Assembly (NCBI GenBank): GCA_008636045.1
Contig: SNRW01000003.1
Span: forward strand, 1-56,927
Length of the DNA: 56,927 nt
Direction of reading: 5' to 3'
Source of the DNA: Streblomastix strix
Lineage: Eukaryota
Of this stretch, positions 1 through 56,927 are shown one piece after another. The notes beneath the pieces are model-generated. The model saw nothing but the letters and a program-made list of their open reading frames with translations, was not told the DNA's origin and made no database searches. Position 1 is the first letter of the stretch, and each line of letters opens with the position of its first letter. The translations under genes and the position numbers were made by a program.

Positions 1-346
1 AAATATCATCTATAATATAATTAAATCATAAAAAACAATTTATTTAACTCCTGTTCTTCAACTTCGAACGTAATTACTAGAAATTTTATTAAAATTTAAC
101 AATTCAAAATTTATCTTAATTTTAATACTGAAATATCATACATTCGTCAACTAATTATTGTGATTTTTAAAGAAAATATAAAATCTCAAATTATTCACTA
201 ACTAATTACATATCAATATTATTATTATTAAAATTTAATTAATTTATTATAGTATAATATTTTATACAAATAATTTACTTTACTTTAATAATTATATTTT
301 TCTTAATTTGTAAAATAATTTTATTTTGTTATTTTAGACATTAATT
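1..346 (+). repeat. Dispersed non-coding repeat, copy 1 (runs off window start; ends at the ATG of the gene at 347)
   Basis: 1-~224 is near-identical to 12318-~12541. The remainder is more diverged but ends similarly: attttagacattaatt-ATG vs attctagacattatttt-ATG. Confidence 0.9.
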
Positions 347-2040
347 ATGCACTTCTCTTTCGATTTTTTTGTCTGGCGCTTGGGATTACTATCTGATACT
401 TTACCATCTGCTGATAAAAGTAAATTGTCAGTGAAATTTGGTACAGCTCAGCCAATTGTTGTTCAACCTCCTTTCAGAAAAGGTTTTAGTTGTAGATTTA
501 CGTTGTAAAGTGGTATAATTTAATTATTTTTTTCATTTGCAATTATTATTTATTCGTTTTATTTATTTATTTAATTTTTATCAAATGATTTAGAAGACGA
601 TCTGTAGAATATGTAAAAACAGTTTTTTTTTGGATATTTTTTTAATTTTTTTAACTAAATTTCATTAGGAAATAAACTAATATTATATGCACTCTTCTAT
701 TTAATGAAAATGATGGCACGTATTAACCAGTGAGTGTATCTGGAGTTCCAGCCAAATCAATTTTCGACCAACTAGAGAATTGGCGCCTGTTCAATATAAT
801 TTTTACATCCATTAGTGGAGAAATTCTTGCAAAGCTTGACGTTTCATTTAAGGTTTCTCAACTCAATAGTAAGGGTGAGCGAATAACATCATATTCTCCT
901 CCGAAGCATGATGTTGTTAAGAGTAATAATAAAAGATAACATAACCAGGAAGACTCAGAATAAAGTAATGAAGAACCACAGAATAAAATCAGAAGGAAAC
1001 ATATTTTTGATTGGGAAGAAAATGAGAATATTAATAGAGAGGAGAATGCAGATAATCGTGCAAGAAAAGTTTCCAATTTCAAAGAAGAGGTTGATTAATA
1101 AGATTAATAATATAATTATTATGTTATTGCCAAAAAGAAGCATGCAAATAAGGTGAAAAAAAGACCACAATCAGCATCTCAAAACTTGAGAAACTAAAAT
1201 TCCTCTATAAACAGAAAAGTGAAGATGAGTGAAGATTTATGTGACTGGATTGATGGAGCTGCAGTTGAAAAGCCCCAACCAGTTGCCTAAAAATGGATAC
1301 ATGACTACAAACTTAAAAGACCGAGTACAGCAGTAGAGGATGAAAGAGAAGCTAGAATGAATAGAATAAAAGAAAGAAGAAAGAAAGAAATAGACGAATA
1401 AAATCCATCTGATGAAGTATGGAAAAGATTGTGGCAACCCATTGAGTAGCATAAACGGCAGAAGGAAGATGAACTAAATCGAACAAAAAAATAACGTGAT
1501 AAAATTGCTAAAAAAGTAGCTAAGGTAAATTACATAGAATAGTCAAGATAGAAAAGAATGGAAAGGATTATAAAGAAGCGCAAAGAAAAATTGGATGAGG
1601 AACATCCCAGTGAAGAAAACTGGGAAAGATTGCAGAAGAAATGCCAGGAGGATGTGAATAGGAAAATTGAACAATAGAAAAAAGAAAAATAAGAAAAAGA
1701 AATTGCTGAAGAAAGGGAACGAAAACTACAAGAAGAAATTGAATAGAAAGAAGGCAAAGCAAAAGATGATCAGGAAAGAAAAAGAATACGACGCGAGATA
1801 ATGCAGCGTGAAGTTGAAAAACAATTCCGGAGTACTCCAGTTAATATGGAAAAGGAACAATGGAAGAGATTAGTGGGTGTGATGGAAGAGCACAAGAAGC
1901 AACGTGAAGAAGCAAAGAAGCAGCAGGAGTTGGAAGACTTACGGTATTAACGAGAAATTGAAAAAGTCAGACAATGGGGAATAGACAGAGCTCTGGGACC
2001 GAATCCAAAATTAGCCAACAGACCCAAATCTGCTCAGTGA
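347..2040 (+). CDS. Host hypothetical protein with a charged coiled-coil C-terminal half (3 exons, code 6)
   Basis: ATG 347 (MHFSFDFFVWRLGLLSDTLP...). GT-AG introns at ~513-593 and ~622-668, then one frame to TGA 2038-2040 (...NRPKSAQ*) when TAA/TAG are read as Gln. E/K/R/Q-rich. Confidence 0.8.
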
Positions 2041-2175
2041 AAATGAAGTCATTGAAATAATATTACTCATTTATATTATTTTTGAAACTTTTACTCATTT
2101 CATATAATTATTGGCATTTCATTTCTATGCAATAATAAATTTTATTTTAAATTTGAATCTTCCCATTATGCTCTT

Positions 2176-5100
2176 TCATATTTTTGTTGCATCACTTCCA
2201 ACATTGGTTACTAGTTTAGAAATTATATCGATTATTGAACTCGCCTATTCCTTCAATTCACTCAGTTTAGTATTCACAGCGTTTCCCTCAGAAAGTATCT
2301 GGCATTCTGCACCTTGTCCTTTTTTCAATTAATTCAGGAAATCTACTAAAAGATCCAGATTCCAGTCTTTCTCTGTTTAACTCACGCTTATAAGGCGATT
2401 TATGGTACTCTAATCAGATAATGAAGTGTTAAGAAGTGCTATTATCCTTGAAATCAAGAGTGAACATGATAGCAACTGCTGTTCTATAGCAGCTAAATTA
2501 ATCTTTTCTTCTGAAATTTTCTATTAAGTCTTTGATGCTTCTTCTGCATTACCTGCACGCTCAAATTATTCTGCTTAACATGTGAGTTGAATGATATTAT
2601 GCATGATTTGTAGATCTTTAGGACTTACCTTCTCCAACGCTTTTTGTTCCCATTCAGAAAGATCTTCCATTAACTTCAAAGAAACTCGGGCTAAATTGTG
2701 TTAGAAAAGCTTTTTCTCTGATCCAGGGGCCAATTTCTTTTTCTTTAATATATTTGTATAAAATATTAAAGTTGTGAGAGCATCATTACACAAGGCAATG
2801 GCAACATCTCTTTCTTCAAGAATCTGTTACAGACCTCTGTCCTCTTCGTCTTCAGAATCTTGATTTCGCTCTTCTTCTGATTCATGCAAATCTTCTTCTT
2901 CTAATATAAGTTTTTCAATTGCATGAGCAGATATATCAAGCAATACTACGTGCAATGGGATTAGATCAGTATTACTAAGAATATCCCCAAAATCTTCATT
3001 TTATACTATATAGGATGTTGATGTACAGCAGTTTTTAATAGTCTATGGAGTAAGTGTAAATTAAACTGCCTGTTTTCCTTCAAAGATACCAGTCATCGAT
3101 TTTTAAGCTGACTCTGGAAGATCTTGAGAAAAATTTGAGTAGTTTTGAGCAAGATAAGATCTAAGAATCAATTCAATGTCATCAAATAATCCCTGTTCAA
3201 CCATCTTCTTGATATTATGCAACTCAAGCGTCAAGTTCACAAATGCTTTTGAAATCTTTTCCAGTGTTTCAGAATGCTATTACAATTTTCCTTTCAGTTC
3301 ATCTTCATCCTTTTCACCAGAATCATAATCTGCGATTGACTGCATAAGGAGTGTGTGGAGACAATCAACAATAGTCTCAGGTAAGTCTGTAGTGGCTATG
3401 GCTGCATTAATGTCTTCAAGATGAGCCATATTTGTGACCGTTCCAGTAATATTGGCCACAACTACAAAATCTTCATCTTTATAGCGCTAAAGAAGTTAGT
3501 TAATTAATAGAAGACCATTTGACTTTGTTATACTTAAACAACAAGATTAGTTGATTGATAAGTTATTCAAACATTTCGGAACACGCACCAAAACATCGGG
3601 ATTGATAAAACAAACATCCATGGAAACTTTCACAATTACTTCTACAGCACCAAAATCCGAAAGAAAAGTACGACTCCTGTCGTTCAAAGCCAAAGATGTG
3701 AATACAGCAATCATACTAAGAAAATATAACAAGAATAATAATCATACAATAAAATAAGCAATATAAACACTAATAAACCTGCTAACAACTTATCTTGCAT
3801 TCTTATATCTCTCTAAAAGACGCATCATTGTAGGAATTAATGCCCATTCACGTTTATCTTCTTCTTCTTTACTAATATCTACAAAATTAGCATAATTTTC
3901 ATCATTATTTTTCAACCAATCTTCGGACAATTCACCATTGTCTTTATATTTCGGTGGTTTTGGGTGCATGTTGATGAGTTATTGGTTAATTGAATCATCC
4001 ATGTTCAGATTAGCTATGATGACCACAAAGCGAGATATAATTTCTTCGTTGTAGTCAAAGAATTCACGAGCTACGCGTAACACAATGTCAACTGCCCCAG
4101 ATTCAAATAAAGCGCGTTTCCCAGACTTTGCAGGAGTTGTGTGAGCAAGAAATGCGATAACTCTAAAAATAGCTTCATCATCTCTTACATACCATTCTGG
4201 CCAACCTCTCATTTTCCTTCTCTCTTCATTGCTTATGATGGGCATGCCTTCTTCCTTCTCAATTCCTACAAGTGCACCTCTTTGATGCTGTCCTTTTAAA
4301 TTTGTGGTATTTTAGATTTTATTAGATATATTATCACTTTCTGGAGGAAGAAGCACTTTTAATCCTTCAACCATACTCTGTATAAGTCCACTTGAGATCA
4401 TGTTTTCAACATCTTTTTTAGGATCTTAGACTATAAGGTTCTTAGCAAGGATTGCTGCATATCTTAATAAAGACGGACAAAATTTAAGTGCGAAGCGAGT
4501 GAATTTGGAAAGAATTGATGGAACTTAAAGATAAATAAGCATCTTTTATCCCACTCGTTATGTGAGCGAAGCATTTGATAGTGATAAAAGCACGTTTCTC
4601 AATGTAAGTACTCCATCAATAGCGAATGGGGGTGAAGTAGCAAAACATTTTGGAGTCTGTGGTGCTGTGCCTGGTCGCAATTCTGTGGAAATTTGGGGAA
4701 TTTCAAATGTGTAAAGAGATGTTATGTTTTGAGGAGCAGTATCTGCAATGATATCCTATACGACTTGTTATAGTACTGAATGTTTCGCACGCTCGATTGT
4801 AAGCCAAAATCGAGGAGTGATTATATTTTATGTTCTTTTCAATGAATGTTAGTCACTTTTGATTGTATTAGATGTTTCTTAAATCATTTCTGTATTTGAG
4901 CTTCTATTATCTTATAAAAGTTATACTGCATCTCGGTATTGGATCTCTGGATGGCAAATGTCTGTCCAAAGACTCTCTGTGGATGTTTTCTGTTCCATAT
5001 TACTATAAAGATTTAGATATTCAATTAATGATTCAATGATTTAGTTTCCTAAGAGTTATTCGTGCATATTTGATATTGTGGATAAATTTGAAATAAAAGC

Positions 5101-8100
5101 TGTTATTCTTGCAAAGAGCGCTTGACGATTCATCTATCTTCTAAGAAGAAACTTCTCCATTATTCCAGGAGACTTTATTATATTCATCCATATAGAGTCA
5201 GGAGTTTATGGGGTTACAACTTATTAAGACACAATATTCCATTTTGATTTTGGGTTACTTTTCTATTGAGGTGAAGTTTATGGTTGAACAGGAGATTGTT
5301 GAAAAGCTCTTCGTGTGAGATGGGGCAGTGTGCCTTTATTGAAATTACCTGAGCCATCAGCTACACTCTTTGCATCTTTCACCATATCCTATGACAGTGT
5401 TCCTCCTATCTGTAATAAGCAGAGTTTAGATGCATTTTCTAAATGTATTCTATCTAAACTAATATTAGATAGTAGTTCAGAACATAACATTACAATTTCT
5501 TTCCGCACTCTTTTCCACTTGGTCATTACAAATCCAATTGCTGTGACTAGAGCTTCATCTTTATAGAGTTTATATTTATTTCTTTCATTTAAAAGCATAT
5601 AATCACTTTCTTATATTTCTTTTTAATCAAAGACTTTTTCATTTTCTTAATCTTCGTCACTTAATGTCTCCATCTATCTTGGTCCAAATATCAATACACG
5701 TAATTATGCATATGAAAGATGCGGATTGCGCCTCCATATTTCATCATTATTTTCATTCTCATAATCATTTTCATATTTATCAATTCCAACTGATAATGAT
5801 GGAGTTAGACTGGATATTGGAAGTGCAAGCGCATAGAGAGCTAATACAAGATTATGAGCAAGTTCAGCAGATATTTTTTCTTTATTTTCCAGCAAGTTTA
5901 GTATAACTGATGGAGCAGTTGCGGTGTGCAATGCAATATTAAGAGACACTAGTTACAATGATTAAAAGTTATTAAAACAGAAAATAAAAATAATAGAATT
6001 GCTTCATACCATTTTAAGCAATGATTTGAATCGCATGAGCAGCACGATTCAAGGTTCTTTCACTTGATCTTATATCAGCAAGTATTTTAGTTATCCCTTC
6101 TGCAATTGTTTATTATTTTTCTAAATTCTCAATAAGTTATTTATATTCTTCTTCTTTCGTTTGGAGTTCTTTTTCTCTAATAGATTTGATCGTTTTAGGT
6201 TTTACAGCATTATTAATGCATATTGATGACTGATGTCCAATTTGTCCACAGATCGAACATTGAATAATAGTTTCTTAGGGTGTAAGTGTCTAAACAGAGT
6301 ATGAATTAAAATGTGCTAAAATTGATGGACTATTACCAAAGTTGGATATGACAGTGCACAAATTTGCAGCTAACATATTATCTTCCCCAGAGACACGAAT
6401 TAATAGATTTCCTAATGTTTAAGATAAGGATAGATTGCAAATGATTGGATTAATTTAGTTTTCTTATTCTATCTTCACTTTCTTGTTTTGCAGCTTTGAT
6501 ATTTAATTTTCAGTATTTGAAATCTCTGCATCAAAATTGTTTAATAAATTTACTTAAAATGCATCTATGTATATTAATATAAAAAAATATAAAAAAAAAT
6601 TAAAAAGTTTAGAATATTATTTTTATTTAGAATCAAACCATCAATAAGGAGATTCATAAGTGCAAATATTGTGGCTTTGATGAGTCTCTTTCTCATATCA
6701 TCTTAATAACAATCCCTCAAAATAGCTCCTACTAAATGTGAGAAAACAGGTGTATATTTATTTTTAATGCTTTCATATTTATCTTAATCGTCTATATCTT
6801 TCTGATTCTGTCCTACATATGTAACTAATGTAAGTTTTTTTTTCTCAGCCCATACACTAGCCCAACTTCCTTCAGACTATCCATTAGTTGCATCAACAAA
6901 TTATTGTTCTTTTTCTTCATCTTCATTTCCTTCTTGTCTTTCATCATCACTATTTTCATTATTACTTTCTGATAATTCATCATCATCATCATCTTCATCT
7001 TTAAATTAATTAGCTTTATTATATTTTCTTTTATTCTTTCCTTAATTATATATATTTTAATCCTAATTATCATCTTATGAAGATAATAATTGAGTTCTGC
7101 TCTATTCATGATGTGCAATACAACTAATAAAAAAAAGTGCTTGAATAAGAACTTCATCAATTTCTTTTCTTTCAATTTCTGATATCTTCTATTCTTTATT
7201 AATAGTGCGAATATAGATGGATCTTAAGAAAGGAGGAATGAGAGATAATTTTCCTTCAATCTATGGTATACCTGAAGAAAAAGTTACTAATGTATTATTG
7301 CCTTCTTCTTCATCAACTAAATCTTCAAGGTCATTAATGTCTTCATCTTCTTCTTCATCTGTGTTATTTATTTCTTTCTCATCATAATCATCTTCTTCAA
7401 ATAAATCCAAATCTTGATTGGTTTATCTTTTATTCTTTCTTCTTCTCGATATTCGAGATGTGCCAAAATTTAATGATCCACGTGAAGTTGACAATGTTCC
7501 ATTTTTATATCCATTTCCATCTTCCAATAATCCAAATTCACACATTTATTCAAATGTTACATATGATGCTTATGTGGGTGGAGGGAGTGCATATGCAACA
7601 AATGAAAGAATGCGGAAGAGTTCATAAAATGCACGATTAAGAAGAATATGTGTATAATTAATCTAATCATTTTAGTTTGTTTAATCATTATTTTCTTCTT
7701 ATTTTTATTATATCAGAATAACTTCGTCTTCAACAATTGTCAGAAGAGAAGATATCCAGGTTGAATTTGTTCCCACAACTTTTCTTACTGATTATATAGT
7801 GCATCTAGTTGTGTTTGTGTCTTCTTCAGGAACTTCTTCTATTTTACTTTATAATTAATCATCATGTTCATTCCCATAATTAAAAAATGAATTATAAGCA
7901 TTTGGGTTGTTGTCAATTACATCATCTAATAAAAGTACAATGCTCTTCATCAAATAAATAATAATGGTTAACAATTAGTTTTAATCATTGTTTTTTTCTT
8001 ATTATTCTTAATTATCATTTTCATCATCAATTTCAACAAAGTTGGCATATATATAACTTTTAACCTTAATGAATAATTTAGATTAAATGTCAAAAAGAAG

Positions 8101-11100
8101 TGAAAATAAACTACTCAATTATTGGGGAATCTCTTTTGAGTCAAGGTCAAAAGAATCTTCATTTCTTTGTTAAGGAAATCTATGAAGATCTCGGATTATA
8201 CGAGAGTGGATTAATAAGGAATATAATATTTCTATCACTCCACGAAGAAATAATAATTCATTTCCAATTTAATTATTTTCTTTTTCCATTATGCATGTGA
8301 CAATTTGACTTGCAACTATTTTGCAAACGTGCAATATATTTTCTTAGACGCATAAAACAGCAAAATTCTCACTTTAGCGAATGAGCAAAGAAATAAATGA
8401 AAAAACATGCTATGATGAAATAGGATTGGCATTGTTGAGTGAGTTTTTATTATCAGATTAAATTTTATCAAATAATTTTTCTTTTTATTTTGATTATTTG
8501 GATGTGCTATTATTAATAATTTCTTAAGCATTAATTTTGAGAAGGAGAAGAAGATCACTAGCTAGATTACGTGAAGAGGCTACATTGATGATCATCTTTT
8601 GTATTTCAATCTGTGAAATTTCATTTTATTCCTTTTATTATAATGAGCTTTTAGATCCTGAAGATTATAATGAGCTTTTAGATTCTGAAGATTATAATTA
8701 GCTTTTAGATCCTGATGATTATAATTAGCTTTTAGATCCTGAAGATTATAATTAGCTTTTAGATCCTGATGATTATAATTAGCTATTAGATCTTAAACTT
8801 TATAATTAGCTATTAGATCCTGAATATTAATCATGTTCATTCTATGCATTTTAACCTGATGTATTTATAATTTGAGAGAATTATGCTACATTATGGGCAG
8901 CAATGCGAATAGATATAAGATTTTATTTTTTCTTATAAGTCAAAAGTTTCATTGATCCATCCTATTTAAGGTTTGGGTTAGGTAAATCACTTGTAATTAA
9001 CTTTAAATCTATATATAACAATTATTGAATTTGTTTCTCAAACATTAATTCCAATTCGAGTTTATCACTCTCTTTATTTTCGTGGGAACCATCTTTAAAT
9101 AATTGAGGTAATTTACCTGGATTTTCTGCTTAAGATGATTGTGGAGTCTTAATGCCACTTAATAATATATAGATTGTGCTTAATATGATATTTTAAGGGA
9201 TACAATTGAGATAATAAGAAGAATTAGAAGGGAATTAATTTGTACATGAAGGAGGATTAAAAAGATAATTAATTAATATTCTTAGGGGAGTTTATAATGT
9301 TTATTAATTTGAATTTTTTGTTATTTCATGATCTTTAAATGTACGAATGAACATTATCCTATTTTCTTGTTAAATAGCCATTTGATGAAGAAAGATTGCA
9401 GATTTTATATGAATTTATGAAACAATTGTTGGATTACAATGATATGCAATTTTATCTATAATTTTGTTGGAGCCTGAAATATTAGAAGATTGCTAAGGTG
9501 GAAATACGAAATTGTGCTCAAGTAACTTAGAAACAAAATATATCAAGTTCTTTTCAGTAAGTGCAAACCGCAATTTATCTGGAAAGACGGAAGAATTTGT
9601 TAAAAATTAGAATTTCATGTAAAAAAGAAACAATAAAAACAAATATATGATATAAATAATTGAGTGAAAAGTATTAATCATACCGTATTAAGCAGAGAGA
9701 GGATTAGTGCCAATTGATAATAGACATAAAAGAGTTACTGTTCTTTGTAGCAGATCAGCATGAATCTAATAAGAAACATTGTTGATATCACTTTCTGAAC
9801 TAGAATCTTTTCCTTCAATTTATTACTTATTCCAGACATTAAGAATATTTCCACAAAGATTTGAGATTTCATAGTCAATAAGATGGAGGCTTCTATCAGG
9901 TGTTGTGGCCAAAAGGGAGAAGAGCTTCATTCCTAAATTGGGAATAGAAGATTATTATCCAAATTTATCCTTATTTCCTTTTGATCTTTACTTTTCATCT
10001 TGTGGGAGAATAATTGTTAAAATTCTTTTAATTAAGGAGGGTAAAAATTTGCATTTTGATAGTTTCTCTGCTGTATTATCTATTAAATAAATATTTATAA
10101 AGAAATATTGTTAAATAAAGAAATAAAAATTAAATAAATATAATTATAGCAAACCATCTTCAGCAAGAAATGTCAAAACCAATAAAATTCTCTCAGATAG
10201 ATCATCCTAACTTATATTGGGAATGTATACATCTGCTATAGCAACTATGAAAGCTACACACTCAGGATGTGTCAAAGCAGGCAATGAATCACCTATTAAT
10301 AATATTTATATAAAATTGATTAAAATATAAAGCAAAAGAAAAGAGAAAATAAGAAACAAACTACTCTAAGAAATACGAAGAAGAAGAATGGAAAGAATTT
10401 CACACAAAGAAGTAATAGATATAATTGCATTCTTCTTCAATAATAAAGACGATTGAGTTAAAGTCTAAGAAGATGATGATGAAGTTGTATGAAACAACTT
10501 TAATAATCCTGAGGTTATCAATAAGGACCTGTAATTAGCTATAAAACAAAGAAATTGTACTAATAACAAATAAAAATAAATTTCTAACTGTATAAGCTGA
10601 TTGAGCATAAAATATTCAGTGTAGATCGAACTATCTCTAATCTTACTGGTAGTATAATCTATTCATCTGGATTTTCTTCTTTGATTACTTCTTATTCAAT
10701 ATTCTATTCTTTATTGTCTGAATTATACTTTGAATCTTTTTAAAGTCGACTTTCTTCCTTATCAAGTGCAATTCTTGAGATGTTAACAAGTTTCGCCAAA
10801 AGAGAGCTAGAGGCAACAAGACCACAAGCTTATTCAGCTATTTATGAAATTAATAGTAAAAAGATATTAATTTAGTAAAAAATTTAAGTAATCAATAAAA
10901 AATCAGAAAATTGCAAACAATTCTCACATATTATCTTTAAGCAAAGTGTCATAATCAGATTAATATTCCAACGGTTTATTTCAATAATTTCTTGTGTCTA
11001 TCCAGTAATTATCTGTCCATCCACAATCCGATCAAGCGCTTCAATACCTCCAATGTTGATAAATGTATTTATCATAGGACCTGTACTCAGAAGTAGAAAT

Positions 11101-11539
11101 AATAGCTTTCCAGAACAAATTAAGGATTAAGAATCTGTGGATTATTATAAAATCTTTTTAACAGCTTCCAAACAGCCTTTTCCCTAAAGTAATTATAGAA
11201 TTCGGTCTGAAATAACAGTCAATAATAAATTATCTCTTAAAAAAAATATTATATACCACTTTAAACCATAATTTGAACAAGCGTGCAAAGCAATATTTGA
11301 ACATTTGTATTTTTTGTACTCCTAAAAACCAAAATTAAAGATAATTAAGGAATAAAAAATAAATGTAAAGAAATATACCAAAGTATAGAAATAATCCGAA
11401 TTGAAACGTCAAAAATACGAGGTGCCGCTGATACTTCATTTTAATTTTTCATCAAATGTATGAGAGGATATTCGTCCAAATACTTTTCGTCGTTTTCAAG
11501 GATTGCAATCCACAAATTTCGAAGCTATTACGAAGACAT
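2176..11539 (-). CDS. Very large multi-exon armadillo/HEAT-like helical-repeat protein with acidic linkers and a CCHC zinc knuckle (may be two genes)
   Basis: ATG 11539 (MSSQQLRNLWIAILEND...), TGA at 2176-2178. Long code-6 frames separated by short introns. ARM-like segments (ALFESGAVDIVLRVAREF...IISRFVVIIANL; LCSELLSNIS). CSICGQIGHQSSIC at ~6217-6260. Confidence 0.65.
8638..8826 (-). repeat. 27-bp coding tandem repeat x7 (approx. SSGSKS(S/Q)LQ)
   Basis: Unit ttataatgagcttttagatcctgaaga with minor variants, in frame in the large minus-strand gene. Confidence 0.9.
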
Positions 11540-12317
11540 GACTATATATGGAGATTATTAAAGAAAATATAACTAAACGAATAAAAAATATGATTTATAG
11601 GTCGCAAATTGTTATTTCTAAAAATAAAAATGTTTTCTGAGTTTATTGATGTGTTTAATTTTTGTTTGAGTAATTATTCGGATGAAATAGGTAAACATAT
11701 CATCATCTTGCACATGGGAATGCAATTAGTATATGTAGATAAAAATCCACGAGAGATTTTAAGCTATCTAGCAGAGTGTGTATTGTTTGTGTTATTTTAT
11801 TGTGTGCGCTGGTTTTGTAGCCCAAAGAGCGCCGTCTCTGAATGTGGAGAAACAAAATTATTCAATCAGCAAGACGTAAACTCGTGTTACAGATAATTAT
11901 GGCAAATTGAACCAGATTTCGTGTCTACCAATGTCTACAAAGCAACCCCAGTTCATTCGAAAATAAATCGATCAAAGTACAATATGGAACTAGAACATAT
12001 TTGAATAGAGTTGAACGGTTGGATCTGTGACCGTTTTATTTTTTCAAAAATTTTAGCTTCTTTTAAAGCAAAAAATCAAAAACGCTCTCTAAAATATATT
12101 CTCCTCTCATTCGATGGAAAAAATTTCATATAGTTCTAAAAGATATATTTGATTTGGATTAAAGTTAAATTAATAAAATTATTTTAAAACCAAAGAAATC
12201 CCTTATTAAAAACCGTTTTTTTTCATTTAAGTAGTAAGGACTTGAGAATTTGATGATTATATCTAAATTTTAAATGCTTCTTTATATTTAGAACTTTATT
12301 ATCGACATATATATTCC

Positions 12318-12667
12318 AAATATCATCTATAATATAATTAAATCATAAAAAACAATTTATTTAACTCCTGTTCTTCAACTTCGAACGTAATTACTAGAAA
12401 TTTTATTAAAATTTAACAATTCAAAATTTATCTTAATTTTAATATTGAAATATCATACATTCGTCAACTAATTATTGTGATTATTAAAGAAAATATAAAA
12501 TCTCAAATTACTCACTAACAAATTACATATCTATATTATTAATATTCCAAAAATTAAATTATTCCATTATAATTTAATATTTTTTTGCATATTTTTTACT
12601 TTGTTTTATAAATTATATTTTCATAATTTGCAAAACCTCTTTATTTGTTTATTCTAGACATTATTTT
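12318..12667 (+). repeat. Dispersed non-coding repeat, copy 2 (ends at ATG 12668)
   Basis: Direct repeat of 1-346. Confidence 0.9.
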
Positions 12668-15392
12668 ATGTTGCCGCGTATTGCTCCACGCTATGATGCC
12701 CGAGGGTTTGAAATGCGACTAAATCCCAAACAATTTGCAAAGACAATTAATGAAATTACAAATGGTTTCTCTTATTTATTCATTTTTAATAATTAATGCA
12801 TTATTATGTTAAATTCATTTATATTAGATGATATTGAAATACCTAAAAAATGGAAATTGGATGAGTAAAATGAAGAAGATAAGGCTAATGAAAATAAATT
12901 CGATACCACACTTATGATGACACCCGATCCAACACTCACTAACTTCCTAAACCCTTAGAAATCATCTAAGTAATATCCAGACTTTGTTGATGTTTGATTA
13001 TTAACAAAGAGTTATTATAGTCAATACTTATTATTTTACATCTCATATATTATATGATATTGTAGGATGAGCTCAGATATACATATCAACCGACATCTAT
13101 TAATGAAATATAGCAAAGACGAAAGGAAAGTTTGATGAGGCATTCAAATATCAACAAAGAGAAATACGATGAAGTTGCAGTTTGTACATTTCACATCTTG
13201 ATCATAGCATACATTTATTTTATATTATTTAGGAAGCAGTTGATCGCATTCATCTTGATGGATTAAGTTTAGTAGCTCCAAAACCTCTAAGTCCAACAGG
13301 AGGCATTCTTCCTCGTATTGTACCAGATGATTAGATTAATGATAGTCGGTGGCCTTATTATGAGAAAGATGAAGTCAATCTTGTTAATACACAAATATTA
13401 GACTTTCCCTAAACAGAGAATAAAGCATAATTGAGGAGTTAGTTGTTAGAAATGAGGGAGAAGGAACATAAGGAATCACTAACTAAATTAGAGTCTAAAA
13501 TGGAACTAATTTCTGAATAGAAGAAATAATAATAAAAGTAAAGAGATAAAGAAGAATATGAACTAATGAAGGCAACTGGATGTGATACATAATCAGCATT
13601 TCTTAAGAGAAGACAAGATGAGAGAAAATAAGAATTGTAAAATATTGCAATGTTGGAAGATTGGGAAACTGTTCGTATTAAGAAAGCTAATGATGCCAAA
13701 ACAAAAGAGTAAATTAAATTTGAAGAATTAAAAGCTTCTAATTAAGAATTGTTAAAATCAAATTCCAATCCGTTTGAGAAGTTAAATTAATTAAACAGTT
13801 CAACAAATTAAGCTTATTCAAAAGAAGGCTTTCCTCCTCTCAAATCAATTATTCCAATTCGTCTTTAAGAATAAAGAACAGCTTTAGGTCGATCAATCTC
13901 TAATCCACATCCTTTCACAACAACATCTGGGACATTGCATGTAATGTCTGATATTGGATTTAGAGCTTGTGCGCCTATATAGCGCTGTGTAATGTCCAAT
14001 AATGGGTATAGAAACATGTCATATTTTGGAATTAGTAAGAAATAAATGGAAGAAAACTTCAGAAATACAACACAAGAGCGAGAATCAAGATTGGCTGCAT
14101 AAGATTTACGGCGTTAATAAGAGCTTATTGGAGAAATAGCATCTGCTTAAGAAGATGCAGTAACAGCTGCTATTAATAAAACAATTCCAGGAATAAATAA
14201 CAAAGATTAAGATCAAATAGAAGGACAAGAAATATAATAAAATACACCTGTGCAAATGAGGGGAAATTAAGTATCAGTAACTAAGAAGAGATTCACAGAT
14301 ATAGTGTAAGAATTTAAATCATCCAAATCAATTGTGGAATAATTAATAGAAAAAGAGTAAGCCAGATAAAATTAAGCAGGAATGGCAGATAAAGCACCTT
14401 TATATTCATCATTCTCTGAAGACAAAATCTATCGACCATCAGAACTACCTTTTTGGGATAATGGGAAATTGCATCCAGCAAAACCAAGATAAATAACATT
14501 ACATGAATAAGGATTAATTAATAAAAAGAAATAAGCACTTTATAGGCGTTAAATTTCTCAATAGCCTCGTTATTAAGGATTTGGAAGTGCTAAATACACC
14601 GAGGATTTAGAGAATGATGGAGAATTATAAGATGGATATGATACACAACACTCAGGTGACGAGGATAATTATAATACATAACGTAAGGATGAATAAAGTT
14701 CAAAAGAGAAAAATACTGAAAACATTTAATATAATGAAAATGGTGAGTAATTAAAAGTATCACGCGACGGTTAGATTGGAGGTCAAGGTTCTGAAAGAGA
14801 TGAGAATATAAATGGTGATAAAAATACAACTAGAGATGAAGCAGCATAAAAGAAAGATGGTAAATCACAACTTCCATTCATCCACATGCATGGAGGTTCA
14901 GAATCAGACTCGGGATCAAAGCGGAAATCAACAGATACTGCATTTCTTTGGGAATCTTCAAGACGTGCACCACAACGCAAAGGCAACTTCGGGAAACGTG
15001 CTCCATTTGAGACAATGAACCCTACAACAGCAGAAGAGATTCTTGCAAACACACAAGCTTCATTATCAACCACATTATCTTCATATTCAAGTTTCAATTC
15101 TGCGAGATTTATGACCCAACCTCCTTACCAATCCTCTAAACTCTAAACTATTCGATCAAAGTTGAAGCTCACAAATATTAATAGACGTGGATCTGAACTT
15201 ACTCTTCCTCTTTCTGGGTTAAATGCAGGCACAAAAAACATATCAGCTCAATCAATGGCAGATGCAATGATTCTTTTTACACCTTTTAAACCTCCATATC
15301 CACAAAATCAACATTTCTCAGCTCCTGGAAACACATCACTACATTTACAATCAGACAGTGGGCGTAGTGACAACAGCATGGACGACTGGTGA
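12668..15392 (+). CDS. Host hypothetical protein, spliced, coiled-coil/low-complexity
   Basis: ATG 12668 (MLPRIAPRYDARGFEMRLNPKQFAK...). Three short GT-AG introns in the first ~570 bp, then a long code-6 exon ending ...SDNSMDDW* at TGA 15390-15392. Confidence 0.75.
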
Positions 15393-15840
15393 ATATTCAC
15401 TCTGTAAATAGCATCTTAAAAACACACCAAAACTTTAAAAGAAACAAATGCATAAAATAAACCAGTAAAAAAAGACCTTAGTAAAGTTGAACTTTAATCA
15501 TTGTTAATAAATAGATTAAAAATACATAATATTTTTACAGAACAGTAACTTTATAGAAAACTCGAAAAGTAAAAATGTGGATTGATTTCATTTCTTCTTC
15601 TATTTGCATTCTTTTTTATGTTTAAAAATTGGTAATTATGATATATATATAGATTATAAAATTTGAATATCAAATAAAAAACACATTCCTGAAGCTTATA
15701 ATATCATATGAGCAGTTTTTAGATCCAAATTTCAATTTTTTTAATCACAATATAATTTTTAGGTTTAAGCATTGTTTTTTTGTTAATTAAATAGATTTTA
15801 CATATAAAAATACATAACAATTCAATTTATTTTTGACAAT

Positions 15841-16770
15841 TCATGTTTTTAAATCCAGGAGCTTTTCCATTTCCCGCTCAAGTTCGTCCAATTCTACTTC
15901 ATCAGTCTTCTTTTCTGGATCTTCTCTTCCAATCTTATTTTCATCATTTTCAAAATTTTATAGGAATTCATCCTCTTTTAATTCAGAAGACAGATCTTAT
16001 TCTTATTACTATTCTTATTTCTACTCTAACTTCTAATTACTTACAGTTTGTTTATTGGCTGTATTTAAGGTGTTTAATTGAATACTGGCATAATCTGATT
16101 AGGAACCATTCTATAATTACGCTTCTGTATGGTGTGAAACTAATGAACTTGATTATTTAATTGAAGATTAAATTGAGAAAGGGCTTTGTTTTTCTAAAGA
16201 ATTGATGTTGTGCTTTGATTTTTGTTTTTCTTGATCTTATTCTCCATGGTCATTTGAAGGTGAAAAAATTGATATAATTTGTGGAAATTTTAAATAAGAT
16301 GATATATCATGAATTCGTTATTTTGACTTATTCTCTTAAATTATTTTATTCTTCTTTTCTGCTTCTAATTCAATTAAGTAGAGGCGACCGAAATAATTTG
16401 TCCAGAAAGACTATTCATTTGAGCTGAAAAAAGAATATGAAATTAAAAATAATAATAATAATCATACAATTCTGGTACTAATATGCTTTTCATTTTTTTC
16501 AAATTTGGATCTATTTTAATTAATTCATCAATAAGGGGATTTAATTCTTAAATATTTACTCTAAAACCACCAGGTAATCCGGAAGGAGGCCGAAGAAAAA
16601 ATTCGTGAATCAATGATAATTGCAAAGTTTCTTCCATTATCCAATTACGAATAGAATCATCCAGTCCTTATTTCTTCCATGGCAGAACTCCAGTTGGTTA
16701 TCGATCACCTAGTATATTCGCAATTTCTTTAGTTCTTTACAAAATATTGCTAAATTTTGACATTTTACTC
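15841..16770 (-). CDS. BSD-domain protein (SYAP1-like); 5' exon(s) not resolved
   Basis: Translation gives VLPWKK...EETLQLSLIHEFFLRPPSG...LIKIDPNLKKMKSILVPE...NEQSFWTNYFGRLYLIE, matching the BSD FW..YF motif and the SYAP1-type LS....FLR.PP.G segment. Stop TGA at 15841-15843. Confidence 0.75.
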
Positions 16771-17274
16771 TGAAAAATGTTAAATAATGAAATATGTATA
16801 TGATTATAATAGTTTGAATTTATATCAATAAGAATTTAGTATTTGATTAGCATATATTTAAGTTGTTTAATTATCTATTTCTTTCTAAAAATTAAGTTTT
16901 ATTATAATATTTTTGTTCGAAATATTTCTTGCTAAATTGAGTTAAGAAGTGAATTATTATATTACTGACAATCATATACTAAATTATTATACATAGTTAT
17001 GTTATCTGATAAGAATTTGATTAAGTTAATTCCAGGTTTATGGTCAAATTGAGAAAATAAATGAAAATATAAAATCGGAAAAATTAATTAATTTGATCGT
17101 GTATTAATCTAGTGACAATTTGATGAGTGTGATCAATATTAAACCGGCCATAAATTAAACTAGTGATTAAACAGTGGAAATAAAATAAAATGCAACGCTC
17201 TTTTCACCTCCGGTTTATATAATTCATGCTATCATCTGATTGCATATCATTCTCTCTCTGTAATCATCTCAAGT

Positions 17275-19415
17275 TCACTTCTTAACTTGGAACGTGTTCC
17301 CACATTGGCACTTGAGCTACAAGCTAAGATTTTGATACTACCCGACCTCATGGCAGCTAGGTATAAATAGAGAGATGAGAATTATTATTATTTACTAAAT
17401 AGAAGACTGGTTTCATACACAGGACACTCTGCAACTTACAATACGTTGCCACACCTTTAATATAATATAGAAAAATATAATTAAATAATTGAAATAATTA
17501 TAAATTCTCTTTTCAATGCCATTATACAAATATATATATAAATATAACCTTGAGTGTTTCAGACCACCAGGTACTTTTGCAGCATCAAAGGTCAAGAATT
17601 CATTGCATCGGCATAATCCCCCATAGAAACGGAATCTTGAATATTTATGGAGATAAATAAGATTAATAAAAAGTTGGAATATTAATATTATTCTCAATAT
17701 TTATATATTTATATTAATTTTATTATACAAACTGGCAGTGTGGGCATCTGTAAAAGAATTTCTTCGAATTATCCAAATAGTGAGTAATTCTCTTGCATTC
17801 TGGACAAGGAATGGCAGCTAATCAACAAAAGTTATCAAATATATCAATAAATTGTAGAATTAAAATTTTATTATAAATTAATAAAATACAGAATTTGCAT
17901 TGGCACTTCCCACAGTTTAGGAGACCTGAATATATTGATGAAATATATAATATGAGATAAAATTAAATCAATAATTCAAAATAAGTAAAAAAGTTTATAT
18001 TTATTTCGGAATATAATAAAATTCAGTAATTAATACATACCAGGGATAGCTTCTTCATCGTATAGGAGGATCTCACCGCCTGTAATACATAAAATTATAA
18101 TAATTGTAATCATTTTAATATATAAATACATACATTAGCAAACACCATAATATGAAGCATAGCCACATTTTGAATGCCTAAAAAAAATGAGCAAATTATA
18201 ATAATAATAAAACATAATACTTTCTAAATAAAATAAAAATGCATAATTTACGATGGTAGGTAGTCCTTCAGCACGAACAGTAAGATTGCACTAGAGAATA
18301 GTAAATCAATATATTAGAATTATTTTGCATGTTATAATGAAAATGTAATAACAATATTAATTATTATTGTAATAATGTGGATTAAAATAAAAATACTTTG
18401 CATTTTGTGCAGTAAGCATAGAGAAATCTGAATCCACAAGCACATCGAAGGAGTTTGTTGCTAGAGAAGTAAAATAAAATCAAAAGAAAAATTAATAAAA
18501 ATTAATGATATTAATAAAATATTATGTTAAAATAAATTAAAAATATAACTCATTATTAAATGCATTATCATTCGTAGTATTTATACCTTACACTTTGTCC
18601 ATCAACATTTGTATAATGATCTGATATTGAAAATAAAATAAAACAGAAATATTAAATGCAATATAATAATATATTTCAAATGTCAAACGCTCTTCATGAC
18701 ACTTTGTGCATATAACTGCTGTGAATGTTGCACCGCACTTTCCATGTCCAATCTGAAGTAAGTAGTATAGTAAAATTATATAGTATTAAAATGATAACAT
18801 ACGACTATTGGATATTCTTATGCATCAATTTCCAAAAGATCTCCACAGTTATTGCACTGTCCAGTGTATTACAATCTTCCACATGAGCATTTTGTTATTC
18901 CAGCATCTGTATAATAATAATTATAAAAAAATAAATAAAATAAAAGAATTGATAATCAAACCAATTGATCCATCAGGTTTCTGAGGAATTCTAAATTTCT
19001 TTTGGCATTTATCGCACACAGATGTAATTTCTATGTGGAATGAATAAAGATAATTTCCAAGTAATAATAAACAAAAATACTTCCTGTTGTTCCAGGGGGT
19101 GGTCCCTTGAATTCATCAAGAGCAACAATATCATTTTCCTCGGGTGGGGGAGCTAGTGGATTTGAAAAAGGCAAAAAAAATACTCAAAAATCCACAATTA
19201 TAAGATATTTTGACCAAACCGGACCAAGACACGATTTGTTCAGTTACCTCTGGTTAAAATTCCTTTTCTACCACTTCTGTGTTTTCAGTTTGCTCACCAC
19301 CAACTGGAATTGAGAATTCGATACCCAAATCAACTTATTCATCTCTAGCAGAAATCACTTTCTCATTTTCATCGACTGGAGCTTCTACAACTTGGTCTTC
19401 GTATTCGTCAGACAT
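17275..19415 (-). CDS. Cys-rich multi-zinc-ribbon protein, ~15 short exons
   Basis: ATG 19415 (MSDEYEDQVVEAP...). Repeated CxxC/CxCG units (CDKC, CSCG, CNNCG, CTKC, CACG, CPEC, CPVC, CQCG). Ends CQCGNTFQVKK* at 17275. Confidence 0.75.
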
Positions 19416-19499
19416 TTCTAGTAAAATTGATGAAAATATCATTATAACAAATTAAAAATATATAGAGTATAATACAAATAATGATAAGTTTTAAATTAA

Positions 19500-20965
19500 A
19501 ACGTTTAATAGTTTTCAACAATAAAAGTGTAAATTGAAGGATAAATAAAGTAGTTTTGAGTATTTGAAATAAACAAATTCAATTACATTCTTATGTAAAA
19601 TTTAATGAAAGTATTTTAATCAATGAAATAATGTAATTAACCGAAAAATGAATGATTTCTTAATTTTCGTTGATAGCAACGAAATTAAAAATATATATTA
19701 TTGACGTAAGAATTGCTATGATATTTTGAAATAGATAATCTATTTGTCATACACAAAATATTGCTGAATACTTAATAAAAGTGAAATATGTAAACCAAAA
19801 CACGATCAGACCCTTATTTAATTTTCGATGAAATTTGATTAATTCAAAAATGCATAATTTTAGATTAATATTTATTGAATAATTATGTAAAATAAAATTT
19901 AATATTTTTTTTAGGAAATTAATTAATACTTATTATAATAGTTGCAATTTAATTAATTTTTTAATTTATTTAGATTTAATTTTTCTTATTTCTCATTCTT
20001 TCGAATTTTTTCAATTTTAGTTTCATATATTCCAGAATTTTAAACCTATTTATTTACATTTGATATTTATGAATTATTTTCTGATTGAAATATTTGACTA
20101 TTTTTCACTTCAATTTTAATATTTTTACCATAAATTGTTCAATAAAAATTTAATCTATTAATAATAATTTAAAAAATTTTTTAAATCTTTAACTTTAATA
20201 ATTTTATATTAATTTTACTATTTAAAATTAGACTATGTTAACATGATCACTAGTAATTCAAAAAAATAAAATTAATTTGGAAAAAATTTCCAAATAAAGA
20301 TAATAAAATAATGTTAATTATTTATAAATAATATAAATAATATAAAAATAAAAAAAATTGATATAAATGAATATAAATGATTGATACTAAATTTAAACAT
20401 GTTATTCTAATGTTAATTCGGTAAAAATTGAAATAATATAATTAATATTTATTCAATTCTCATTTAGATGAAAATTTTTGAAAATGTTATAATTAAAAAT
20501 AAAAAAATTAAATAAGTAACAAACGATAAATAGCTCTAAATTATGACGTATAATAGTTTAAAATTATAAATTGAAGGATAAATAAAGTAGTTTTGAGTAA
20601 TTGAAATAAATATATTCAATTACATTCTTATGTAAAATTTAATGAAAATATTTTAATCAATGAAAAAATGAAGATAACCGAAAAATGAATGATTCCTTAA
20701 TTTTAGTTGATACCAATGAAATTTAAAATACATATTATTGACATATGAATTGTCATGATATTTTGAAATAGATAATCTATTTGTCATATACAAAATATTG
20801 CTGAATACTTAATAAAAGTGAAATATGTTAACCAAGATACGATCAGACCCATTCAAAAATTTTGCTGAAATTTGTAAAATTCAAAAATACATAATTTTTA
20901 AAATAGCAATTATTGAATAATTAAATAAAATATAATTTAATAATTTTTTAAAAAATTAATTTATT
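19500..20965 (+). repeat. Pair of diverged ~400-bp direct repeats (~19500-19930 and ~20545-20965)
   Basis: Both contain aaattgaaggataaataaagtagttttgagta...gatattttgaaatagataatctatttgtcata...cgatcagaccc, about 1040 bp apart. Confidence 0.85.
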
Positions 20966-21479
20966 CATTATTATTTTTTAAATAAGTTTATATATAAATA
21001 TATTATAAATCAATAATAATTTGATTTAAGGAAATGATTTAAAAAGACTATATAAAATAAAACATAAATAAAAAACTAATAACATAATTAATTATTTTAT
21101 AAATAAATTAATAGAAAGTTAAAAAAAAATTAAAAAAATTTTATTAACATATTTTTTTTTATATAAATTAATATAAATCAAAATATATACTCTATTTTTA
21201 TTTCTTTACTATTTAATTACAATAATAAATTGAATTTTTTCAATTAGAATTAAATAATTCGATATTTTTAATTAAAATTAAATTAATATATTTATTTTTT
21301 AAAATACTACTAGCGATTATTAAAATAGATTAATTTAAATTTTGTTACTTAATTCAATTAGTAACAATTATATTATATATCTATTTAATATTAGTATAAT
21401 TTAATATCTTTTATAATAGTAATTACTTACCATAATTTGCAATTTTTACTTATATTTTAAAAATTACTATTCATCGGAC

Positions 21480-21909
21480 AGTCGTGGGTAAAAAGGAAGC
21501 CTACCCAAAAATCAAATATATAAAAAATCATATTCAAGGTAAAAATTAATATATTTTAATGAAAATGACAAATTATAACCAATATATTATAGGACTGTTC
21601 TAAAATTTTTTAATCAAAATATTCATAATAATTATTATTTATAGATTTATCAGAATATCTTTATTAGTTCAAAAGAAATGAATTATCTTGAATGAATAAA
21701 TTTAATATTGTAAAAGAATTGATAACTTCTGTTGCTAAACAAATTTATTAGAATGAGCGTAGTGAACAACACCTCTGAAAGTAAATGAGTTGTGTAATGA
21801 TATTCAATATTGAAATGGATTACTTATTTGATTAATGAATAGGATTACGATGTGCGATATTTTTTTCGTATTTTTGATTTTTGAGCAGGTTTCTTCTTTA
21901 CCCACTACA
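21480..21909. repeat. ~430-bp unit bounded by imperfect ~50-bp inverted repeats; probable left terminus of element 1
   Basis: gtcgtgggtaaaaaggaagcctacccaaaaatcaaa vs the reverse complement of tttgatttttgagcaggtttcttctttacccactac. Flanking 21910-22500 is a diverged inverted homolog of 50600-51019. Confidence 0.6.
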
Positions 21910-22408
21910 GATAGCACAAATCAATGATTTAAATGATGAGCTCTAACTAGTTTATATTAACTTATAATGATTAAGGATTCCGTTGAATCAAATTTTATTG
22001 ATGAAATTAAATTAGTTGTACTTACTAGTTAGTCGATAGTTGAAATACATTATGTGATGAAATTGATGGTGATGAACAGATATAGAATCTAATATAAACA
22101 TGATTTATGAATTCCTCGTATATGATATGACCTTAGTGAAGGGTATAAACGTGATATGAAAAATTAAGAAAATTGATGGGATTTCAATAATCTAATAAAT
22201 TATTTTATTTTTAATATTTAGGAAGATAAAAAATTGAAATCTATAATGAAAAATAAATGTTTCCTTATTGACTTGAAAGTTAGTATCTTAGTCAATGTTG
22301 GTATGCTGATCACGAATATGATGTTAAAATTAAGTGATTGGGCTGAAAATTTGGTCGAATTAAGCGGAATAATGTAATTGATAAATCGTGAGGATAAATT
22401 GATTGATT

Positions 22409-22490
22409 TGTCCACATGCACGGTAAACCGGGTTGCACGGGGTAAATCGATAAACTATTTTAGGTGTTGCCATTAGCCATATCGCCATTA
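22409..22490 (+). promoter_or_regulatory. Conserved ~85-bp GC-richer viral motif, copy 1 (most diverged)
   Basis: ttgtccacatgcacgg...gcacggggtaaatcgataaactattttaggtgttgccattagccat; homologous to 47468-47550(+), 47690-47775(-) and 50640-50715(-). Function not shown. Confidence 0.6.
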
Positions 22491-22509
22491 ATTAAATATA
22501 ATTTATTTT

Positions 22510-23790
22510 ATGAAACTATTAGAACTTTTTATCCGTAACCAAAATGATAAACCAAGAATCTACATGCATCGAAACAAACACAAATGAATCCTTAAACACT
22601 AAACATTTTACATTAGAAAAAGGTATAAAATATAACATAATCGTAAGTCAACTCCCAAATCAAAATCAAATGATAAAGCAACTGAATTAAAGGATAAATT
22701 AATTGTAGAATAAGTATTAGCGAGAATCAAATGGGAACAAGAAGAATATGATATATAAAAGAAAGAAGTTGTTACATTAAGAAATAACATTAATAATTAT
22801 TTATCAACATCATCAATTGCTAACTCACGGATAGATTATATTAATAACTATGTAGATTAACACCATAAGTAACTAGCTTAACAAGTAATGCAACAATCAG
22901 GATTAAAAGATATTACATCATTCTATGGTAAAAAAGAAGATATACTCAGTAAATATAGAGATGAAAAAGAATCACATTAATCATTGGATGCTATTACAAT
23001 GCGATTATTATCTTAGAATCTAATGTATGATTAACTGTAAGCATAAATATTAGCAAAAAATATAATTAATAATACAATTGGAATAGGTGATCCTTCGTTA
23101 GTTGCAATATCTAATGTCAATGCGTAAATTGCTGCAGAAATATATAATTATAAAGATGTATAACCATACAGTAATCTCAATGCGTTATAAGACTAACCAT
23201 CATAAGATTTAAATAATAAAGAATAACCAATATCCGAATATAAATAAAGAATAGATAGAATAAATGAAGGAAATGAAAAAGAGAAAGAATAAGAGCTTTA
23301 ATAAGATAAGGAGTTTCATACTATAAATGATATAGAACAATTAGATAATGAGGTATTACTTGAGGGATAACCTTCATAAATAATTTCACCACCTTAAGAT
23401 TAAAAATCACTTGTATACGAATAAGCAGAATAAAAATAAATTGAAGATTTATAAGCTTAATAAATGATCGAAATGAATAAAGCAATGAATTATAAGCTTG
23501 GGTCAATAGATTGGGGATTAAATTCTCTTAATGCAGTTCAATTCCCTAAGAAGGATATAAGTATGAGAATTAATGATAAAACACCATCTTATATATAAAT
23601 GAACAATGTATAATCTAAAGCAGAGAAAGTAAATTAAGTTAAAATTAAAAAGAACTTCATTAGCGAAAAATAAATGCTTGCATAAATAGAAGCATAGAAA
23701 GAGCTTAAAAAGAAATATGGAAAAAATAACCAAAAAAGAAGACTAAAAAATCAACTTGAAACCATAGGTTTGAGTTTCACTAAGTCTATA
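22510..23790 (+). pseudogene. Degraded viral coiled-coil hypothetical ORF
   Basis: ATG 22510, in-frame TGA at 22585, then a long Q/E/K-rich code-6 frame with frameshifts after ~23340. Confidence 0.5.
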
Positions 23791-26700
23791 TAATCTACGA
23801 TGCTGGTGACACAGTCACTATAATTATCAGCAGTTAATCCATAGATAAACGGTAGATAACTTTAACTATTTTAAGCACTATCATTTTAATTTATATACCA
23901 GTTAACGCATTCTTTGTCGATATCAACTTACTCATACAATAAGTCTTTGACAGTTATCCTTCCTACAATTAATCAGCTTATTAACCTAATCTCATGTTAG
24001 TTCCTTGTATTATTTTTCCATTAATGATATCATCAATCACATCCAATTTGTTTATATTACTCTATCATAGATTAACTCCTTTAAGTTTGATTACATCAGT
24101 CAGCTAATTTCGTTTGAATGTATGTATATAGTAATTCTTTGGGGCTAATGCAAACATCTCGTCACCTTCATTTTCGATAGATAAACCTAGCAATTTCTTC
24201 TCATCTTATTTATCTCCTTCAATCGTTGGAAAGAAGTATTTTGCGTTATTATCATTGAACTGCTAGTCTTTGATAACATATTTAAAACCTTAATGTAAGT
24301 TGTCTTCATATGCTCTTTGAGCCTAGACTGACTAGTCAGTATATTACTATTAATTTGTGCTATTGAGTATAACTTATTTACCACTAATTGCCCAATAAGC
24401 TGAATCAGTATCTCCTTCCATAAAATCATGCTTCGTCATATCCAAGCATTTATACATGAAATTATATATGAAATTAAAATACCAATATTTATCATTATCT
24501 AGTGTAAAATAAGCTACTTATAAACATGTATTACACTTGCAATTCTTTGGATTAAATTGAACAGCATAAAGGTTATCGGCTAATTTATGGTCATTCATCC
24601 ATGATTACTTAGTATGTGCTTCTATTGTCTTCTCTTTAGTAAGTAGTTTGATCTTGTTATATTTCTCAGTATTCATACCATCAGATCCGTAAGAAGCATT
24701 TAAAATCATCTTACAGAATTTATCCAAACAACTATTTTTATTTTTAATAGCTTCAATGCGTTTATTCATGAACTCGTTAACGAAAGCATTAAATTTGGTA
24801 TGTTTATCGAAAGTAACTAGTTGTTTAATATCATTGATAATAAAATGACAATCATCAATTAAGAACCATAAGTAATAAGAGCTAAAGGTCATATAATAAT
24901 TGTGAGTAGATAATAATTGAGTTAATTTCTTCTCTTGCTTATCAGTTTTAACTCCTGCTTATTACATTTAGTCATACATATATTCCTCAATAACTGATTT
25001 GCTTGATTAGTATGATAAGTTTCGAAATAATAAGGGGAAATTAATGAAATCATTAACATATCTCTCATCAATGTGCCCCTTCAGTTATGCAATGAATAGC
25101 TATCCCCGATCATTGAATCGATCAGCTGAGTGGATTATTTTTCTCGCTTAGATTGGGTCATTAATTACACCTGTTACCGATCCACACATATACATAATAC
25201 CGTTAGTATACTTGTTAAAGGGGTGATATTATGATGAGAAGCAACTGGGGTATAATGAATTAAAATATACTCCACAGATATGGGTAATAGTATGATTAGT
25301 ATTGATTACCGTTATTGTTTTATTGGTCTCATTATAGTAATATCGTTTAATTATGTCGATATTGGCACGATTATACCGATGCATTACATTTGATAGTCCA
25401 CCTGTAATATTATGCCTTATGAGTCAATATACTTCATCATTTACAATTGTTTAAGGGAGATGATTAATGTTGCAATTTCTACGGAGTTGAATAAATAGTC
25501 TCGTTACCTTCTCATCTTTATCCGACTTATAACGATTGCAATATAAGCAACACGGTTAGCAGTTTGTTTTAGTATGATGGAGTTTATTATCAATTCTATC
25601 TAGTGTAGGCTTATTATCCATTGTAAATTTATCACCACAAATAACACAATTAGATGTATCGAATAGATTCTTATAGTATTAATAGTCATTAATCGTCACA
25701 TTATTGTTTGTCTTACGATGCTTTTATTTGTCCTATATGTTATATCTTATGACTTTATAATTCCAATAGCTTTGAGATAAAATGAAAGGTTTTGATTTAG
25801 ATTGTGATTGAGGGTAATTAACGTTAAGATCAAAACTTTTGTAAGCTATAGCATATTTAATAGCATTTGCATTAGCGGCAAGGCTCATGAAACTAAGCAT
25901 ATCGACATTGTATTAATAGAACAAATTAATGAGATTGTCTAACGGTTATATCATTATCTATGTGTCTAATTCATTATGGAGTTACAGATTGTCCCATCTT
26001 GTAGTGTAATTTTTAGCATCACTGAGCTATAGTAAGTAATCATCATCAGACATAGTCTTATTTTTCAACATTGAATCGAATGCTTTAATTGGGAAGGGTT
26101 ATGATTTGATTAGCTCTTAATTATAGTTATCATATGTAATACCTTCATATGGAAATAGACCTTTAGAATTATTGTCTTTGTTACCGAAATCTTTAGCGAA
26201 ACTAGCTAAATCTGTAGGCTAAGTATAGTTCATTGCATCGATAAAATTGATCTATTATTTGGTTTATTTATGTTCAACTACTATCTGTTTACCCTATCCA
26301 TAACTACCAATGAAGCTTTAAATAGTCCATTTATCATTATGCAAGTATTTAGAGAATAAGGCTTAATCGAATCTGCTAGAGTTGAACCCGATAATTGATA
26401 CGCTTTATTTGTAAGGTATTGCTTCATCTGTATACTTGTTATCTACTGAAACTTGTTTAGCCTCTTCGAATACCTACTCGATCCATTAAGTTATAAAATC
26501 ATCTCCATTAGCACCTTCGGTGTCAGCAACTTTTTTGTTACGTAAGTCAAAATAGATAGTCTTTAAGGCTGCAAAACTAAATGGAGTTGCTTTCTTTTTA
26601 TATTAATAATCACCATCATATTAGTCTCTCCATTTAAGTTTGATAATAGATGAAACTGATAGGGGTTCTAATACTGAGATCCATTAGCTGTTACGAATTG

Positions 26701-27900
26701 ATTTATCTTCCTTATTGATTGATTTACCAAAATAAGTATTAACTTTACGCTCTACTGTTTTAAAATCATATGTAATGTAATACTATGTAGGTTTAAACTA
26801 TTGAGTTGCATTGTTCGCTAATAGATACGCATAAGTTTCATTTCGTTAGATATGAGGTCAAAATGGAATGGTTATTCATCTAGTTTTACCTTCCTAATTA
26901 TTTTACCATTATTAATCTTACATTAATTAACATGGTTTTCATAGTTTCTACTGAAGTTATTATCCTTAGGGTCAAATGATTATTAATAACAGAGTGGACA
27001 GTATTATTATCTCGTTAATCCATCTGTATTAGTTATATAGAATACATGATAAATGTCTTGATTTTCATTGGTATCTGAAACTAGTAGATTGTTAAATGAT
27101 GGAATATTTTCAACCGTTGGTTCATCTTATTAAAATTCAGAGTTTTCTTCTATGCTAATGATCTTAATCTTATTGTATTATTTTCTCTCACCTAAGTAAT
27201 AGAATTTATCATCATTATCGTAATAGAATATATTAACATTAATCATCTTCTTAATAATGAATTTATTTAACTCGTCAACTACATCAAATCCTTTATAATC
27301 AGTGATGAATGTATCGTATTACTTCTTTGTTAGATTATAGAATTAACGCATTTATTTTTTTGCTTCACATCTAATTTGATTTGGTGAAACTTTGCCTTAT
27401 AATAACCATTTAGCATATGTTAGCCAAAAGCAATCATTCAAATCACTAATTTGATAGAATAGTTATTGCTTATGAGAATTAAAATGCTTGTCAATTAGCT
27501 CTTTCATACATAAACCAGCTAATGGAAATCGACTAACTCTCACCATCATTGAATATATGCCAATGTATCTATATTTAGTTGATTCAGTTATTTGAAAGTC
27601 TTACATCTCAACTATACAGCTTTTAATGTATAATTTATACTTTGTTATTGTCTCTTAATTTGTTATCATAGCAGGAGCATATTATTGTATGTTTTTATCT
27701 AACAAAGGTTAATGATCATAGACAAAGTTACCGTAAGCAAACTCTTCGCTAATTGTACCGAATAAAAATTGAATCTTAAACGCTCTTCAATTATTCTCTT
27801 CATATACTGTGTCAATTAAATCATTTATATTACTTAGTTATACTGGGTCAGTTCCGATGGTATCATTAATGCGTAACAAACAGGATAACTGAAGATGAAT
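23780..27900 (-). pseudogene. Protein-primed family B DNA polymerase (pPolB) copy 1, 5'-truncated and frameshifted
   Basis: Exonuclease motifs YITYDFKT, IIGFNSSRFD and YNELDT; ITGGLSNV; motif A DxNSLYPS-like; KMILNASYGSDG; GDTDSAYWAISG; ALAPKNY; KNALTG. Colinear with copy 2. Confidence 0.9.
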
Positions 27901-28249
27901 ATAATTCAATATATATATAATTTGAACTGTATATATTAATTTAACAGTAACTAATTTTCAAAATAACAAAAATAAAACTATTTACAAAGAAAATATAAAA
28001 TTAACAATTTTTTATATCTTTAAGAAATCAAAATTTTAAATAGAAATTTAATTTTAGCTTAAATTATTTATGACGAATTAAATTCTTAGAAGCAATGTAG
28101 GAATAATTGTTAAATAATTTCCCTAAAAAGTATGTATAGACATTGTAATTTATGAATTGTTTAATTTGCAAAATTTAGTTCCATTATTTTTGTTACAACT
28201 AAAGCTAAAAATAATGCTACCATAGGAATTGACCCACTATCTCATTATT

Positions 28250-28759
28250 ATAGTATGTTGATGATACATCGTCATGAACTTAGACTATCTCTTCAGTATT
28301 ATATCCCTATCTTGTTCTTACAATTGCTTCTCTACAATCTTATTATTCCAATAGTTATGTGAACAATAAACACTTAAAGTAATCAAAGTTATAATCATCC
28401 TCTCTAACAGTTATGTCCTTGTGTAAGTCTATCTTCTATTATAATTCATCAATTTCAAATTAGGTAAAATTTTATAGTCTAACGATTTTTTATCTAGTCT
28501 CATTGAAGTTAGTTGCTTTAATTATCTATTTCTAATATTTTAGTAAGTCTTCCATTATTACTTGATCTTGTAATTGATCTATCTATTTTTCGACTACAAA
28601 CGATATAACCTTAGTGTAGCTAGTTCTTCCACCTCTACTAGGAAATTCCAATTCGTTCAGTAATTAGGTCTTTCTAGTTTTGAGTTATTTAACTGTGCCA
28701 CTAGTGGATAAACTAAATACTTTCAATATGGACTATAATTGTGCTTTGGTTAATGCCAT
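28250..28759 (-). pseudogene. Small ORF with N-terminal SAP-like DNA-binding motif, frameshifted
   Basis: MALTKAQLQSILKVFSLSTSGTVKQLKTR resembles the SAP consensus (L..L...L...GL..SG.K..L..R). Confidence 0.5.
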
Positions 28760-28999
28760 TTATAACGTAAATAAAAAAACGATAAAAAATAATTACCCTG
28801 AGATATATAAACAATTAATGATATTAAACTATTGCAGATGATTATTTTTATGAATTATTTCATGTCAAAAATAAAAGCGTCAAAGAGTAGTAGTACTTTA
28901 AGAGTTTCGTAAATTCGATGAATTAGTGATATGAGTTAACCGCAGGGGAGTACTTTAGTATAAACTTAAAAAATAATGAAAATCAATTTTTTAGAATGA

Positions 29000-29564
29000 T
29001 GTTTTATCTTTGTATTTACAATGTATTGATGCATATGGTTATCTGCCTTGGATAATATGATGATTAACCCTATGATTTGTGAAGGCCGTTATTTTTAAAA
29101 AATCAATGTTATTATAGATATTTATACCGTTGATTTTGTGGATTGCATGAGGCGGGTAGATTTGTGCTATTATCCATATGATTTTGAAAATGGTGCCAAT
29201 TTCTTCAATATTATCTTCTTGTATATTCTATATTCATATTTGAAGATTTATTTTTAGAGTTATTTCTATGCGAAATCCATCTCAAATTTTCAATATGATA
29301 ATCAGACTTGTCGCGATTCACATGATCAACTTCGTTCAGATTATCGGGATTATCAATGAAGTTTTATGCTATAAGTCTATGAAGTCTATATTTTTTTCTA
29401 TTAAGGTACACGCATTAATATTCAGAAACATTTTCTATAAATATATTTGGTTAAAATTAATTATCAATTCGTCGAATCTGATGTAGATAAGTATCATTGA
29501 TTTCAAACTCATTATCTGCAAATAACGGAACGAATTAACCTATCTCATTTGCTTCTGTTGTCAT
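29000..29564 (-). CDS. Free-standing HNH (HNH_3/NUMOD4-type) endonuclease; 3' end uncertain
   Basis: ATG 29564; YRLHRLIAQNFIDNPDNLNEVDHVNRDKSDYHIENLRWISHRNNSKN. Confidence 0.85.
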
Positions 29565-29603
29565 TTCTGTTGGAATAAAAAAATAAATAAGTTTGTAAAT
29601 AAA

Positions 29604-32600
29604 TCATTTAATAAAATATCTATCTGCACTGATATTACTGATAAAAGGAAAACAGGACTGATTCGATAATACTATCATTTTAGTATGAGATCCCGTGATC
29701 GCGTTTCTACTCTTCTGAAGTCGCGACATAATGCCATTCATCTATGCTAGTGTTGTGTTTACCGCAGTAGTTACTGTTCCATTATTAATGCAGTCCACAA
29801 ATGTTTATTCATTAATCTATGAATTTTGATTCAACATCACTCATTTCAAAACAATCTCATTATTAATAATATAATTTTTAGGTGATAGAGCAATGTAATT
29901 ATAACCATATTTTTCCACGCCAATATGAAGTACTTATTTCTTTCCATCCTCTGAAAACACACAATCCTTATAAGTGTCAAAGAACCCCTAGTCTTTGACG
30001 ACTTCTTCAAATAACTGTTCTGGACCTCTATTTGGATTATCACTAATTGCCCATGTCAGACTATCTGTATCACATTAAACAAAGTGCATCCTACTCATGT
30101 CGTACGCTTTATACATAAAATTATATATGAAATTAACGTACCAAAATTTCGCAGAATCAAGTACGAAGTAAGCAACTTATAAACGTGTATTGCATCTGCA
30201 CGATTCCTTATCCACCTGCACTACATATAAGTCATCATTTAATTCAGTCGAATGAATGAATTCACCCATCATGTGTTGAACAAATGTCTTATTTGCAGAG
30301 AGTAATCTTGTATTAGAATATTTTTCACTATTAAGTGCATCTCCTCCAAATGCTGAATTCAATATCAACTTACAGAATTATCCCAATCCTTCATTTTTTG
30401 CATCTTTCGCTTACTATCGAAGATTCATAAATTCTTTCACAAATGAGTTGAAATTAATGTGTTTCGTAAATGTGGTAACACTAATTATCTCATCATTTAC
30501 AAGATGGCATGTATCATTCAATAGCCATAAGTAATAGTTATTGAGTGACATTACTTCATTATTTGTATCGATTAAATTCGTTAATTTTCGTTCAGTTTTA
30601 TCATGCTGGTGTTAGTGATTGACTAGATGATTATTCATAAATTCTCCAATTGTCTCTATATTAGTTGTGATATCAATATTTCTTAGAATTGGACCCCAAT
30701 TAAGCACTTCATTAATGAATCTTTCATCAGTGTGACCTTTAATCTCAGCAACAAATATTAACATTTTATCAACCACTAATGGATCATTAGCGAATCTGTT
30801 AGTGTTATATATTAATGCTTTATATCGATCTTAATCGGTAATCTTTTCAATAAGTTATGCAGGCATGTATATTATGTGATTAGTATATGGATTTAACGCA
30901 TTCGGTTAACCGCTCATAACACTTAGATATTAACTATGAAAATCTAACTAAACTAAATGAGTCATCACATAATCTGAATCTATTGAACACACACACTTAT
31001 TTTCTTAATCAAATTCGAAATGATTAATTCTCGTTTCTCTTACAATATTGTATCGATGCATCACATTTGATATACCTCCAGTGATTCCTTTACGTAATAA
31101 TTGATATCCTTCATCACTCGTTAATGTCATAGGTAATTGTTTAAATAACGCATATTTCCTTAGCTGAATCATTAGTTTCATCTGGTTTTCATCACGATTA
31201 GCTTTAAATACATTGCGGTATAAACAGCATGGAATCACATTATCTTTTGAATGACATTTACCATTATCTATTCTATCTAATGTAGGTCTATTTTTCCATG
31301 TAAATCGTGCATTACACATATGAAATCGTTAATTCTTGAATAATTCTTTAAAATAACTATAATCATCAGTCGTTACATTATTGCTTGAATCTCTGTTTTT
31401 TTTATTATCTTATTCAATATAACTATCCACTTTCGATTTCCAATAACACTATGTAATTTTGATTGAATTATCAGTGCTTTCAAAATTATAATCCCCATTG
31501 ATATCAAAACCATTATATGCCATAGAATATTTGATTGTATTAGACCATTGTGACAGATATATTGGCTAACATGTCCACTTTATATTTAAACATTAATTCA
31601 ATCAAGTAATCTATAGGTTCAATAAGAACTCTAGTATCGAGTATATTATAATGCTTCAATTAGTCCTATCTGTTCACGAACTAATTAGCTTCGACTAGGT
31701 AGTCATTGTACTTAACTTCACTAAGCTTCTTATTTCGTAATTTGTTATCAAATGTTTCGATCGGAAATGGTTCACTTTTATTCAATTCATTCATGTAATT
31801 ATTAGTGTTTATGAATTCATAGGGAAATCTACCTTTTTTATAAGTTCCATTTCCAAAATCCCTTACAGCATCCTTTAATTTATTTTTCATAGAAAAGATC
31901 TTAAAATCAACGAATCTCAATTGAATTCTTGAAAAATAATGCTTGACAATTATCTATTTTGCGATTGTACTTGATCCCAAGTACTTCGAGATAGTCCAAA
32001 CCTTTGACTTCAAATTCTTAAACAACACTGACGCATCAAATTTAGCTGAATTGAATCCTATTACTGGTACTCCATAATATTATGGAATTGTTTTATCTAT
32101 ATATTTATTATCTTTCTTAACTTATTTAGCTTCTTCGAATAACTACTCTAACCACTTATCTAAGAAATTCTCTGTTCGAATATCGTAATAAAATGAATGG
32201 ACACCACTAGCTAATTTGACAGTTGATGCAATAGCGTATGGAATTAGAGTTGCAGTAACTTATGAACTATCACTGAATTTTTCATTAACTTTCTTTTCTA
32301 ATGTTTCAATATCATAAGTTATGTAGTATCTTGTAGGTTTGAACAAATGAGTTAAATTATTCGCTAATAGATACTTATAAGTCTTGTTAGATAAAATATG
32401 AGGTACAAATTGTTTTGCAAACTTTTCTAAGATGACTTTCTTCACTATTTTTCCACCATTCTTTTGACATTTTTTTTTCATATGATTTCTCATTGATTAT
32501 TATAGATTTGGATCACCTATTCGGAATGCTTATTTATGACATATATTACAATAGCGGAATCCAGTTAGTGCTTCAACTTCAGATATATACATAATATGTG

Positions 32601-34107
32601 CATTAATTCCATCATTAATGAATAAGATATTGAACTGTTTGTCTGAACCATTAACGAGATAATTTTATGTCAGTTCATATTGTGGAGGATCACTTTCATA
32701 GGTATACATGTGCACATTAACCTATTCTTTATTAATGAAGTTATCAATGTCTCCTACGAAATCGAATCTTTAATAATTATCTCGAAACTCCACTCCATTA
32801 ACTTTTTGAAATATACGCTTAGCTTCAGCGATTCTAGAATAATCTTTCCATCGTTTATCTTTTGTATTAGGTATTGTGATGAATGAATACGCTGTCCAGA
32901 AGCATTGATTCACTTTACAATCAACATAATAAATTTCTCTTCGTTTAATATGCTACTTTAATGATGGAATAGCTGCTCCTGCTAATGAATATCGAAAAAT
33001 AAAAAGCATTGCTGAGAAAATTGATACTATTTTTTCATGAGTATCTGTATTAGTTCTCTCTTATATGCTTCCTATAACTATTCGAAGATATTACTTGTAC
33101 TTATTAATGTTATCTCTAGATCTCATCTCTAGTGGTGCTCTTCTTTCTGAATTTGCATCTACTGGAAGCATATATTTGTATTTAATTGTTTAATCTTCAT
33201 TATTACCATCAACACGTTCAATTAGCACACCAAAATCAACAGCAAGTTTAAACATATTACCTTTTTCTTTATCATATACGGAGTCTACGTATTTATCTAA
33301 ATCGGCTAATGAAGCAATATTACTATAATATTATTTAGTTGGTTTGATTTAATTAATTGATGATAAATTATATGATTTATATGAAAAAGTACCTGTTTCT
33401 TTATTGTATCGATTTAATGCAATGTTCTTAATCCTATTGAATTACGCTTCATTCTATATGTCACATAGTATTATCACATCATTATCTGTATTTAGATGAT
33501 GATACACATATTTTTCATGAGTTTTAATGTAATCGCTAATTCCTTATTAGTCTGTTTCGAATAGTATTTCGATGTTCATATCCTTCATATTATAAAATTC
33601 ATCTAACAATTATGCTTATCTTGCCTATCTATCTCCATCTTATTTCCTCCTGCATTCCTCTATCTCTTATGCTCTTAATTAATGCTGCTATTATCTATAT
33701 CGTTCTGGATCGAATATACCCTTTTCATCTAATAGTTCTGGATCAAACTCTTCTCTTAATTCTTTTATATCTAATTCACGATATTTTTATAATTATTCTT
33801 ATTCTCTTTGTAACTATTATTCTCGTGTTAACCGTTATTATACCCGTTAATTGAACCATTTTCGAACACTATTTTATATAACAGTTGCAGCATTGGATTG
33901 TTTCATATAGGTATTACGTGAAACTACTGCATTAATCGCTTATTCCACAGCATTAACGTTATTACTTTAGCCATAGAATCCGTTCTTTGACAATATTGAA
34001 CTTAAATTTGATCACTTTTATTTAATATTCACATTCATGTTTGTGTTTGGATCGTATAATTAGAGGAGCCGATTAACGTCTTCAATTGATATCTTTGTTC
34101 TAGTCAT
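29604..34107 (-). pseudogene. pPolB copy 2, full length (~1500 codons incl. N-terminal terminal-protein-like region), lightly disrupted
   Basis: ATG 34107; CNIC...HMKKKC zinc finger; YITYDIET; VIGFNSAKFD; KGRFPYE; ITGGISNV; KLILNSAFGGD; CDTDSLTWAIS; ALSPKNY; stop at 29604. In-frame TGAs near 34012 and 29846 and a disruption near 31570. Confidence 0.92.
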
Positions 34108-34149
34108 TTTGTTAATTCAAAAATAATATTATCATAGCATTGTTCATTC

Positions 34150-35440
34150 TCAATCAACTTCCATTCTTCCCGCTTATTTTCTTTTAGCTTATGCAATTGC
34201 ATTAGGTGCTACTTATTAATATACTTAATCCATAATTCTTACGAACGCATCTTCATCTTCTGCAATCTTAGCGAAATATAAACTAATAATTTATTTCTTG
34301 AAATGATTTGCGGCTTATTTTAATATTGCATCACTAGCTTCAGCCCAATCATATACTGGGTCTATTTCTTCTATTAATCCTCTCTATGTCTCTTTCCATG
34401 TTGCAGATGCTGCAGTCATGTACTCTCCCTTACCCCATTTTTCTATTTGATTAGTGCCTTTATATTCGTTTGCAATGGTTGGGACATAAGTAGCTAAGAA
34501 ATGATTTCTTGGAACTAATTATTAGAATTATTTCAAGTTATAAGTGCCATCTTTATGTTGTGCTCCATATGGAACTTCCTTACCTTACATAAAATCAAAG
34601 AATTTAGTATTTTTACGTTGATCTTTTGCTACTTAACCGATATATTATTCTCGATATTTATCATATTTACTTTCGTCTTTTTGGTATATATCCGCCCATA
34701 GAATTTAATTTTCCTTTATTCGTATAAACGGTAGCGAATTCAGGTAGTGGACCTTCACCATCTGGATCAGCCATCTACATAGTATATCCTTGCATACTTT
34801 TATGGGAAGCAATGTATCGTTCTCCTGATGGTATTGTTCTGAATTCTTAATTATATTTTATATCTATATGAAGGTTTTGTTTAACATTCAATATTCCGAT
34901 TAATGATTGCAGTTATTTTGCGTTAAGTCTTGTTGCACGCGTAATTCTACCTTATGCAAGCTTCTATAATCTAGCAGCTTTCTTATTACGTTTTTCTTCG
35001 GATAATGAAGCTTAATTTTTCTCTATCCATTTTGAGAAACTCGATTGTTATACTTAAGCCATGTTTTGGTTTTAGATAAAAGTTGGGATTTGTATTTATT
35101 CTATCGCTTATTCTCTTGGTTATTATGTTCGTTATTATGTTGATTATAATTATACTAGTGGATTTTAAGTAATCGTTTAATGTTAACTAGCAATATAAGT
35201 TTCCAAAGGATTATTAGTAATCAATTATGTTGAATTCTAATATTTTTATTATATTTTTCGAAATGCAATAACTGTTTGATTCAATATTTCTAATTCTTCT
35301 GCTTTACTTTTACGACCTTTGTGTTTATGTTAATTTTGTACACGATCCTACGCATTACGTAACTCATTAATGAATTCACTATTAGCTCGAGCAATTGTTC
35401 TGATATCTCCAATTTCAGAATTTAACTCTTCTGCGCTCAT
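34150..35440 (-). CDS. Viral hypothetical protein (~430 codons, one apparent frameshift; may be two genes with a second ATG at 35062)
   Basis: ATG 35440 is in frame with ATG 35062 (MAQVQQSSFSKW...). Basic composition; ends ...MEVD* at 34150. Confidence 0.55.
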
Positions 35441-35491
35441 TTGTTAAAAAGAAAACGTTCATAACCGATTGAAATAATTAATAGCAAACAA

Positions 35492-36301
35492 ATGTCCTTG
35501 ACAGCATATGTAGATCAATTGCTTAGTAAATAGAAAACTAATAAACATGAAGTATAATCAATGATTCATAAAGAACTAAATTTCTCATATAATTCTATCA
35601 ATCTGCTCATAGGATAACGTGGAAGCGGTAAGTCATATAATGTATTTAAAGATATAATCAAATTGAACTAATTACATAATAAATGTTACACTCTATTCAT
35701 ATATGTTACTGATAGCAATAATGATATAACTGATAAGAAAATGAAAGACTTGATCCCTATCCCAACTAAGATAGTTCCATATGCAGAAGTGAGTGAAGCA
35801 TTAGATGAATTGATTGAATGTAGACAAGCTTATGATGAAGTTATTGAAAAGAAATTAGAAAAATAAATGAATGATGAATCTAAAAAAGATATATTATCTC
35901 ACGTAGGAACAAAGGACTTTGCTATCAAATTTCCACATACAATAGTGCTATTCGATGATGCAATGAGTATCTTCAAGAATAAAAACAATCCATTATACAA
36001 GAAATTATTCAAAAATAGATAGCCCAGAATCACTTACTTCCTATGCTTGTAAGACATAATTGGTTTAGACGCTAGTACTAAATCTAATGTGGATACAGTA
36101 TACTTTTTCGGTGGATTCAATAGATAAAAATTCAATTTTTTCTTCTATTATTCAAGCATTCCGTTAGATAAAGAAACGTTATGGAATGAATAAGTGTAGT
36201 TAGGCAAACGTGAAGCATTATTGGTATAGTATAATAATGATGGAACAATGGTGCGAGTAATACGATCAATGAACGTACTCATCATCTTAGTAAGAAATTG
36301 A
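35492..36301 (+). CDS. A32-like (FtsK-HerA superfamily) DNA packaging ATPase, apparently intact
   Basis: Walker A LIGQRGSGKS, Walker B IVLFDD, arginine-finger/Gln region KNRQPRITYFLCLQD. 270 codons in code 6. Confidence 0.88.
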
Positions 36302-36680
36302 TTGTTATTTTTATTCAAAGAAGCTAACTAAATACGTTAATTTGTCATTAATATCATTGATTTATTCTTATAGAGTAGCAAGTTCAATTTGTTCAGATTA
36401 CTTATGTTTTGCTTACTTCAACGCTATTTATTCATTCTATTTTGTGAAGATATATTCACCTATTTTATATTGTTTATTTAATTTTATAGTTGGCATCTTA
36501 TCAATACATTCTTTATTAGCTGCATAATATTAATGGAATTCATCAGTCGAATCAAACGTTAACGGTTGTACTTCAGTTTTATTGATTATTTTTAGTTCAG
36601 GTAATGGTTATATTTTATCTTAAGATTTATTGTTCTTAACTAGCTTACTATCGAATAGTATACGAGACGTTTCAATTAAA
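36267..36680 (-). CDS. Conserved viral hypothetical protein (paralog of 54239-54636)
   Basis: SRILFD...PLTFDSTDEFHQYYAANKECIDKMPTIKLNKQYKI aligns with NRIIFD...PIVFENVMEFKQYLALNKGEMEKMSTLKLNMQYKI. Confidence 0.65.
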
Positions 36681-36699
36681 CAAAAATAAAATAGCTATA

Positions 36700-37563
36700 T
36701 ACATCAATGTGCTCTTTCTGTATTAATAATAGCTTATATGATATCAATTATGAAATCTAATTAGTCTTCAGGGAATGTATAATGTGTTGACCATATTTTT
36801 ACATCTTGTCTTGATTATAGAGTTTCTTTAATTTTCTCATAAATTGTCATAGCTATTGGTAAATTATCAACAAAAGTAATGATTCACGACGATATCGTTC
36901 TATTTTTGCGGGATGTAAGTCTTTTTTATTAATTCTTCTGATGCGTATTGTAATATGATCTTCCTACTATTCTTCATGTTATTCATCTTCATTAATCTCT
37001 TCAACTATCAATATATATGTTCTTTCTTTACCATTTGGAACAGCTCTTGGCGCTACTTATCTATATTTTTAATTCAATTCAGTGATTCTATCAGATAATG
37101 TATCAGTAACTGTGTTTATTACACTATGGTATTGATCTGCTATTGCTTATGTTTTATCAGCATCGTGTTTCGCAATGACTGTTTCATTAATTTTATCCAT
37201 TGTTTCTCCTACAGTTGAAACATATTTTGGTGAAGCCCAGATAGCGATATAGTTAACTAATTTAGGATGTACCCAAGTTCCTCTAAATTCAATTTAATAA
37301 GTATCAACTGACTATATAAAAATCTAGGGAGAAATTTTTCTCCCTTGATCTTCACGATGATTTAGAACGAAATGTCCATGATATTCTTACCAGTTTTTTG
37401 ATTTGAATAATGTGTTTAAATAACTACGATTATTGTTCTTAAGTATCATAACTAACTTTGAAGCATTAACATATTGATCTGATTTACGAATTATAATTTC
37501 AATTCCATTATAAGTTGTTTTAATGAATGTTTCTTAACCGTTGCTTTCTAATGTTGACTGCAT
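36700..37563 (-). CDS. KilA-N (APSES-like) DNA-binding protein with coiled-coil and C-terminal domain; frameshifted
   Basis: TYNGIEIIIRKSDQYVNASKL...W...FRGTWVHPKLVNYIAIWASPKY. Frameshift near 37310, just after the central palindrome, and probably another near 36875. Confidence 0.88.
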
Positions 37564-37619
37564 TTTCTGATTAGTAAAAAAAAGTTGGATTAGTAAATGA
37601 AACGAACGATTATTAATCA

Positions 37620-37932
37620 ATTCATAAAAATAATTTATCACATTAGTTCAAAAACTCTAAATATCCTTGATAATGTCATCAACTTCTGCATCATATTGTT
37701 CCATTAATTCTAATCTAGTATCTTCATCACTTTCATTAGCCATAGGATCAACAAAGCTATAAGCTAATCCAACTAATCTATTGATTATATTTTCCTTAAG
37801 TTTTTTAAGTAAGTTCATGCTTCTATTACTCAAATTCTTTGATCTTTTTAGTTTATTGTTAGATTTATAATAATTTTTAGCATTAAACGATAATTGTTTT
37901 CGATTCCATTTGCTTATAATAAAAATATCCAA
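37620..37932 (-). CDS. Small hypothetical protein with acidic C-terminus
   Basis: ORF track 37657-37932 (...NRLVGLAYSFVDPMANESDEDTRLELMEQYDAEVDDIIKDI), extends slightly under code 6. Start uncertain. Confidence 0.5.
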
Positions 37933-37968
37933 ATTACATTTTGATTAATACATAAAAATAATTTATGA

Positions 37969-38192
37969 GGGGTCAGCCGAATTTCGGCCGACTGATTGAA
38001 CTGATAATTTGACTACTAATCTCCATGATAAAAGTTGTTGGGTAAAATTTTACCCCTCAAAATGAACAGATAATTTGAACACAAATCTCCATAGTAAACT
38101 GGGTCCCTATGAATTTCGGACCCACCAAACAATCCTTCAAAAATAAATTCAATTTCGTAAATCAAATTGGGTCCCTTCAAATTGAAGAGACT
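37969..38192. repeat. Array of four different palindromes at ~65-69 bp spacing; the first two linkers are copies of a ~40-bp repeat
   Basis: gtcagccga-att-tcggccgac (37972-37992); gggtaaaattttaccc (38040-38055); gggtcc-ctatgaatttc-ggaccc (38101-38123); gtcccttcaa-a-ttgaagagac (38171-38191). Linkers tgaactgataatttgactactaatctccatgataaa and tgaacagataatttgaacacaaatctccatagtaaa. Confidence 0.85.
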
Positions 38193-38201
38193 AGTTCACA
38201 A

Positions 38202-38594
38202 TCAATATTGAAGTATTAATTCAAGAATAAATTTTATATCTATTTATGATACATTCTAATTCATATTATTTTTGAACCAAATCAATATACTTGACTAATA
38301 ATTCATTTATTAAAATTCATTAATCGTTTTTGTTTCATTACAGAAATCTACAAAACTATCATAATATTATTCTTCTTATACTAATGTTGAATGAATAGAA
38401 ACTATATCAGGAGTATTAAAAATCTTACATTATTTGAATGTTATTTTTCGCTAATTATTTGAATTAACAAAATCATAAGGTAACTATACTTTAAACTTTC
38501 CGTCATTATACGTACAATCATCTTACATTATTACGAAGCGCTTCACATTCTGAGCTGAAGTCATATCATTAATTATTGCACGATTATATGTCAT
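38202..38594 (-). CDS. Putative minor capsid (penton, single jelly-roll) protein, copy 1; frameshifted
   Basis: Directly downstream of the MCP. LPYDFVNS...HSTLVQEEQYYD...ILIWFKN...KFILELILQY* is homologous to 53743-54176. Small and beta-rich, with a C-terminus typical of Polinton minor capsids. Confidence 0.55.
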
Positions 38595-38626
38595 TTCCTA
38601 TAAGCAAAAATAATATTCTATCAATA

Positions 38627-40348
38627 TCAAGCAGTTACTTATCCAATAACCTCATCGAATGAATGAGTTGTATTATAATCGCAAGATCCTCCATTATTTG
38701 GACTGAATAGCCAGAAAGTATCATGAACTGTGCACAGAATTGGAGGAGGTTGATGTTTTCCATTAGTATCAACATTATAATAAGTATCAACCACACCTTA
38801 ATATATTGGATATCCATGCAATTCAATTGAAGTATTCTAATTTTGAGTGTCTAATCTATCAAATGTTAATACACAATTGCTCTTACGTTCACATTATAAT
38901 GTAGTGAAGAATGATGTATAATCAATTACAGAATTATATCATCTAGTCGAATTTCCTCTTGAAGTTGTTAATGAATCTTCATATTCATCAATAGCTTCGA
39001 ATATATTATCGAGATTATTTGCAGTCATCTACATTGTGAAAAATTATTCATTAAATGTATTCATGGGAAAATCTGGGAAATTTCTTCCTAAAGTAGACAA
39101 CTACATATTTTAGTAACATGGATTTTCGATGCAAGTAGTTTGTCTAGCATCCTTAGGAAATAATAAGCACATATCAGTAACATGAGATAGCGGTATATTT
39201 TATGAAGTACGTAATCCAGTGAGAGTAGCACCACTTGGAAATGCCCATGTTTCAATACGTTATGCAGGTACAACAAATGGACGAGTTAAATAGAATTATC
39301 GTACACGATTAAGACATTCTTGTGAAGCTTTATATCCACACATATTTGCAACAGCTGCAGTAATGACATAATTTCTTACAGATACTGTTACTGGTTTAAT
39401 ATCACAAACTAGATTCTTTAATCCTGATGGAGTTAGCTCTTCAGCACGTACTCCTGTAAACAAATCAGCAGTGCATCCAATTTATGTGAACATGTTAATA
39501 TATTAGAATGTGAGACTCCAGTTGCGGAAGAATAGATCAATATCCTAAAGCTTATCTTGACCTGAGCTCAATAATTCATCTTTATTAATTGTATAGTATC
39601 TAGCCATCGAAATTACTGGATCAATTTGGTAAAAGACAAATGCGTTTGGATTGATTTTGAATTTAATTTTGAGATCTCCAAATAATGCGTTAGGATATTC
39701 AGAAAATGCTGAGAAAATGAGTAAATCATCTAGTAGAATTGAGACAGAGAAATTTACTGGCATAACATATGGTGCAGCAGTTTGTGGAGCAAGTGCATCT
39801 GAAATATACTTGATACTAAGATATTTTCCACAATGTGATATATTATCTTTACGTACATTTTCATAGAGTGAATGAACGAATCTATTATTATTTTTCTCTG
39901 ATTTTGGTTTGATAGTATTATAGATAAATTATTCAGTAGTAGAATCATTCTGGAGGGATCCATCAATTGTTCTTCCTCGATGATATAGAACATATTCGCG
40001 AATTAGTTATGCAGATGATTTTAATCCAACAAATATAAATGTTCCAGCTTTATAAAATTCGCTAAATTAATCAAATTTATTATCAAACAATAGATTCATC
40101 GTAAAATCAAGAGTAATGAATGAATTTTATATTTATGTTACATCATGATCTGGATCGGTCAAACTGATAATAACTTCTTTATCAAATAATGATGGCATTT
40201 ATGATTCTGGTTTGATCTCTTTGATTGAGAAATGGTGTTATCCATCGTTCTAAAATGGTTGAATTGCGAAGGTCTTTAACATGTTCTCGATTGTTTCCAA
40301 ATTGGTTTGTGTTTTAGGCACATGTGTCTTCATAAGTTGGCGATTCAT
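38627..40348 (-). CDS. Putative major capsid protein (double jelly-roll), copy 1; one in-frame TGA
   Basis: 574 codons, beta-rich (PNALFGDLKIKFKINP; QNIPLSHVTD), colinear with 51994-53700 and near the packaging ATPase. TGA near 38940 aligns with Arg in copy 2. Fold inferred from size and context. Confidence 0.72.
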
Positions 40349-40401
40349 GTTTAATTGCGCAAAAATAATCTGATTATATGTTAGTTAACTCAATTAATGA
40401 T

Positions 40402-40731
40402 TCATTATAATTCATCTCCAAGAAGCTTTATACGATTGCTTATTATATCAATCGGAACATTTTTCCTTAAATAATCATCCTATCGGAATGTCTTAAAATC
40501 TTATCTGAACTGTTATTTTCCTTATTATTTATTCGGCCCAAATAAAGGATCAACTGCAGATGATCCTGAACTAATGCCTTTCGCAACCATGCTTCCTGCT
40601 GGTCCAAGAGACGATAGAAGTGCATTTGTTATGGGCATTATTGGTTTGACTACTTTATCATTCATCCAACTGACTCCTTTACCTACAACTGAGACTAATT
40701 TTTTAAGCTTGCTGAATATTCCCGGTACCAT
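40402..40731 (-). CDS. Small virion-type protein with N-terminal amphipathic helix, copy 1
   Basis: MVPGIFSKLKKLVSVVGKGVSWMNDKVVKPIMP...; 110 codons in code 6, immediately upstream of the MCP. Paralog at 51581. Confidence 0.7.
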
Positions 40732-40799
40732 GATTTTAATACGCAAAAATAAACGTATTTGCATCAAATTATCGAATCAATGTCTTATAGATAGTACGC

Positions 40800-42438
40800 A
40801 ATTTCATTGCCTGTTACTTCATAAGTAATACATTCCATTTGAATAATATTTATAAATATCAGTTGATGATTCAGGAATAACTTCTTGAACATTTTGCAAA
40901 AAGCAATATAACATTTTATATTATTAATTGAATCCGAAATTGCACGTCCTTAACCAATTAATATATCTACCAGCATTTCTATAGACCGATGCAGGAAATC
41001 CCATACTTTTACCATCAGCTGGTAATATAGAATCTGGAATTCTACCGATTTCTTATGTACTTATTGCTTATCCTTTTGTTTCAAAATATAGATTGAATAC
41101 ACACACTTTGCAAGTCCCATCATCAACAATATTGAATTTATTATAGGCATGACCACCCTGATCAAATGGTGCAATTAGTTAAATTTAATTGAATACATTA
41201 GTAATTGTATATATTGGCTAAGATGATGATGCTAATTATTTATCATGTTTTATTATTACTTCATCAAGATGAGAATCAGCTTCATCTGGATCTGATGGAG
41301 ATGCGTTTGGTTCTTCATTTGACTCTTCATTTGATGTTGGATTCTTATAGTTATCGAGTATATATGTACCTTGAAATTCACAATCATACTTATTCAATAC
41401 TCCACTTACACCTACTTCTACCGCTAATGATTTATCATAGATATCTTTGAACTAACACATAGCAGTATATTCTTATTATTCAGTACGAACAGGCATATAT
41501 TTCGAATTTGGAGGAAGTAATTTCTAAGTTATTGTCGAAAATAATCTATGAACTGTTTATTGATTTTCTGAATTCGATTATAATTATATTATTTATCCTA
41601 ATTTAGCACCAAAACTAAATGTAATAAATGGACCTTCTTTAATGAAAAGTGCTGCTCTATCCGCTTTATAGATTGCTAATTCATCCTATAATTTTATATC
41701 ACTATTCAAATAATTTACTTTAATATCTCCTAACAATCCAGTTGCGATCAAATCAGTTTATTTTTTCACAGTTTTATACACATGAGATTGTGTTTCGAAT
41801 GTTCCTTTGCCATTAACATGCCATGTATCCATTATATCAACTCGTCCATCATTATTCGCATCATAATTTATTATCTTCGATTATTCATATTTTTTATAAT
41901 AAGTTACATTTATTACAAGTGCAGTTTTTGAGGAAATCTATGAAGTACTAATGATAAAAGTTCCATTCTAATCGATATAACAAAATATGCTATTTTTATT
42001 CGTCTTATCTGTTCTAACTAATGCAATCACTTTATCACTTACTTTTGGTCTAGCTTCTTCAGGATAACTTTTGAATAAATATCCATTATGGAATAATCCA
42101 GTAGTTTCATATGACACAGTTAATGTAACACAATCATCATGCACATTTAATTATGGATCTGATTCACTTGATACTAAGAAACTAGATCGTTCTAGCTACA
42201 AACTTAAATCCAATTTTGTAGGAGCATTTGATACTGGAGGAACGAACTCTTCGTTTGTATTATTAAGAATATCATCATTATCTTTCACTTATTTTTCTAA
42301 GGATTATTTTCCGATTGGTATTCGTTATGCTGATGGTATTGGCTCTTAATATCTCTCACGAATGTATGCGTATAATTCTGGAAAATATGATAGTTCTGCT
42401 GCGTCTAATAATGTTTCATCTAGGTATACTGAACTCAT
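40800..42438 (-). CDS. Putative structural/receptor-binding protein with several beta-rich fibre-tip-like domains; frameshifted
   Basis: ATG 42438. LFKSYPEEARP, TITQKLLPP and IGRIPDSILP motifs like phage fibre-tip domains; DANNDGRVDIMD Ca-loop-like motif. C-terminus homologous to the remnant at 51390-51518. Confidence 0.5.
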
Positions 42439-42503
42439 TTCGTACTTCAAAAATAAACAACAAAGTTGTCTGGCTTTCAGCTAGTATGAATCGATCTAAA
42501 ACT

Positions 42504-45359
42504 TCATTTATCCCATGTAGCAGATGCACATTAAATGTATGTTTTAGTTGTTGATTTACAGGTAATAAGTCCAGTTGAATGAGTAATTGATACATAACCA
42601 CCTTTATCAACAGTGTGATTCGGAAATGAGGTATATGTTATAAGAGCTATATCATCATAAACTAAATAATCAGGATTAAATGTTCAAATATTATAATTTC
42701 CTCCATTAGCGAATAGTGAAAATATATAAAGACTACCAATTCTAATTAATTTATATTAAATTACTGCTCCATTCATACCACTAAATGCAGATGACGTTAA
42801 ATCTTCAATCCCACCAAATGATGTTAATAATCTATCTCCACCACCAGCCAATAAGACTGATGTATCATCTTTACCAGTTTTCACAAAACCTGTAGCACTA
42901 ACATTTGAATTGAATGTCTTAGTTCCATTTATTGATTGAGTTGCATTTGTAGTAACAACATTTGTTAGTTTTGCATCTACTTCAGACTAAGTCAAATATG
43001 TATTAGCTACAGGATCCTACGTTTCATCCTGATAGTCAAATGGACTAACATATTTTAATCTTCCTGTTATTATTTATTGAATTGAACCTTCTAATCTTAC
43101 AAATTTATTATTTGCTTCAGTTTGTGAATTTGTTTATGTTTTTGTATAGTAATTTGATAAATCAGTTGGAGTATCAGTAAATTCTGAAAGTGGTTTAGTA
43201 CCACCAGCTCCAATTAAAACTATAGTATTAACTACTCCTGATTTGATAAATGATGATCCTGTTACTGTCGACATTCCATCAATGGAACTTACGAATTTAC
43301 AAGCATTATTGAATGTCTTGTTTGCATTTATTGTCTATGAAGTACCTAATGTCATATAATTAGATAGTTCGGTTGTATCTGCTTTCTCACTTAATAATTC
43401 ATCTGTTTTTGTTTTATTGTAATAATCAGTCAAATCAACATCGCCAACATCAATCTATGATATTAATTGATCAGTTTCAGTTTTTGTATATGTTGTTGAT
43501 TAATCGGCTTTATCATTTAATAGATTATTTGTTTCTCCATTAGTATAAGAATCAATTACATATGTCTTATCAGCTTTCAATAGTAGGAGTGCATCATCTT
43601 CTGTCTTGGTATATATTGTTGATTTATCAGTTTTCAGTAATAAAAGCGCATCATCTTCAACTTTAGTATAAGAAACTCCAATATCCGCTTTATTATTTAA
43701 TAAGTTATTTGTCTCACCTTTAGAATATGAATCTATCAGTTATATCTTATCAACTTTCAATAATAAGAGTGCATAATCTTCTGTCTTAGTATAAGAAACT
43801 CCAGTATCTGCTTTATTATTTAAGAGATTATTTGTTTCACCTTTAATGTATGAATCAATCAATTATGTCTTATCAGTATTCAACAATAAGTGAGCATCAT
43901 CTTCTGTCTTGATATATGTTGTTGATTTATCGGCTTTCAATAATAAGAGTGCATAATCTTCTGTCTTAGTATAAGAAACTCCAGTATCTGCTTTATTATT
44001 TAAGAGATTATTTGTTTCACCTTTAGTACTTGAATCAATCAGTTATGTCTTATCAGCTTTCAATAATAAGAGAGCATCATCTTCCGATTTAGAATATGAA
44101 GCACTTTAAATATCTGCAATTGATCTAACTCCTCCTCTTGCGCAAACTACGCTTGAATTATTATACGTTTGAACCATGATTCGAACTGAATGTATTGTTT
44201 TATTAAATGTCTTTTAGTTACTTATACTTTGATCATAATCTGTATCTACAATATTTTTATTTTTTGCTGGTGTTAGCACATTTCCATCAATTGATATATC
44301 ATTTATTGCATTACCTCCTCCAGTAGCTGCTCCTAAAGTTGTTATAACATTATTCATATCAGGTAATTCTGTTTCTAGTACTTTTAAGTCAGTTCCATCC
44401 TACCAATAATCAGTAACTTCCTTATCAACAATATATAAATTATCTCCAATTATTAATTTTGCTACATTATCTTGAACAGCCATCCAATCATTCAACTCTC
44501 CTTATGTTGAGAATACGTATGCTTTTGACTTTCCAGTAGTAATATCTCTAACTTCTTATAATTACGGTTGTGTTACTAACGAACTTACTAATATATCTCC
44601 TCCTCCAGCAAGAAGAATAGATGCATCATTTTTACTCAATTTCGATACGCTTGAAACTCTAATTATACCGAATTATTTTTATCCTGTAATTGTTTGGGCA
44701 GAAGTTAAATCAACATAATTCGTTAAATCTGCAACATTAGCTATCAGTAATAATAGAGCATCATCTTCTGTCTTGGAATAACTATCAACAATATCAACAA
44801 CATTAGCCTTTGCATCAAGTTGGGTATCGGTTTCAGTTTTAGTATAAGTATCTGATTTATCAGCTTTCTATAATAGGAGAGCATCATCTTCTGTCTTGGA
44901 ATAACTATCCACAATATCTGCTACATTAGCCTTCAATAATAAGAGAGCGTCGTCTTCTGACTTTGTATATGAATCAATTAATTCAGATTTGTTTGCTTTA
45001 TCATCGAATAGAGTATCGGTTTCAGTTTTCGTATAAGTATCAGTTTTATCAGCTTTAGCATCGAGTAGATTGTCAGTTTCATTTTTCGTACAAATATCAG
45101 TTTTATCAGCTTTATCATCGAGTAGAGTATCAGTTTCTGTCTTGGTATATGTGTCTGATTTACCTGCTTTTGTATCAAATATTTCATTTGCTTCAGGTCT
45201 AGCGTATATATCAGGAGCAGGAGCATTATTTATCTTATTGATTTGATTATTAATTTTTTCGACCTATTCGACTGAGCCAATAGAATTATATCTAATATTT
45301 CCGAATAAAGCTTCATCGTGTTTTATAAGAACATCTAATGAGTGGAGATCTGAATCCAT
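42504..45359 (-). CDS. Tail-fibre/spike-like repeat protein (~950 codons, a few frameshifts)
   Basis: Many YTKTETDTLLDDKADK / YTKTEDDALLLLKADK / YSKGETNNLLNNKAD repeats plus QTITGQKQF, QSINGTKTF and LLAGGGD fibre motifs. Ends ...ATWDK* at 42504. Confidence 0.7.
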
Positions 45360-45386
45360 TTTATATGCAAAAATAATATAGATCAA

Positions 45387-45980
45387 TCAATGAATCTGAG
45401 ATAGAACTGCCATCAATCCTTTACTTGCTGCAGACATTAATTTTGATGAGATATCTCCAAGATCTAATATACTAGTTATTTTTCTTACTTTTTGTAAGCA
45501 TATTATATATGAATCTCTGGGAAAATTGACTTTATCGATATCTAGAGTAAGTATATTAACATTATTAATTGTAATATCTCTTAATATTCTAGTGCCATCG
45601 TGCATAAATTTACCACAACATCCTTCATCTTCTGTATTAAGTACAACTTAGTTTTCCACTACATCAAATGTATATGCAATTACTCTTATTAATTAATGTT
45701 CTGATAATATGAAATGTACGGACTCTTTAGTCATACGTTCATCTTCACTAATTATATCAAGTAGTCATCGACATACTGATGGATCTGGAACAATTATTTC
45801 TTCAAGTATAGATGATCTTCTTCTTGAACGAACAGATTATACAGACACTTTATCTTACTCCTTTTCGAATGGTGAATCAACTTCAACTATTGCAGGAATT
45901 ATTGGAACTGACTAACGAGGTGACATTGGTTCGTTTTAATAAATTTTTTCAGATGGTGATACTGATCGTTTCAAAGACAT
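45387..45980 (-). pseudogene. Viral hypothetical protein with an internal TGA and frameshift
   Basis: Code-6 frame ...EDEGCCGKFMHDGTRILRDITINNVNIL...SQIH*; TGA near 45765. Confidence 0.5.
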
Positions 45981-46155
45981 TTATTCTTACCAAAAATAAC
46001 TAGTTGATAATCATGAATAAAAACGATAAATTTATTGGAGTCTTTTCCTCTTCTTTAGTTAAGATATTATATGCAGATGCAGCAATAAGAAACAAGCCAA
46101 TGTTTGCAATAGCGATGAACATTAATGAAGTTCCAACAACTATATTGAATAACAT
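45971..46155 (-). CDS. Small protein with an N-terminal hydrophobic (TM-like) segment
   Basis: MLFNIVVGTSLMFIAIANIGLFLIAASAYNIL... Confidence 0.45.
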
Positions 46156-46173
46156 TTCATTTATTATTAAAAG

Positions 46174-47159
46174 ATGCCAAGATAATTGATAAAAATTAAA
46201 GAATTTACAATATTATTCAATGATGATGGATATGACTAAATAGGTAAGGCAATAGCTTCGATTGATGCAGATAGATTAATGTATAAGAATATTATGAATT
46301 TAAACTATATTGAATAAGATATATTACCAAAAATAACATTAATGATGCAATAGAATACCTTAAGAGTAATGAAGTGCCATAGATCGAAGGACTATACGAA
46401 GCACTATTCAAAAGAGAGGCGTTTAGGCATTGTAGCGTATATGTTAGTGATAAGAATAATTCAAAAATAATCTCTGCAGCTAACGTTGGAATCCAACATG
46501 AAAATATCGATCCAATTGAACTGTAAGAACTAGTGGACTTCGCTTATGAGTATGATCAACCAAATAAGGTTATGGTTCTGTTTGCGTGATATCTATTATA
46601 CGAACGCATTCATCCGCACGAAGATGGAAATGGGAGAATGGGACGATTACTATTTCTGGAAAACATATACCAATTATCCGACTCATTTATTCCTCTATCA
46701 ACCACATTAAGATATAACAAGTAAATAAAAAAATTAATGAATGAAATATTCAAGAGCATCAGTTTTGGAGAAATAATGAAGAAATGATAGATTAAAAGTG
46801 GAGATGCAACAATCTACAGAGTGGAAATATAAGAGATAGATTTGAATAAAATTTAAGAGATTATCAATGATAATTAACGAACAAAACAATAATAAAATAC
46901 TTTAAATTTAGATGATAATACAAGTAAATTAATTTTAAAATTATTGAATATGATACGTTTATGATCATGCGAAGCCGAACGCATTGCTGCAGAGTAACGA
47001 TCCCGTGCACAATAAAAATATAGAATTCAGCGATAGGAATTCCGAGCAACTGCTAACGATTTGTAACTCCTCTTGATTCGACGTCTTCAGAAAACTATTA
47101 TAACTAACATACAGGATTTACTTTAAATTAGTGATATAATTGATCGACATAACCAATGA
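46174..47159 (+). pseudogene. Fic-domain protein (AMPylase-type), disrupted
   Basis: YERIHPHEDGNGRMGRLL at ~46599-46652 matches HPFxDGNGRxxR. Frameshift near 46330 and in-frame TGAs. Confidence 0.88.
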
Positions 47160-47404
47160 AAATGGCTTATTTTTGCGTTAATGTGTGCATGTTAATGAAG
47201 TGGATAAATGAAGTGAATTATTCATGTCAGCTTAGCTGGCTTTTGCGAAGCAAAGTGTGCAAGTGTGCTGGATAGAAACCATAAAATTGACAAAAATAAT
47301 AGTTGGTCTGTCGGTCGCTCAGATTAATTTTTGCGTTAATGTATGCGTTAATCAAGTATGTGCAAATGAGATGTTATATCCAATATTTCGAGTGCACGTG
47401 CACT

Positions 47405-47775
47405 GCACGAGGACTATTTTAAGATAATTCTTGAATTAATGTTCTGACATGAAGATATACATTAATTTGTCCATCTGTACGGGGTGCACGACCTACACGG
47501 GGTAAGTTGATAAACTAATTTGAGGTCTGTCATAAGTCATTTCGCCATATTGTATTTAATTCGACATCGTATTTCCAGAATCATAAGGAAAAATAGATTT
47601 GATCCAATGATTACATACAATAATCAAAATCATTCATTTTATAAAATATTACGCACTTCAGAATGATGATGATTCAATAATATTTCAATTATGGCGTTAA
47701 TGGCTAATGGTAGATCTCAAATTAGTTTATCAGCTTACCCCATGCAGGTCGTGCACCCCGTGCAGATGGACAAAT
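47405..47775. repeat. Two inverted copies of the conserved viral motif (47468-47550 +, 47690-47775 -); 47405-47545 is also a close inverted repeat of 50640-50776
   Basis: ttgtccatctgtacggggtgcacgacctacacggggtaagttgataaactaatttgaggtctgtcataagtcat, with its reverse complement about 140 bp downstream. Confidence 0.88.
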
Positions 47776-47842
47776 CGATTCATTACTGCATGATTCTAGC
47801 ACAAAAATAAGTTCATTCATTTAACTGCACGATCACTTTTAT

Positions 47843-50575
47843 TCATATGTATTCATTACCTTCTTCTTACTTTTCTTGATCAACTGTTTATGTTTCAGCT
47901 TCTTTCTCATAAGCATCTTCATCTAACATATTTTCATAAATTGTTATCATTTTTTCTTTCATTTTATAGAATCTCTTTCTTTGACCATTAGTTGTTCTTT
48001 ATATTTGGCTACATATATTATTTATCGCTAACTAATAATTTTTTAGAACTATATCATGAGGTTTCCATAGCTCTACTTGTGATATGATTACCCCATCTTT
48101 GAACTACTTGAAATGATCAATTATAATGTCATCAACTTTTGACCTTGATGCTCTTATTATATCTTTCTTAGCTTATGTCATTGGAATGTTTCTTGGATTA
48201 AAATAAGAAATATTTCTAGTCATAAAGAATATGAATAAGTTGTTATAAAAATCTTCATCAAAGCTATTGCAAAGAGTAGTGAAGTAAGCTAGATCCCCTC
48301 GATGAACTGAATTGCATTTGCATACAACATAACGTCTATCATTATTCTCTATTTTTATTGGAAAGATATTATTGGTAACAAGTATCGTATTCACTACATT
48401 CTCAACTTCATGCTTTGGAATATATTTTTCATTAACAATAAACGAATGTTGAGTAATTATTGATTTCAACACATCCATATTGGACATTCTCGATTCTCCA
48501 AAATTCTTCATTTCATTAGCAATTGCAAGCATCTTATTTTCGATAACTGCATTAAACTTACCTACAAAATCATCTATATCATTAATGTTCTTTGAAGAAT
48601 ATCCTGCTTGTAATTCGCATAAAACATTAGTGAATACATTCTTTCCAATACCTTATAATCCTTGAAGTATAATAGCAGTTTCAGTTTTCTTACCTGCATT
48701 CTACACAATATAAGCAAACCAATTTAATAAATATTCATAAATCAATTCATCATTTGCAGAGATAGTATCTTTCACTAATGCTAGGAATCTTTCTATTTTT
48801 GTGTAGTTCACTTTTTCTAATTGTAAGTACTTATATCCTTAGAATACACTGAAAAGTTAAGGGTTTTAACTAATGAATCTTATACCTACCTTCTCGAATA
48901 GTGAATGATATTATTCTAAAGCATCAATTGCAGTTATATTCTTTTTCCCATCTTACCATAGTCTTTTTGAACATAATTAATCATAGATAGCAGTCTTATT
49001 TTATAATGAATTGTATTGGTATTATGCAAACAATCATATTTTTTAATGACAAAACACCATCTGTTTTAGCAAGGTACAACCTTTATTATTTTAAGCAAAT
49101 CTTCAGCAACTAATTCTAATTAATTTTAAAATTATCCATTTAATGCTTTACTAGATAAATCTGTTAATGTGAACACATCTTTCAGGTCAATTTCATGCTT
49201 CTCAATTTATTTCACCGTATCAACTATTTTCGATTATTTTTTCACTTCATAATTCTTTTTCAATAGTGGTTTAATTATCTATTCATAATAATCTTTTTTA
49301 TGATATCTTAAGATTTTTGTAAGGATCCATGGATTTGGCTTGTATTCACCATTAGATGATGCTTATCCATAATTCTTATCAGCGTTTGCAGATAGCTTAT
49401 TGAATTTACGTATATTTCCTATTCCTTCAGTTCTAATTGTTTCGTTAGTGATTCGATATAATCCATTGAATATACTTAATAATGATACTTCCATATTGCT
49501 TGGTTGTGGATAGTTATGTATATCAAGATTCTTCAATCCATCAACACACGCTTATGCAAGTTGATCATTCATTTATTCAATTGTACCTTCATCATTGATT
49601 TATACTCCATATACTCTATCATGTTGCTATTATGCGTAATCCTTATATAACATCTCAATATCTATATTCCATTTGTCAAGTATCTCTCGCAAGCTCGCTA
49701 AATGTGATGCATTTTCCGAATCATTAACTGCTTCATATTTGAGTGTAACTCGTTAATTATTTTTAGTTTCTCGAATAGCTGCGTTAGGAGCAACTACTCG
49801 ATTCTAAATCAATTCCTTAGTCTCTAATCCATTTTCAATTTTATATTTATTCATTTATGCAAATACATCAATATTAAAGCTATCTGTCACAGCAATTTTC
49901 ACATTATGATTGGAAAGTAATCTATAATAATTTCTAATGCAATATATGTGTAGTCCTCCATGTGCAGTCTTAACTAAACCTACATTTGGTGGAAGTGAAT
50001 CAATTAGATTTTATCTTATTTTATCAATCCCTTGTATTGACTTATCCTTATGAATGGTTATATCAACAACACATAGATTATCTTCATCCATTAATGATAA
50101 ATCAATTAATTTGCCTGTTTTTTTTATTTTTTGCCTTCTTATTATCCTATTTTTGGATAGTTTACTGTCTTAATCATAGCATCTTTAACTCGTTCAATTA
50201 TTGTTTTTGAATCTTATTCCTACATATATATAATTCTGCTATTGGTTGTATCATTTCAAGAAATTTATTATCATCTCAATTTTTTTCTAATCTATATGCT
50301 AATTATTAATTTGAAAGTCTTGCTTCAAGATCACCTTCAGAATTAATTAAATCATGAATGGTTTAATCATATTTCTCTTCAATAATCTGCTTATTTTTGA
50401 GTTCATTTATCTGTTCATTCGTCTGTTCATTAATCATTTCATCAATCATAGCTTTTGCTCTCTCATCTGTTTTCGATTTGCAAGTATATTAACGTTTTGG
50501 TCCTTTCTCAAGTGTTTCACATTTCACGTTTGATTGTTGGTTTGATTTGTCATTTGAAAATCCTTGTGTTGCCAT
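47843..50575 (-). pseudogene. AEP (Prim-Pol) primase fused to a D5-like SF3 helicase; lightly disrupted
   Basis: LCVVDI.IH, VKTAHGGLHIYC and RVVAPN (AEP motifs). LLNWFAYIVQNAGKKTETAIILQGLQGIGKN (Walker A), IANE (Walker B), ILVTNN (motif C), DRRY. TGA near 50276 and a frameshift near 50120. Confidence 0.9.
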
Positions 50576-50639
50576 TTTGCTTAAGGATAAAAAGTTCAAA
50601 TAGTTTGAAAAAAATAATTTTTATTTAATTTATAGCATT

Positions 50640-50776
50640 AATGGCTTATGGCAGACCTCAAATTAGTTTATCAAGTTACCCCATGCAGGCCGTGCACCCT
50701 GTGCAGATGTACAAATTAATGTATATCTCCATGTCAGAACACTAATTCAATAATTATCTTAAAATAGTCCTTGTGC
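50640..50776 (-). promoter_or_regulatory. Conserved viral motif, copy 4, ~65 bp upstream of the primase-helicase ATG
   Basis: Reverse complement matches 47405-47545 closely. Regulatory role inferred from position only. Confidence 0.6.
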
Positions 50777-51019
50777 AAGTTGACAATTCACTTCATTTAT
50801 CCGCATTATTAATCAATCACATTTATTCTAATAAATCCTCATCACCACTTACTTCGTAAAGCCAGCTTTGCTGACTAATTTCATCAAATAACGTATTTCA
50901 CTCATCGACCAGTTAGTCGATGCCACTATTTCAATTTCATCAATGAAAACTTAATCGGACATAGTCAAATAATCAATATAAGTTAGTACGCATCGGTCAA
51001 ATCATTGATTTGAGCTATA

Positions 51020-51387
51020 AGTAGTTAATGAAAAAGGATGGTGCCCGAAACATTGCCTAAATCCTATTCATTTGTGGGTATCGGAAATGAGTTCAATTAT
51101 TTATTTATTAACGCATATCATAAATCATATCAATTATTTTTTTATCATAAATGTATATCATAAATCAGATCGATTATTCTTCATTACTAATGATATTCAT
51201 AAATGTTATTATTTATTATTTTATACGTATTTCTTTATTAATATCAATGTATTCCTTGATTTTCGGTTCTGGATAATCTATTCGTTTTTCATATGTCAGC
51301 AATTCGCAATATCACTGAGTATTTCTGCTGTGGGCAAATCACTATGTTTATCAATGTGAGAGCACCATCCTTTTTCATTAACTACTA
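51020..51387. repeat. 368-bp unit bounded by a perfect 25-bp inverted repeat starting AGTAGT; probable right terminus of a Polinton-like element
   Basis: agtagttaatgaaaaaggatggtgc (51020-51044) and gcaccatcctttttcattaactact (51363-51387). (AGT)n ends are typical of Polintons. No target-site duplication seen around the unit. Confidence 0.75.
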
Positions 51388-51389
51388 TG

Positions 51390-51518
51390 TTATGTTATTT
51401 TATTGTGAATGGTTCTACAAAATAATATTCATTTTCTGTTGAAAGAGCGGGAGTAATATCTCCTTCATCAACTGATGTATAATATTATTGTTCCAGTGGT
51501 TTATATTACCTTGATTGA
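51390..51518 (+). pseudogene. 3' remnant of the structural gene homologous to the end of 40800-42438
   Basis: VISPSSTDVQYYCSSGLYYLD* vs VIPESSTDIYKYYSNGMYYL*. Starts abruptly after the actact terminus. Confidence 0.55.
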
Positions 51519-51580
51519 TTATATAAGTTAAAAGCAAATATTATTTTTGTTTAATCGAAACAAGAAAAATAATCAAAATC

Positions 51581-51905
51581 ATGGTAGTTGGGATCTTCTC
51601 AAAACTCAAAGCACTTGCTCAAAAAATAGGTCACGGATTATCATGGATTAATGATCACGTGATAAAACCAATCGTACTTCCTGCAGAAAACTTGATTACA
51701 CCTACACTTGGACCAGTTGGAGGAATGATAACTAAAGGAATTAATTTAGGATTATCAGCAATTGATGTAATCGGAAGAAAAAGATCAAAAATAAAAGGTG
51801 AAAGATAACTTTACTGACTTTAAGAACGACACATATGTTAAGTAGAATTTACCAATTGAATCATTGAGTCGAAAAATAAAACTTATTGGCTAAGAATTTA
51901 AATGA
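51581..51905 (+). CDS. Amphipathic-helix virion-type protein, copy 2 (frameshift near 51790)
   Basis: MVVGIFSKLKALAQKIGHGLSWINDHVIKPIVLP... and ...NLPIESLSRKIKLIGQEFK* align with copy 1. Confidence 0.7.
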
Positions 51906-51993
51906 ACATCTAAGTATAAATAGTAATTGATAGATTACTTACATTTATATGATTTATAACGAAGTTACTATTTTTGTTCTTTCACAAATCAAG

Positions 51994-53700
51994 ATGAATC
52001 GTTTTCTAGCAAAAGCAATCTAAGTTCAAGGATTAAACACAATTGAAGCACAATTAGAGTCTAATGCCGTTGTCTCATTCAAAAATGACGGAGAAAATCA
52101 CTTTTCAATTAAAGAAATTAAGCCAGAATCATAGATGCCAACTTTATTTGATAAAAAAATTATTATTAGTCTATCTGACAGTGATCATGATGTAACCCAA
52201 ATATAAAATTCATTCTCATCTAGTGTGTTGATTGCTAATCTATAATTTGATAATAAGTTCGAATAATTTGATGACTCATACAAGGATGGAGTAATATTAT
52301 TTGTAGGATTGAAGTCAGGAAGCAATATCATTCGAGAATACACAGTATATCATCGTGGAAGAACTATTGATGGAAGCATATAAAATGATGCAACAACTGA
52401 GTCATTCATCTATAATACTATTAAGTCAAAGTCAGAGAAAAATAATAGAAAATATATACATTCATTGTATGAAAATATCCATAAATTCGATACTTCTACA
52501 TGTGGAACATATATTACAATGAGAAAGATTGATGAAGCAATTGGATAATAAACAAATGTTCCTTATTTGATGCCTGTTAGATTCAGAGTTTCAGTACCTT
52601 TAGATGATTTGTTGATATTCACAGCTTTCACTGATTATCCAAATGGAATGTTTGGAGATCTTAAGATTAAATTCAAGATCAATCCTAATGCATTTTTGTT
52701 TGCATAAGTTAATCCAACAGTATCATTAGCTAAATATTATACAATGAATAAAGATGAATTACTAAGTTCAGGTTTATAGAAGTTGATGGATATTGATCTC
52801 TTCTTCCGTAATTGGAGCTTAACATTCTAATATACGAAATAATTCACTTAGCTTGGATGTACTGCTGATTTGATAACTATTATAAGAACTGAATAATTTA
52901 TACAAAGTGGTTTGAAAAATTTGATTTGTGATATTGCACCAGTAACAGTTTCAATAAAAAATTACGTTGTAACTGAAGTAACTGCTAATATGGCTGGTTA
53001 TAAAGCAACTGAAGCATGTTTAGCAAAAGTAAGAGATTTCTCCAGTACCAGAGCATTTGTTGTTCCTGCTTAGAGAGTTGAAATATGGCCATTCCCAACA
53101 TCAGCATCACTTACAGGAATAAGAACTTCTTAAAATATTCCTCTATCTCATGTGACAGATTTTGTATTATTATTCTCTAAAGATGCAAGATGTACTACTT
53201 GCTTTGAGAATCCATGTTACTAAAATATGTAATTAACAACTTGTGGAAGAAACTTCCCAGATATGCCCATGAATACCACTGATTAATAATTCTTCCAGTT
53301 ATAGTTGAATGCAAGTAATTTGGATCTATTATTTGAAGCAACTGATGAATTTGAAGATGCATTAACAACTCCAAGAAATACTGCAACTAGAAGACTTATT
53401 GCACATATGGATTTAACTTCTTTCATGATTTCATTATAATGTGAAAGAAATAGTAATGGTAATCTAACTTTTGATGGATTAGACACTCAGAACTAAAATA
53501 CTTTTGTTGAACTTCGTGGTGCACCAATTTATCAAGGAGTAACTGATTGCTATTATAACGTTGATACTAATGGAAAAAGACCCCCTCCACCAATTCAATG
53601 TACAGTTCATGATACTTTCTGGTTATTTAGTCCAAATCAAGGAGGTTCATGTCACTACGATGCAACACATTCATTTGATGAAGTTATTACAAGTGTTTGA
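51994..53700 (+). CDS. Putative major capsid protein, copy 2, intact in code 6 (568 aa)
   Basis: Uninterrupted frame ATG 51994 to TGA 53698-53700, colinear with 38627-40348. TAA aligns with CAA/CAG at several positions. Confidence 0.75.
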
Positions 53701-53742
53701 AAACAAAATTATTTATAAATGAAATATAGTGTTATTTTTGCT

Positions 53743-54176
53743 ATGAATGAAACATGATTGTAGCGCCAAATAAAAAACATTTTATTATAACACGTGAGCA
53801 TACCTAAATCTAAGTTCGATCATTCAAAAGAATATTACTAACAGAATTTGTAAATTCATAGGATTAAAGAAGAATAACATTCGTCTAATGTACAATTCCA
53901 TGGAAGATTAAAAAATATTATCATGATTTGTACTTATATGATGATCCTGATACAACTCCAACTGAACAACGTAAAACTTCATTACATTCGACAATAGTAT
54001 AAGAAGAATAATATAATGACTATTATGTTGGAATGTGTGATTAATAAAGAACTTCAAAAGTCTTTCAGTAAATAAATCATGCACCATATATTTATTTCTT
54101 ATTTAAGGAATAAGATGGAAATTTACTGGATGTGGATCATATGGACTTTATATTAGAATTGGAGCTAGAATACTGA
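53743..54176 (+). CDS. Putative minor capsid protein, copy 2 (5' part disrupted)
   Basis: EFVNSQDQRRITFVQC...LHSTIVQEEQYND...FKEQDGNLLDVDHMDFILELELEY*. Confidence 0.55.
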
Positions 54177-54238
54177 TTATAAAATGATAACTAATTATTT
54201 TTCTTGTAATAAAACATTGCGACACATTGTGACTCAAG

Positions 54239-54636
54239 ATGAATCGAATTATCTTTGATAATCGTGCAGGTAGTCGCACTAGGACACCATTAAAGTCATC
54301 TGTTGAAATCATTCCAGAAATATAAATCTTGGAAAAATTTAATCCAGATCCCATAGTATTTGAGAATGTAATGGAATTCAAGTAATATCTAGCATTAAAC
54401 AAGGGAGAAATGGAAAAAATGTCAACATTGAAATTGAATATGTAATATAAAATTAAAGTAGGTTATAGAATTTCTAGATTTAAAGGATAAATTCTTTGCA
54501 TTTATGGCCTAAAGAATATAAATTAGAAAGATAATCAGAAACCATTGATTAGATGTAGAATCTTTATCAAAGACTAGAATCATTAATTGCTGCTTTATTA
54601 AGTAAAAATATAATAACAGATGAAGATTTGAATTGA
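54239..54636 (+). CDS. Conserved viral hypothetical protein, copy 2 (frameshift near the 3' end)
   Basis: Homologous to 36267-36680 and in the same position, convergent with the ATPase. Confidence 0.6.
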
Positions 54637-54650
54637 AAAATTAATATATA

Positions 54651-55427
54651 TCATTATATGACTGATATTGTAGTTCCATCTTCATTATATTTAACTAATA
54701 GAGCTTCTCTTTTAGCAAGTTATACATACTAACTCCAAAGTTCTTCTTTATCAATTGGAATTGATGACTAATAGAAGAATAAATTAAATTTCTATCTATT
54801 GAATGATCCAAAGAAATAAATAGAATCAACATTTGATTTAATTGCTGCATCTAATCCCATAATATCTTGCAAACAAAGGAAATAAGTAATTCTTGGTTAT
54901 CTATTCTTAAATAGCTTCTTGAAAAGAGGACTCATCTTATTTTTGAAAATGTACATTGCATCATCGAATAAAACAATAGTATGAGGAGATTTAATTTTGA
55001 AATCCGTAGCTCCAACAGCATCAAGAATTTCTTTTCGTGATGTTTCATCTAATTAATCAGTAAGATGTTATTCAATTACCTAATCATATGCTTATTTACA
55101 TTCTATTAGATCATCAAATGTAGCATCTGCTTATGAGTATGTTACTATTTTTGTAGGAATCTTAATCAAATTTTTCATTTTTTTGTATGTTTAATCATTA
55201 TTAGGGTCTGTAACATGGATAAATAAAGTAAAGCAATGATTTTTCAACAAACTTAATTTAATTATTTCTTTGAAGATGTTGTAAGTCTTTCCACTACTTC
55301 GTTATCATATGAGTAGATTTATAGAGTTATATGTAAAATTTATCTCAGGGTGAATAATGGACTATGTATCATGTCTATTTTCATTGATATTCTTTAAAAG
55401 TGAGGTAACATGCTTTGTTAATGACAT
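54651..55427 (-). pseudogene. A32-like packaging ATPase, copy 2, with a stop in Walker A
   Basis: LI*QRSSGKT (vs LIGQRGSGKS), IVLFDD, KNRQPRITYFLCLQD. 259 codons, colinear with 35492-36301. Confidence 0.88.
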
Positions 55428-55656
55428 TTCTACTTAAAATTCTTCGTAAGAGTTCTTTGCTATTACTTTAAAGATCTTATGAATGAAAAAATCACTTATA
55501 AATTCGTAGATAAATAATCTAATAAATCAAAAGATTTTTATTATTAATTTTATTTTTTTAAATTTTTTTCTAAAAATTTTTATTAAAATTTTTTCACTAA
55601 TGAACTTTTTCATTTGAAAATTCATTTTAATTTTCTTCGAAAAGCAGTCAAAAAAA

Positions 55657-56358
55657 ATGAAAAAATCAACTTTTACACTATCTCCTGCATAAATTTACGC
55701 TAATAATTTCATCAATAATATGTTTTAACGTGATGCAATCAATTGCACTCGTAAATATTATATGATTTCCCATGAAAAGTTAGATGAAATAAACTAACTA
55801 ATTAAGAAACAAATATAATGAATACAAGTATTAAAAACCTTAAATTTATTATTAAAAGAGCAATATATCTAGGAAATAGAGCAGAAGCTGATGATGATGA
55901 TGATTTATCAGATAAATATTATTAAATTTATTAAGATATTGATTTAAATATCAAACTTACTAAATTTATATTAAAAAATTTCTTGAAAATTAATTAAAAA
56001 GAATTAGAAGTAATAATTAACGGCAACAAAGACAAAGCATTGAATTAATTATTGGTTATTTATAATGTTCCTAATGATTTAAGTGAAGCATTAGGTGAAC
56101 AAGATGGATTTTACTATGATATCAACAAATCCATCTTAGTACCTAATGATTATGGTATTTCTAGTATAATTCCTAATAAAATCTAAGATGATACTATCAA
56201 TCCTAATACAAATGATTAACCAAGATACTTTTAACACTATCGATTAAATGATCCATTAGATGAACAAGATTTTGATTTTAATGATGATGAAATTGATTCA
56301 TAAGTTGATATTGATGATGAAGATTATACCGATTATGGTAATGATGGAGATGATTGAA
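55657..56358 (+). pseudogene. Hypothetical protein with acidic C-terminus, disrupted
   Basis: ATG 55657, internal TGA and frameshift, ends ...DYGNDGDD*. Confidence 0.45.
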
Positions 56359-56927
56359 TAAATTAAAAAATTTAATTAATATTTTTTTATTATTTTATTA
56401 TTTTTTATTATTTTATTTATTTTTTCAGGCATATTAATCACAATATTTTTAGTAAATCAACGAGCGATGAGCTAGAGGAGACATCAAAACTGAGCTCTAC
56501 CAATGCGAAATTAATAATATAGGAAGGGCGCCGATCGCCACTTTGATGAAATTTAGAAAAAAAATAAAAAAAATAGTGTTTGCAGAGCTGTCTTGCATGT
56601 TGAACTGTGTTTGCAGAGCAGTTTTGAGCTGGAAATTACAAAAAAGTTCTTGTTTTGTAAAGTTGAGTTGCAAACAGCCGTCTCTGCGCGTCATCATCAA
56701 ATCTGGGGGTATTTTAAATATGGTATTGATTTGACATATCGGTATTTTGAGTTGATTTTGTTGGCATTGTCAAAAATAAAAGTAAAATCTAAGTTTTTGT
56801 TATCAACAATTATCTTTTCTTTCATCATATGCACATTCTTACTCAAATTAATACAGTTATTCAGCCCAATATTCATCCCAATAAGCTTGATAATCAAATC
56901 TGCGCTCATAAGGAGTATATTATTTTG

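Follow-up and report, generated by a model that had tools for sequence, protein, structure and literature searches.

A variable row of palindromes near a viral KilA-N gene of Streblomastix strix includes candidate sites for sibling KilA-N proteins

A Polinton-like element integrated in the termite-gut protist Streblomastix strix has, upstream of its KilA-N gene, a regularly spaced row of four different palindromes, two of which read, at the peptide level, as the palindrome-coded loops of other KilA-N subfamilies and some of which are exchanged in other copies of the array. Judging from these matches and from changes in the proteins that track the DNA, the array palindromes are probably sites for sibling KilA-N proteins. 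At somewhat better than even confidence, we further take each KilA-N protein to bind the palindrome in its own gene, with the array mimicking the sites of siblings; we infer that the palindrome inside the KilA-N gene described here is a candidate own site of the protein encoded there.

Results

The window, by which we mean the whole 56,927-nt stretch analysed here, is readable solely under genetic code 6. S. strix is an oxymonad, and viral elements that use code 6 and carry capsid genes are reported from it in the available part of PMC10120064. A Pfam scan of 32 ORFs identified a Polinton-like element region with protein-primed polymerase, ATPase, HNH, and KilA-N genes (Table 1). Two large ORFs without a Pfam match, at 38939-40405 and 51949-53700, are paralogs with 64% identity, and from size and position we take them as putative capsid genes. 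Frameshifts were observed in several genes of the element, KilA-N included, and the KilA-N reading frame of this decayed copy is broken near 36870. The inverted repeats at 47404-47792, 50540-50948, and 21993-22579 bound no single clean element; these repeats, both inverted and direct, may mark the ends of nested elements. A second viral block in the opposite orientation (50276-56400) holds the capsid-like ORF 51949-53700, small ORFs, and an ATPase, and has neither KilA-N gene nor array. We also observed an 891-aa, fibre-like ORF (42684-45359) with 19-residue-type repeats and a weak BppL_N match.

Table 1. Coordinates of the array, the KilA-N gene, and associated features in the window
Feature	Position	Strand	Remarks
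Palindrome p1	37972..37992		AATT core; replaced by other palindromes in other copies
Linker 1	37993..38039		Repeat copy 37997-38032; right end 38029-38039 lies inside the stretch matching the paralog loop of p2
Palindrome p2	38040..38055		Perfect, 16 bp
Linker 2	38056..38099		Repeat copy 38063-38098
Palindrome p3	38100..38124		Imperfect, weak: 7-bp arms, 11-nt centre
Linker 3	38125..38170		Unrelated to linkers 1 and 2 (13-14/40 identical)
Palindrome p4	38171..38191		AATT core
Intragenic palindrome	37322..37349		In KilA-N frame, codes QGRKISP
Family B polymerase PF03175	24065-25384		26.6 bits, cut-off 25.8
Family B polymerase PF03175	29841-31523		25.6 bits, slightly below cut-off 25.8
Packaging-type ATPase	35327-36301		Weak Pfam match
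KilA-N gene PF04383	36847..37563	-	61.3 bits, curated cut-off 23.8; code 6
130-aa ORF	38202..38594	-	Ends 10 bp from array; paralog 53754-54176 without hairpin behind it
Small ORF	37648..37953	-	No Pfam family; between the two 26-bp motif copies
26-bp AT-rich motif, copy 1	37941..37966	-	Adjoins array
26-bp AT-rich motif, copy 2	37613..37638	-	50 bp before KilA-N start

The first-pass annotation of this DNA had described four different AATT-core palindromes, a common repeat in the first two linkers, and a fifth palindrome within the KilA-N coding sequence, and all three features were borne out at the positions in Table 1. The AATT cores of p1 to p4 are spaced 66, 66, and 68 bp apart, and linkers 1 and 2 have 36 nt in common at 83% identity. 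The array was also correctly placed upstream of KilA-N, with the correction that it lies about 400 bp from the KilA-N start and that a small ORF stands between. The 26-bp motif, by its position, is inferred to be a promoter-type signal of the next gene. Scans with sigma-70 and terminator models, which are ill-suited to a eukaryote, returned nothing above chance. The linker pattern was found in the window only as the two known copies and had 0 matches in viral contigs, while an Rfam search gave one chance-level match and no family.

Across the 57-kb window, 33 hairpins were listed, the intragenic palindrome being the top-scoring one. Only at the array do four hairpins lie within 230 nt, a density reached in 3 overlapping windows out of 5,670, and none of 500 dinucleotide shuffles gave a cluster of at least three, under a cluster threshold that was relaxed after the array had been seen. 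The first, stricter hairpin setting gave 8 matches, which included only p1, p2, and the gene hairpin of the five palindromes, with p3 and p4 falling below it. The three hairpins near 20100-20340 consist almost wholly of A+T and have no relation to the array.

The strand of the array folds better than 200 of 200 shuffles and the array starts 10 bp past a stop codon, as would suit RNA hairpins that end or polyadenylate the transcript of the upstream capsid block, comparable to the Mimiviridae hairpin rule; the available text of PMC4402537 adds that such hairpins are not conserved in sequence. We consider this role extremely improbable, given that the paralogous block (51949-54176) has no hairpin behind its stop, that GC-rich hairpins of this sort are missing at the other viral gene ends checked against the hairpin list, and that the best hairpin sits in the middle of a gene. 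A terminator would also give no account of the KilA-N loop matches or of the helix covariation presented below.

Other copies of the array were examined in contigs of four runs from three studies, one of them possibly the source of the window itself, compared at 80% likeness. The variation between copies that the annotation had proposed looking for was found among the contigs listed: different palindromes stand between the same linkers, units are skipped at three joints (37970 to 38170, 38026 to 38170, and 38039 to 38109), and a unit is added at another (38098 back to 38064), most joints being single contigs at 80% likeness and several having fewer than 30 letters on one side. Three inserts from other copies were translated by hand. 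SAGPKRDQPP matches P0038 and P0008 in 9 of 10 residues, PFNLNVP matches P0009 in 6 of 7, and SAGHIQVQP is in the register of its subfamily with no exact match. In one contig, 37984 is joined to 37318, which places the gene-type hairpin beside array DNA. Further contigs join the array directly to DNA upstream of KilA-N, past the small ORF 37648-37953.

Linkers 1 and 2 are each identical to the gene DNA 5' of its hairpin at 21 of 40 positions, in register, a likeness with a background frequency of 0.0015 that was noticed post hoc and involves two related copies. This weak likeness suggests that the linker originated when part of a KilA-N gene was captured; a piece of this kind is present in the viral locus L030, where an inverted KilA-N gene fragment includes helix and palindrome. 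The same observations, together with the decay of many copies, could point to neutral debris, in which strand-displacement replication makes hairpins into recombination hot spots where functionless bits of KilA-N genes accumulate. This appears improbable, as the period is a regular 66-68 bp, the linkers are conserved while only the palindromes change, the captured pieces end at the palindrome plus a few bases, and contigs of several runs again have p4 at the end of the array.

To compare the array with KilA-N genes, we considered the S. strix family, which supplied all 57 relatives returned by the first homologue search with the KilA-N protein. These proteins form subfamilies that are told apart by a short loop, characteristic of each, which follows the second and third helices. 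Read on the minus strand, 38029-38055 (p2) gives GQNFTQQLL, the exact loop of P0021 and P0037, and 38169-38189 (p4) gives LFNLKGP, the exact loop of P0012, P0040, P0070, and P0073, both being matches to the peptide and not to the paralog DNA. As a control, any 7-residue match to the loops of the 39 intact paralogs occurred in 4 of 915 control windows, all at one place. No exact match to p1 or p3 was found among 159 loops from 308 proteins, and the loop nearest to p1 is the SAxxxxTP type of P0087/P0079. An occurrence in frame in a paralog, for which the annotation had proposed checking each array palindrome, was seen at the peptide level for p2 and p4, which match two other subfamilies, and among these 159 loops was not found for p1 and p3. 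The four similar peptides read earlier from the array (VGRNSADP, RGKILP, VGPKFIGT, and LFNLKGP) lie in different frames; LFNLKGP is the one that matches paralogs, and RGKILP had to be given up for p2, whose S. strix match is in the GQNFTQQLL frame. Six annotated KilA-N models (P0017, P0045, P0058, P0060, P0063, and P0002) lack exactly the helix/loop stretch, probably through spurious introns or real deletions.

Outside S. strix, a single KilA-N protein found no relative in viral contigs, and a KilA-N alignment found one distant locus in metagenome contigs, L001, without hairpins. The 16-mer of p2 is present in 61 viral stretches (20 distinct), 0 of them in a KilA-N frame and 4 in P22_AR-like frames. 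These phage antirepressor-type frames are in L081, L091, L092, and L109 (around 601-616), the last confirmed as P22_AR_N.

The annotation had offered, as a second reading, that the units are donor cassettes which rewrite the KilA-N loop by recombination. The repeat/variable-unit layout would fit, as would the weak in-register likeness of linkers and gene, and under code 6 the array can be read through in a single open frame, although such frames are common where TGA is the sole stop. We nevertheless regard this reading as decidedly improbable and it did not survive the comparison of paralogs: in 39 of 39 intact paralogs the loop class stays in its own backbone, and 0 of 39 carry the loop of another subfamily. 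Changes of the loop accompany changes in a helix ~25-30 codons upstream, which the units do not encode. The flanks are 52% identical, which is too low for homologous exchange, and p2 would enter the gene in the RGKILP frame instead of the frame of its S. strix match.

The KilA-N domain has the winged-helix fold of Mbp1/PCG2 (model pLDDT 88), with 1mb1 (E 6.5e-4), 1bm8, and 4ux5 as the best PDB matches. Residues 47-54 align with helix B of Mbp1/PCG2, and the palindrome-coded loop (~73-82) is modelled at low confidence and absent from Mbp1. For residues 1-175 of P0001, a homodimer was predicted with a score of 0.83 (best of 3 controls, 0.00), with runs agreeing in at least 45% of contacts and pLDDT of at least 70; in benchmarks, 20 of 30 microbial pairs reached the score mark, against 1 of 23 single chains, and so did 17 of 29 eukaryotic pairs, but only 1 of the 7 eukaryotic pairs that had no older solved relative. 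The predicted dimer suits a two-fold symmetric site. The C-terminal domain had no PDB match, and Atlas led to DUF3627/T5orf172-like clusters with scores below 0.9; since these are leads only, we make no claim of a nuclease.

We then asked where KilA-N alleles with different loops differ elsewhere. From 43 S. strix proteins given, 37 were aligned and 31 compared in five two-allele subfamilies. Fixed differences between loop alleles fell in 18 of 55 helix columns versus 33 of 465 other non-loop columns, where the columns are not independent and the allele groups were drawn after the alignment had been seen. Two subfamilies had 4 helix differences each and 0 in 95 other columns. Variability within alleles was no higher in the helix than in the rest (12/88 versus 107/744).

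A similar pattern was observed in other viruses, for which 47 of 68 loci were given (near-copies dropped by eye) and 45 scored. Of these 45 viral KilA-N genes, 20 carry a strong hairpin at the loop in question, whereas two control zones had 0 of 45 each. Among the rows listed, an acidic residue precedes the conserved aromatic of helix B in 9 of 10 with a GCGGG core versus 0 of 37 with other cores, the GCGGG rows being the discovery set, with one label set by hand from sequence. The single row to violate this rule is L205, which is the same as L069. On a tree of the 47 rows built without helix and loop, GCGGG is scattered, with 10 changes, and 7 independent pairs gave 6 differences in the same direction, 0 opposite, and 1 without difference (p 0.031). 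A second pair of base and residue stood at 21/24 versus 0/23. GCGGG and GCCGG both code AGIPA, and among the AGIPA rows the acidic residue was found in 9 of 10 versus 0 of 12; at an identical peptide, the helix therefore follows the DNA and not the peptide. It was also observed that the reading frame of one and the same core can differ from gene to gene.

The underlying scans covered three 14-mers in viral DNA, with the forecast of the helix residue set down before the rows were compared. Among the matches listed, 48 of 309 distinct 14-mer sites were in KilA-N frames; for the GCGGG 14-mer, the matches listed comprised 100 distinct sites, of which 12 fell in KilA-N frames at E 0.01, most of the others being chance, and 1 lay in a non-coding hairpin cluster. 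None of the 38 new rows among the matches listed, one of which repeats a discovery locus, had an acidic residue before the aromatic. The forecast of His at this position was correct in 22 of 38, the rest having Arg, Tyr, Leu, or Gln.

KilA-type palindromes were also found outside genes, in non-coding DNA of L030, L069, and L138. In L030, which is of giant-virus type, a non-coding stretch behind the KilA-N gene (1050-1340) holds two such palindromes, one of them within the inverted fragment, which derives from another KilA-N allele. In L069 (3565-3645), two tandem stand-alone palindromes lie behind the KilA-N gene, neither being its own, and this gene is the exception to the helix rule noted above. 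The non-coding cluster of L138 (780-1100) comprises five hairpins, most AATT-centred and one of KilA type, between what we take to be the end of a tape-measure-like ORF and a Fic-like ORF. A giant-virus contig, L036 (2600-3700), has recurring hairpins between tRNA-like sequences.

Discussion

Two loop matches, arrays that vary, and a helix that tracks the intragenic palindrome lend support to the operator or decoy idea of the first-pass annotation. In the mechanism we propose, helix B of KilA-N would read the palindrome arms, with the protein acting as a dimer on the palindrome carried in its own gene. This own site would mark a genome as 'self' to its KilA-N and may spare it from a replication block by KilA-N, as aba does for BstA, or may recruit KilA-N as a helper. 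Elements would profit from copying the sites of rivals into an array, via recombination at hairpins, and owners could escape by a joint change of helix and palindrome, leading to many alleles. If each KilA-N binds the site in its own gene, the array would let a virus pass as 'self' to several rivals. Points that count against this mimicry are the unmatched p1 and p3, the wing-led contacts in PCG2, the decay of the copy, and the absence of a palindrome in aba.

The array could alternatively serve regulation, in which case sibling KilA-N proteins would bind it to raise or lower the activity of the next promoter (small ORF, kilA), while the intragenic site would be used for negative autoregulation. 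The array adjoins the 26-bp motif, of which the other copy stands before the KilA-N start, contigs of other copies link it directly to the DNA upstream of KilA-N, the spacing is a constant 66-68 bp, and the helix evidence applies equally. Autoregulation alone, however, gives no clear reason for the repeated joint change of helix and site, and we think this explanation rather unlikely. Mimicry is favoured over such cross-regulation because the repeated joint change resembles an arms race, and because BstA/aba sets a precedent, in which a KilA-N-like protein goes with a self element specific to its variant.

According to the available part of PMC8585504, BstA of the Salmonella prophage BTP1 has a KilA-N-like DNA-binding domain, and aba is a short, variant-specific DNA element in the gene's own locus that protects its carrier. 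The domain is the one part that BstA shares with the proteins studied here, and aba in turn resembles the intragenic palindrome. We count as a further likeness that, in the same portion of that paper, aba works in trans in many copies. The covariation of helix and palindrome would suit a variant-specific pairing of protein and DNA. As described there, aba comprises a single element of 63 bp that lies over the start of the gene and has direct repeats at its ends, whereas here the palindrome is in the middle of the gene; the present case also differs in its array of non-cognate candidate sites and its eukaryotic host. With a mid-gene palindrome and no direct repeats over the gene start, it is not classed as a member of BstA/aba, though it would work like a cognate protein/site system.

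The fungal APSES proteins Mbp1 and PCG2 have the same fold, and in the available text of PMC4333399 and PMC4862756 helix B lies in the major groove. In the PCG2 complex (PMC4333399, same portion), the wing makes most base contacts and one conserved site is read, while viral KilA-N proteins have an extra helix, a palindrome-coded loop, and a variable helix B. Phage Rha, Ant, and Bro-N are also DNA-binding genes with an intragenic palindrome, but belong to other domain families and bacterial hosts. In the available text of a preprint on polintons of Parabasalia (10.1101/2024.03.23.586382), a KilA-N gene is present in a metamonad Polinton-like element with many copies, its function is called unknown, and among polintons it is restricted to Parabasalia. 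The gene at 36847-37563 is, by contrast, a KilA-N gene in an oxymonad Polinton-like element. The C-terminal part of its protein resembles parabasalian KilA-N/DUF3627 clusters, as a lead only.

No Cas protein and no integron integrase was found in the 32 ORFs scanned. CRISPR arrays, integron cassettes, and baculovirus hr repeats all have a layout of repeats and variable units, and the hr repeats are palindromes at a period of ~70 bp. In the array described here, it is the palindromes that vary and the linkers that repeat. The annotation had named no described system of this kind in Polinton-like viruses, and our literature search, which covered mostly openly accessible main texts, likewise found no paper that describes palindromes inside KilA-N genes or arrays of this kind. 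The terms 'palindrom' and 'hairpin' occur 0 times in the main text of 10.1101/2024.03.23.586382, and PMC4409740 contains none of the terms of the phenomenon.

Conclusions

Few viral DNA-binding domains are as widespread as KilA-N, from which fungal cell-cycle regulators derive. In the available parts of PMC4862756 and 10.1101/2024.03.23.586382, the DNA target and function of viral KilA-N are described as largely unknown, and the former adds that little is known of the sequence which non-fungal KilA-N recognises. If these genes spell their own sites, thousands of pairs of protein and site could be read from sequence and tested by a simple binding assay, and the helix-to-base code, if true, would be readable and common to phages and giant viruses. 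An array of rivals' sites would mean a new kind of conflict, or of cross-talk, between endogenous viruses in one protist nucleus. More tentatively, and with doubts that presently outweigh our confidence, Polinton-like viruses may fight one another with KilA-N exclusion proteins, each with a self password in its gene and an updatable array of its rivals' passwords. If true, this would be an acquired, heritable immunity between eukaryotic viruses that operates through protein-DNA sites, with no RNA guide.
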